A stretch of DNA of 63,412 nucleotides, counting the filler, from Globobulimina sp. (taxonomy: Eukaryota), in assembly GCA_003354225.1 (NCBI GenBank). It is 44 parts of 44 records of this genome, joined end to end, with 100 filler letters (N's around TTAATTAATTAA, not from the genome) between each part and the next. Parts side by side here need not be neighbours in the genome. Positions count along the whole stretch, not along the records: positions 1 to 1,344 come from PIVH01018262.1; 43 more parts are not named here. One strand, given 5' to 3'. Below, piece by piece: positions 1-63,412 of the stretch. A program made the position numbers and the translations under genes. Every line of letters begins with the position of its first letter. Position 1 is the first letter of the stretch. The notes below the pieces were generated by a model. It was given only the letters and a program-made list of their open reading frames with translations. It had not been told where the DNA came from and ran no database searches.

Positions 1-854
1 TCTGTATAATTTAATTAAATGTCTCGTCATCCCACGGTCGCGCCAATATTTCTGAACGTCTTCGATGATACCAATCCCCATATCACGTACCGCTGGAGCC
101 ACTGCATGCGGATTCAATAAATTTATTCGAAATTCATCGATTCGATCTATATTATATATAATTTATATGCGAATTTGCGCATATGTTTAGTTTCAAACTG
201 ATATAAAAAATATAAAACAAACCCATGGTATTTGCTTTTTCTTCTTTTTTTGATTTCTTTTTCTTTTTCGCACTCTTTTTCTTCTTTTTCGCTGTCTTTT
301 TCTTTTTTGACTGTTTCTGGACAGTCTTTGCCTTTTTTAATGGCGGCGGGATATCGGGGTCATTCATAATGTCATAATCTGAGTCTTCTTCTTCTTCCAT
401 CTCTTCCTCGCAGTCATCGAATGAATAAAAATCGTCTGAATCCAAAATAATGTCTTTTTCATCTTCAACACAAGCCGCTGCCTCTCGGATTTCTGCTAAA
501 TTCATCGCATTCGCTCCATGTAATCCACAACGAAATATCTCACAGTCGGAGGCTGCTAATAATTCCATTTCTGCGTCGTTTAAATCGTATTTCTCTTTGA
601 CACATTCCACCAAATACCAAATATCGCAACGACCTATATTTTGTATAGAAAAACGTTGCTAAAATTTGTGTTTATAAATAAAATAAAAAAGTACCTTTAA
701 AATCGGCTGCGCCCGTATCAAATGTACAAGCAATGAATCTGTCATCAATCGAATGCTCCACACTGCAACATCCTTGTTTCCATTCTTCGCCGTCTTCCGT
801 AATTCGCGTAGTGATCCAAGCAGTTCCGGGCTGCTTTCCTTTTCTCTTTGGCAT
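1..854 (-). CDS. Spliced transposon-associated companion gene: PHD-like Cys/His finger, acidic tract and Lys-rich tract; 3'-truncated
   Basis: ATG at 854. GT-AG introns at 694-634 and 222-147 join three exons in frame (..DFKG|RCDIWYLVECV..; ..NTMD|RIDEFRINLL..) and the frame stays open to the contig end. Starts about 90 nt inside the terminal repeat at 942-968. Confidence 0.65.
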
Positions 855-941
855 CTTCTAAAAAGGCGTTTGGGAGCTTTTAAAAAAGTGTAGGACTTAT
901 TGTACTGACGGAATTAAAAAGTGTTGTTCAAGAAGTTTTTG

Positions 942-968
942 AAAAAATCAGTACTTATCGGAAAGCCC
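942..968 (-). mobile_element. Terminal inverted repeat of a Harbinger/ISL2EU-like DNA transposon
   Basis: Reverse complement GGGCTTTCCGATAAGTACTGATTTTTT matches 6014-6040 at 25/27, and is flanked by TA (969-970). Confidence 0.75.
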
Positions 969-1344
969 TATTGGTCTTTTGATGCTGCAAATTGTGCTGT
1001 TACTCAAACAAACACTGACAGCATGAGTCCACTGTATGCAAATGGTGCTGTTGCATGGATGGGTGGCCAAAATGACACATTATTCTGGACGGATTATACC
1101 ATAGAAGCCACCATCAACGCAGCATCTGGAGGTGATAACGTTGTGAGTGCAGGGATTATATTTCGTGTTCAAGCTGATGGCGTTGTGAATAATGGCGGAG
1201 ACGTTGGTGATTTTTATGAAGCAATGTTAATTTATTGGAGTACATATAGAGTACATTTGAGGGAATACACCAAGTCTGGTTATATCATCATAAAACAAAA
1301 TAATGCATTGGGTCCTTGGCCATACAATACAGACTATGTATTGC
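969..1344 (+). CDS. Fragment of a concanavalin-like/DUF1080-like beta-sandwich protein, interrupted by the transposon end
   Basis: WTDYTIEATIN...SAGIIFRVQ...DFYEAML motif; no natural start after the terminal repeat. Confidence 0.45.
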
Positions 1345-1444
1345 NNNNNNNNNNNNNNNNNNNNNNNNNNNNNNNNNNNNNNNNNNNNTTAATTAATTAA
1401 NNNNNNNNNNNNNNNNNNNNNNNNNNNNNNNNNNNNNNNNNNNN
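1345..1444. other. Artificial contig spacer N44-TTAATTAATTAA-N44, repeated about every 1,443 nt (43 copies in the window)
   Basis: Identical 100-nt spacer with stops in all six frames, at near-constant spacing between size-sorted contigs. Confidence 0.99.
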
Positions 1445-1732
1445 CTTAGTATATACTGAAATTTTTGCGCAACTATTGGATTGTAATACCATAAACCTCA
1501 CAGCAGCAACAGAAAAGCAAACAAAAACTATCGCCAAACAAACCAAAATAAAACAATTGGCGCAAATCAGAAACGAGACAAGTTGTACACCTTTAACATC
1601 GTCATAAACTAATATAACTTGCACAGGGAAACCCCAACAAACACGTACAGCAGTGGTTGACGCGCGATATTTGCAAAATTGCAAAAAACTACGGAATCGT
1701 CCAAAATTGTTTGATAATCGTATTTTCCGATC

Positions 1733-2356
1733 ATGGCAGCTCCAAACAAATCGAAACCAAAGAGTTTATTAGATAGCATTAAAAAAGGAAATCATAAAAA
1801 CAATCTTAAAGAAGTTCCAGAGGATGAAATTCATTTTGTCGCTCCATTTTGTCAGCCAGCTGATATTATTGAATATGAGAAAGTAAGCAATAAATATGGC
1901 GATCTGTTGATAGGAGCAAAGAGTTCAACACATAAAGCAAATCATGATTTCCTGGACAGCTGCAAAGTAAAATGTATTATATCTTTATCAAGAACTCCCA
2001 TTGAAGAAGAATTTAAATTATCGGATGCCATTGATTATCATTATTACGATGCTAAGGACGACAAAGGATTCGAAATAATAAAATTATTCAAACCAATTCA
2101 TAAAATTATGGACGAGAACATCTTAAATGGCAAAAACGTACTGGTTCATTGTGATATGGGTGTATCCCGTAGTGGTGCCATAGCGGTGTCATATTTAATG
2201 AAAACATTAAATATATCTTGCAAAGAAGCATTGGCATTGGCAAAGAAATCACGCAAAGCAATAAGACCCAATGACGGCTTTTTAAAACAACTGCAACAAT
2301 TTGAAACTAAATGTTTGAGAAACGACACTGATGAAAGCAAACAAGATTCACTATAA
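1733..2356 (+). CDS. Dual-specificity protein phosphatase with N-terminal WH2-like motif
   Basis: Catalytic VHCDMGVSRS (HCX5R), SYLM and IRPNDGFLKQL motifs; N-terminal SLLDSIKKG..NLKEV. Confidence 0.93.
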   Translation: MAAPNKSKPKSLLDSIKKGNHKNNLKEVPEDEIHFVAPFCQPADIIEYEKVSNKYGDLLIGAKSSTHKANHDFLDSCKVKCIISLSRTPIEEEFKLSDAIDYHYYDAKDDKGFEIIKLFKPIHKIMDENILNGKNVLVHCDMGVSRSGAIAVSYLMKTLNISCKEALALAKKSRKAIRPNDGFLKQLQQFETKCLRNDTDESKQDSL

Positions 2357-2364
2357 ATAATAAT

Positions 2365-2788
2365 TTATCCTTTGACACCCAACGGTCGCTTAAACGGTGA
2401 AGTTTCATTTCCTAAGCAATAAAACCATGGCAACTCAACAATCAAATTCCGCGGCAAATTATATGTCATATATCTCTCGCGATGCCATTTTTTAATCATA
2501 TCATTCCGTTCTTTGTTATATAGCCATTCGACAATGTCTTGTTCACATCGAAGAGTGCGTAGATCCGAGGATTGGATTTGTACAGAGAATGATTGACATA
2601 TTTTGGCCAATAACTGTTTTTCAGAAAATGCAAGAAAGTTCGAAATAATAAAAGTATAAAATACCTTTGATTTATCGCTTGGATTTGCAAATCTTATTTG
2701 ATATTGAAAGCCATTTATAATTTCATGAACATTCTTTTCGATTTCTTGATATAATGATTGCAAATTTAAAGATTGTTCAACCGATTCC
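2365..2788 (-). CDS. Probable mitochondrial ribosomal protein mL50-like, C-terminal part
   Basis: KQLLAKICQSFSVQIQSSDLRTL...DIVEWL...NLPRNL resembles the mL50 domain. Confidence 0.45.
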
Positions 2789-2888
2789 NNNNNNNNNNNN
2801 NNNNNNNNNNNNNNNNNNNNNNNNNNNNNNNNTTAATTAATTAANNNNNNNNNNNNNNNNNNNNNNNNNNNNNNNNNNNNNNNNNNNN

Positions 2889-3265
2889 AATTCCATTGTA
2901 ATTTGTTTGTCGTTATAGGTGACAATGGACGACAATGTCCGACCGCCGATATAGTTTTGTTTCTCGATTAATAATATCTTTTTATTTGGATATGTTTCAC
3001 GCAAAAAATTCATCTCAATTATTCCGGTTGCTCCTCCACCAACAATTAAAATATCAATGTCAAGATTTTGTGATTTGTCATTTGTTGCATTTGAATCTGA
3101 TAATGATTCAATAATTCGATCTATATTGGACAACAAGACCGAAAAAACCAAGACAAGGAAACAAATCAATAATAAGTGCGTGGTCGTCCATTGTTTGGAA
3201 CTACTTTTATTTGATTTAATCAATGCTTCATCCTCGTTGGAACAAACAGCGAAAGCAGTCGACAT
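2889..3265 (-). CDS. Membrane-anchored FAD-dependent oxidoreductase (amine oxidase family), N-terminal fragment
   Basis: TM helix, then DILIVGGGATG and LLIEKQNYIGGRT (Rossmann plus GG motif). Confidence 0.8.
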
Positions 3266-3689
3266 TGTTTATTTTGCACTCTACTAAATAATAATTTGAT
3301 GAAAAACAATTTAAATAAATCTTTTTGTCCAATTTGCAGCCGATATGACGAATAAAGCCTATATCTGTCAAAATACGATGCAACTCAATTGGCGCGTTAC
3401 CGCAAACGAAATCGAACAGGCCAGAATTGAGCGCACAGAACAATGTCCCATTTTACATTACAATTCGAAACAAAAGTCATTGTGGATACTATATGCCATT
3501 GAAAAGAAAAGCAATGGACAAATATTCGAGAGACAGAATAGCACATAAAAGCAACACACGCGTCGATTTGACGGATTTGTCCATTGCTGACTGGGTTCAA
3601 ACATCACATTTAGTGCACTCATTGACCAACAACGAGAAATTAAATATAAAAGCAATATAATAGCAGCTGCGGTTAAAACATTTTTTGCG

Positions 3690-3861
3690 ATTGAGTTCAC
3701 TTTCGAATCTCATCCCTGCAGTACACGCACAAACTACTTTGCATATAATGCTATTCAAATCATCATAACTCGGAGTTGGAACATATAATTTCCCATTGCA
3801 TATATCATATACTTTTCTGTTGTCGAACACAAACGACAGCTCCGTGTGATCCAGAAGCCAA
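3690..3861 (-). pseudogene. Divergent alpha-tubulin fragment
   Basis: WLLDHTELSFVFDNRKVYDICNGKL..PSYDDLNSIICKVVCACTAGMRFESELN aligns to alpha-tubulin LEHTD..LDNEAIYDIC..PTYTNLN..TASLRFDGALN. Confidence 0.75.
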
Positions 3862-4103
3862 ATTTGCAATAATAATAGGATTCTGATGTGAATTGATTGG
3901 GCATTTTCCATCATTTTCCTGTATCATTTGATTTAAACATTGATTGCAATCTTCATCATTATGATTGCAGCCTAATTCTACCGCATCAAACAAACTGAAC
4001 CACAATCATCACACAAATATGCTTGTGTTGTTATATCATCTTCAAATAATTCACTATTCCATCCGTTATTATTCACCTTTATCAATGAAAGTACTGCATC
4101 CAT
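3855..4103 (-). pseudogene. TRAF-type RING-like N-terminus, frameshifted
   Basis: MDAVLSL...YLCDDCGSVC / DAVELGCNH..CNQCL...KCPINSH, with a frameshift near 3990. Confidence 0.6.
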
Positions 4104-4702
4104 GTGACTAGGATCACCACTTAAAAACAGCAAAAAATAGTATTTTTTGTCTTTTTTTCAGTATTTTTGATGAAAACGCATTCTTAGTTTATTGGTTTTC
4201 GGCCGTGGTCGAGGAGAAATTTCACTTGTGAGNNNNNNNNNNNNNNNNNNNNNNNNNNNNNNNNNNNNNNNNNNNNTTAATTAATTAANNNNNNNNNNNN
4301 NNNNNNNNNNNNNNNNNNNNNNNNNNNNNNNNTCTCATATAAAAACCATACGTTTCTGTTTTGGTGGTGCAGTGTTGGTACCATTTCACGGGAAGATATG
4401 GAGGATGCGGTGTATTTTAAAATTTATATTGCAATAAATGAGGCATATGACCATAATGATAACTTGATTGATTTACAACAATGGGAGAATGTCGGAATTA
4501 TTCAATGATCGAAATCTCCTTTCATTGGTTTGTTTTGACGTGTGTTTGTTTGGTATTTTTAGCGTGTTAATTTGTGCTTGTTCGTCGAATCGCAGTTCAA
4601 CTTTCGAACATATGTTTCCTCACAAGTGTTAGCTTGTTTTCTGATTCCAAAACTTTTTTTGAAGTTATCTCGTCATCATATTTTTTTATATATTGGATCA
4701 AT

Positions 4703-5635
4703 ATGCAAGCTACAAAACAATTAAGCTTCTTAATGCGATCAGCGCGCAGCCGTTGGAAGCAAAATAGAATGTTTTCATACAACTCTGCATTCACAACAGA
4801 ATATTCACCAGATCTGACCGCAAAATATGCTCTGTTAAAAAAGAATATGCATTATTTTTATGATGGACTACAATCGACAGTATTATCTCAATTCGAAATG
4901 TATAACGAAACTGTGGATACTTCAACGATCAAAGTAATTGATATTGCGTGTGGCGATGGTAATTATTCTCGGATATTATCGGATAAGTTTAATTATGATG
5001 AGATTGTTGGTGTTGATATTTCTGAATCGCAAATTGAATCCGCACAAAATAATACTAATATTGAGACATATTCAAATGTAACATATGAATGTTTAGATGC
5101 GTCGTCGTTGTATGACATAAACAATAAATCATTGCAAAATAAATTTGATATTGGTTTAGCAGTTTGGTTTTATAATTATGCAGAAAATAAAGAGACGCTG
5201 TCTCAGTTTATAGAATCTACATTTAATGTTTTGAAAACAAATGGTATTCTCATTGGTGTAACACATTCAATCAATGATATGAATGATGTTAATCTTGGAA
5301 TTTATCAGAATGAGCCGCAATTTGGTTGTCAAACAGTATTTGATGTTTCTGAGGGCATTAAAGAAGGACCATTTGTATGGATATCAGGACAGGAACCAAA
5401 TACATTCAGTTTTAATGGCTATGCGTACAATTTTAATACATATGATACATTATTTAAAGAGTGTGGGTTTAGAAAATTGGAATTTCTGTCTGATAATGAA
5501 TATAAAAGCGGTGAAAATTCAAGTTCAAATCAACAAAAATTATTCCAACAGTTTATAAATTTTATTTCTTACTTTATTTCTGTAATTATATACAGTATAC
5601 ATATACAATATATAATATTATTAATATCTATATAA
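4703..5635 (+). CDS. Class I SAM-dependent methyltransferase (ToxA-like) with probable mitochondrial presequence; C-terminus uncertain
   Basis: VIDIACGDGNYS, VGVDISESQI, FDIGLAVWFYNYA, LKTNG motifs; Arg-rich N-terminus. Confidence 0.85.
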   Translation: MQATKQLSFLMRSARSRWKQNRMFSYNSAFTTEYSPDLTAKYALLKKNMHYFYDGLQSTVLSQFEMYNETVDTSTIKVIDIACGDGNYSRILSDKFNYDEIVGVDISESQIESAQNNTNIETYSNVTYECLDASSLYDINNKSLQNKFDIGLAVWFYNYAENKETLSQFIESTFNVLKTNGILIGVTHSINDMNDVNLGIYQNEPQFGCQTVFDVSEGIKEGPFVWISGQEPNTFSFNGYAYNFNTYDTLFKECGFRKLEFLSDNEYKSGENSSSNQQKLFQQFINFISYFISVIIYSIHIQYIILLISI

Positions 5636-6013
5636 GAAAGAAAATGATGTCTTCTCTGTTCAGTAAACAATGTGATNNNNNNNNNNNNNNNNNNNNNNNN
5701 NNNNNNNNNNNNNNNNNNNNTTAATTAATTAANNNNNNNNNNNNNNNNNNNNNNNNNNNNNNNNNNNNNNNNNNNNATAAATAACATTGTTTGCAGGTAT
5801 GTTGATTGGTTCTAGTAGGAATCCATATTTTGCAGCTCCAATATGATAAGAATACATCCGTATGTAATGCTACATCGTTTACAACAGAAAAAGAATGTCA
5901 ACAAGAAGCAGTTGGGAAAATGGTATTTTCATGGTCTGTTATACAATTAAGTTTGAGTGGATTGATGTGTTGTTGTATCTGTTGTTTTTTTTGTATTCAG
6001 TTGCGAAACATTA

Positions 6014-6040
6014 GGGCTCTCCAATAAGTACTGATTTTTT
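6014..6040 (+). mobile_element. Terminal inverted repeat of a Harbinger/ISL2EU-like DNA transposon (transposase end)
   Basis: TTA|GGGCTCTCCAATAAGTACTGATTTTTT, 65 nt upstream of the transposase ATG. It truncates a host membrane-protein ORF (5777-6013). Confidence 0.8.
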
Positions 6041-6104
6041 TTGCTGTTCAAAAAGTTTTTTTTTTTTAATACCGAACTTATTGAACACCTTTCTAAAAGT
6101 CGCT

Positions 6105-7120
6105 ATGGCAGTCACCGAACGTAATATATTGATGCTATTATTATTAGTAACATTATATTTAACGGAGCCACGATTATTCGCCGCTGAATATAAGAAACGC
6201 AAGCCGCTAATATCAACAACAACATTAGCATTAAATAACGACACGCAATTCATTGGATTATTCGGTTTTAGATATGATATCATTCGGGTCAAATTTTTGG
6301 ATGTTATTGCGCCAATATTACGTTATACGCGCGAAAGTATTAATGAATGGATATTAGGCGGAAGATTACGGCTGTCAGAGAATGGAAGACCGTATAGATT
6401 ACCACCTCATGATCGATGTTTGATGGCATTTATGGTTTTGCGGCATTTTAATGTGAAAATGATGGAAATTACATGGGGTTTATGTAAATCATTGATTTAC
6501 ATGGACTCTTATTTAATATTATCAATTTTTTTAAAGTTGCGCGGTATGGAATTATCATTACCTTTGGTGGGCTCTGCAGCATATAACGCATTGGTTGGAT
6601 GTGGCGTATTTGCAGACAAATTTGATGGTGCTGTATGGATGATGGATGGGCATAATGTATGATTTTATTTCAGTTTGAAACTGTTTTATATACACAAATC
6701 TACACAGATTATTATTCAAAAACCTCCACGACAGCAACGCGAATATTATAATGGACGAAAAAAGAAACATACTGTAAATTATTTGACAGTTCATTCGGGA
6801 TTTGGGAGATTATATCATTGCCATGGCGGCGAAGCCGGACGTATTAACGACATCGAATTATTGCGGCGGAGTGATTTTGGAATAAATATCAATTTATATG
6901 TGGCTATAAACGCAGGTCACTGGGTTATGTGTGATGGAATATGGAGATTTGAAGGTGGATAATATGGAATTTGCAGTTTGAAACTGAATTATTTTGAGTT
7001 TCAAACTGATTTTGAAACAAAGTCACATATAAAATTCAGTTTGAAACTATAGTAATATTGAAATTCAACTCAGTTTCAAACTGAATTTATTTGGATTACT
7101 AAAGGGATACCGTATATTAC
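6105..7120 (+). mobile_element. PIF/Harbinger-ISL2EU-type DDE transposase (DDE_Tnp_4-like), two introns, 3'-truncated
   Basis: HTH-like LPPHDRCLMAFMVLR..WGLCKS; MDGHN|IIIQKP..YYNGRKKKHTVN..GRINDI..VMCDGIW..PYIT. GT-AG introns at 6657-6707 and 6955-7104. Confidence 0.85.
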
Positions 7121-7235
7121 NNNNNNNNNNNNNNNNNNNNNNNNNNNNNNNNNNNNNNNNNNNNTTAATTAATTAANNNNNNNNNNNNNNNNNNNNNNNN
7201 NNNNNNNNNNNNNNNNNNNNCCAAATAAATTAAAA

Positions 7236-7760
7236 ATGAAACGTTGGGATCAATATTTCCAGTATAAAATGGCAAAGATTTATCAACATAGAAAAGTAGA
7301 TGATGAATACAAATATTTTTCAGATTCAGATATTAATGACAGTGTTATTGTAAACTGTAGAAACGACATTGAAGATATAAATAATTTGTATTCGCATGTA
7401 TTTAGAGATAAAATAGGTAATAATGGATTGCCTGAAAATTTTGAATGGAAATTTAAATGTCCAGTAATATCCGCCAAGTTGCGATATGTTAATGAGAGCA
7501 CAAAATATTGTGATGTTTGTAAAAAAAATGTTTACGAAGTGCATACAACAAAGGAATTGGAAAAAATGGTTGAGAATAATGAATGTGTGTCGATGGTAAT
7601 TTACTATGGAATATATTATATGCGGGACGTATTGGGAGAAGCAACAAACTATTTTTACAACAGAGATGAAACAAAGGAGGATATACATAATGATTTACGA
7701 AATGATTCAGATTATGAGGCCATATTAATAAAAGATACACCTCCTCAATGGATGAGATAA
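7236..7760 (+). CDS. Hypothetical protein with Cys motif FKCP..YCDVCKKNVY..ECV
   Basis: Open ORF with a putative Zn-binding CP-x-CxxC-x-CV pattern. Confidence 0.55.
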   Translation: MKRWDQYFQYKMAKIYQHRKVDDEYKYFSDSDINDSVIVNCRNDIEDINNLYSHVFRDKIGNNGLPENFEWKFKCPVISAKLRYVNESTKYCDVCKKNVYEVHTTKELEKMVENNECVSMVIYYGIYYMRDVLGEATNYFYNRDETKEDIHNDLRNDSDYEAILIKDTPPQWMR

Positions 7761-7945
7761 ATACATTTGTATAATTAATTGTATTTCCATATAATGATAA
7801 ACCATAAATGATCTCTATTGATACCATTGTTTTGTTGTATACACAGTGGTGTTGAATCTTAAACGTTTTCACAATTTCACATTTAAAAAGTCAGAGTTTG
7901 CTTAAAATCACATCTTTTCCTTAGAAATCCTTTACACTCCGAAAC

Positions 7946-8564
7946 ATGGATTTATTGCGAACTCAAGTTATAAACGAGCATTATCAATTGATACAACAAT
8001 TAGAAAATAAATATATGGAGCAAATCAGCAAACTGCTGAAACAAAAGGCTATGGTTCATTTAGCGTTACAACAAACGCTTTATACCAAATTATTAGATCT
8101 CTGTGCTAGTTTCGACAGTATGTCCTTTCAACAACAGAGCGATCAATCTATAAATGTTATAAATTTCGACCAAATTAACCCAAACAAAAGCGATACAAAC
8201 ATTTATCAGGATATTATAGTACCAAATGCCGAGCCAAAGTTATTATTTCAACAATTCAATCAAACAAATATTAATTTGAGAAATCAAAATGCAGAAAATA
8301 TTCAAAATAATAACAGTTCGCATAATAATATAAATACTATAAATACTATAAAAGTGCAAAAAACAACAAGCAGCAAACAATTAAAATGTAATATTTGTAA
8401 TATGTCATTTAAAAAACTCAAAAATTACACATTTCATCAAACCGTTCATTCGTTGCAGTTTGCGATAAGTGAAGAGTTCCCGGAGAATTATATGGATTTT
8501 GATAAAAATAAGGAGACCAACAACCTGCGTAATATTAAAAGTAAAACAAAGAGTGCGAGCACAC
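7946..8564 (+). CDS. C2H2 zinc-finger protein, 3'-truncated
   Basis: KCNICNMSFKKLKNYTFHQTVH; N-terminal coiled coil. Confidence 0.75.
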
Positions 8565-8686
8565 NNNNNNNNNNNNNNNNNNNNNNNNNNNNNNNNNNNN
8601 NNNNNNNNTTAATTAATTAANNNNNNNNNNNNNNNNNNNNNNNNNNNNNNNNNNNNNNNNNNNNATAATTAATGTCCATATCCATC

Positions 8687-8768
8687 CCATCACCGTAGGA
8701 TTCGAACCTACATCCATTTGGTTTGCTTTCCATTCAAACCAATGCTCTACCAATTGAGCTAGGTGCCA
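8687..8768 (-). tRNA. tRNA-like element or pseudo-tRNA with an abnormal anticodon arm
   Basis: Intact D arm (GCTC AATTGGTA GAGC) and T arm (GTAGG TTCGAAT CCTAC). Acceptor stem only partly paired. Anticodon arm TTGGTTTG-AATGGAAAG-CAAACCAA. Confidence 0.7.
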
Positions 8769-10108
8769 GTGCTTATCTAATAAAGAAAGAAAATAAAAGA
8801 AAAGCATTTTATAATTGACTTTTTGCTTTCAGTGAAATGGTCGATGGTTAGAACGATTTTACAGTTTTACAGTTTTCGCAGACTGACTTGCTTTTAACAG
8901 TTTAATTTAACAGAACCGGTACACAAATCAAGACACTAAACACACACACAAAAACCTACAAAATCAGCAACAAATCAGCAAATACTCACTAATCGTTCGG
9001 TTCGGAGCTAAATATTTTGGTTCATGTTTAGGCTTCGCCTCAGCCTCTAATTCCAGCGCTCTTTACATAATTTATCGTCTGATTCTTCCCATCTAACTCT
9101 GTATGAGAACTCCAGCAAACCCCCAAAGACGCGGACAAGGAGACGCTGTTCGAGATGAAGAAGCATAATATGTGTAAAGGGTTTCATAAAAAAAATGAGA
9201 TCCCTCTTTTCCATTATTTCAACTATATTTAGTTTCTTTGGTCCATTCAAGGACGACTTGTTCAAATAATTTTGGTCCTGGACCTTCTCCTTCGTGTTAA
9301 ACCAATGAATATATCGGATTCCAAAGGGAAATCAGTTTATTTCAGCAACGCATAATATTGGGATACTTTTGACCATAAAATAAGAATGTCCAGATACCAT
9401 TGCATCCCTTTACATTAACTTTGGTGTCACGACTTTTGAAAGGCTGACTGTGACATGATTTGTTACTTGAATTTAGCTTTTTTGAGTTTTCTGCTTGAAA
9501 AAAACAAACATTTACACATTCTGTCATCAATCATGACCATGTGTACAAGGTATGTCGTGTATTTGTAATTTAATACCATTCAATAAACATGAGGGAAATA
9601 CCAGTTATTGGAAATACCAGTTGTTGGTAATGGATGAATTTTGGAATGTATTGCTTGGATTGATTTTGTATTTTTTATATAGATAAACTGAAGCAGGTGG
9701 ACGAAACTAATGAAACTGGTCATGGTATTGTGAAAGCGATGGAACTTTATGGTATTATTAAGTGTGAGAAGAGAGATATTTTATGGTTATACACAGGAAA
9801 AAGTGGTTATAAAATAGGAAAAAAGAGCTGAGAAACAATTAGTAATTTTCTTGCATGCAAGGCACTGATCTATTTTTTACTTTGAGTTGTATAGATGCAC
9901 TCACCAACTTTGAGTTGTATATATTATAAATCCTAACTGCTATTTATAGTATATTTTTTGCACTTAATCCACACATATTTTTTGTATTTCTGCATGTAAA
10001 CTGCAATTNNNNNNNNNNNNNNNNNNNNNNNNNNNNNNNNNNNNNNNNNNNNTTAATTAATTAANNNNNNNNNNNNNNNNNNNNNNNNNNNNNNNNNNNN
10101 NNNNNNNN

Positions 10109-10208
10109 GCGGTTACACCAATGGAGAAACCTAACACCTGGCTACATTTGCGGTTACACCAATGGGGGCAGCCAAAAACCAACTGACTATTTGCGGTTAC
10201 ACCAATGG
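10109..10208 (+). repeat. Three copies of (TTT)GCGGTTACACCAATGG at 41-43 nt period
   Basis: Direct inspection; the array runs into the contig start. Confidence 0.85.
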
Positions 10209-10232
10209 TTGTCAATTAGCCACTGCCATTTT

Positions 10233-10849
10233 TTATCGCAAAATCGCAATACACATAATACATTTACCTACCTTATCAAAAGTAATCCCGCGGTGCGTTT
10301 TACCAATACGTGTCACAAAATGGCAAATTTCATGGAATGATGCTTTGGATACTCTCGATGGACTGCGATTGAAAGAGGACAAAAGATATCCAAATGCGTA
10401 TACACTTCGAGGCAATGTATCGAATAACAGTTTGAATTGTCGGTCAGATTTTAAATGTGGGACTAATGAATATACCAACGCCGTTTTCTTGATATTATCT
10501 TGGAGAGTGGTTGCATTTTTAATTGCTCTCTGATGCCTTGGACAGGGTTTTTTTTTGGTTTATATGGTTTGTCTTTTGGGGACAATCCAATTGAAACTAA
10601 CGCATTACTTAGATCGATATGGTTGGACATATTATTATTGCTATTCTTGTTGTTGTCACCCAAACGTTCAAATAATGAAACATTAATAGTTGAAGGAGAG
10701 AGAAGAGATGATGATGATGATGCTACTTTTGGTTTTTTTTTTAATTTAAGTTTAGTTTGCGAATTAGTAGGGGTGTTTGTATTGCGTTTTCTGTTATGTT
10801 TGGTTTTACCATACCACCATTCCTTTGGTTTTGATAGTAACACACCCAT
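10233..10849 (-). CDS. Hypothetical protein (MGxxxS N-terminus) with an apparent 2-nt frameshift near 10525
   Basis: Removing one GA from AGAGAG joins ..QGIRAIKNATTLQD.. to the 10233-10478 ORF. Confidence 0.45.
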
Positions 10850-11042
10850 TGTTCAAATTAAATGTGGATGACAATAGTACGGGACGGCAATTTGACACTG
10901 TTAATAAATGACTATACTACGACGACATGATATGGTATAGATTTGTTGGGTGAAGAGAGTGAAAACTGCGAAAAACTTTTCTGAAATGTGAGCAAATGAA
11001 AAACCCACTAGTAGTTTTTAAATAGCCTCCCTTTATATAACC

Positions 11043-11452
11043 ATGGAACAGTTAATTCGCTTTAGGAAACTCGCAGATTTATTATCCCAAAATGAGTTTG
11101 ATTTATTCATCAAAACATCAAATTTAGACATAAGGAGCCTGATTTTAAAAGAGTTGTTCTCTTTATTTCATGAAGAAATTCAAAATGATCGAAACAGCTC
11201 CGATTTAATGGAAACAATACACATTATCTCAAAAATAATTGAATCAAGAAATTCCAAACAATTAAAAGACATTGAATTAAAACAAGAGTCAGCAGAATTA
11301 TCATTAAATGATTTACCATCTGCTCTTATTGGTGAATGTGGCTCTTTTTTACCATTTATTGATTATAATTCATTGCAAAATGTATCAAGATCTGCATTTA
11401 TTGGATGTAATAATCCAAATACAGTGACAACAATTGACAGGGGAATATTTAG
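11043..11452 (+). CDS. F-box-like hypothetical protein, 3'-truncated
   Basis: LSLNDLPSALIGECGSFL..LQNVSR resembles an F-box pattern. Confidence 0.5.
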
Positions 11453-11989
11453 NNNNNNNNNNNNNNNNNNNNNNNNNNNNNNNNNNNNNNNNNNNNTTAA
11501 TTAATTAANNNNNNNNNNNNNNNNNNNNNNNNNNNNNNNNNNNNNNNNNNNNATCTGTGCAAATAATAGTTACTATATGTGCAGCCCAGTCTCGCTACAT
11601 GTCAACATTTAAAAATCATGAATTATTGACAAAAACGTTACAGGCCAGGGTAATAAATGCGTTGCTGAATGACAGCTAGAAAAACGTGGTCAAATCAGAA
11701 ACGTTTCTATTTCCTGGTTTTTTATTGTATAGACAGCATCTGGTTTCCGCTTTCACTTTACGATCAATTAAGGTATGCAAAGTTTAGATATCTATAAAGA
11801 AGCAGTATTTATACATCTTCGATTGTATGGTGATGTCATAACAATAATATGTATAAATAACATTGTTTGCAAAAATGCTGTTTACTTCTTTTTCAGACTT
11901 GGTATACAATAAAAAACCAGGATTGGTGTATTGGGTTTACGGACAGTGTCAAATCACAAAAGTCTATGAAAATTAGTATAAATATCATT

Positions 11990-12694
11990 TTATTTTCTCA
12001 TTTTTTCCTCCCATTCAGCGTAAGTAGTCTTTGCTTTTTCACTCCATCGTTTTTTCTCTTCCGCATCCAATCGACTCCATTCGTTTGCTGTCATCTGATG
12101 CACAACACGCCATTTATTGTATTAATCATTTTGCAAATCTCGGAAATAAAAGAAATATAATTTAACTGTTAATATTTCACGTTGCAATTTCATAGGGTTT
12201 GCTTCTTTTGTTTTAGGTAATGTTTTTTTCAAAAATAATTGATAACCGGATTTCGGCGGTTTCACCTTTGATAATTTTAATATTTTCTCCGACCATAATT
12301 CTGGTTTCTCACTATTTTTATAATTCTCCATTGTGGTTTTATATTTCTCCCATTCCGTTGCAGATTGTTGACTGTAACTTGCTTTTTGTTGCTCAGGTAA
12401 TGCTTTCCATGCATTTGCCATTTTACTCGAATATGAAGATATTGTTTCTTTGGAAAATTTTTCGAGTAATAAACTCTTTCTGTAATCTGCACCAAATCTA
12501 AGATATGATGTTAATGGACGTTTTGGTTTTGATGGGTCTGGATATCGTTTCAATAATTTTTGTATTTTTTCATCTTCTTTTTTTGCAGAAGAAGTTTTTG
12601 CAAATTGTCTCGTTGATAGAGTGTACCCATGAATTGAAGTGTTTGATAATGCTTTAAATACAAATGCATTAAGCCTTACTGTTGCCATTGTCAT
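11990..12694 (-). CDS. Mitochondrial two-HMG-box protein (TFAM/Abf2-like), one intron
   Basis: Presequence-like N-terminus; PKRPLTSYLRF..WKALPEQQKASY; KPPKSGYQLF..|MTANEWSRLDAEEKKRW. GT-AG intron 12166-12095; TAA at 11992-11990. Confidence 0.85.
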
Positions 12695-12995
12695 TTTAGA
12701 GAAATATCTTGTAAAGGAGTTTTTTACCTCACGTATAAAATAACGGATTTAATCATCGGATTTTGTGCATATGACTGATCAAGTTACTATAATTGCATTG
12801 TTAAAAGTCAGTTTATATCGTGCATGCAAGTATCAATCAACATAATGAATAATATTATCCAAATCATCCAAATCATCACTGTCATCCTCATACGCANNNN
12901 NNNNNNNNNNNNNNNNNNNNNNNNNNNNNNNNNNNNNNNNTTAATTAATTAANNNNNNNNNNNNNNNNNNNNNNNNNNNNNNNNNNNNNNNNNNN

Positions 12996-13274
12996 NTGGT
13001 CTTACCGGCCCCTGAAGTTTTGACAACAAATATTGACTTTGAACGCACGCACGTAGTTTATTATGAAAACAACTTTATCTTTGACGACAACAACCCCAAT
13101 TTACAAGGTGAGGCGCTTAATCAAGCCAAAACCGCCGTTAACGACGCTGCGCTTGAAGCAGATGTTCTTAAACGAGCTAACGAGTACGGTCAACTTTATT
13201 ATGAGAATTTCCTTTACTCGCTGGGCTTTACCGATGTAGAAGTTGTGGTTGATGCCCAAATATTTAACAAATAA
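12996..13274 (+). CDS. Bacterial-type DUF4230-like protein, C-terminal fragment
   Basis: LPAPEVLTTNID..VLKRANEYGQLYYENFLYSLGFTDVEV; higher GC than the rest of the contig. Confidence 0.6.
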   Translation, partial: XVLPAPEVLTTNIDFERTHVVYYENNFIFDDNNPNLQGEALNQAKTAVNDAALEADVLKRANEYGQLYYENFLYSLGFTDVEVVVDAQIFNK

Positions 13275-13280
13275 CGTAAC

Positions 13281-14323
13281 TACTTGAATATCAATACCAG
13301 TTAAATACGATGCATCGTCAGACAATAAAAATGCAACAGGACCAATAACTTCATCAACAGAGCCATAACGACGTAACGGAGAGCAATTAATCATTTCCAT
13401 TTTAACCACATTTGGATCCTTATCATAATAAATGGAGTTTGCTTTTGCCTGCAACTCAATTTGTCGGCCCCACATAAAACCTGGTCCAATAAATGCCGGA
13501 CTTACACCATTTACACGAATATTATATGCGGATAAATCTTTTGCTGCAATCCGAGTCATATGAAATACTGCAGACTTGCTGGTTCCATACGCGATCATAT
13601 TTGGTGGACCTAGGAAATATAGAAATGTATATGTGTAGTCTGCATAATATGTAATTTATACAATGTAAAGTAACCAGAATGCGCAGCCATCGACGCAGTT
13701 TGCACAATAGAGCCGCCCTGCGGTTTTTGCTTAATCATAGCATTTGCCACAGCTTTTAAAACAATAAATGTCCCATTAACATTAATATCAATCACTTTTC
13801 GAAAGTCTTTGACCGAATAATCATGTAATTTTACAAAATCCCCCTGATATCCTGCATTATTAAATAAATAATCGATACGGCCATACTCCGCAACAACATC
13901 ATCAACCGCCTTATTTACAGCTTGTTCATTTGTGATATTTACCGAATAATATCTAATTTTAACATCTTTATATTGCTTTGATAAATCACCAGCTACTTTA
14001 TTTCCCGCCGCATCATTTATATCAAATATGGCAACATTGGCACCCTCAGAGGCAAATCTCTTGGCACAGTTACTTCCAAATACACCACCACCGCCGGTTA
14101 CGATTATGGTCTGCAGTACAAATATAATATGTTTTTCTAATTTGTATAACATATTTTTGTATATTTATAGGCATACCTTCTTTCCAAATCGTCCCTTTGC
14201 GCGGGTTTCTGCGCTTTCAAGACAATATCCAGCATCTTTTGGCAAATCATACTTCGCATCTGACACTGCATCTTTTTTGGCGTCGTATAAGTCTACTTTT
14301 GCTTCTTTTTGACCAGTGGACAT
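13281..14323 (-). CDS. Short-chain dehydrogenase resembling acetic-acid-bacterial xylitol dehydrogenase; two introns; last residues missing
   Basis: TGGGGVFG, FNNAGYQGDF, ASMAAHSG|PPNMIAYGTSK (YxxxK), GPGFMWGRQIELQAK. Introns at 14176-14111 and 13674-13610. Confidence 0.88.
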
Positions 14324-14923
14324 ATCGTGGCTTTCTTGCTNNNNNNNNNNNNNNNNNNNNNNNNNNNNNNNNNNNNNNNNNNNNTTAATTAATTAANNNN
14401 NNNNNNNNNNNNNNNNNNNNNNNNNNNNNNNNNNNNNNNNGTTACATTCATATATATTGCAAATGACGTGGGATATTTATAATAATGATATGGATACAAA
14501 TTGTTCGGTGGAAGCGGAAGATGAATGGGATATTATTTCGTATTTTGATGCTTCAGATATATGGAAATCTTTTGGTGAAACTGTTTCATTGGAGATAGAA
14601 ATGCAAACAGCGACACAAACGAAGGAAACAAAAGAAAGAAAAGATGATGATATCGATAACTTACTTTCAAAGTGTAATGAACAGCAATTGGATCAATTGT
14701 TGGAGAATCTATTGGGTGGTTTACATGATGATAGTGATTCGGATTCGGATTCAGATTCGGATTAAATTGCTCTTGTCAGTCTTGTACAAACGTAAAATTC
14801 GCTTGTTTATAATATTATGTTTCCCATTTTTGTTGATTTTTGATGACAACTAATTCACCTCTCTGATGACCATTTTGTGAAGATAAAGAGGCTCAAATAT
14901 ACAAACTAAGTTTTTGCACAGCA

Positions 14924-15784
14924 ATGATGTTGACACTTTTATTGCCTTTTTCATTTATACTATCAATATGCGCAGACTTAGGAACGACAGTGTTCAAACC
15001 AGGCGAAGCTGGTTATCCATGCATTCGAGTTTAGGTCAATTCAATTTAATGAACACTGAAACATTTATATAATATTCATAATACTTTTATGTTAGATTCC
15101 AGCCATCGCATCAACCCCAACTGGTGCATTAATTGCTTTCGCTGAATGTCGTGGTTGGACGGGTGATGGTTGCGAGCCGCTATCTTATAACGGCAAATTT
15201 AAAGACAATTTGCATGATTCCACTCAACGTTGGGTCTGTCAGAAACGAAGCAGTGACAATGGTCAAACTTGGTCGTCAAATCTAACATTCCCAGTTGGTT
15301 TAAGCTATACATCAATGGAACCCACTGTGGTTTATGACTTTATTGAAATGAAATTAATATTGCAGCTAAATGCTTATATTGGAGAAGAAAAGCAAACCGT
15401 TTTACAAACTGTATCCACGGATAATGGGTTAACGTGGTCGCAGCCAATAGACATTGGGCATTTATATTTGCCAAACGATACAAACTTAATTGTTGGTCCC
15501 GGCGCTGGCTTGCAATTAAAAAATAACCCTCAAAGCAAATATTATGGGCGAATATTATTCATTGGATATCAAGGCTCTTATTCCGGTGCAAGGGTGTGGT
15601 ATTCCGATGATTTTGGTGAAACGTATAGTTTGTCAGCAACGATATTAACTGCAATGGACGAAAGTGGATTGGTTGAATTATCGAATGGTTCTATTGTCGC
15701 CAATATGAGAAATAATCATTTGTGGAATTGCGATTGTAGAGCTATAGCAATGTCAAATGATGGAGGTGCTACATTTACTGCACC
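14924..15784 (+). CDS. Secreted sialidase (GH33, BNR/Asp-box), one intron, 3'-truncated
   Basis: Signal peptide; CIR|IP motif across intron 15029-15095; LIAFAECR; Asp boxes SSDNGQTWS, STDNGLTWS, SDDFGETY, SNDGGATF. Confidence 0.9.
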
Positions 15785-15884
15785 NNNNNNNNNNNNNNNN
15801 NNNNNNNNNNNNNNNNNNNNNNNNNNNNTTAATTAATTAANNNNNNNNNNNNNNNNNNNNNNNNNNNNNNNNNNNNNNNNNNNN

Positions 15885-16752
15885 TTTGTGTTGATATTTG
15901 GTGAAATTTTGCCACAAGCTTTATTTACATCAGATCCATTAAAATCTGGCTATAAATTATATTATCTGGTATTGGGTATGAAGTGGATCTTATTTCCGAT
16001 CTGCAAACCCTTGGCATTTCTGTTGGATTTACTGTTTGGTGCGGAACACAGACAAAAAGGCATTGCGCGCAATTTATAAAACCGGATTTTCGCGCATTCC
16101 AATCTATGAACATCATCGGGATAATATTATTGGCATATTATTAGTGAAAACATTAATTTTATGTGATCCAGACCCAAATTTAACATTGAAACAGTTTTTA
16201 ACTATAAATTTCAAAAAAATTGCGCAAATCTCAGTAGTTTCACCGCAAACGCCATTATATGACACAATCAATGTGTTTCAAGAGAAAAAAAGTCATTTTG
16301 CGATGGTTTGTGAGGAGAGGGATAAAGTGGTGGTTTTAGAAAGTTGGAGAGATGGAAAGACCATTCCGGAATATATTGAGTGGTGCGGTATAATCACATT
16401 AGAAGATATTATGGAGGATATAATTCAGGAAGAGATAAATGATGAATTTGATATAGAATCGCCATTAAATGCAGTGATTGAAAGGAATGAGCATTTACAT
16501 TGGACTGAGGATCATTTATTTGCAGAGAGTATTAAATCGAGATTTAGTGCAAAAAATAAGCGAACATTAAGGGCAAAACAATTGAAAAGTATTAAAGGCT
16601 CAAATCAAGTTAAACTTGCTTCAATGGCATTGTCTGAAAATGTATTTGATTTTCATGAAGAGAATAAAGATAAGGTTGGTTCGCGTAGCCATCCATCATT
16701 ATTGTCAAAGCCATTGTTGTCTGATAATACATCAATAAATGTAAAACAGTAA
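15885..16752 (+). CDS. CNNM/DUF21-CBS metal transporter fragment with an internal deletion and frameshift near 16050
   Basis: LIFGEILPQA..PLAFLLDLLFG then jumps to GFSRIPIY..IIGILLVK..GIITLEDIMEDIIQEEINDEFD. Confidence 0.85.
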
Positions 16753-17669
16753 ACATACGTTAATTAATAAAAAACACTGTCTGGTCACTATACAGACACA
16801 TAATATATTTAATTATAGCGTTACTGTGCTAAAAATTCCACGTAGTCACCTCTGACTTTAATGCATTCCTTTCATTTAGTGATAATTATTGATTGTCAGA
16901 CTATTTTATCCCTAATCCAACGTTTATATCAAATCTTTTTTTTCTTCAAAACTTTAAGAAATCAATTAAAGATTTCACCCATACACAAGTAAGGAACACT
17001 ATTAAATAGTACACACAAACATGGATACAAGTCCTTTTATTTGGGGGTGAGACCAATGAACAAAGGTAAAATATATAAAATATTTGAAAGCAAGTGCTAT
17101 TTATAGCACATTAGCTTTCTTGATCTGGTATGATCGGGCATATATTCTGCATTGCTACTTGGTATAAGTAATTGAATCTTTTCGTTTCCTTAACGAATTG
17201 GAGAACAGTTTTCCAGATTTCTAGCTGGNNNNNNNNNNNNNNNNNNNNNNNNNNNNNNNNNNNNNNNNNNNNTTAATTAATTAANNNNNNNNNNNNNNNN
17301 NNNNNNNNNNNNNNNNNNNNNNNNNNNNATAACTTTTTTGTTATCCACAATGGCACAAAATGAGTTTCAGAACTGTTATTAGAATACATTAAGCTATATC
17401 ATATCCAAATTGTAGCTAGTTATTTTACTTTGAAATGAGTGTAGGGACTAGCTTACATATTCTTCTATTTTTACTATGCTACTAGTAGTATTCTTGGTTT
17501 CTGTGAAAACCTTTCAAGTGAAGTATAATTTAAAAAAAAAACAGTTGATATTTATGTGTAAAAAAACAAAAGAAAAAGGTGTAACATTATAATTTAATTG
17601 ATAATTAGTGTAATATTAATATATAATATAAACAAAGAAATTAGGAATGAAAGAATAATCTATCTTAAT

Positions 17670-18672
17670 CTAATGAGGAATGGGTAATTTTTTATCCAAC
17701 AAAGCGGAGGTTGCAGCCTGCAAAGTGGTTAAATAGAAACCAGCCTTCATTTGTTTTTCTTCATCGCTCATAAAGTCATTCATGAACGCTATCTCCGCAT
17801 TGACGCTCTGGATTTGAGACTGGACCAAAGCATAACAAAACAATGGGATCATGTCGTCACTCGCTATCAGTAACTGTTTGCATTTCTTATTCTTACTCTT
17901 ATTCTGACTCTTATTCTTGGTCTGACTCTTATTCTTATTCTTATTGTTTTTATTGTGTTGTATTTGTTGCACTTTCAATGATTGCGTCCAATATTCACTC
18001 GTTGCCGATTCATATGATATCAATGATACATTTGTATCTTCATCATCCTCGTCCTCGTCATCTCCAATAATTATACCATGAGTTCTTGCATTGGCTTTTC
18101 TCGTTTTATTCGAATTCATATTTAGAATATTTAGATTTTTATTTGTATCTTGAAAATCATCTTCGTCCGATATATAATCCAGTGATTCGATGCTCATTCC
18201 ATTCTCATTTACTTCTTCTTCTTCTTCTTCTTTTTCTTCCTCTTCTTCCTCTTCCTCTCCATCCCCATCCTCATCCTCTTCATTATTATTATTTTTGTTA
18301 AATTCATTTTGTCGATAGTTGTCTATGCATTTTATAACTAATTGTTGTAATTCGACCAAACATTGTAATTTTTTAGTAGGTGTATGGCAGTATGACATTT
18401 CCCATAATTTATCGATGCATGGCTGGAATGGTGATGATGGAAAAGCAAATATATCATTGTTTAGATGCTTTATATTTGGCGATTCTGATTCAATATATTT
18501 TGGCGATTCAATATTGATAATAGATTGTATATTATTTTTGGCCTTTTTTAATTTTGAAGAGTCTAATTTTAAAATAGAGTCAACATTGTTATTATTACTG
18601 TTGTTCTTATTGGGATTACCATTCATATCGATATTCATATTATTATTATTATTTTTATAGTTTACCCAATCT
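17670..18672 (-). CDS. VPS9-domain Rab5 GEF, C-terminal part
   Basis: TPTKKLQCL...ASDDMIPLFCYALVQS...AGFYLTTLQAA, with low-complexity inserts. Confidence 0.85.
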
Positions 18673-19027
18673 NNNNNNNNNNNNNNNNNNNNNNNNNNNN
18701 NNNNNNNNNNNNNNNNTTAATTAATTAANNNNNNNNNNNNNNNNNNNNNNNNNNNNNNNNNNNNNNNNNNNNAATCTGTAAAAAACTGTAAATTCAAAGA
18801 GTTTACAGTAAAAACAGTAATTTCAAACTGAAAAGCAAAAAGTTAAATGTTACCTTTAACATTTTATTATTAACCTATTTTCCTTCCAAAATTCACAAAA
18901 ATGAATTTTGAAAAGATTCACAAAAATGTTAATTTTATTTGTTTGACAACTCTCAGTTTAAACCATCCCTGAACTATATCAAATATTTCATCAAATATTT
19001 CATCAAATATTGTTAAACAACACCTAA

Positions 19028-20116
19028 ATGTTTACAATCGGCACTGCAGCTTACAAACTCTACAGTGCCTCCTCCCAAGTCGGTTCCACCTTATCCACCC
19101 TCTCAAATTACCATCGCTATGTCACCGAAGCCATATTCAATTCGCCATCAGAAGTAGAGAACCTCCATCCGTTAGTAAAGCAAAACCTCGACCGTCTAGC
19201 TCGTCGTATTCAAGTCTTGTCCTCCCCTTTGAATTACTGTCTGTTATGGTCGCAACACAGAGGCTCTGCCGTCGCAGAAACCATCCACCAATCTAAGGAA
19301 GTATTAAAGCAAACTTATCATTGGTTGCACGAATGCAATAAGGACAAAACCAAACTCTCCGACAAAGAATACATGCTCAAAAAGCTCGATGAACACATCC
19401 GCGAAATAGATTTCTGTCTTCAAGCCTTAAATTTGGCACTCTCCATCATACAGACCACCACCAATGACACCAACAACAACCAACATCCCACGCAACGCAA
19501 CAGATCCATATCACCGTCGTGCTTATTAACCGCCAGCAATCGCATTATGGCCATGCATAATTCTGGTGGTGATGTAGCTATTTGTTTTGGCCAATTATTC
19601 AAAAAATCACTCATTGACAACAACAACACAAACTGGGGCAGAATATATCGTCGCTGCGCATTGAAAATATACAGGAATGGCATTCGCAAATCGTATGAGC
19701 TGCGTATTGAATGTAATGAGTATGGCTATGATTCGGATGAAGAGGATATTCATTATAATCTGAATGAAGCTTATCCATTGACACTCAAATTCGAGTTAAC
19801 GTCGTCTATATATTTCACTACGTTGTCTTCATTAATTATAGATTTGCCGTGTTATGGTGGCGGGAACAAAACCTTTACGAAAACCAATCTCAATATGCAT
19901 AATTTGAATAGAAACGAGTTGATCGAAGATGCGTTTGGTTGGGTCAACATGTTAGCGAATCAAGTGCAGCAACAATATATTTTCGTACTCAAATCGGGTT
20001 TGGATGACTGGGATAAACCATTGTCGTCCGATGATAATAATATACCACAGCCACAAGTACACAAACAGAAACAAACAAGTATGTACGGTACTGTATGCAC
20101 ACATTTTCCGTGTAAT
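19028..20116 (+). CDS. RanGTP-binding (Yrb30-like) domain protein, 3'-truncated
   Basis: RIQVLSSPL..HRGS..EIDFCLQALNLALS..ISPSCLLTAS resembles the Yrb30 family. Confidence 0.5.
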
Positions 20117-20447
20117 NNNNNNNNNNNNNNNNNNNNNNNNNNNNNNNNNNNNNNNNNNNNTTAATTAATTAANNNNNNNNNNNNNNNNNNNNNNNNNNNN
20201 NNNNNNNNNNNNNNNNTAATATGTATGGTATATAATATGGATAGAATATGGATAGGAAATGGCCAACGGAATGCAGAATATCACAGCCTATGCCTTAATC
20301 AATGATTGGGTGAAATTTATAATGGAATTGGAGCAAATGATCACTCCTTAAAAGCTATCGGGAAAGCAGCACAGAAACGCTATAATTAAATATATTCTGT
20401 GTCTGTATAGTGATAATATACAAAATAAAAAAACGGAGATATTTGGT

Positions 20448-20780
20448 GTGTATATTAATATGGACTTTTTGTATGGATTGCAGTGTGAGGTTTGTAATCG
20501 CAAATTTGCAGAGAAATGCACCTTGCAAAGGCATGTCCGAATACACACCAATGAGAAGCCGTGGAAATGCAAGTTTTGTAGTAAAGCGTTTAACCAATCA
20601 TGTTCGTTGCAGGCACACGTTCGGATCCATACCGGTGAGCGGCCATTTCCGTGCAGTTTATGTGAGAAACGGTTCCGGCAATCTACGCATCGAAGGCAAC
20701 ACATGAAGAGAGTGCATAAGCAGCAATGGGAAAGTTCACAATTGCTCAAAGCCAAAAAAAAAGCAAAAAAATCTACGTAA
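20448..20780 (+). CDS. Three-finger C2H2 (Kruppel-type) transcription factor, last exon
   Basis: Three CxxC..HxxxH fingers with TNEKP and TGERP linkers. Confidence 0.9.
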   Translation: MYINMDFLYGLQCEVCNRKFAEKCTLQRHVRIHTNEKPWKCKFCSKAFNQSCSLQAHVRIHTGERPFPCSLCEKRFRQSTHRRQHMKRVHKQQWESSQLLKAKKKAKKST

Positions 20781-21660
20781 ATCAAACCAAAATTTAATAT
20801 ATTTCTAAAAGATGTGGTATTATTATTTATTAATTAATATTTTTTTAAAAAAATTAGATTATATATAATTAATATTTTTCAATTCGTCTTTTGAGGTTTT
20901 TAGGATTGAAAGTATAATATTTTTTGATTGTGTCCTATTTTAAGTTTGTGTTTTTTTAAGTTTGTGTTTTTTTAACTTTGTTTTGGATATGTTAGTTATA
21001 TATATATTAACTCATTTTAGTGTTAAATTAAAATTGTGTTTGTAATGTATAATTTTATGGTATTCTTTTATCAAAACAACGTCAGTAAAATGTTTTATTT
21101 ACGCACAGTTGTGCAGAGTTTTCAAATGTTGGTTGGTTATGAATTTATGATTTTATCATGACTTTTTTTTCTTGTCATGACGACTTTTGGTTTTTTATTC
21201 AAATAACCATTATATACACAGTTGCAACGTTCGTGCAAAATTCTAGTGCTCATCCCTTTTTTTATAATAGGTTTCCAGTTAAATTGAATATGTAAAGCTT
21301 TTCATAAAAAATTAATCCATTAAAACAATATGATATTCAGTTTCTTGAGATAAAATAAGATTGGGTTTCATGAATAATTTCGGCCATATCACCAATACTT
21401 CCTTTTGTTTTTCGTTGTTTAGTGTTTCAAAAAACGGACACGGGATTAACTGGAAAGGCCGATGGATTTGGCGGGTAAAAGTGATTGGGTTTCGTTGTAA
21501 ATGATGGCTCCTATGCATTCACATTGTTATAGAGCGTTTGAGCAAATGAGCTCATTGTGANNNNNNNNNNNNNNNNNNNNNNNNNNNNNNNNNNNNNNNN
21601 NNNNTTAATTAATTAANNNNNNNNNNNNNNNNNNNNNNNNNNNNNNNNNNNNNNNNNNNN

Positions 21661-22060
21661 TTGCCAACAATCTCTCATTTTCAAAAACCTTCTCCGAAGG
21701 CAAATCTCCATCGATAATCCAATGCGTTCACAATTGCTGCAAAAGCATCGCAATGATCTTTTGTTTTTGTTTAATATGTAATACTGTATTATTTACACAT
21801 CAATTGAATAAATATATACCTCCACAAAATCCACGCCTATATTTGGTATATTTTATTAACGAATCACAATGAAAGAATCTTTCAAAATATTCCAATGTGT
21901 GACATTCTGTGCATTTATATATATGAACGCGAGACACCTCACTACCAAATTGTTGTTTCATTTCATCCTCTTTTATCATATCCACATATTCCATTTTCGC
22001 AGATTTCTTACAAACATTGTTAGTACATTTTGGTTTATACCATTCGAAAAATTCGGGCGG
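21661..22060 (-). CDS. Peptide:N-glycanase/transglutaminase-like fragment, spliced
   Basis: FEWYKPKC..C..SRVHIYKCTEC..FERF..RRGFCG|DHCDAFAAIVNAL parallels PNGase RVEIYKC..RFPRY..RRGRCGEWAN. Confidence 0.65.
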
Positions 22061-22257
22061 TTAGTCCCTATGTTGAAGCGTTGTTGGAGGCAGTGGAGAG
22101 ACAGAGTTATTGCGGAGATTGGATAATGAGCAAATGCGGGAAATATTGGACTAGAAAAGAGTTTGATTGATTATAATTTATAATGTTAATACTTAGTATA
22201 TATATTAAAATTAGGTACAAGACCTATAATAACTGTCAATAAAACAATAAAAATCAT

Positions 22258-23004
22258 TCAGAGTTTTGATCTTTTCATCAACTTATCAATGCGCTCAAAA
22301 CTGGCTTTGACATCCCTTTCCATTTCACGATAAGTTGCCACATCCTCCACATCTGTCTCTGCCAATGCTTTATGATAATATATCTTTGCTATTTCATATT
22401 GCTGTCGTTTCTCGTATATTTCGGCGACATTATAAAGTATTATCTCATCAGATTCGTTCCATTCCAATGCTTCTTCATTCCATAATAAGGCGCCATCAAA
22501 ATCCCTCACTTGGCTCAAAAATATAGCATAATTATTGTAAACATCGGCCATCTCTTTCTTTGAAATATGAATTGCATTTTGCACATTGCACTGCCAGTGG
22601 CTATGAATCATTTCAAACATAGAATCCAACTCAATTTGCAAATATTTATCAAAATCTCCGTCGTATTTCCACTTTCCATTTACACGAAAATCATTAAAAC
22701 AAACATTTGCAGCCATTTTTGTATCATTATATATTTCATAGTCTTTTTTGCGAAATCTCTCAATTAAACATTGTAAATAACACTGAATAGTCGTTTCTGT
22801 AAAATGTATATATCGTTTTGGTTGACAATATTTATTAATGCGTTTGCGTACAATTTGTAGTATCACGTTTTTTGGTCTCTCGACATGTTCATTCAAACTA
22901 TCAATAATTTTATCGATGGAAACCACATCGACTGTAATAACACCTAATTGCTCTAAAATATTAATCGATTTTTTGTACCAAATTAATGATTTATCGTTCC
23001 ATCT
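22258..23004 (-). CDS. TPR-repeat protein, 5'-truncated
   Basis: VYNNYAIFL..ALEWN..ILYNVAEIY..AKIYYHKAL. Confidence 0.7.
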   Translation of the reverse strand, partial: RWNDKSLIWYKKSINILEQLGVITVDVVSIDKIIDSLNEHVERPKNVILQIVRKRINKYCQPKRYIHFTETTIQCYLQCLIERFRKKDYEIYNDTKMAANVCFNDFRVNGKWKYDGDFDKYLQIELDSMFEMIHSHWQCNVQNAIHISKKEMADVYNNYAIFLSQVRDFDGALLWNEEALEWNESDEIILYNVAEIYEKRQQYEIAKIYYHKALAETDVEDVATYREMERDVKASFERIDKLMKRSKL

Positions 23005-23305
23005 NNNNNNNNNNNNNNNNNNNNNNNNNNNNNNNNNNNNNNNNNNNNTTAATTAATTAANNNNNNNNNNNNNNNNNNNNNNNNNNNNNNNNNNNNNNNN
23101 NNNNTTTGTTCTTTTTTTTATGATTTCTCTTGTGTTTTGGCATGATAAGGTTTTTAATTATGAATGATATAAAATGTATAAATTAATTATGAAATAAGCG
23201 CGGCGATATTATATAATTTATATTGCAATTACAAATACGCCATGTTGGAAATAATATGGTGGGAGCTAAAATTAACTAAACATAATCGTGACTTGGTCTA
23301 ATATA

Positions 23306-24448
23306 ATGGCCTTCTCTTGGTTTGTAGGCAATAAACAGGAGACTCCAGAAACAGAAACAAAGAATTCAAACGACGAGAAATATGACGTGGACCTGCAATG
23401 GTTTGATGACATCGTGGAAGGGAGCGCATCAACAAAAGGAGATACACAAATTCTATCAAAGATTTGGGACCAGATAACTGGAGAAAATATGATCTCACGA
23501 ATAATATCACCGTCACAACAAAAAGCAGGCAAAATATGGAGCAAATTATGTCATCGCTGCGATATTTCCTATCCAAAATATAACACCTTATCTGTCGTAG
23601 ATGTATTTGATGAAAAGAATATTCGCGAAATAAATCTAATTCGTTATGCTATCCGCCATTCGTGTTGTGCTTATCCACCATCATGGGTCGTTTTGTTAGG
23701 TTGCTACGAAAATGACATAACAAAAGCTTTTCAATCTACAAAAACATTAATTTCAACTGTTTTCAATATGGATCGAGATAAAGATATCATAATTGATAAC
23801 TGTTCCAATAATTTGATCATTCCAAATAAATTACATCAACCTTCATTTTATCTATGCGTCGACCATAAGAAGCACAAAATAGTCATTGCCATTCGAGGCT
23901 CCTCCTCCATAGCTGACGCATTGACGGATATTAATGCTGTCGCAAAGGTATAAGTTCATATTTCATGAATAAAATTACGTAATATTTCTATGCAGGAATA
24001 CAAAGCATTCAATATTTGTGGATATGTGCACGAAGGTATTATGGCGTCGGCACGCTTTGTGTTTGATAAAGTGACCAAAGATTTGGTGCTGACTTGTAAT
24101 AAATATAAAGATTATCAATTGATTATAACGGGACATTCTTTAGGTGCGGGATGTGCCGCTTTGTTGGGATTTATGTATAATAATCATCCCATTATTTGCA
24201 CCCAAAATAAATTAAAAGTGTTTGCCTTTGCATCGCCATGTGTGATATCAAAGGAGTTTACAGAAAAGAATGTAGGAAATGAATATATCACATCGATTGC
24301 ATTGAGCACTGACTGTATAACTCGGTTATCTTTGCAGTCAGTAAAACAATCAAATTATCGGTTGGATGAAATTATGAAATGCAGTAATATGGTAATTAGA
24401 GAATGTATGGTTCAGTTGGAAGATGTAAAAGATTCGCAAGGTTTAAAA
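23306..24448 (+). CDS. Class-3 lipase (DAG-lipase-like), one intron, 3'-truncated
   Basis: IVIAIRGS..DALTD; YVHEGI; ITGHSLGAG (GxSxG). Intron 23948-23995. Confidence 0.9.
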
Positions 24449-24600
24449 NNNNNNNNNNNNNNNNNNNNNNNNNNNNNNNNNNNNNNNNNNNNTTAATTAA
24501 TTAANNNNNNNNNNNNNNNNNNNNNNNNNNNNNNNNNNNNNNNNNNNNATAATTAATTAAAGAAACAACAATATATTTTATTAAATGAATAAACACAAAT

Positions 24601-25892
24601 TTAATTATGAATTATAACAGCAGGCTCACGGGCGTGCTCTCTGGCACTTTTACCTTTGATTCGAACTTTTAATTTCCGGCCCGATAATTCATTGTCATCA
24701 CTGTCATCCGCATCCATCATCCCAACGATAATATTCTTCTTATTCCCCTCATCACTCACTTTCCTTATCGTTAACTGTCCAATCGACGCCAAATAATTTT
24801 CATAATAGCCCGATTTCGCAAACCTCCGCAATGAATCATTCATATTCTCCCAACAAGACACCCACGCATTGCACATACAAGCATCATACTCCTCCAATGT
24901 AATGCCTTTCGTTTCCAAATACCGGCTCCGCGCATACTTCTTAAACAGCGCATCCACACTCCCTCGAGCAACCGCACTCATATTAACATCTCTGGTGACT
25001 TTCTTGAGCCTCCTCCAGGATAAGTCGCTGTAATGTAGCAATGTCTCAGCTCTCTCCTCCTGTCCGCCCGCATTGCCCTTCCTAAACCAAGCTGCAAACC
25101 ATGAGGGTTCCACTGCTTTCGACACCACACTCTCATCTCTGAACGAATACTTATTATATCCTCCGGCTGCATCCACGGTAAACGTTTCTGTAGTTTGCTT
25201 TTCCAGCGGTATCCCTCCCATGTTCCCCACCCAATTATTGAGGCCCGCGTCAGTGCCCATAGCCATACCCATATGTCCACCGAGCAAGTCATGCATAGTC
25301 AGCTTCGCAGCGGCTTTGACCGGCAGTGCTGGCAATGTATCGACGTCAGATTTAGTCGCAACCATTTCCATCCCATTCAACTTACTCAAATGACTCAATC
25401 CATTTTTAATCTCTTTATTTGCCGGCACTGCAACTTCGACATTGGAAGCAAACCGCACACTGCGAGCCATCTTCTTTTTTTTCATTTGTACATCAAAGTT
25501 ACTGTCTGTTGCGTCGGCTGCGTCGGTTGCTGTTGCTTTGGGTGTTTCGTATTTATGATAATCGACATATTGCATACCATCTTCGTCATTATCCGATGCG
25601 AGCTCAATATCGGGCATACTCATCGTATGCGGTTCTGGTGTATCTGGTGAGTCCATCTCGCTTCTTGTTATACGACTAAACTTGACTGGCTCCGCATTCT
25701 GTGCGTCCGGCGTCAAATGGTGGAATAAATCCGTATCTTTCTTATGTAGTTCTATTCGAATTACTGCTGCAGTGGCACTGATAAATGGTACCGGTGGCTT
25801 ATAATTATCACAAGAATCCATTTCAGGCTCAGACAAAGTGGTCACATCATTCAAATTTAATGATACTTCTTTGGACACAGCTTGTGATACAT
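24601..25892 (-). CDS. Hypothetical protein with a possible split RGS-like C-terminal region, 5'-truncated
   Basis: Long ORF; CWENMNDSLRRFAKSGYY resembles the last RGS helix (LMxxDSYxRFLKS). Confidence 0.5.
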
Positions 25893-27835
25893 NNNNNNNN
25901 NNNNNNNNNNNNNNNNNNNNNNNNNNNNNNNNNNNNTTAATTAATTAANNNNNNNNNNNNNNNNNNNNNNNNNNNNNNNNNNNNNNNNNNNNAAACCCTA
26001 TGTGTCCAATATCTGTAAATTTTATAAAAATGTTCATTACCATGTTTTTTAGTTTAAGTTTACTCTAAACCTGAGTAAAATGTATATGGAACGCTCAAGT
26101 TATTTAGGTAAAAAGAAGGAGTATTTAGGTATAATAATAGAAGTAATATTATAAATAGGATACAATTATAAATATAGAGATTATGGATATATAGCTGGGA
26201 ATAAAGTAGGCATTCTACAAAAAAACAAATGCAGGCAGTTTAAATGAATCGAATTAAAGAAATCAAACACAAAAAAAGCAAACGCAAATACCAAAACAGT
26301 AAAGAAAATATATTTTTTGCCAACCATCACAATTAATATCTTTATTATTCCGACTTTCCACACCAAAGCATGACTATCTCCTGATACTACTTCTGAATCT
26401 AACAATGCATTAGCTTCACAATTAAGTGCGGTGTTCTTGGGATTTTAGTATTGTACCACTTTTGTATCCAAAAAAACCATTTTAGTAAGAATTGAGGAAA
26501 TTGAAAATTATTTATAACAGAACACAACAATGGACAAATAATTATGGGAAAAATTAATATGCTATGTGTATATGTGTGATTTCATAAAATAACTCATAAA
26601 ATAGCATTACTTATTTTATGAAGTACATCAATATTTATTCAGCGGCGATCGATATTAAATTTCTTATAACCAATTTTTTGTATGCTTTGACTGTGTTGAA
26701 ATTTGATTATTTGTGGAACGGCGGGTACTTAGTCAACGTTTTTGAGTGGAATGTTTGCATCTTCTTCTCAATCCCGCTACAGTTACCAATCGGTTAGAAG
26801 CAATCAATTTTGAGACAACGGCATATCGGTTAGAAGCAGACCCTGGCATATGATTCACCATTCAAACCAACAAATCATTAAGAAAACTATGAAGAAAAAA
26901 TATAATAGTCATGTTGATATGACATTGTTTGTATTTCTCAACATTTTTGTTTCATATCGATTGCATTTTTCTTGCACGTATTGATCACTTTAAGTGTCCC
27001 CGATTCTTTTTAGGATTAAACACCAGCAGTTTTGGGTCAATTTTGTATTTTTTGCTTTCTTGGTTCTATCCATGGATAATATTTAGATGTCCAGCATTTT
27101 TGGATGAAAAAGATTTATGATATTTGAAGAAAATGAATGCTTTATTGGTAATTAAAAGTAGATAACTCCGCTTTGGATGGATTCACTTGGAATATTTCGT
27201 AATATATAATTATACAATTGTTGTTGGTAACCAACGCCGGTATGTTGTTGTTGGAATAATTATTGTTGTTGGTTTGCTTCAATGCGTTCAATTTGAATTT
27301 CCACAAAATTGGCACATTCCTTGTCACAAAATATATNNNNNNNNNNNNNNNNNNNNNNNNNNNNNNNNNNNNNNNNNNNNTTAATTAATTAANNNNNNNN
27401 NNNNNNNNNNNNNNNNNNNNNNNNNNNNNNNNNNNNTTGCAGATATCAAATCCGATCGTAATCTGCTTATTTCCTCAGAATCAGATAAAGAATAATTATA
27501 ATTCCATCCGTTCACATCATTTAATATCGGTGATAATAAATTGATTGCATATTTACGAAATATTCTCCAGTGTCTCATTCAATTTTAATTCTGAGTTATT
27601 GCCCATGTCAATTTCAAAAGTTATATTTGTTTGCGTTTGTGCACTCAGTTTGGAATGAACGGGTTGTGAATTGAGTGTGTCCGTCATCTGTTGATCGTTC
27701 ATTTGACGTGGACCCTTCTTCAATGTCTGGAATCATTAAATGAGACTATTAAATTACTAAAACCGTTAAATCAAGAATCAAGTTTTTGAAGAAAAAAAAT
27801 CAAAGAATCAAGCAACACACAAATAGTTTAATACT

Positions 27836-28369
27836 TTACTGCGCATTCACTGTTTCAATCAATGTTTTCAATTCACCTCTTTCATCCAATGCCTTTGCAT
27901 CATCGCAACCACCAACACATTTCCCATCAATAAATACTATCGGCACCGATGTCTGAGTTAATGTCTTACAATAATTGCTAATTTGTTCCACATCAGATTC
28001 CTTAAAATCGGCATCAATCTCTTTTGTAATCACATTTTCTGAATATTTCTCTAATATTATTAAGGCTTCAGCACAAAATTTACAATCAGATCTTGCAATC
28101 ATTACAACAGATCCTGAGCTGGCAGCATCATCCACATATTGTTTAAGTTTCGCATTCAGTACAGCTTTAATTTTATCCTTTGCCACATTCTCTTTTTCAT
28201 CTTCTTTATCCACTGCTTTTGCGTCCACTTTAGGTTCTGCTTTGGCAGCTGGCTGATTTTCAAATGATTTCACCAAACCATCCAATAAATCAACATGGCT
28301 CTTTGTAATATCATTATCATTATCATTCTCATCATCATCCAAACCATCCAATAAATCAACCAGACTCAT
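27836..28369 (-). CDS. Glutaredoxin (CKFC) with acidic N-terminal extension
   Basis: SDCKFC..TSVPIVFIDGKCVGGCDD..GEL; VDLLDGL repeated twice in the N-terminus. Confidence 0.9.
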   Translation of the reverse strand: MSLVDLLDGLDDDENDNDNDITKSHVDLLDGLVKSFENQPAAKAEPKVDAKAVDKEDEKENVAKDKIKAVLNAKLKQYVDDAASSGSVVMIARSDCKFCAEALIILEKYSENVITKEIDADFKESDVEQISNYCKTLTQTSVPIVFIDGKCVGGCDDAKALDERGELKTLIETVNAQ

Positions 28370-28444
28370 TGTAATATCGTGTCTTTCCAAACCACTAAAA
28401 AACTTCAAATAAATTTTTGGTTTGACTGCTTTTCAATCTCAAAG

Positions 28445-28678
28445 ATGATTGTAACTGCGCTTATTCTATTCTTTATTGGCTCAACTCTATCAGCAGCAGA
28501 AATCATTGGTGTTAATTGTACAGACATCTGGGGAGATTTTTTTGGTGGAATAGGAGCAACATCCACTGCATCGTGTGAATCCGGTGAAACATTAGTAGGC
28601 TGTGGTGTTGATGGTAAAATTAATAATATTGGTGGTTCATGGGTTGATCCATCAGATACCAATACATGTATTGCTATG
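28445..28678 (+). CDS. Secreted Cys-rich protein (resistin/PCSK9-C-like module), first exon
   Basis: Signal peptide; ASCESGETLVGCG..GSW..TCIA. Confidence 0.55.
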
Positions 28679-28957
28679 GTATATGACATTATATTATATT
28701 ATATTATATTATTATATACCCTCTGTTTCTGTATATATAAACATATAAAAATATAAACACATTAAGTCGGGGCATGCAACNNNNNNNNNNNNNNNNNNNN
28801 NNNNNNNNNNNNNNNNNNNNNNNNTTAATTAATTAANNNNNNNNNNNNNNNNNNNNNNNNNNNNNNNNNNNNNNNNNNNNAAAAAAACAAATATAAACCC
28901 AGCGATCAAGCAACAAAATTAGAATTAGTAACGTTAATTCTTACCAATAATGAAGTA

Positions 28958-29692
28958 ATGGCGATTCAAAATAATATGTTAACACCATTGAAAAAAGGGG
29001 AATATTTAACCTCTGGGTTTGTTCGGAATCATATTAATTCAATCTCAAAAGATAAATATGATCATCAATTGTCAATTTTAATTGGTGGATATATTGGAAA
29101 TATATTTATGTGTTTTGATGTATTCCATTCAAAGTATAATGAAACTGTTAAATCTGATGCAAAAATTGTTGAAAGAGGCAAATATAAATTCACGGCAACA
29201 GGATACAAACATGCAAATAATGAGAAAAATGTATGGATATTATATGGATCATCGTGTGCAATGAATAAAGGTGTTCATGAATGGAAAATTAAAGTGATAA
29301 AAAATGCAACAAAACTCCGTTCTGAACATGATATGGTGGATGAATTTGGTGTGACAAATAAAATTGAGTTATGTACACAAAATGAAAATATATTCCATAA
29401 AATGAATGATTGGAGCAATCGGAAGGTATATAATGATATTAAGGATAGTTTATTTACATATAATTTTTGTACAGAAAATGAAGTTGGGTGGACTCCAAAA
29501 TACCATTTATATCTGAAAGAAAAGGATGTAATTAAAATTATATTGGATTGTAAGGAATGGCTATTATCATTTGAGATCAATGGGAAATTGGATAAGAATG
29601 TGAATACAATTCAATTGAAACCAAATTGTAGATATTACCCTGTAATCTTATCAAGACGTAATAAAACAAAATATAAACTTAAATGGTCATAA
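28958..29692 (+). CDS. SPRY/B30.2-like domain protein
   Basis: GVHEWKIKV..DVIKIILDCKEWLLSFEINGK..YYPVI. Confidence 0.7.
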   Translation: MAIQNNMLTPLKKGEYLTSGFVRNHINSISKDKYDHQLSILIGGYIGNIFMCFDVFHSKYNETVKSDAKIVERGKYKFTATGYKHANNEKNVWILYGSSCAMNKGVHEWKIKVIKNATKLRSEHDMVDEFGVTNKIELCTQNENIFHKMNDWSNRKVYNDIKDSLFTYNFCTENEVGWTPKYHLYLKEKDVIKIILDCKEWLLSFEINGKLDKNVNTIQLKPNCRYYPVILSRRNKTKYKLKWS

Positions 29693-29907
29693 TGCAATGT
29701 GTTCAAGACAACGAAAAATGGATAAAGTGTATGTTTTATCCACAGGAAAATCAAATTTAATATGATTGCTTGTAAATTGTTTTACTGTGATGTACATACT
29801 TTAGAATAGGACCTGTCACCTCACTGACTCACCTGTTATACAATATATGATGTTTCCAAAAGGTATTCTACTGCTAAAGTATACCGAAAAAACATTGCTT
29901 TGCTGTC

Positions 29908-30223
29908 ATGTCTTCGAATGAAACAACATCACCACCCGATCCAAATGACAGTAGCACCGTAGTAATAACTGTTTCAGTAATCGTTGCAGTTGCATTGGTT
30001 TTAGTGATTTGTTGTATATTTTTTTATTATCACAAACGAAATAAAATAAAATCGCAATATGGAAGATATGGTAAAACTGAAGAAATTGAAATGGCAGATG
30101 ATCAATGCACCTCAATAACGGATGATGTGAATACAACAAATGTGACAACAAATGTAACTGTAACAAAGGGATCAGGATTTACTCAAATTAACAACAACGA
30201 AGACGAAGGATTAATGTCAGATA
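29908..30223 (+). CDS. Single-pass membrane protein fragment
   Basis: Hydrophobic helix followed by a basic stop-transfer (HKRNK). Confidence 0.55.
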
Positions 30224-31766
30224 NNNNNNNNNNNNNNNNNNNNNNNNNNNNNNNNNNNNNNNNNNNNTTAATTAATTAANNNNNNNNNNNNNNNNNNNNN
30301 NNNNNNNNNNNNNNNNNNNNNNNTAAATTTCCTTCTTTTCGTGTGAGTCCTTTGTAATAAATCTTTAATAAGTACTGATGGATTTGTTTTCATTTTCAAT
30401 GCCTTTACATTTCCTTCCACCCAAATTGCAATATCTCTATTTGCAAAACAATCGTTTTTATGATGACGGAGATTTTGAATGGCATTCACTACCACAACAA
30501 TTGGAGATTTTTTCTGTTCAAATGACTTGATTTAGTCATAAGATTAAATGAGATGAATTGCCACAAACATTGGATGTGTTAGTTGTTTCCAAGAAAGTTG
30601 CTAGGAAATCGAAAGAAGATCAACCCGATGATTGGGTTATGACAAGATCAACATTGACAGAGGTTGCATTTCAAAAACAAATAATAATTTAAATTGATAT
30701 TTCGCTGTTTTATGTGCGTTCAAACAATGTTTGACCTGATATCTCTCACAAATATCTGTTGTCTTTGATTTTTGTTAACGAAAGGTATTGGAAACCTACA
30801 CACAAAGAGTTATTAGTGTTATGACGCTTTTCTGGATTATCCAATTTATTTTGAGTGATGGCTTCCCAAATATTGGGAAGGAAAATAGGTTAATAATAAA
30901 ATGTTAATGGTTGCCGATGTTGCACGGAAATTCTATAAAATCTATTCTTGTTCAAATGCTTGACTGCGACCACTGTGCCATCCGTTTTACGCCATATTGG
31001 CCTGCATTTCCTAATTGTTTCATTTTTACGAAATCGATGCCGAATGGCTTGGTGTCACCCAGATGGTTTTGTTTTTTTTGGCGGATTCGCGTGCGTCTTT
31101 AATGTCGTCTTCATTCAGTTTCTCGTCTTGCTTCTTTTCGTCCATGCTAAGGTAGTAAGGTTTGACTTTGGATAAAGTTTTTTGGAAATAGAAACGCAAA
31201 AAATAACATTTATATTTCCCTAACAAGTCAGATCACTGACAGCTGCTATAATTATAATTCGATGTGTTTCTAATTTTTATAACTTATAATTCGATGTGTT
31301 TCTAATTATAACTTAAACTCCGTTAAACGTTTCTAATTATAACTAATAATAATAACGTTTTAGCGTTAAACGGTAACTCTCTCGTAATTGAAGCAACCAC
31401 CTCAAACAAACAACAATTAAATAACTTAAACTCCGATCAATTTTGAACTTATACCTGACATTTTATCAAATAATGATTGACCAACGACAAGAGTTATTAG
31501 CAGAGACACAAAGTGGTGAAACCAAAGAGAAAGAGGCAGATAATATTACATCCTGGACACTGCATCCCCAATCCTGCATCCCCAACCGATTTTTAGTGAA
31601 AACTTGTCATTTCCAAAAATGCAGCTCACCAGGTGTTCAGAATGACTCATGCTGCTGGCATACCGANNNNNNNNNNNNNNNNNNNNNNNNNNNNNNNNNN
31701 NNNNNNNNNNTTAATTAATTAANNNNNNNNNNNNNNNNNNNNNNNNNNNNNNNNNNNNNNNNNNNN

Positions 31767-31933
31767 ATAATGGTATTCCATGTTTTGGATATTTTACCAT
31801 GTAAAGCTGCAACTTTCCATTCACCTTGGTTAAGTAGGGGTGAATAAAATGGGATAACATTAACAGCAGAAGCTTTATTAGGATTGTTGTCATCATTAGA
31901 ATTTGATAAGTACATGTAAACCGAATCAGCCAT
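31767..31933 (-). CDS. Polinton/Maverick-type minor capsid (penton) N-terminal fragment
   Basis: VYMYLSNS..NPNKAS..PLLNQGEWKVAAL..ISKTWNTI parallels penton FYxTLPSNS..PxN..LxGxWEVAL..PxTWxN. Confidence 0.6.
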
Positions 31934-32288
31934 TCTTATAACAATCTATCATACCGCGAGTACCTCAGTGTGAAGTATTGGTAAAAGTAATTTGTTATAA
32001 CAAAAAGATGATCACTCCTCGTAGTTTTTGATGACGAAAAATGATGATCTAACTGTAGCCTAGCAACCTCATGAGTAATTGTCATTGTTAATTTACTTCA
32101 TGTTACTACCACGCGGTGACGATTTACTTAAATATAGATTACCTCATTTTGTTTATTTTATAGCATTACTAAATAAAACAAACCTTAAGAGGCGAAAATA
32201 TCCCAACTCAATTGAAGGTTTTGACAAAAGTTCATATAAACCACCGACAAAGAAAATTAAGAAATTTTAATAAGTCTAATCTACAAAA

Positions 32289-33109
32289 ATGGTTGTAAAG
32301 AAGAATGATCTAGTAAGTTTGTAATAAAAAAATATCTGCCTATATTGATTGACTTGTCTTGTTAGTTCCCTAATGAAAAAAGAAACAAGGATATGGTAGA
32401 AAATTACACAACAGAACTGGTGCCATGCATGACAAAACTACCATTTCGAGGATCTGATGCACCCTTTAAATTTTTAATAAGGTCAATAAAAGGAGAATTC
32501 ATTGATCCTAATAACATCGTCCTTTACCTACAATTTAAAATTTGGAGAAAAGGAGATGGAGGAGAGTTGAAACGACTAGAGGATGGGGAAAATATTGCCC
32601 CTTATAATGGTTTCCTTTACACAATGTTTAAGGTTTGGTACTATGAGATGATAGTAATGCAGTGTAAATCATAATATTTCTAGGATATAACTGTTGATTT
32701 TAATGGCGTAACAGTTTACACAACTCATCAACAGTATCAACATCTTGCATATTTATCGCTACTGCTCCATGTACCTCATTCAACAAAGGATACACTATCC
32801 ACATCAGCGCTTTGGCATACAGACAAACCTGGAGGATTTAATCTAGTTAATATGGGCAATGCTACACTAAACCCTGGTTCTTATAAAAGAGCCAATCGAA
32901 CAGATAAATCATCAACCTGTGAATTGAAAGGTCTAATCTTAGTCGATTGTCTAAAGGTCTACAAACCAATTCTTGATGGCGTCGATATCGGTCTAAATTT
33001 TTTTATTCATGATCCAAAAGCATGCACACTTGCTAATTGGCCAGCAGCTAACCCAAAACGTGAATATATTATTGAAATTGAAGACGCCAAATTAGAAGTA
33101 CGTAGAATA
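32289..33109 (+). CDS. Polinton/Maverick (adintovirus-like) major capsid protein with two spliceosomal introns, 3'-truncated
   Basis: DL|F..PFKFLI..EFIDPNNIVLYLQFKI..IAPYNGFLYTMFK|DITVDFNG..YQHLAYLSLLL..SALWHTDKPG..NPG..R..ILDGVDI..IEDAKLEVRRI. In-frame GT-AG introns at 32313-32365 and 32633-32683. Confidence 0.82.
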
Positions 33110-33209
33110 NNNNNNNNNNNNNNNNNNNNNNNNNNNNNNNNNNNNNNNNNNNNTTAATTAATTAANNNNNNNNNNNNNNNNNNNNNNNNNNNNNNNNNNN
33201 NNNNNNNNN

Positions 33210-34552
33210 TTGCTTCGTTATCCATTGACGCAGATTTAGATTTACAATCTGGTTTGGTCTACACTTTCATGGTAAATATAGTGAATGATATCGATTCTGT
33301 GCAGTCATTACACGAATTAGTATTTGATTTTGACCCCCTTCGATGTCAAATCGCTACAAATGATATTATTTTGGATGCTGTAGATCCTCATTTTGATTCA
33401 AATAACTTGATCATTCCAGTGAATGGTTTATTATTTACCTATGATCCCAACGAATATGATATGTCAAAGCAGCATTTACTATGGAACTGGCAGTGTATTG
33501 ATCATAACAATATGTCATGTGTTGATTTATTGAGTTCCACGGAGACCTCTGTTGTTTTTGTTGATTTTGCAGCATTTATGTTCGACTATTCGCAACATTA
33601 TGACTTTACATTAACAATGGATGTGAGCAATAATGGCAATTGGTATACTGACCATTGTATTGATTCATTTAAAATTGAAATTAACACAAAAAACGAAAAT
33701 AATTCCGATAACTCAGTGAAACTGTTCATCGTTTCTGTTGCTGCGATACAAACAGAGATGAGCACAAACGATAGATTACGATTGGTCGGGAATATAATAA
33801 ATTATGATGCGCAATTAATAAATGACGGTGTGATGGATTACAAATGGATGGAATCAAATGGTTTATTGAGTGAACAAGATATTGCAGATTATCAGCAAAC
33901 TGTTTCCGACAATTCACTCAATTTGGTACTAAAAGAAAACGTGTTGGAGATTGGTGTGATATATGCTTTTGAATTAATAGTATCTCAGTATTCAGATAAA
34001 CAAAAACAAACTAAAATTGGTTATGGCAAGTCGACGCCGGTAACAGTAAAAACATTGCAAACACCCAGCATTATAAATGGTTCATTTCAGATTGTACCGG
34101 ACTGCAAGAATCAATATTTATCAATTTCTGATTTATTATCAATTTCTCACACGTTATCACTGTCAGTGAACAGTGAGAGCACTCCTTTGTTGTATCAATT
34201 TGGATATTATCATTCTGGTTATATTTATTTTGACTCAGCAAGTTATTTATCTAATTCGTTTTTGTCGAATATTTATTTATCAATTGGAGATTATTCGATC
34301 TTTGGAAACGTAATTGATTCGAAAGCATCAACAACCACCGAAACAATTGAATGTTCTATCAAATTAGAAACATATTCGCAATGTTTAGATTTCCAGCAAC
34401 ATATAATTGATCCATTTCTGCAGAATAATAATGATTATTCCGAGATATTTTCAAAATTGGATGTTTATCTTAAATATTTAACTGAATACAATGGAGATGA
34501 TGCGGAATGTATCGAGAACTCATTAAATGCCACATTGAAAGATCATATATGA
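33210..34552 (+). CDS. REJ/PKD-like domain surface protein, internal fragment
   Basis: TYDPNE..LLWNWQC, YKWMES, LNLVLKENVL, PLLYQFGY. Confidence 0.65.
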
Positions 34553-34755
34553 NNNNNNNNNNNNNNNNNNNNNNNNNNNNNNNNNNNNNNNNNNNNTTAA
34601 TTAATTAANNNNNNNNNNNNNNNNNNNNNNNNNNNNNNNNNNNNNNNNNNNNTGTTCTGTGTTTGTTATAACTTTGTAGTCAGAACAAGTTTTGAATTGA
34701 ACCAAATGTATACAAAGGGTTGTATTGTTGAGAGTTCCTGTTGAAGTAAGAGAAC

Positions 34756-35784
34756 ATGGCTTCATCAGAGCAAGAAATAAACGATGTGAAGGAAGAAGAA
34801 AAAGCCAAATACCCACAAACAACGCAAACTGTTTTGATGGTGCCTCCAAATAAATACACAGGGTGGAATGCGGAGGTACTGCTACTTGGACAATAATATT
34901 AAATATTCAATGAATATATATATTTGTTTCATGATCAGGCAGCAAAGGATAATAAATTCATGGTGCACCCTGACGTAAATTTGAATTTAGCACAGTATGA
35001 AACAGAATTTTACCGATTAGTGGATGCATTAACAGGGTGCAATGTGGATGTCATTGTAGCATCAAAAGGTACTCAAAAAACACCCGATTGTATGTTTCCC
35101 AACAACTGGTTATCGATACATGATGGAACACCGTGTATATATCCAATGCGTGTTGAAAATCGTCGGTTAGAGATACGAGCCGATATTATTCAATTGTTAG
35201 TATCAAAAGGATTGGCTAGCAATGATTTGTATGATCTGACACCATATGTTGAGGAGAACCTCTTTTTGGAAGGAACCGGTGCTTTGGTGTTGGACCGAGG
35301 AAACCGCATTGCATATTGCAACATGTCGTTGCGAGCAATGTCACAGTTAGCAATACAATGGGCACATTATTTTGGTTATAAATTGGTTTTATTCCAAGCA
35401 TTTGATGATGAAGGAAGTGCCATATATCATACCAATGTGCTAATGTCAGTGGGCACAACTTATGCAATCGTTTGCTTTGATGCCATAAAAGGAAAACACA
35501 CCAAAAAATATGTTGCTTCTACATTGCGGCAAGAATCAAGAAAGGAAATAATTGAAATTAGTATAGCTCAAATGAAGCAGTTTTGTGGCAATGTATTGGA
35601 ATTAAAGAGTAAAAACGGTGGTAAAATATTGGCAATGAGTGACAAAGCGTATAAAGCATTTACACAAAATCAAATACAAATATTACAAGAAAAGCATGCG
35701 CTTAAAATTATACATCCGGACATTGAGAATATTGAAAATATGTTTGGTGGAGGGGTACGATGTATGATTGCTGAGGTTTTTTAA
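34756..35784 (+). CDS. Amidinotransferase/pentein hydrolase (CtlX-like), one intron
   Basis: VLMVPP, TPDCMFPNNWLS, YPMRVENRRLE, LEGTGALVLDR, IYHTNVLMSVG, GGGVRCMIAEVF. Intron 34876-34938. Confidence 0.9.
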
Positions 35785-36153
35785 AGTATTCTCATACTCA
35801 TAGCAAGAAATCAGACCATTCAATTTGTAAAATGCATTGTCTTTTTAATTTTTATTATTGATTTTATTTATGGAGATATTTCCTTATTAGATGCGTGTGA
35901 GGAGAATATCATTGACATAACTCGTCCTCTGTCTGGTATTATGCAATATTCTTTCATTTTATCTGAACGATATATTCCAAAAGATAACCCCCCCCNNNNN
36001 NNNNNNNNNNNNNNNNNNNNNNNNNNNNNNNNNNNNNNNTTAATTAATTAANNNNNNNNNNNNNNNNNNNNNNNNNNNNNNNNNNNNNNNNNNNNGCGGA
36101 CTAATGTGGTTAAGGGCTTCTAGAACCACTGTGCGAGAAAAAAACTTTACAAG

Positions 36154-37098
36154 TTACTCATAAATGTAAAAATATGAACGCAAAAAATTACTGTCTTCGA
36201 GTTTTCCACCCCCAATCGGAACATTATCAATTCCTTCTTTTCCCGGACGTATTAAATACCAACAACACGCACCATCCCATTGATCCCAATAACGTTTCCG
36301 TCGAATTTCAAACGTTCCTTCTTTCTTACTATTTTGCACCAATGTTTGATAAATTCCAAATGGATGCGAGATATCTTTGGATTCGAACATCCCAAAATCC
36401 CCAGGTTGCCTCATCCCAAATATGTCTGTAATAATTGCTCTGTTTTGTACTGGTGCACTAAGATAATACCAAAGAAATATAAACATTGTATATGCTGCAA
36501 GTTCATCAGTTAACACATCTGCAAATTGACCCACATATATATAAGAGCTGTATTCCGCCACTGGGTATCTTTCAGGACAAAAACGACAATGATACTGTTT
36601 AATATATAGCTGATAAATGATTTGCTTTTGTTTGCGATTTGGAAATCCTCCAACCACTCTGGTTCTCGGTTTAGATGCTTTGGTGACTCTCAGTTTAATA
36701 TGAGTTTTTTGTGTATTTTGATTTGATAAATCGAGTCTTTGTCTGGCGCTGTCAATTATATTTTGACAGGGTTTAAAAATTGGATTTTGAATGGTTGTGC
36801 TACTTCGCGCTAAATAAAACTCATTTTTTCTACGTTCTGTTCTAATGAATGTTGCTCCTTTGGTTTGTTGCACCGATACTAAATTATATTGCGTAATAAC
36901 TGCTTGTTTAGCGGCTGCGGATCGAGCATATGAATGTTTTCGTGCAAATGTTGCAATTAATGCTTTACAAACATTATCTTCATACTTTGGAAGTAGAGTT
37001 AATTTATCATAGGGTACGTATTGCTGTTTGGATTCTATATTACTAACATAGGATGCAAGTAATGTGAATGTTAGCAACATATATCTAAATTCATTCAT
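36154..37098 (-). CDS. Hypothetical secreted basic protein
   Basis: About 314-aa ORF from MNEFRYMLLTFTLLA (signal-like); no family recognised. Confidence 0.6.
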   Translation of the reverse strand: MNEFRYMLLTFTLLASYVSNIESKQQYVPYDKLTLLPKYEDNVCKALIATFARKHSYARSAAAKQAVITQYNLVSVQQTKGATFIRTERRKNEFYLARSSTTIQNPIFKPCQNIIDSARQRLDLSNQNTQKTHIKLRVTKASKPRTRVVGGFPNRKQKQIIYQLYIKQYHCRFCPERYPVAEYSSYIYVGQFADVLTDELAAYTMFIFLWYYLSAPVQNRAIITDIFGMRQPGDFGMFESKDISHPFGIYQTLVQNSKKEGTFEIRRKRYWDQWDGACCWYLIRPGKEGIDNVPIGGGKLEDSNFLRSYFYIYE

Positions 37099-38073
37099 TT
37101 GTATAAATGCAAATAACACAGCGGTTTGATACTGAATCAGTTTGACAAAAATCCGCTCATAATTCAGGTTATGTGCAGTACTAACAGTACCTTTATAAAT
37201 CTGTCGTTTGGTAATAATAATGAGGTGTGCCATGGTCATTTTATAATTTATAAGTTGAGTCACAACCAAAAGAAACAATGGCAATTCCCTTTTCTTTATC
37301 AAACACGATTTTAGCATCAATATGTTCATTCATATTTTTATTTCTCTATGCACCAATAGCAATGTTCCAAGCAAGACAATTCTACAAACAACGTAACCAT
37401 TTAATCCTAATTAAAAGATATGGCAATATTACGTTGTGNNNNNNNNNNNNNNNNNNNNNNNNNNNNNNNNNNNNNNNNNNNNTTAATTAATTAANNNNNN
37501 NNNNNNNNNNNNNNNNNNNNNNNNNNNNNNNNNNNNNNTTTTATTTGATATGGTCCATAATATGGTCCAAAGTGTGCTCTATTTGCATTGCAACGCCTTC
37601 GCCCATCGCCAACATGTCGTATTAACTGAATGTTTTTTGAAACATTTTATAACAACCTGGACATTGAATGGTTTTTCGCATTAATATCATCACATTTTAA
37701 TTTTCTATGCTTTCTCATTGATTTTAATTGCGATCGAAATTGCAGATGAATGCGTATAATAATTATCATTATCGTTTTGATTCAATGAAATCACTGAAAT
37801 CACTGGAATCGCTGAAATGATCTGATTGGTTTGAATGGAATGTGTATTGTGATTTTTTGTGTTGTGGTTCTTTGAGGAATTATTGACCAAACGTTTTTCG
37901 CATTACCAACATTGTGTTGCGTAATGAGTCTGACTCCGCCATCATTCATAATTTCAGCACAGCACTTATTCATATTTCTCTTCAACGAAAGGATTTAAAA
38001 ATTTTTTGTGTCAACAACTTCTGACACTGTAACTAATTACACATTTGAACCATAGGAATATCAACAGTTAAAA

Positions 38074-38670
38074 ATGAGAGTTCTTCAACATGTGGTAACT
38101 TTTGTGCTTGACAAATTTGAAGAAAAAGATATGGAGAGAGTTGCCAAACAAGTTGACAAAATGGAAAAAGTAATACCTGGAATAATATGTGCCACATTCA
38201 ATGAAAATCGAATCGATTATTATCAAGTACGGCAATTGCAATAAACATCCATTTTAATTTATCATTTGATTTTATCAACGTGTCATATTAAAATATAAAA
38301 AACAAACAAACAAAAAAAGGGTTATGAGGACAGAAGACGAGGGAATAACTACACTTTATTGATAATTTTCGAAGAAGAGAAAGCAATGCAAGTTTATATG
38401 GACCATAATGAACACACCGCAGTTAGTCAGTTACATCTTTTTTTTGTTTGAATATACATATTGCGAATTTGCGGAATGATTTAATAAAAATATGCATTTA
38501 ATTTTTATGAACAGTTTAAGAAATTGGTAGGACCATTTTTACAAAAAGATGGGGTGACAGTAGTTGACTTTTACCAAGATAATTTTCCTGAATTTGCAGT
38601 ATATGGACATACAATGATGTCAAAAGCGGGTCCAGCCTCAGCTAAACCTGGTGGGTTCAGTTCAAAATAA
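38074..38670 (+). CDS. Dabb (stress-responsive A/B barrel) protein, three exons; absent from the ORF track
   Basis: MRVLQHVVTF..IPGI..|GYEDRRRGNNYTLLIIF..YMDHNEHTA|FKKLVGP..VVDF. Introns at 38227-38319 and 38422-38514. Confidence 0.85.
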
Positions 38671-39868
38671 ACTGACTGGACTGACAACTAATTGATTAAT
38701 TAAAGTTTTTAACTCACTAAACTCAGTAGAAAATCAAGGCAAACCCTTGAGAATACTAAATACAACATTTATGGGCAGATGCAGATGACATTGAGACGAA
38801 GGACAGGAGGCATCGCCAATCACTGGGGTTGTAGTGTCACAGCTGCATTGAAACTGAACTGAAGTAGTCGAAGAAAAGGAGNNNNNNNNNNNNNNNNNNN
38901 NNNNNNNNNNNNNNNNNNNNNNNNNTTAATTAATTAANNNNNNNNNNNNNNNNNNNNNNNNNNNNNNNNNNNNNNNNNNNNCATCATATCACTACCATTA
39001 TCAATTACAATTGCTGCGTCATCTTCATCTTCATTGGTCATCTTTAAGTGTAATAAAGAATATATCAATATATTATAGCTTATGTATAATTACAAGTATA
39101 ATGGTATATCTTTTCTACAATGTGAGTAATTGGGTATAATACAGTATAATTATAGGTGTAATAGGTATAATTGTACTGCACCAAACAACCGCCTTTGAGC
39201 CCAATAACTTATTAATAGTACTGACTATGTTTCTTGTTTCTAAAGTTTTGCAGAGTCCTCATTCTTTTTTTTAATTACGCGATGCCCAAATTACTGACAT
39301 TACTACGTCTTGTCATATCAGGTACATAATCAGTTAAATCATAGAGATAATACAATAATAACAGGCAACATACATGCGTACAGTCACTATATTCAACTCT
39401 GCGAATTGCAATGGATTAAAATCATTAAATAATCGCGACTTATATTTAAGTAATGACGTTTGCAATTTGTGCGTTTTAAAGTTAAGCACCGCACAAATCC
39501 GTGTAACTCACTTATTTGATATATATGTATATGAAATATGTGACAATTCCTCCAATGACCAACAAGATGTAGCAGTATGTGCGTATGATTTGGATCATAA
39601 ATGTATGTGCTTTTCATTAACGGTTAATTTCAAAGCACAATCAGCACAAACTGATATCATCAAACATATTAACATAAATATAATAATTAAACTAAATATA
39701 AATTGAAAGATTACTGAAAATTACTGAAACAATTATAGCAACGCATAAAACGCAAATGTAAATGTAGTAATATGCAAAACATTGCATTCGTGCATGGCTT
39801 CAATTAATTCTCCTGTTTAGGTCATAGTCCATCAACCAATTATCCGCCAATAAATTGAGAAATTCGTA

Positions 39869-40324
39869 ATGAGAATCACGCCGTCCTACCCATCCAAAAT
39901 AATTTCCCCGTATACACTCGTTAAATTACGTGAAGATAAATGGTTGCAAATTATCCAGGAAATCAAACACATGATGCCCTCTCGGATACGGTTGTTGGAG
40001 CACGAAATTAATTTGATTATAAAAAATAGCATATCTTCATCTCCGTCGAGTAAACATTCTTCCGCTCATTCTTCGCCATCCAAACAACACGAAATTGAGT
40101 CAGAATTATTGTTGGAACGATATCAATTGATAATGGCGCCCATTTTGGAATTATTAACGTCTTTGGAAAGTACAATCACATCAATCCCCACCACGCCGCA
40201 CGAATATAAATTTGAGAGGAAGTATGGTCGGCGGATCAATATATTATTAAAGAAATTTCGATCTCCGTCTTGTATTTCTGTGAAATCGCCGTCGGTGTTA
40301 TGGACTTCTGAGTTATTGGTGTTA
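39869..40324 (+). CDS. SMG1-like PIKK kinase internal fragment
   Basis: EDKWLQII..RIRLLEHEI..LIMAPILELL..PTTPHEYKFERKYG parallels SMG1 (RIQQLEDEV..LMKPIVFAL..ETPHEKWF). Confidence 0.6.
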
Positions 40325-41323
40325 NNNNNNNNNNNNNNNNNNNNNNNNNNNNNNNNNNNNNNNNNNNNTTAATTAATTAANNNNNNNNNNNNNNNNNNNN
40401 NNNNNNNNNNNNNNNNNNNNNNNNCATACAATGGATGCCAATGAATCACGAAATGAATCATCAAATAAAACACCAGAATCATCAGTAATAAAATCGGCAA
40501 ACTCGCGAACATCGGTGATGAATTTATCAGTTATAAAAGAAGAAAGTAATATAGTTTGCGGAATGGAAATGATTAAAATTGATATTCCAAGACATTTATC
40601 AGCAGAGAATAATAATTCCGCCACCATTGCAACAGATATTATAATGCCTGAAATATCTGAAAAGTCGCAGGGGGAATCAAATTTAATTAATATTAAACCA
40701 TCAGATACATTTCAATTTTCTTCTGCTTTATTAAGACAAAAACTTAATATAATGACAAAAAATAAGAAAAATAATAAAAATGATGCTGGAACTAATATAT
40801 ATGACAATAATCCAAACGAAATTGAATCAGCAATGTATGATATATATTCATCAAAATAAAATAAAATAACGTAAGTGTTGTTTTTATTTTGTTTTTATTA
40901 GCTAGGTAATATAGTTTTTTTTTGAATTTTTTAGATTGACGTTTTATTGTTAATTCAAAAAGTTGTGTACGTTTAAAGTAACGTTTTGCTTATATTGTGT
41001 TTTGTGTCTTTGTTCTATTCATCATCATCCCAATGGACACCGGTTAATGTTTTCTTTTGATGATGTATATTGCATTTATGTTTTTGTTGTTTTTGTTGTT
41101 TTTGTTTTGTGTTTGTTTGTAGTGTACAAATTAAGATCGAAACAATTTTGTGTCTAAATATATTTTGATCATATTTGTTTATTTGTAAACTAATATATAC
41201 GTTATTTACCCAACATTCCCCAACGATATATCCAAAAGAAAACACAGCCTGAGCTTCAAAGATAACACAGTTCAATATTTACTCTCTTCCTTTATTTTCT
41301 ACTTTCCACACAAATTCACCACA

Positions 41324-41767
41324 ATGGGAGCAGTCGAAACTGTCATTGACCTTGTATCAGACAATAGAACATACTACAAATGTCCACGCTGCAAACAAGA
41401 AGTATGGGCGTATGGTTCATTTGTCGGTAATGTGTGTTGGGATTGTCCTGGCACCCTCCTACACGCAACTGTCAAAACTACAGATCTGGCAACATTTGGC
41501 GCCACGTCGACGGCATTAGATGCAGTCATCGATAATAGAACAGAATACCGGTGCCCCCGCTGTGGGGTTGAAAAATGGGCATATGGCGTAGGAATTGGTC
41601 GGCCATGTTTAGAATGCATTGCCAAAGACCCATTCGATTTCGGCATAGGTGACGATAAAAGTTGGTTTGATATGTCGCGAGCTGCCGACTGTGCTAAATC
41701 GTTAAAGTCATTCATAAACGGCAATTATAGTTCGTCAGGAAATGTGGTGAATATCAAAGGCAAAACA
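41324..41767 (+). CDS. Protein with two tandem CxxC..CxxC Zn-ribbon-like repeats, 3'-truncated
   Basis: DNRTYYKCPRC..WAYG..G.VCWDC and DNRTEYRCPRC..WAYG..GRPCLEC. Confidence 0.7.
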
Positions 41768-41866
41768 NNNNNNNNNNNNNNNNNNNNNNNNNNNNNNNNN
41801 NNNNNNNNNNNTTAATTAATTAANNNNNNNNNNNNNNNNNNNNNNNNNNNNNNNNNNNNNNNNNNN

Positions 41867-43210
41867 NTCGTTCAAATTCTGGATCGGTTGAATCCCGTTC
41901 TGGTAACTTGTACATTGACCAAAACTTTGCCAAATGGTCCAAACTTGCACATCTGACTGTCAGGAAAATAACGCAAGGGTATTCTTGACCTTGAGCTGAA
42001 TCAACCGTTTTACAATGTGGTCGCTTACTTGCATTGTTCCAACGATGGGTTAACAGATCTTCCACAATTGCAGCTGTACCGGCATATGGTGTCAAGATCA
42101 TAATTTCTTCTGGTGTAAATGCTTTCATGGCTTCAGCAATATACCATACCAATATTACAGTTTGACGGATTTGATTCATATTGATCCGACTTTCTCCATC
42201 AATACTTTCTTCAGTTCCTCTTACTGCAAGATAAGCAAATGACAAACCTTCTGTTCCCCAAGGTAAACGCCAACCAGCCCAATCTTTCTCTTTCTGTTGT
42301 TCTTCATTCAATCCTGTTGTAACTTTTCCTCCGTAAAATACATCTGATGTAAAATTTCCCATACATGCTGATTGACGGAATGTTTTAGTCAACATTTGAG
42401 TGATGATTGTTGGATTGACATTGGCTACTGGAACTTCCAATTTGTCAATAGCAGATTCAATTGTGTAAGGCATTATCACTTTCTTCATAATTGGTCCTGG
42501 ATTCAACAATCTGGCTTGTGTACTGATTGCATAAAGTCGTCCGGATGCAGCATGAGCATGAACAACAGGATCCAATTGCATTGGATCTCCACACAGTACA
42601 ATCTGTCGAGCAACCTTGTCAGTCAATAGTCTGCATGCAATGAAACTATCCGTATCAGTGGCATAAGAAGCTTCATCTGCTAACAATGTCGTGATGTTCA
42701 GATTCACCTTGAACTTTCCCAAGTATGCTTCTCCTTGTCTAAACGTCATTATGATCAAATTGAACTTACATGAGTCCATTACGCCTTTATACAAGGTTTG
42801 TAGATCTTTCTTCGTCTTTTTAACTAATGCTTGTTGTCTACTTTTCATCTTGAGTCTCCGCAATTGATCGTTCTCTACTGCCATGAGATCTGTCAATTCT
42901 TCTATATCTTCCCAACCTCTGTAATATGCTGCTCTTGTCATCATTACAGCTGGTACTGCATTTTGATCTTTGAACATATAGAAATTGATTGAGATACATT
43001 CTACTTGTTCGTAAGGTATTGGTACTCCTAGTGCATCAATTGGTGTCAATAATACTGCACGATAACGAGGCAAGTCTTGAACCGATATACCTGATCTTCT
43101 CGTTTTATGTGCCATTAATGCAAATCCGTAATCCATCATTGCTGATGCTTTAGTGCACAATGAGTAAGAGGCTTCATGGGTTGGTGTTATAATACCTATC
43201 ACTTCTTGTT
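41867..43210 (-). CDS. Upf1/DNA2-like superfamily 1 helicase, internal fragment
   Basis: LLADEAS, LCGDPMQLDPVV, MLTKTFRQ, ILTPYAG, TVDSAQGQEYPCVIF. Confidence 0.88.
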
Positions 43211-43369
43211 NNNNNNNNNNNNNNNNNNNNNNNNNNNNNNNNNNNNNNNNNNNNTTAATTAATTAANNNNNNNNNNNNNNNNNNNNNNNNNNNNNNNNNN
43301 NNNNNNNNNNTTTATTGGGGTAAGGTATAAGCAAACCGTTTCTGGTGACTGATAAAGGTAAAAATAATA

Positions 43370-43395
43370 TAGGTTTGCCTTCGTTTCTCAGAAAC
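43370..43395 (+). repeat. 26-bp sequence identical to 57586-57611; probable transposon terminus
   Basis: TAGGTTTGCCTTCGTTTCTCAGAAAC in two unrelated contigs. Confidence 0.8.
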
Positions 43396-43614
43396 AATAA
43401 AAATCTGACGCTGAAAACCGGATGCTCTTTCTAAAACGAAGTGTTTCTAAAAGGCAGAATATATGTATGCACCAGCAAATCACCAACAATGGCAACAAAA
43501 CTATATGTTTTGATGATTCGGGCATATCGATAGGATCATGAAAAAAAAGAAAAAAACTTTTCAAACAACAACACATTTTCAGTACATATCGGAGAGCCCT
43601 ATTCCTATCAAGGA

Positions 43615-44653
43615 ATGTCCGTTGTTTCTCTTTTGGCAATACTTTTGCCTGTATTATATGCCCAGAAATATGTCAATGCGCCTGATAATATGGCATATTG
43701 GTCCTATGAATGCAATTCAACAATGTGTCAAGAAGCAATTATCAATTGTCCAACTCATGCAATTTGTAACATATCCTGCGATGTAAGTGAGGCATGCAGG
43801 GATGCACTCATTAATTGGCCTACTAATGATTATTATGGAACAATTTCGTGTGTTGGAGATTATTCATGTTTAGGTGTAAACTTTCCTCATCCTGACCCAA
43901 ATCAAGATTTTACCTTAAATTGTGGAGGAGTGGATTCCTGTGGTTGGGCAGCAGATATTTACTGTCCCAGTAATGCTAATTGCAATATCAATTGTTATGG
44001 TGAAACATCGTGTTATTTTTCTACAACAGATTGGTCACATCCTGGCACTGGTACTATATCATGCGGTGGTTTACGCTCTTGTGTTGGTGTAAATATGCCA
44101 CGCCCTGAGTCAAATACTGGTTTTACGTTTTTCTGTCAACAGATAGCATGTCTCTATGCCACTATTTATTGCCCAACAGATGCAAATTGCAACATTCAAT
44201 GTTCAACTCGATCATGTCAACATGCAAATATTATTTGTCCAATCAATGCAAACTGCAACATTGCCTGTTTAGGAATTCGCGCCTGTCAAAATACAAATAT
44301 ATCGTGGACGTATTGGACAAATGGAATAAATACATTAATATGTGACGATACAGATGCTTGTGTTAATGCAACTGAAATACCACCTATGTCATCCACCGGA
44401 GATCCAACATATTCACCAACATATTTACCAACATATTTACCATCCCGTTTACCAACAAATATGCCAACCCATTTACCAACATATTTACCAATGTATCCAG
44501 AAACTGCAAATCCAACATATGTACCGACGTATTTACCACCCACATATTCCCCATCAATATATCCAGTCAATCAATTTCGTGCTGATTCGGCAAAACAAAA
44601 TCCACGATTCATAGCGTTATATATTGCTGGGAGCATGCTATTGCTCTGTGTTT
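43615..44653 (+). CDS. Cys-rich repeat cell-surface protein with PT stalk and TM helix
   Basis: Signal peptide, repeated IYCPxxAxCNIxC units, PTYxPT repeats, C-terminal hydrophobic helix. Confidence 0.85.
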
Positions 44654-44891
44654 NNNNNNNNNNNNNNNNNNNNNNNNNNNNNNNNNNNNNNNNNNNNTTA
44701 ATTAATTAANNNNNNNNNNNNNNNNNNNNNNNNNNNNNNNNNNNNNNNNNNNNGATCGCACATTGTTACTTAGAAAGTGAAGCAGTCAAATGTTAGTGAA
44801 AATAGAAAATTTAAATGTTGATTCATTAAATGAACTAAAAGCAAAAACTCTATTGAATCAATTATCAAGAAATAACGAGTGAGTATAAAAA

Positions 44892-46064
44892 TCAGTCTTG
44901 CTTACTTTGCTTTGGTTGCTGTTTGCATTGAGTTAACAGCCATTGTTTCCATTCTTGAATATCATTATTCCCTTTTTTTTCATCATCATTATCCATGGCC
45001 ATCATAACAATTTGTTTGTTCCTATTTTTTTTTAATTTATCTTTTTTTGAAAATAAAATTAATTTCGGAATGTGCACCGCATTGAATGTTTCCAAAGAGT
45101 AGCTATGTAAATCCAATTCTCTTTCGTTGATAAAGTATTCTAATAATTCATGCGTTGTTTTTTCAAAATTGTTATAAATTGGCACTTTATAATCATTCTG
45201 AACACGATTTATTGTGATAACAGACATAATTGATTTCTTTGGACACGCTGCAAACATTTTCATTGACATTCCAGGATAAATTAAATGCAGTACTTTATTT
45301 CCATAAACTTCAAACTTATTTGGTGAACATAAGCATTTTGATGAAAATTTATTTTTTACTCCTTTATAAATTGTTAACACGTCATGTTTACAATAAATAG
45401 TTCCACATAAATCCCATAAATAATTCCAATCACTTTTTGCTTTGCTCGGCATCCAAATATTATACTTTTTGTAATTTAATTTTGTGGTAAATACAGGGAT
45501 TGGAGCTGTTGTTGAAGATGGATGCGAATAATTTATTTTTTCATTTAATTTGGGAAAAAATGCAAGTAAGCGATTGCTTTCATCCTTTAATAAATTCAAT
45601 GCATTTGAAATATGAAAGCAACGATAAAATATCATATCATCGACATGGAAGCAAATATATTGCGATGTGCTTGTATTAATTAAATCGAACAAGTTTTGGT
45701 CAAACTTTGTTTCTTTTATAAGATGTATGTTTGGATACATTGCATATTCATTAATCAAATGTTGATACGCATTTTCAAACTTATTTGACGACGATGTGTA
45801 TAATATCTTATACTCGTATTGTCCTGCAAATATTTTGCAAATATTTTGGTGATAATTTTTATAGGAATATAATTATATAAATGTACCGTTCCAATTTATG
45901 ACAACAGATCGAATTAACTCTTGTAACTGTGTTGGTATTTGCATATAGTTATTGTTTGCTATTCATATATAAAAATCAAATAAATACTTACTAACTTGCC
46001 ACGGTCTATCTTTTGAGAAACAGATCACGGTTAAACTTAATTGCTTTGATTTGAGGCGTGACAT
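44892..46064 (-). CDS. Glycosyltransferase-like protein (FSKDRP family), two introns
   Basis: ICFSKDRPWQ|LQELIRS..G|QYEYKILY..FENAY..YICFHVDDMIF (VDD acidic motif)..DWNYLWDLCGTIY..PNKFE. Confidence 0.7.
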
Positions 46065-47641
46065 TCTTTTGCAACACTTGTGATTTTTTTTGCCTCNNNN
46101 NNNNNNNNNNNNNNNNNNNNNNNNNNNNNNNNNNNNNNNNTTAATTAATTAANNNNNNNNNNNNNNNNNNNNNNNNNNNNNNNNNNNNNNNNNNNNGTTG
46201 TTTTTGAGATTGCTTTTAAACTAATATAGCATATGCTTATGTTACATAGATGTTTCGTATGTAAACTGCTATCGTAGTTTAAAAATCCAATCTCGGCTAG
46301 AAGTGACTGTAAAAGTGACATGCTTCAAAATTGTAAGGCTCCGAACTTAGTTGACATTAGTCAATTGTTTCCTAACTCCACATTTAGGCAAAATAACCGT
46401 AACTCCAAAACCTAATATAAAATTGTCGACCTATGTGTAGAAGCAATAGATGCTGAATCAAGATGTCTGGCTACTTTCTCTGAGTTAACATCTGATGGTT
46501 TGAGATGATCCGCAATCTTCAAAATATCACCTAATATAATTCCTCATCTTTGATTTAACAGAGTTCTTATTGTCATCGTATCCATTTTAATGTCTTTTTC
46601 CATCAACTTATCTTGAAATGGAAACAATAAAAATTTGATCAATACATCATACTCAATACACTCGATACTTAGTCCGAAACATTTCGTATAAATTTCATCA
46701 ATTTCGTCAATCAAAATCCATCATAAAGTGTTGTAAATCTTCCTTTTCATCGTTACAGTTTGGCTGATTGCAGAAAATGGTATAAATATCATATTTTCTA
46801 TGCATGCAGAGCAGTGGCAAAAATAATGTGTAATAACAAAAATAATGTTTATATATTGTTTGTATAAGATTTTTCAATTGTTTTTATGGGGTCGAAACGT
46901 CAAAAATTGCAAATTAGATATAGTTCGATCAACTCCTTAAAGCTACTATCGCCACATTCAAAAATTAAGGCCCCGGGAGAAGATAACCCAACAAGGCAGG
47001 TCTTGAAACAAGGCAGGTCTTGATACATATTACCGTAATATAACTATGTATAAAACAACCAAAAAAAATAAAACAACCGTAATATAAAAAATAATACTTA
47101 CTTACTTATCATTTTGTAATTTATTATCATTATAATTATTAGAATCATATGTTACCATTTGTATTGATGTATTATTATCTGTTCCAATCTTTCGTTCAGT
47201 TAAATTTACATTTTCTTCATTTTGTAGAGGCATAAATGATGGCAATGCATCCGATGTATTACTATTGTATATGCTCCTTTATTAGTAACTATTGTATATG
47301 CTCCATTCTTTGTATTCATTTCCATACTTTCCTCTCCTTCCACTCCTTCCAATTCCACAGCATTTAACGGTTTTGCATTTCTTCTTTTATTCACGCAAAG
47401 AAATACACAAATTGTTCCAAGAAATGCACCAAGAAATGCGCACACTGCAATTGCAATAATTGTGATTGTCTCTGTATTCACTTTGTGTAAAAAACAATAA
47501 TTTAATATGTATATCAATAATATATGTACATTATAATTANNNNNNNNNNNNNNNNNNNNNNNNNNNNNNNNNNNNNNNNNNNNTTAATTAATTAANNNNN
47601 NNNNNNNNNNNNNNNNNNNNNNNNNNNNNNNNNNNNNNNAG

Positions 47642-47783
47642 CTCACTTCAAGAAAATCTTATTTTCAGGGTTCTCACCTTTATTGCATAGATTTGTCTTT
47701 TCTTTCATATGCTAGAATCCATCTATCCTTGCACTGTCGTCTTTGAGGTGAGAATCCTGATATTAAGATTTTCTTGAAGTGAG
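47642..47783. repeat. 142-bp foldback element (MITE-like) with 38-bp inverted arms
   Basis: 47642-47679 matches the reverse complement of 47746-47783 at 35/38. Confidence 0.85.
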
Positions 47784-47842
47784 TTTAGATAAAGTTAAAA
47801 CTTTGAAGTTGTTATTTTGGTGAATAATCCTGTCCTTCCAAA

Positions 47843-48716
47843 ATGTACAAGTCGCAATATGATAACGACGTAACATTATGGTCGCCAGCCGGTCGTTTAC
47901 ATCAATTAGAATACGCCTGCAGTGCCGTGACGCAAGGCTCTGTAGTCTTAGGTTTGAAATCCTCGACCCACGCCATATTGGTTGGTTTACGTCGCTCTCC
48001 TTCGGATTTAGCTCATCATCAAGAAAAATTATTTAACATTGACTCGCATTGTGCCATCGGAGTAAGCGGATTGATATCTGATGGTAGAAGATTGTGTAAA
48101 TATATGCGCTCTGAGACTTTAAATTATAGGCATGCCATTATCCATCCTTGCACTCCACAAATAATACAATAATAATATCAGATATGTGTATAACTCATCC
48201 ATGGCGTTGTCCCGTTTGGTATTAGATGTTGCCGATAAATGCCAGGGACAGACCCAAACCACACAAGGCAGGCCATTTGGTGTAGGATTATTAGTCATTG
48301 GCTATGACTCAAAAGGCGCACATTTATACGAAACCGACCCCGCCGGCAATTATTTTGAATATTTTGCGCATGCCATTGGTGCACGGAATCAAGCGGCAAA
48401 AACCTATCTAGAAAAGAAATATGAGGAATTTCCCAAATTGGACGTGGACGATTTATTGCAACATGGCGTGAATGCATTGAAGGAGACGGTGAGAACACGG
48501 GGCTTGAAATTGAGCACTGACAATGTGTCGGTGATGATTGTTGGGCGGGGAATGGATGTGAAACATTTAAATGATGAGGAATTACAACCGTTTATTGATA
48601 AAGTGGAAGGGGGTGAGGATGCGGATGATGATGACGAGGACGACGATGATGATGATAGTGATGTGGTTAAATTGCCACCCAAATCTGCGATGGATGTGGA
48701 CAAACAGGAGACATAA
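47843..48716 (+). CDS. PSMA1: 20S proteasome subunit alpha-6 (alpha type-1), one GC-AG intron
   Basis: YDNDVTLWSPAGRLHQLEYA, RPFGVGLLVIGYD, AIGARNQAAKTYLEK. Intron 48130-48181 restores LNYR|YVYNS. Confidence 0.95.
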
Positions 48717-49082
48717 TATTTGTTATTGACTTAATATATCATGATTTCAACTGATTTTTCTTGTCATTTTGTGTCGAAGCAAATTGGTGTAAGTCCCCAT
48801 ATGTTTTAAACAATGGTACAGATCGTCTGTCTGTTAACGTTAGTATAACGTTCCAAACCTTCGTGGCACTGTTTCTATATATGGGATTCTGGCATTTTAA
48901 TTTTTTGACCTGTCTACGGCTGAAAAAACTGCATGAAAATAGTCACTCGATCTGTCTGCACGGCAATGTCAAAGGATATTACNNNNNNNNNNNNNNNNNN
49001 NNNNNNNNNNNNNNNNNNNNNNNNNNTTAATTAATTAANNNNNNNNNNNNNNNNNNNNNNNNNNNNNNNNNNNNNNNNNNNN

Positions 49083-50322
49083 TTTATCATATGTTTATGT
49101 GCCGTGTTTTCCTCCGCGAGCTTATTATTTTCAATAATAACTGACTGCAGTTTGCTTTTTATTTCTTCGTTTTCTTGATTTTTGTTTATTTTATCAATCA
49201 CCAATTGCACAATTTTTGCGTTTTTTTGTGAAAGCTCGCTTTTCAATGTTTGGTTTTCAGTCATAAGGCCAACATACTTTTGTTCATTATGTGCGGTGTT
49301 TCCATTTTGTTCATTTATTGCCCCATTTCTGTCAATAATAACTGGCAGTTTATTTTTTATTTCTTCATTTTCTAACTCCATCTCAAGCATTATATTAATA
49401 CTTTTTTGTTTATCTTTTTCCAATTGTTCAATTTCTTGATTTTTCTGAGACATAATATTAATACATTTTATTTTATCACACTCCAATTGCACAATTTTTG
49501 TGTTTTTTTGTGAAAGCTTACTTTTCAATGTTTGGTTTTCAGTCATAACGCCAACATACAATTGTTTCATTTCTGATAATTCTTTTTCCAATGCATATGA
49601 GACTAGCTTTGATTGAGAGTAATCAATTTTAATTGGAGGTTTTTCATTTGTTTCCTCTAAGATTTCTATTTCTGAATCAGATGACAAGACAATAAGTTCC
49701 GTCATTTCGTTGTTTTTAGGAGCTGCTATTTGTGGCCATGGCCATGGAGCTAATTTGTATAAATGCGCCATATATCGAGCTTCTTGAGACAATATAAATG
49801 GAACATTCATGATTTCACTGCCATCGAAATATTCTCGTTTGGATAAATATTTGTTGAATATAACAATGTCATCGGGTGAGTCGACAAAAGCTTCTTTCTG
49901 TGTTGTGGTGCAAGCATCAATTATATCAAATATGTGCATGTTTTATAATTATAATAATAAATGAATAACGAAACTCGATATTTTGTTGGTATGGTATCAG
50001 AAATAGTAACGATTGTATTCTTTAACAGTTGGAAAGGCAGAGTATCATCGTCATCCAATGCTTTTTGTATTGACATTTTATATCCCTCAAACGTATCAAT
50101 TCTTGGCGTAGTAATTTTTCTATTTCTGGTTGTATTGTTAAAATTAACGATAGATTCACGAGACTTTATAGCGATTGCTATTATTTGTAATAAGCAACAT
50201 AAAAAATGTTTATATTCTACGACGTTTGTGTCATGTGCATAGTCATGATCTAGTTTTTGTCTTTTGAAAGGACGCTCGAGCGGAATATGAGAGCCATTGC
50301 GCTTTTTGCTGTTTGTTGCCAT
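49083..50322 (-). CDS. Hypothetical coiled-coil protein, probably spliced near 49940-49975
   Basis: Two adjacent ORFs; NLS-like KRQKL; duplicated YVG.MTENQTLKS.LSQKN.KIVQL. Confidence 0.6.
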
Positions 50323-50525
50323 TCTTTAAATTTTAAAATCAGAAAAACTCCCCAACAATGGCAGAAGACCCCTTACCGCTGAGTATTATAAGTCGGTTTA
50401 TTGCTTTAGCTGATTATTACAATATNNNNNNNNNNNNNNNNNNNNNNNNNNNNNNNNNNNNNNNNNNNNTTAATTAATTAANNNNNNNNNNNNNNNNNNN
50501 NNNNNNNNNNNNNNNNNNNNNNNNN

Positions 50526-50904
50526 TCCAATCCATTTTTAAATTTTCTTTTACTGTGACACGCAAAATATGCGACATACCAACAATCGATGTATGGTTAC
50601 CTTGAATTATTGATTTGAATGAATAATCATTGGCAGTATTTAGAATGTACGTTGATTTAATATCTTTGTTTAGCTGCAATGGAATGTACAACGAGGAACA
50701 AAAAATACAACACAAATCATATATTGTTGACTCAACGTACGCATTATGATAATACTTGTCATCTAACAAAGGAATCAGTTTGCATCGTATATAACCATAA
50801 GGCAATAATACTGGAAACAAATGTTGATTGAATACAGATAATGGCGGATTTTCATAATCACAATCAAAAACGGGTTTAGTTGTCGTTATTTCTGCTTCAT
50901 CCAT
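50526..50904 (-). CDS. Hypothetical protein, 3'-truncated
   Basis: ATG-initiated ORF divergent from 50961. Confidence 0.5.
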
Positions 50905-50960
50905 CTCGCATTTATTTTCGCTGTTTTCTAGCTCTTTTACTTTACTATACTTAATAAACC

Positions 50961-51857
50961 ATGCATTCGCCTAACAGTCGTCGTAGTGTTCGGCCCAAGC
51001 CAGCAGTACTACGGCTTCCTACAAAACGCGCAATCTCTTATTTTCGAGAGAAGCGATTATTAACCCACCTACACGAACAATTAGTTGACCAACTCGATAA
51101 AAATCCAAATGATTGGCAATTACATTTCCAACTAGCAAATTTATTGGCGTTCACAGATGATCCATTTTGTAACAATAAAAACATAGACTTAATTCAGGCA
51201 GAAACGCATTATCAGAAATCGCTAAATTTAATAAAGCAGCTACACGAACAGGACTACATAATGTATCAAAACAATCACAACCTGCAATTTGAGTCCATAA
51301 ACACGCCAAACACACCCAACACCCCCAACACACCAATCTTATTTAGCATTGGCAGCAGGCGCAACAGCGACGAATTAATGAACTGCGGTGCCTGCGTATT
51401 GTACGAAAATCAAGCAGAGGAAAAACGGGCGCAACCAAAAATGTCACTAATTTCGCCACACTTATTCTCAGACAACGAGGACAGTCTCTCCTTAATCCTG
51501 CAAAACAAAGCAAAAAACCGTAGGAAAAAACACAAGCCACACTCCCAAGGCACCAAATCCAAGAAGTTAATCCCGAGCTGCATCACAGTCAAAAAGCGTC
51601 GAAAAAAGCGCAAACAAAATAAAAACAGCGACACCACGACCTACAAACCGTGCAAAATAAAAACAGCGACACCGCCAACCTACAAAATCTCACCACCAAC
51701 CTACAAAATAAAGAAACGGAAATTATTGATCGCAATCCACACAAACGACGATCAACTTTCACGGCAAATAAAATGCACATACTCCTCACCAATGAGTCAG
51801 GAAGAAATTGATACAGAACTGGAGAAAAAACGAAGCAAAAACACAGTTACGTATTAG
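50961..51857 (+). CDS. Hypothetical protein with one TPR-like repeat and a basic tail
   Basis: PNDWQLHFQLANLL..AETHYQKSL. Confidence 0.6.
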   Translation: MHSPNSRRSVRPKPAVLRLPTKRAISYFREKRLLTHLHEQLVDQLDKNPNDWQLHFQLANLLAFTDDPFCNNKNIDLIQAETHYQKSLNLIKQLHEQDYIMYQNNHNLQFESINTPNTPNTPNTPILFSIGSRRNSDELMNCGACVLYENQAEEKRAQPKMSLISPHLFSDNEDSLSLILQNKAKNRRKKHKPHSQGTKSKKLIPSCITVKKRRKKRKQNKNSDTTTYKPCKIKTATPPTYKISPPTYKIKKRKLLIAIHTNDDQLSRQIKCTYSSPMSQEEIDTELEKKRSKNTVTY

Positions 51858-51968
51858 ATTTTGATGATNNNNNNNNNNNNNNNNNNNNNNNNNNNNNNNN
51901 NNNNNNNNNNNNTTAATTAATTAANNNNNNNNNNNNNNNNNNNNNNNNNNNNNNNNNNNNNNNNNNNN

Positions 51969-52309
51969 GCTGCTGAGTCTTTGAAAGTGACCATAAATCT
52001 AAGTATCAATATATAATAGAGAATAAATTTAAATATTGAATATCCTGTTGGTCCCCAATGCGCTGCAAATTCACAGAACCAATGATTACCACTATCATCG
52101 TCAATAAATTCTGTAATAATAAATATTATCACTCCGATGAAAACTTGATTAATTAGTAACAATGATAAGATTGAGAATAATTTCATCTTTTTTTTAAATC
52201 CGTTATGTTTGTATAATGTGAAGGAATGATAAACGAATATAAACAATATAATAAACAAACACATAACACTCCACCAGATATTCAATATGGGAAATGAATC
52301 GTTTGCCAT
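51969..52309 (-). CDS. Multi-pass membrane (7TM-like) protein N-terminus
   Basis: Three TM helices, Cys before TM3, YILILRF. Confidence 0.55.
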
Positions 52310-52509
52310 GTTTTTTAGATTATTACTCTTTACAACTCAGATTATCAGAGTGATCAGACCGGAGAAACATCAATTTGTATACATATAAATTTCACGTTTT
52401 ATTTGCATGGAATGAAACAGTCCATGCAAAGGCAACTAGATAATAATTAAATTTTATTACTGAAAAAAACACGAAAAACACAACCAACAATATATTTGTG
52501 ACAAATATA

Positions 52510-53085
52510 TTATGCAGTTCCACTTCCAACATCATCCTCATCCAATATCAACGTCTCAGTTTGAACCACAGCTTGTTTTTTATTCATTTTGCGGTCATAT
52601 TCTTGTTTAATATCAGTAACCGCGCCTTGTAACCGCTGATAAACTTTATTTAATTTTTCAATTTCTACCGATAATTCATCCACTTCATTGTTTAACAATT
52701 CTTTTGCGGATTTTTCCTGTTTGTTATAATCCTCAAACACTGAATATCCGACATAAAGCCATGAAAAACAGCCCGACACCAACGCCCAAACAATGGATTG
52801 GTATTTATGATAAGATATGATCATTGCCAATGAGGTGCCGGCGAAGCTAAATGGATGTTTATAATATTTGTATACTACATGAGGTTGACCCCACCATTGG
52901 CCATGTCTGCGGAAATGATTATGATTCCATCCCTCGTGATCATGCCATGCACGTCGATGTTTCCAGCCAGGTCTCCATTTATTAAATGATCGCTGCGAAT
53001 GTATATGTATATGCGTTTGGATTCTGTTAATTCTGCTAACTCCACCAAGACGACGTGATAATATTTGTAGCGCTTTTGATGACAT
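52510..53085 (-). CDS. Probable mitochondrial membrane protein with a His/Trp-rich segment, TM hairpin and coiled coil
   Basis: Arg-rich presequence; GTSLAMIISY..SIVWALVSGCFSWLYVGY. Confidence 0.7.
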   Translation of the reverse strand: MSSKALQILSRRLGGVSRINRIQTHIHIHSQRSFNKWRPGWKHRRAWHDHEGWNHNHFRRHGQWWGQPHVVYKYYKHPFSFAGTSLAMIISYHKYQSIVWALVSGCFSWLYVGYSVFEDYNKQEKSAKELLNNEVDELSVEIEKLNKVYQRLQGAVTDIKQEYDRKMNKKQAVVQTETLILDEDDVGSGTA

Positions 53086-53121
53086 TTTGGGTGAATTAAT
53101 TTCTGGAAATTTCTAAAAAGA

Positions 53122-53311
53122 ATGGGCGAGGAGAAATGTGTGAAGTTTTTTAAAAAACGAGGAGAAAACCATAAAACTAAAAACTCTGAACGTTTTTTAC
53201 GATGCAATAACAAAAATAACATACGAAGCTTCAATACGAATAATATAAGAACGATTGGTATCGTTGGTGCGGGTCAAATGGAAATAGGCATAGCTATCAC
53301 AGGTGCATTAT
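53122..53311 (+). CDS. 3-hydroxyacyl/butyryl-CoA dehydrogenase N-terminal fragment (GxGxxG altered to GAGQME); start uncertain
   Basis: IRTIGIVGAGQMEIGIA. Confidence 0.55.
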
Positions 53312-53925
53312 NNNNNNNNNNNNNNNNNNNNNNNNNNNNNNNNNNNNNNNNNNNNTTAATTAATTAANNNNNNNNNNNNNNNNNNNNNNNNNNNNNNNNN
53401 NNNNNNNNNNNAAATCTGCAAAAACGGCCACATATAAAAGAAAGTCGCGATCTGAAATCAGTGATGATGAATATCGAAATGAAAGAGCCAAAGCAATAAA
53501 AAATAGAAATCAAATGTTAAAAATACCATTCTTGATGTCCGGCGTAAAATAAATGATATAATCGATTGACTGAGCGAGACAATAAATGATGGGACGATAA
53601 TATTCGGTGCGTTAGCAACATGTTGGTTATTTTGGGGAATATTTTTTGTAATCCTGATAGTATCTGATGTGTAATTGTATGCAGCAGTTTTTGCTAACGA
53701 AGGCATGAATGTATACGCGTTGGCTATCAATAGAGGCGCCACCATTTCTAATGTATTCTAATGTCATCATCACAAGTTTTATATTTATTGACCTGGAAAA
53801 CGTTTATACATTAAGAAGGTCAGAGGTTGCTACGGACCCAGGTGTTGCTATGGAAAAGTTGGATTACTTCAAAAACGCTTAAATTGTGATGAGTATACAA
53901 AAAACAAAGCCGCAAAAACTACACA

Positions 53926-54654
53926 TTAAAGTGTACTGCAAACAAAAACACATAGTTTAGCAGCAATAATTTTAACAGCGTTTTTAATCATAAAAGGATA
54001 TTTGCTGACATAATTTAATGAGTATAAATACTGTGATTGATTTATCGATGTGTCAACAAAAAATGATTTACGAGTGGTTCCAATTAAATATAATTTCTTC
54101 TCGAATGAATGGAAACTTACTGTCGCCGCATTGCCTGCAAATACCATTTCAATAAACGGCAATAAACCAACAGTCAGCCAACACACAGAAGTCAGGGCAT
54201 TCCCCCACGTTTCAGCCGCCATAATATAAGAGATATCCGTCCAAATAAATGCCACCAATGCACATAATCTAAGAATTAAAATTTTCTCCAATAATTTGAT
54301 TTCTTTTTTGAATTTCTTTCGATATGCGGTATATTCCTTGGCTACTTGTTCAAAATCAATATTTATCGATTTTTCAATGATTTCGCTCAACGATAAGATG
54401 AATACACATCCTTTGCAATAATGTATAGATAACACAAACTGCGCAATAAATAACGGAATATCGTATACAAATATGCACAAAAACATAGTACAAATTTTGA
54501 TGCCTGACATTATTGAATCTTTTTCATCCGACATTAACAACTGAATCAAAGAGTTTGTGGCAAGAATTAATATCAACAAAATGGCCAAAAACAACAACAA
54601 TTTCATTCGAAAATTAAATTGTTTGGTTACTTTATGATGTCGTGACAATTGCAA
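53926..54654 (-). CDS. Multi-pass membrane protein
   Basis: Several hydrophobic helices separated by a charged loop. Confidence 0.6.
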   Translation of the reverse strand: MQLSRHHKVTKQFNFRMKLLLFLAILLILILATNSLIQLLMSDEKDSIMSGIKICTMFLCIFVYDIPLFIAQFVLSIHYCKGCVFILSLSEIIEKSINIDFEQVAKEYTAYRKKFKKEIKLLEKILILRLCALVAFIWTDISYIMAAETWGNALTSVCWLTVGLLPFIEMVFAGNAATVSFHSFEKKLYLIGTTRKSFFVDTSINQSQYLYSLNYVSKYPFMIKNAVKIIAAKLCVFVCSTL

Positions 54655-56699
54655 ACCAGAAACACCAGATCCAGCCTGCGTACCATGTTCGATATCATCA
54701 TCAGTCGCTCCATAATATCTGAAATAATAAAAAAAATAATAGACTGATAATAATNNNNNNNNNNNNNNNNNNNNNNNNNNNNNNNNNNNNNNNNNNNNTT
54801 AATTAATTAANNNNNNNNNNNNNNNNNNNNNNNNNNNNNNNNNNNNNNNNNNNNGTTACAACAATTACCAGACATTTGCACAAAATTAGCAGATAATTTG
54901 GATGTGTATGAATCTAATGCAGATAGATTGAGAATGAGAATCATTAAACTCAGACTTGATATGGCATTGTGGCTGAACTTGTAATTGGCAGAGCTACGTT
55001 GTTGTGACATTAAAATTGAATTAATTATTATATTGATCCCAATATATAAACTTGTTATTATACTATTTATTATACATTAGAGTTATTATACAATTTTAAA
55101 AGCTCTTGTTTCCACTGTTTAACAACACCAAAATTGATATTTCGTATACAAATTACAAAAGTGTTTCCACAAATGTATGCAAAAGTGTTTCCAATCAAGT
55201 GCGGGTTTTGTAACTTTTTTTGCATAGTTCCTTAATCATGGCTTGCATTTTAAGGGCAGATATAGCAAATTCAATCAATCGAGGACTATTAATACCAATT
55301 GATACTTTACACAAACCAAATCACCAAATAGTATCTCAACCAGTACTCCCGCAAATTAGTAATGATAAATCATCTCCAAACCAATCAGGTCATAATCAAA
55401 TGGATGTGGATTCTCAGCAAATGATAGATTTAAACACTCAAAGTAATAATGAAAGAAACAGAAATGCACAAATTTTAGATTCAAGCAATTCAGATGAATT
55501 ATTTTCAAATAATAACAAAAATAATAACATGTACAGTAATTGTTCATCAACGCAGTACGAATCAACAAATAAAGAATTCAATGAATTTGACAGTAATCCT
55601 CAACACTTAGTAGACATTGAACATACTCTGACAAAACCAGGTTAAATCCATTTTGTTCCTATTTTATTCCTGAAACCATGTCAACGCCAATTTGTATTAT
55701 AACTACATTAAGAAAATGAATTGGAATTATTGCCATTTCCAAAAAGAAAAAATAAATCAATTTTGTGTCCAGATTTAAACCGAAATGATTCAGGTGTTTT
55801 ATATTTATATTTTAATATTTATAATTCCGATATCATTAAAAAAATAAAAATAATTTAAAGAAATAACCATTCCTGAAACAGCATTCTCATTTCACTCATT
55901 CCCATCCACTATAAAACCACTAAAACCATTTAATTATAATAACAATAATAAAGAAATTGCAATTGAAAGAAGAGAATCCTCCGTTCTTTTTATTAATAAA
56001 ATAGCCACATATTCACAAAGAAGAGAGTCATCAGTTTCTATCCCAAATTTTGCAAAATATCAATCCCAAAATACAAATACAAACACAACAATGGATTTAA
56101 ATGCAAATATATCACCTCAAATATCGCCGATACCGCCTCCAATATAGCCAATACCGCCGGTACCTATTCACGATGACAAATCATCAGACGATTCAGANNN
56201 NNNNNNNNNNNNNNNNNNNNNNNNNNNNNNNNNNNNNNNNNTTAATTAATTAANNNNNNNNNNNNNNNNNNNNNNNNNNNNNNNNNNNNNNNNNNNNTTG
56301 TTCCAAAACATGGCTTTTCTTTCCCAATATTTAGTATCACCTCGAAAGAGCCAAATCAAACAACAAAAACTTGGCTGTTAGCTGCAGATATAGGTAGTAC
56401 ACAGTTGTGAAGTTTTGGCGCTGGTCAACACTTCATTTTTTTTAAACTTTTTGAAATCTTTTGAAATCTTTTGAAAGCTTCGACGTTAAACCAATCTTTC
56501 TCAAACAAACGTTAGAAATCAGTTGTCCCATCACCTAGGAACTGAATCCACCGAATCTCGCGGGACTTGACAAGAAATATCATGAATTATGCATTTGGGA
56601 GTATGTATACAGTGTCAGACAATATATTACGTTTCTATTTATTTTCAAATAATGATACACGAATACAGAGAAAAAAAGCAACAATAATCACAGTAATAG

Positions 56700-57400
56700 T
56701 GGAATATCATTGCAAAACATTATTATGAAAGGACCTACAAATATCCACAAAATAATTTATCAGAAATAGCAGATTTTGTTAATGAAAAAGAAGAAAAACT
56801 AGCAATAATTATAGGTGGTGGTGTTGAAGGTATATGCAATGCATTTGAATTACATAAAAAATGATATAAAACAGTAATAATTGAGGTAAAATAATGGTGT
56901 GCCATGAAAATTCCATTTTATTTAACAATAACAACAATAATGGAAACAATAATTTTCATTTTTATTTCACCGAAATTAGTTATTTAATAAATATAAATCA
57001 TTAGATATATTCAATAAGAAAAAACACTGTAAATATTTTCAAAATTTATTGACTAAAAATGATACCAATAACAATGGAATATATGCGATAAAAGATGGTG
57101 TTCAAAAACATGCAATTTATGATGCAAATATACTATGTCTAAAACAGATTGGTAATGGTAAGGACATTGTAGATTATTATTAAATTATATTTATTTGGAG
57201 GACTCTAGCTCCACAATTTTGTATGGCATTTAATAAAACAATATATTTAATACGAAATGAGACTTTGTCGCAAATAGAAAAGTTTTAGATTGTCGGAGGT
57301 CGTATTTAAATTGAATCAAAAATATTGTCAGATGTATACAAATGGAAAGAGTAAAAATCTTCAAAACTTTAAGAAATAATTAAGTTTCTTGTCAAGAACC
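56700..57400 (+). pseudogene. Decayed FAD-dependent oxidoreductase (DAO/DadA-like)
   Basis: KLAIIIGGGVEGICNAFELHKK*YKTVIIE, with stops and frameshifts downstream. Confidence 0.55.
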
Positions 57401-57585
57401 GCGAAAATATGATTAAAGTGTTTCAATACTCATTGGTAATCGAACCATAACATAATATTTGATATTTCCATTTTTTGTCGTAAAAAGTACTAAAAACGCA
57501 TTGCTAGTATGTTCAAAATACTTCAAAGTAGATGGTCAAATTATGCTGTTTTTCACAACTGTGAAAGGCACACATTATAGGTACC

Positions 57586-57611
57586 TAGGTTTGCCTTCGT
57601 TTCTCAGAAAC
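57586..57611 (+). repeat. Second copy of the 26-bp sequence at 43370-43395
   Basis: Exact match. Confidence 0.8.
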
Positions 57612-57740
57612 GACATATAACCAAATCAAAGTTAATAACTNNNNNNNNNNNNNNNNNNNNNNNNNNNNNNNNNNNNNNNNNNNNTTAATTAATTAANNNN
57701 NNNNNNNNNNNNNNNNNNNNNNNNNNNNNNNNNNNNNNNN

Positions 57741-58993
57741 AAATGGCAATCAAAGATGTTTTGAGTGAATATTTTTTCTAAATACATGAGTGCCAATCCA
57801 TAACAATTTGCATTATCATACACTACATTCAATTGCATATTACATGCACCAGAAAATAACCACAAGTCACTTTTTTGTGCCTTTTTCATTTTGATCAAAG
57901 TACGTAATGAGATCGCTTTGGAATGATCAATTTCGCCGCAATATTTTGCTGAGATTTGTAATATCATTCCTTTCGATTCAGCATCAATATGGTCACTGTT
58001 GCCAGATGTTATGAGTGAATGATGTATCATAGGAGCAAAGGAGTCGAATTTCACGCTGATTGGTAGAGAATGATACAAAGGTTTGGCAATTTGATTGGTA
58101 TTGACACCGTGAAACTGCACAGCTTCATACAAATATCGTCCAAACCAATAGAAATTGTTGCACATAACTTGTAAATCGGAGTGATACGATTTAGAAAACT
58201 CCGTTGCATATTCAGTATAAAAACAGAACAGCCGAATAGCGATGAAATGGTGGATTCCTATTTTTTCATACTGCTCTATGCCATAATTTATATTCGTTTC
58301 CGTGCTTTGCACAGTTAACTGAGTGTACGCAGCATACGTTTTATGTAAACATTTCTTCCATTGTTCTAGCGACAAACTATAGATTTCATTTAATAAAATC
58401 TCTTGCGCGAAAGAGCAATATTTTGGTTGGATAACTGTGTAACGAATGGATGGCGCAATAATATATTTTTCAAACGATTCACTTTTAAATTCGTCTGGAA
58501 ACACTGTGCTTTGTGGCCGTGGTTTTTGTTGAATGGCGCGTATCATATCAAATTTTTGCTGGTTTGGGTTCTGTGCAATTCGCGATAGTTGCAAAGCATT
58601 ACATAATCGGCAATAATTTAAAGAAATGCTGTACTCATAAATGCGATTCAACATAATTGTTTTGTTGATACTCGCACAAATATTATCTGCACAAACAAAA
58701 TTATAAAATTCGTACTGTAGCCAGGTAATAATATACTTTGTAAACGTTTGGAAATATGTTTGATTTTGCAGTTCATCGCACAAAATCCCACATAAATTAT
58801 TTGCTATCGTTGATATGTTATTTGTTATATTTGTTAACGCATTTAATTGGCTGTCATCATGATTTAAATCACATCTTATTAAACCAATAATAAAATAATA
58901 AGCAAATAATTGGAATGGATGGAGATTAATATCACAGAAACAATCTAATTTAAACTTTGTGAAGCATCTAAAATATTGACATTTCAATGTCAA
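57741..58993 (-). CDS. Hypothetical protein with a degenerate ADP-ribosyltransferase-like domain
   Basis: NFYWFGRYLYEAVQFHG..PLYHSL..LITS..GMILQI has ART-like order, but the catalytic residues look lost. Confidence 0.45.
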
Positions 58994-59183
58994 TATCCAT
59001 CCAATAAAACTCTTTAAAACAGAATTATAATTTTCTTTAGTTAATATTGTTGAATAATTGTCGTATTTTAATTGAATGGCTGTNNNNNNNNNNNNNNNNN
59101 NNNNNNNNNNNNNNNNNNNNNNNNNNNTTAATTAATTAANNNNNNNNNNNNNNNNNNNNNNNNNNNNNNNNNNNNNNNNNNNN

Positions 59184-59447
59184 ATGTTTCCAAACAGGTA
59201 TATTAAATTTTGAATAATCAAACGGATACACAAAATTTAATTTTTCATAAATAGAAATGGTAATATTAGAATTGTTGTATCTGTTAAATCCTTTAGGCAT
59301 ACCTAATAATATTTTTCCGGACCATCCACTATATCCTGATTTATGATTTTCACATGAAAAATTGTCAGAATACATTTTTTTATAACATGAAAAATCACTA
59401 TCACCAACACAACCACAACATAAATATTTTTTTACAATAGATTCCAT
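59184..59447 (-). CDS. Phage-like hypothetical protein, 3'-truncated
   Basis: Starts 2 nt after the upstream stop; intronless and very AT-rich. Confidence 0.65.
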
Positions 59448-59449
59448 TT

Positions 59450-59812
59450 TTATACCTCAATCATCATTTGTTTAATTGTTTTAAAATCATCTTGAGAACA
59501 ATTTATTCTATGAGTGTTATTGCAACTTCCAGTCAACCTAACAATATAATCAAAATCTTTACAAATATTATAAAATTTATTCCATCCATCTTTTATTTCA
59601 GATATTTCGTTTTGTGAAAAAGTTGTCCATATTCTTTTGACAACAGCAACAACTTTTTCTTTTGCTGCTAATATAGATGAGTATGCTTCTTTTAAACAAA
59701 TTGAAAGAGAAATTTCATTAAATTTACATCTCAACTTTATTGAATATTCTTTTTTCAATTTCATTGCTATTCTCATTGCGTTTCTTGTTTCTTCAACTGT
59801 AAATTTTTTCAT
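59450..59812 (-). CDS. Phage-like hypothetical protein
   Basis: AAGGAG Shine-Dalgarno-like site upstream; tightly packed with its neighbours. Confidence 0.7.
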   Translation of the reverse strand: MKKFTVEETRNAMRIAMKLKKEYSIKLRCKFNEISLSICLKEAYSSILAAKEKVVAVVKRIWTTFSQNEISEIKDGWNKFYNICKDFDYIVRLTGSCNNTHRINCSQDDFKTIKQMMIEV

Positions 59813-59814
59813 GT

Positions 59815-60526
59815 TTAAATCTCCTTTAATAAATTTTCAACATATTCAATATGTGATTTTTCCTGGGGTCTCCCACCAACATTCATTTTCAAAAAATATT
59901 TATAAATTGTTTTCTTATCAGTTTCAGAAATTTGACACACATTAACAGATTTATTTTCAAATTTGTTTTTGTCAGACGGATGAAGTTCGTACCAGTATTT
60001 TCCTTCATATTGAAATTTGTTTGTGACAAAATCTACAATAGTTGTCAATCTTTGTTTTCCATCAACAATTTCATATGTATTATCACCAGAATATCCAAGA
60101 TGATTAAAACAAAATTTACCAATATCATAATTGTTAAATATAGAATCTAATAATTTAATTTTATCTTCAAGATCCCAAACATTTCCTCTTTGATAATCAG
60201 GATTAAAATCTGTACCAAAATAAAAAACATTTGTTAATAAAGAGGATAATTGCATTTGTGAATAATTTAATCTTAAATCGTCTTTTTTAAATAAAGGTTC
60301 AGAATTTAAAGATTCGATCTTATCTATACTATACCAATGTGTTATTTTTTGATATCTTCCTTCAATTTTTTTTCCGTATCGTTCTCCATTATCATGTTCT
60401 GTGATATACAATTTCCCATCATATATTTTTTTAATAACAACACAATTTTTTAAATTACCAATCAGAACTTCTTCGTTATCTTCAAAAAATAATGTTGGTT
60501 CTGGACAATTAATCAAATCACCCTTT
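59815..60526 (-). CDS. DUF262 (ParB/Srx-fold, GmrS-like) domain protein, phage-like, 5'-truncated
   Basis: NPDYQRGNVW, LLDSI, EIVDGKQRLTTI, YFLKMNVGG. Confidence 0.88.
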
Positions 60527-61040
60527 NNNNNNNNNNNNNNNNNNNNNNNNNNNNNNNNNNNNNNNNNNNNTTAATTAATTAANNNNNNNNNNNNNNNNNN
60601 NNNNNNNNNNNNNNNNNNNNNNNNNNAACAGTAAACAAACCGAAATAAAAAAGTGTAAAAATGAATCTGCTGCAGTTTAAATAGACATAGCAAATGCAGG
60701 CTGTTTGATAAGTTTGCTGAAAAAAATGGAAAAACTTTTTGAACAGAAGAAAATTTGCAGCATTATCGGAGAGGCCTATTCAAACAAAATCAACACAAAT
60801 TTGTGAGATGAAAAGGGAGAGACAAGAACAAACTAAGAACAAACATACAAAACCAATTACAATTTAACTTGGAGCTGTGATCTGGATGCAATTATTCCGA
60901 ATAAAGCAGATGCTCTAAACACAATATCTCTACACTTTGGATCTACTTTTAGCTCAATCAAACTCCATTTCAGCCAGCGATAATCCAGCAGGAACAAAAA
61001 TATAAACAGAAAAAAATACACAACTGAAAGAGATTTGATT

Positions 61041-61105
61041 CGATGCGAAATTATTGGCGATGCGAAATTATACACAACTCATTAATGCGATGCGAAATTA
61101 TTGGC
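61041..61105 (+). repeat. Three copies of CGATGCGAAATTAT
   Basis: Direct inspection (61041, 61058, 61088). Confidence 0.75.
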
Positions 61106-62343
61106 ATTAATTGTCTACAATCAAAAATTTAGAATAAATTCGCACAGTTAAGTTATTTTAGAAAAAAAAATCCAAAAACAAAAATAATATATATACAGAT
61201 ATAATACTTTACTGTGCTTTGCCGGTATTTGGAAAATAAGTATTATGGACTCGTTTCGCTGCTAGCTAGTACATATGATCATCAAATAATATTTGTAGCG
61301 TATTGGATTCTGTATCGAATGATACTATTGCCAATCATTTTCATCAACTGTTTCCAATCGAAAATACCAGGTAAAGATAAACGTTTTTATCATAGTCTAT
61401 CATAGCTTTCTTATAGTATTCATCATATAATTTTTTTAACATGTCCAAAACTATTTTTTGATGGTATAGCTGCATTTAATGGTATTAAAAAATTGAATCT
61501 GATGGAATATTTGCAAAAATGTATCGAATATGTTCAAAACAGAAATACGATATTATCCTTACAATTTTTGGTTACAGTAGTGTTCCATATGATTAAATAA
61601 TATATATGATTACAGCTAATATATTTGATAAATGGTGGACCTGTCAAGGGATAATATATTTTTTATATATTATTTTTTTTAATATATTATCATATATAGA
61701 TAATTATATAACTCGGGCATAATTTTAAAGGGAAAAATGAACAAGCAAATATGCGTATCATATATAGATCATATATCGCTCATATATCGAAAAATGTACC
61801 GAAAGACAGCAATATACACATACAAATATGCATAATAATATGTACAATATCAACAGCAACAGCAACAAATGAGATATAATAATAATAATACCACAAAAGA
61901 CAAAGCATATTATCAACAGCAACAGCACAATAAGCGCAACAATATGCCCAACAATAAAAAAATGCGTTANNNNNNNNNNNNNNNNNNNNNNNNNNNNNNN
62001 NNNNNNNNNNNNNTTAATTAATTAANNNNNNNNNNNNNNNNNNNNNNNNNNNNNNNNNNNNNNNNNNNNCCTCAACATCAACGGTCTTAACCTCAGCCAT
62101 GCACAAAAACCAAATATTCTCTGTAAATATAAAAAACACAAACTTCACAAAAAACCCACTTACCAAAAATAATCAGTATCCGCCACAAAACTATTACCTC
62201 AATATACAGAACATTTATCCTTGCACCGCAGATTCGCAAAAAAATTTACAAATATACATAAGTAATAAGGCAAAATCAGCAAAAATCACAACAAAAAGCA
62301 AAAAGATAAAATTTAAACAAAGACATCCACTCATCCTAACCAA

Positions 62344-63162
62344 TTATAAACCTGTTTTAGGGTCCACATATAATAAGGGCAACCTCTTACGAACAATTTC
62401 AGTCCCCGTCATCATAAAAATAAACATATTTGAACCAGCGGGACGTCCCTTGAATGTCAAAAAGCTGTCAAAAATCCCACGATGTCCATATTTACCATCC
62501 TTGATTTTTACCTCTACAATACACCCCAACATTAACCGGCCAAACTCATCCGACAATATCTCCATTCGATGGATGGCTCGCTTCCGTATAAAATCCAAGA
62601 ATAAATTATTAATCTCACCCGCCAATACCTCAGAAATTGCATCATATCCATCCAAACTACACTTCTTCCTCACATCCTGCGCATATTGTAAACCAATCTT
62701 TGCACTTCCAAATATTTTCTCAGACGACTCTGCAAAAGCAATACGAGCCGCCTCCAATACAACTAAACCCACAAACAAACGTAAAACCCAGAAAAACAAA
62801 AAAAAGAAATATCACACACTCGATGTCTGTGCAATTGCCTCGCGATGGGCAATAACACTAGCTTTTCGCGCTCCAATAGTACGACACGGCATCAACGCCA
62901 TAAAACGATCACCCAAAAACATACAATTCTGCTGCGCTGCAAAACAAAGATCAAATGTATACTGCCGCTCCTGTTCCTTATCATCAGTAATAAAATCAAC
63001 CAATAAATTCTCACCGAATGGCCATAATGAATCGCTTAATGATATTGGAATAAATTCCCAATCATACAAACCAAAATCTTGTACGCCAATTGCCACCTTC
63101 TTTTCCTCTTCATCATCAACTTGGTCAGCTTTCTTTTTTTCTGCAATTGGAAGAAAAGCCAT
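62344..63162 (-). CDS. Spliced hypothetical protein
   Basis: MAFLPIAEKK.. exon and ..VLEAARIAF.. exon separated by a T-rich GT-AG intron at about 62820-62763; further exons likely downstream. Confidence 0.55.
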
Positions 63163-63412
63163 GATGAAAATAAAACAACGAAATACCCAAAATACAAAAA
63201 ACTGTGTCACAAAAAACTGTGTCACAAAAAACTATCACACAAAAACCTATACCTTAATTTCCAAAAAATGGAATAACTTTACCACACCAATACAACAAAA
63301 AAGATCCTACGGGTTACAAAACTATTTTAATCATTTCCATCATGAAAGAACTACAGTGAACCTAAAACAATAAACTACACCACACAACAAGCTCAAAAAA
63401 TACAAAATTAAT

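Follow-up and report, generated by a model that had tools for sequence, protein, structure and literature searches.

A candidate two-gene PHIS transposon with a cysteine-rich companion gene in Globobulimina sp.

Background

Two-gene elements of the Harbinger type are the main eukaryotic example of a cut-and-paste transposase whose targeting and import rely on another, separate protein. Domestication of the Harbinger transposase/partner pair has occurred repeatedly, as in HARBI1/NAIF1, and ALP1 of plants reportedly represents another domestication of such a pair.

For the described PHIS (PIF/Harbinger-ISL2EU-Spy) groups, the excerpts of the literature used here give two partner types, Myb/SANT and YqaJ. 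According to the same excerpts, the Myb-like protein of Harbinger binds the transposase, mediates its nuclear import and binds to the DNA of the element ends, the Myb-like domains of these partners being very divergent (PMC9179366), and Harbinger insertion is marked by 3-bp TWA duplications (PMC4482050, PMC4122938). ISL2EU elements are described there as duplicating AT within A/AT/T and as having a THAP/HTH transposase and a second gene for a YqaJ-exonuclease (PMC4482050, PMC9179366), and Spy elements as having mostly one gene (PMC4122938). Judged by titles and abstract openings, none of the papers listed by our literature search on Harbinger transposases and PHD fingers concerned a transposon partner; the search also yielded none on a zinc-finger ORF2 alongside Myb-like Harbinger.

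Terminal repeats and flanks

The window, i.e. the whole stretch of 63,412 nucleotides that was analyzed, consists of 44 unlinked contigs of ~1.34 kb from an AT-rich eukaryote. In our reading, contig 1 (1-968) probably carries one end (the B-end) of a two-gene cut-and-paste PHIS transposon and contig 5 (6014-7120) the A-end of the same family.

The terminal repeat, GGGCTYTCCRATAWGTACTG, has three copies in the window, where 0.01 would be expected. The first-pass annotation had reported that the 27 bp at 942-968 (reverse complement) match those at 6014-6040 at 25 of 27 bases, and a re-reading gave the same count. A search with the 20-base core GGGCTYTCCRATAAGTACTG at a tolerance of 3 mismatches recovered 949-968 (minus strand), 6014-6033 (plus strand) and a copy missed earlier, 43580-43599 (minus strand); shuffled sequences gave a mean of 0.01 and in 0 of 100 shuffles were three matches reached. 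The copy at 942-968 (minus strand, core 949-968) forms the inverted repeat at the companion-gene end, the B-end, and adjoins a TA dinucleotide at 969-970 that is a candidate 2-bp target-site duplication, whereas the copy at 6014-6040 (plus strand) forms the transposase end, the A-end, and is preceded by TA at 6012-6013. The third copy, with TA at 43600-43601, represents the A-type end of a non-coding derivative located ~15 bp upstream of the ATG of a host ORF, and this end shares 86-89% identity, over 65-77 bp, with those of two metagenome loci, L006 and L008. In the PJEL01 metagenome, 8 AT-rich contigs with the same repeat core contributed 9 ends. The element is thus bounded by multi-copy inverted repeats, with 12 ends in all and one complete element (L008), and TA adjoins every one of the 12 ends examined in the window and the metagenome contigs.

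An 18-bp subterminal motif accompanies the repeat. At the B-end it lies at 923-940 on the minus strand (GTTGTTCAAGAAGTTTTT on the plus strand), reversed relative to that end, and at the A-end it lies in forward orientation at 6043-6060 on the plus strand (GCTGTTCAAAAAGTTTTT). The motif is positioned 29-31 from the terminus in 10 of the 12 ends; its orientation is reverse in all 3 B-ends and forward in 7 of the 9 A-ends. Given the opposite orientation by end type, the motifs form direct repeats on one strand of the element.

Contigs from four sequencing runs (X1-X4) were consulted in addition, where presence is informative and absence is not. In runs X1 and X2 the contig depth had its maximum over 901-990, and the B-end is therefore present many times in these runs. 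In runs X2-X4 the repeat end was recovered together with no contig at least 80% alike to 316-900, and in each of the three, contigs of 319-320 nt are alike to the host flank over 972-1185 and continue with ~106 letters unlike the element, a hint of a related locus that lacks the insertion. The contigs of the four runs yielded no joins.

The transposase gene

The transposase gene of contig 5 starts 91 bp past the A-end repeat copy. The ATG of its first exon (6105-6656, plus strand; MAVTERNI...MMDGHN) has an offset of 92 relative to the end, and the context of the start is conserved in two of the metagenome loci, L002 (MPVSHRN) and L011 (MAVSGKTY). This exon is followed by an intron of 51 nt (6657-6707, plus strand) with GT..AG borders and one AGTTTGAAACT palindrome, and by a second exon (6708-6954, plus strand) that encodes the DDE_Tnp_4 core with the first two acidic residues of the triad region. 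The match to this family (PF13359) has an E-value of 1.5e-10 and a score of 41.3 bits against a cut-off of 24.8, and covers positions 3-81 out of the 158 in the profile; the final third of the core, including the E residue, would lie beyond the contig end. A putative second intron (6955-7104, plus strand; GC 0.25) contains four AGTTTSAAACT palindromes and would be followed by the beginning of a third exon (7105-7120). Judged by its sequence, this is a real gene.

Within the N-terminal exon of the transposase (185 aa, window 6105-6662) no THAP domain was found at E-values up to 1. Word-indexed searches among longer proteins gave 0 matches out of 913 candidates for exon 1 and 0 out of 14 for exon 2. 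Pfam was run on 54 of the 104 frames of at least 90 aa in the window, the remainder being antisense or overlapping frames and frames already scanned, and revealed no further piece of a transposase, Myb, YqaJ or PHD domain.

The companion gene

The companion gene lies on the minus strand of contig 1, begins 114 bp past the B-end and runs from the repeat toward the interior of the element. Exon 1 (695-854, minus strand; GC 0.46) has its ATG at inward offset 115 and would encode a basic N-terminus, MPKRKGKQ, followed by CC..H..DDRFIAC. Intron 1 (634-694, minus strand; 61 nt, GT..AG, GC 0.18) has the predicted junctions aaag/GTACTT and ATATAG/gtcg and divides the Cys-rich region. Exon 2 (223-633, minus strand) lies in a 168-codon stop-to-stop frame and encodes RCDIWYLVECV..CEIFRCGLHG..AACV, an acidic tract, PPPLKKAKT and a Lys-rich tract. 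Intron 2 (147-222, minus strand; 76 nt, GT..AG) contains one AGTTTCAAACT palindrome at 189-199. The putative exon 3 (1-146, minus strand; DRIDEFRINLL..., GC 0.41) is in frame with 48 stop-free codons and is open to the contig end; it appears to be the least certain part of the gene. The splicing as a whole is inferred from the sequence, and we also considered another possible donor, located within the codon for Cys43, which would give C-R-C.

The spliced frame comprises 239 codons without a stop and is open at the contig end, and the exons (GC 0.38-0.46) stand out from the introns (GC 0.18-0.20). The three-exon gene reading inward from the repeat that had been annotated earlier is thus borne out, as far as sequence can tell, by the GT-AG junctions and the stop-free frame, and all of the elements listed for its product (CC, DDRFIAC, CDIWYLVECV, FRCGLH and the acidic and Lys-rich tracts) were recovered. 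The tracts are pronounced: residues 105-150 include 21 Asp/Glu out of 46 and residues 150-192 include 21 Lys out of 43.

Among 1.84 billion representative proteins searched with HMMER, two matches were returned, of which we accepted one relative of the companion, P0001 (E 1.4e-10, 52-54% identity). The context of the splice donor is conserved between the two, the likeness fading in intron 2 past the conserved TMG/GT, and C64, C84, C89, H92 and C108 are invariant. The other match, P0002 (E 5.2e-4), was rejected as spurious, its likeness being due to a GC-rich internal repeat. A second companion copy, ~86% alike over 217-519, was found in run X1. These data point to a companion gene that is real and multi-copy.

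The single locus seen in full, and the low-complexity acidic and Lys tracts that fill much of exon 2, could also be read as a decaying pseudogene or a chance open frame beside a solo repeat. We consider this very improbable, given a stop-to-stop frame of 168 codons within DNA of ~35% GC, 239 joined codons that are free of stops, the clear GC contrast between exons and introns, and a relative that at 52% identity retains the Cys/His residues and the donor site and loses its likeness in the intron.

Further searches with the companion, now taken as a gene, returned no family. A word-indexed protein search with residues 1-60 of exon 2 gave no match among proteins of near length. The best scores in the ESM Atlas (0.87 and 0.80) concerned unnamed or unrelated clusters and were under the 0.9 level at which a match counts as a lead. 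Searches of PDB sequences at E-values up to 10 gave 0 matches on one half of the protein and, on the other, 1 irrelevant match (E 1.5). Pfam at E-values up to 10 indicated no Myb/SANT, no YqaJ and no zinc-finger domain in exons 1-3 of this gene that runs off its contig. Since the contig breaks off within the companion gene, the 3' part beyond it may encode a Myb/SANT or YqaJ domain, and a DNA-binding domain may be located there. An AlphaFold2 model of the exon-2 part alone, made from a 2-row alignment, consisted of helices throughout and was too low in confidence to be read (mean pLDDT 55.1, pTM 0.32), and a joint prediction of the peptides of exons 1 and 2 together with two zinc ions reached a score of 0.02 and a mark of 0.34, which weighs neither for nor against co-folding of the halves. 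The companion appears to be a cysteine-rich, acidic and lysine-rich protein of nuclear type that belongs to no known family.

The cysteine-rich module

Ten Cys/His positions can be discerned in the companion (29, 30, 34, 43, 56, 64, 84, 89, 92 and 108). The first-pass annotation had described this region as a PHD-like finger, with Leu replacing the usual His. A PHD-type cross-brace zinc finger with that replacement, reading histone tails and steering insertion to particular chromatin, would be suggested by the stretch C-D-I-W-Y-L-V-E-C-V, which has the spacing of the PHD core C-x2-W-[FY]-H-x2-C-[VL]. The D-D-R-F-I-A-C ahead of this stretch and the Cys pair 19 residues behind it follow the order of the PHD ligands, a relaxed PHD pattern matches residues 29-89, and C64, C84, C89, H92 and C108 are the positions kept in P0001. 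Nevertheless, the strict C4HC3 pattern has no match in the joined companion protein and fails in four places: the CC is unspaced, 12 residues separate the third and fourth Cys, Leu occupies the His position, and the last pair is spaced by 4 residues. All four relaxations would be required simultaneously. In terms of the family (PF00628), the companion shares the local C-x2-W-Y-x-x2-C-V and the order of the Cys residues, but it lacks the His that serves as fifth ligand, three of its four Cys-pair spacings fall outside the family range and neither exon-encoded half gave a profile match.

Neither half of the protein matched a PHD or other zinc-finger family in Pfam, or a PDB sequence, at E-values up to 10; the Pfam profiles were run on the exon-encoded halves apart, and the intron splits the Cys-rich domain. 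The position of the Leu falls outside the region covered by P0001, the sole relative, and histone binding and chromatin-biased insertion are speculation, as are the chromatin reading and guidance of insertion earlier ascribed to the companion. Altogether we hold the full reading, a PHD finger that reads histone tails and steers insertion, to be quite improbable, and the PHD-like label is not supported by these results. The resemblance appears confined to the stretch C-x2-W-Y-L-x2-C-V, and the module is best called, on present evidence, a zinc-finger-like domain of unknown fold outside the known families. For the first four Cys residues a putative GRF-type zinc ribbon was considered as well.

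Do both genes belong to one element?

The link between the two ends is provided mainly by L008, in which positions 715-2247 constitute a complete 1533-bp deletion derivative with both end types, flanked by TA on each side within CTAA-TA-TTAG. Its B-type end contains ATGCCCAGAAGAAAAGGAAAC (MPRRKGN), identical in 17 of 21 nt to the start of the companion in the window, and its A-type end has a TTG remnant at the offset that the transposase ATG has in the window, L002 and L011. The earlier proposal that contig 1 and the transposase contig represent opposite ends of one family gains support from this derivative, which unites the end types and both start remnants. Likewise, the proposal that both genes read inward, from starts ~90-115 bp inside the ends, is backed by the orientation of the subterminal motif and by a palindrome shared between the introns. 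This 11-bp palindrome, AGTTTSAAACT, is present 6 times in the window, where 0.03 would be expected, each time in a putative intron of contig 1 or contig 5, and neither elsewhere in the 63 kb nor in the 20 loci searched.

The evidence for opposite ends is indirect, because no full-length two-gene copy was seen among the contigs examined, all of which are short; a tblastn search of the window and the 8 PJEL01 loci with the peptides of the five exons gave, below E 0.1, nothing but self matches, so that neither gene was found in those loci. One could therefore envisage two elements, an autonomous one with the transposase as its single gene and a non-autonomous one that is moved in trans and carries the Cys-rich gene as a captured host or passenger gene without a role in transposition. 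No contig unites both genes, derivatives of the family carry foreign cargo (tRNA genes in the non-autonomous L001 and L011) and the companion is unlike the known transposon partners. However, L008, which stems from another assembly, keeps the first codons of the companion together with what is left of the transposase start, the ends fall into two types of different structure, each linked to the 5' region of one gene, and a palindrome as rare as AGTTTSAAACT is common to the introns of both. Moreover, no host copy of the companion was found, with one relative in the library of 1.84 billion proteins. We therefore regard two separate elements as unlikely and favor a single family in which a full element would hold the companion and the transposase convergently.

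Comparison with the PHIS groups

Like the two-gene PIF/Harbinger elements of fish, the family has a transposase of the DDE_Tnp_4 type without an N-terminal zinc finger, short inverted repeats, a second gene that would lie alongside the transposase in one element, and an A/T-rich target. It differs in that its 12 ends all adjoin TA and not a 3-bp TWA. In L008 the flanks read ..CTAATA[element]TATTAG.., so that a 3-bp reading would give ATA on one side and TAT on the other, and a TWA duplication is therefore not present; the B-ends read TAT after the repeat. The Harbinger partner, furthermore, has a Myb/SANT-like tri-helix, whereas the 239 residues of the companion consist of a Cys-rich module with acidic and Lys tracts and gave no such match.

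With ISL2EU the family would share the presence of two genes and, if the TA is a duplication, its length of 2 bp in an A/T context, but there is no THAP domain in the 185-aa N-terminal exon and no YqaJ in the part of the companion seen. A reading of the flank as AT is possible at 6 of the 12 ends (AATA, with the repeat starting one base earlier) and impossible at the 6 with CATTA, as opposed to 12 out of 12 for TA. The 'ISL2EU-type' label given in the first-pass annotation hence fits poorly.

The TA could be either a duplication or the outermost bases of the repeat. In the latter case insertion would have occurred without duplication between A and T (CTAA/TTAG in L008), which resembles the insertion of Spy in AAA/TTT; the second gene sets the family apart from Spy.

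It is conceivable, though we put it forward tentatively and would not count on it, that these elements constitute an undescribed PHIS group. Such a group would be characterized by TA-flanked insertion, a polarity given by the direct 18-bp motif, and a partner in which a new zinc-binding module with acidic and Lys-rich tails replaces Myb/SANT or YqaJ; derivatives of the group would carry tRNA genes whose anticodon, TTA, would decode UAA, a stop codon. If true, a third, unrelated type of partner with a new Cys-rich module would imply that the partner slot is exchangeable, and the module would become available for study as a small, novel domain for the binding of DNA or chromatin. At this stage the practical value is limited, as the element is known from pieces and the activity of the companion is putative.

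Proposed mechanism

By analogy to Harbinger, the companion would take the role of the Myb-like protein: its basic patches would direct import, zinc would be bound by the Cys-rich module, and its most likely DNA site would be the 18-bp subterminal motif. The element would insert at TA within A/T-rich sites and thereby generate a 2-bp TA duplication.

Other matches of the repeat

The terminal repeat had 0 matches in viral contigs. Six matches in contigs of prokaryote genomes were set aside as chance or unrelated, as they lie in GC-richer bacterial DNA and show no TA flank and no further likeness, and 6 of the 14 metagenome loci (L007, L009, L010, L012, L013 and L014) were dropped likewise. Four of the six prokaryote matches share with L009, L013 and L014 one common coding stretch, KNNPVLIGEP, which we take to be a motif of Clp-type ATPases.

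Transposase and companion gene

The window consists of 44 separate contigs of 1343-1344 bp each, joined by linkers (N-TTAATTAATTAA-N). The description of the element was assembled piecewise from these contigs, and the evidence on the transposon is fragmentary because they are short. Most contigs have a GC content of 0.28-0.38, and long spliced-looking frames in the window matched VPS9, proteasome alpha, HMG box, REJ and DDAH_eukar, all of which are eukaryotic families; the window therefore derives from an AT-rich eukaryote with a fragmented assembly.

The transposase gene lies on the plus strand of contig 5. Its first exon (6105-6656; MAVTERNI...MMDGHN) begins with an ATG 91 bp inward of the repeat at 6014, followed by a GT-AG intron of 51 nt (6657-6707) and a second exon (6708-6954; IIIQKPPRQQREYYNGRKKKHT...MCDGIW), which matched Pfam DDE_Tnp_4 (E 1.5e-10, 41.3 bits, cut-off 24.8). 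Neither THAP nor any other Pfam match was obtained for the N-terminal 185 residues, and word-indexed protein searches recovered no close relatives of either exon. The protein is a divergent IS5/Harbinger-type transposase.

The companion gene, on the minus strand of contig 1, is present as it was described in the first-pass annotation: three exons, with predicted splicing, read inward from the repeat and encode the Cys-rich peptides and the acidic and Lys-rich tracts. Exon 1 runs from the ATG at 854 (MPKRKGKQPGTAW...CCSVEHSIDDRFIAC...ADFK) and would be joined by a putative intron 1 (GT 694, AG 634) to exon 2, which starts after the AG at 634 and contains RCDIWYLVECVKEKYDLNDAEMELLAASDCEIFRCGLHG...AACV, an acidic tract (21 D/E in 46 residues), PPPLKKAKT and a Lys-rich tract (21 K in 43). 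Exon 2 would in turn be joined by a predicted intron 2 (GT-AG, 222/147) to a third frame, which is still open where the contig ends. Together, the joined exons span 239 codons without a stop, and the GC content is 0.38-0.46 for the exons and 0.18 and 0.20 for the two introns.

When the initial 66 residues of exon 2 were compared by HMMER with 1.84 billion cluster representatives, two proteins were recovered, one of which (P0002) was rejected as a GC-rich repeat. The other, P0001 (125 aa, a bare ORF call), is an evident relative, with 52% identity over exon 2 (E 1.4e-10). C64, C84, C89, H92 and C108 (numbering of the joined protein) are invariant between P0001 and the companion, and the conserved stretches include YDL..EM.LL, MNL.EIRE.AACV, SDY.I..DP..P...KKAKT.QK and the TMG just before the donor GT of intron 2; the similarity fades beyond this donor, as is expected of an intron. 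Among the Logan contigs of four sequencing runs, a second copy of 217-519 turned up in run X1, which differs at 43 positions and by 5 gaps over ~300 nt. The companion gene is real and multi-copy, and its family is tiny in public data. The missing 3' part, beyond the 239 codons at the contig end, could hold a Myb/SANT-like or YqaJ domain, a caveat absent from the first-pass annotation.

Terminal repeats and the two types of element end

The terminal repeat reported earlier as common to contig 1 and the transposase contig was reproduced: 942-968, reverse-complemented, is identical to 6014-6040 on the plus strand at 25 of 27 bases. A 20-base repeat pattern with at most 3 mismatches matched the window three times, against a mean of 0.01 in shuffled sequence and 3 matches in 0 of 100 shuffles. 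The third copy (43580-43599, minus strand), which was absent from the first-pass annotation, terminates a non-coding derivative and lies around 15 bp upstream of the ATG of a host ORF. This ORF (43602-44652; 370+ aa) is Cys-rich, with a signal peptide and a Pro/Thr-rich tail, and the insertion is located in the promoter or 5' leader of the host gene.

A scan of a metagenome collection with GGGCTYTCCRATAWGTACTG yielded 14 loci. Eight of these, all contigs of assembly PJEL01 (L001-L006, L008 and L011), are AT-rich, have the repeat adjoining TA and have further subterminal sequence in common with the window. The 6 other loci and all 6 matches in prokaryote genomes were discarded, as they lie in GC-richer DNA and show no further likeness. 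At up to 4 mismatches, 12 ends were obtained (3 in the window and 9 in the eight PJEL01 contigs), which fall into two types. In the A-ends (transposase type, n=9) an 18-bp motif resembling GCTGTTCAAAAAGTTTTT stands at offset 30-31 and can be recognised in 7 of them; in the B-ends (companion type, n=3; contig 1, L004 and L008) the motif is reverse-complemented and stands at offset 29. Read along one strand of the element, the motif is thus directly repeated, beside the inverted terminal repeats, which makes the element polar. Start-codon contexts track the end type: a conserved context at offset 89-92 for A-ends (MAVTERNI in the window, MPVSHRN in L002, MAVSGKTY in L011), and ATGCC at offset 84-115 for B-ends (MPKRKGKQ in the window, MPKRSHNY in L004, MPRRKGNT in L008). 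The summed Logan contig depth over 901-990, which does not equal copy number, was 1501-4773 in X1 and 157-793 in X2, and 7-28 for neighbouring unique sequence in X1; the transposon end is therefore highly repeated.

Probable linkage of the two ends

The two end types meet in L008, where a B-end at 715 faces an A-end at 2247 at a spacing of 1533 bp, both adjoining TA within the palindromic site CTAA-TA-TTAG. On the B side the companion's opening seven codons are retained, matching the window at 17 of 21 nt, and on the A side the transposase start context, with its ATG changed to TTG. Inside there is other material and no frame of more than 114 codons. L008 is a deletion derivative, whose parent had the 5' ends of companion and transposase at opposite termini, both reading inward.

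The window contains six copies of a palindrome, AGTTTSAAACT (often TCAGTTTSAAACTGA), where 0.03 would be expected, each in a putative intron of the transposon genes: once in companion intron 2 (189-199) and five times in two transposase introns (6672-6682, 6975-6985, 6997-7007, 7038-7048 and 7072-7082), four of these in one intron of 150 nt. It was found neither in the rest of the 63 kb nor in the 20 fetched loci. The palindrome constitutes a second, independent link between the two contigs; it could mark where a protein binds or be left over from a tiny nested repeat.

Given the structure of L008 with its remnants of both gene starts, the motifs that mark the end types and the common intronic palindrome, the best reading is that contigs 1 and 5 probably represent opposite ends of the same element family, with two convergent genes. 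The two-gene Harbinger-type element of the first-pass annotation holds. The two genes were not seen together on any single contig, and both coding regions are missing from all of the PJEL01 loci.

Target site

All 12 ends are preceded by TA, the bases before GGGC being CATTA in 6 and AATA in 6, which fits a 2-bp TA duplication. L008, the only complete element, rules out a 3-bp duplication (ATA versus TAT). Duplication of AT would be compatible with L008 if the repeat began one base earlier, but not with the six CATTA ends; insertion without duplication, TA being part of the repeat, is conceivable next to the TA duplication.

CATTA precedes 6 of the 9 A-ends (AACATTA in 4 of them), and the DNA further out differs (window 6006-6013; L001, L002, L003, L005 and L011). 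This implies either a strong target preference on the A side or a true terminus a few bases outside GGGC. Runs X2, X3 and X4 contain contigs of 319-320 nt that are ~95% like the host flank from base 972 (window 972-1185), followed by ~106 letters unlike the transposon; possibly, these represent the same locus lacking the insertion in a related strain.

The Cys-rich region of the companion

The core motif of PHD fingers is C-x2-W-[FY]-H-x2-C-[VL]. The companion stretch C56-D-I-W-Y-L-V-E-C64-V has this spacing, with Leu at the position of the zinc-binding His, and D-D-R-F-I-A-C43 resembles the PHD stretch before the third Cys. The likeness is local: the first Cys 'pair' is CC, with zero spacer, the gap between Cys43 and Cys56 is 12 residues instead of 2-4, and the last pair reads C-x4-C where C-x2-C would be expected. 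The strict C4HC3 pattern did not match the joined protein, a match being obtained only with all four relaxations together. Pfam searches with E up to 10 returned nothing for exon 1, the first 66 residues of exon 2 or exon 3, scanned separately, and only two irrelevant sub-threshold rows for P0001; the rows for the whole of exon 2 were all under their cut-offs and placed on the acidic and Lys tracts. A PDB sequence search with the companion gave nothing and an Atlas search no lead of at least 0.9. Intron 1 divides the Cys-rich region between exons 1 and 2, and a model of the exon-2 part alone had a mean pLDDT of 55, too low to read. With the ligand pattern failing, the earlier assignment of a PHD finger is not supported. 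A PHD fold is improbable, a zinc-binding module of some kind is rather likely, and histone reading and guidance of insertion by the companion are speculation.

Placement in the superfamily and proposed mechanism

On the basis of transposase and anatomy the element belongs to the PHIS superfamily, for which the literature (PMC4482050, PMC4122938, PMC9179366) describes six groups: PIF/Harbinger (TWA duplication), Pangu (ANT), NuwaI (CWG) and NuwaII (C|TNA|G), all with a Myb/SANT second gene; ISL2EU (AT in A|AT|T), with a YqaJ second gene and THAP/HTH in the transposase; and Spy, which inserts in AAA|TTT without duplication and usually has one gene, the second being absent. On its visible features the element matches none of the six described groups.

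The end anatomy, the transposase family, the existence of derivatives and the repetition of the ends were observed directly; the working of the element is proposed as follows. The DDE transposase would cut at the GGGCTYTCC... termini, and integration would occur at TA in A/T-rich, often palindromic sites. The Myb-like protein of Harbinger, according to PMC9179366, binds the transposase, is imported with it into the nucleus and binds the element ends; by analogy, the companion would fill this role. The MPKRKGK patch and the PPLKKAKT patch plus Lys tract look like candidate import signals, the conserved Cys/His module is a candidate nucleic-acid or protein-binding part, and the 18-bp subterminal motif, present once per end in the same absolute orientation, is an obvious candidate binding site.

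tRNA genes and other observations

The non-autonomous derivatives L001 (787-855, minus strand) and L011 (3741-3809, plus strand) carry an intact-looking tRNA gene ~150-230 bp inside the A-end, with Rfam scores of 53.7 and 48 bits (cut-off 29). ARAGORN assigned the anticodon TTA ('tRNA-Stop') to both, which would decode UAA; the long open frames of the window speak for TAA being a stop in the host. The DNA surrounding the two copies is ~80% alike, and cloverleaf and anticodon are kept. Their D-arm is identical to that of an intron-containing host tRNA gene (8687-8768, minus strand; Rfam 43.8 bits). L008 contains an internal, tRNA-like inverted repeat of 104-112 bp (822-925 and 1972-2083; 92.9% alike) with a GGTTCAAATCC T-arm, in which ARAGORN called an odd tRNA (830-901) with an Rfam score under threshold; a related piece is present in L011 (4187-4252).

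Elsewhere in the window, a contig (41868-43208, minus strand) is occupied entirely by a single open frame of 447 aa, which encodes AAA_11/AAA_12 superfamily-1 helicase domains (E 1e-16); the product could be a host helicase or belong to another mobile element. Finally, a GmrSD_N (restriction-endonuclease N-terminal) domain was found at 59818-60525 (minus strand; E 5e-21) on a contig with a GC content of 25%; this domain is unusual for a eukaryotic assembly and may be bacterial or viral in origin or stem from a transferred gene.
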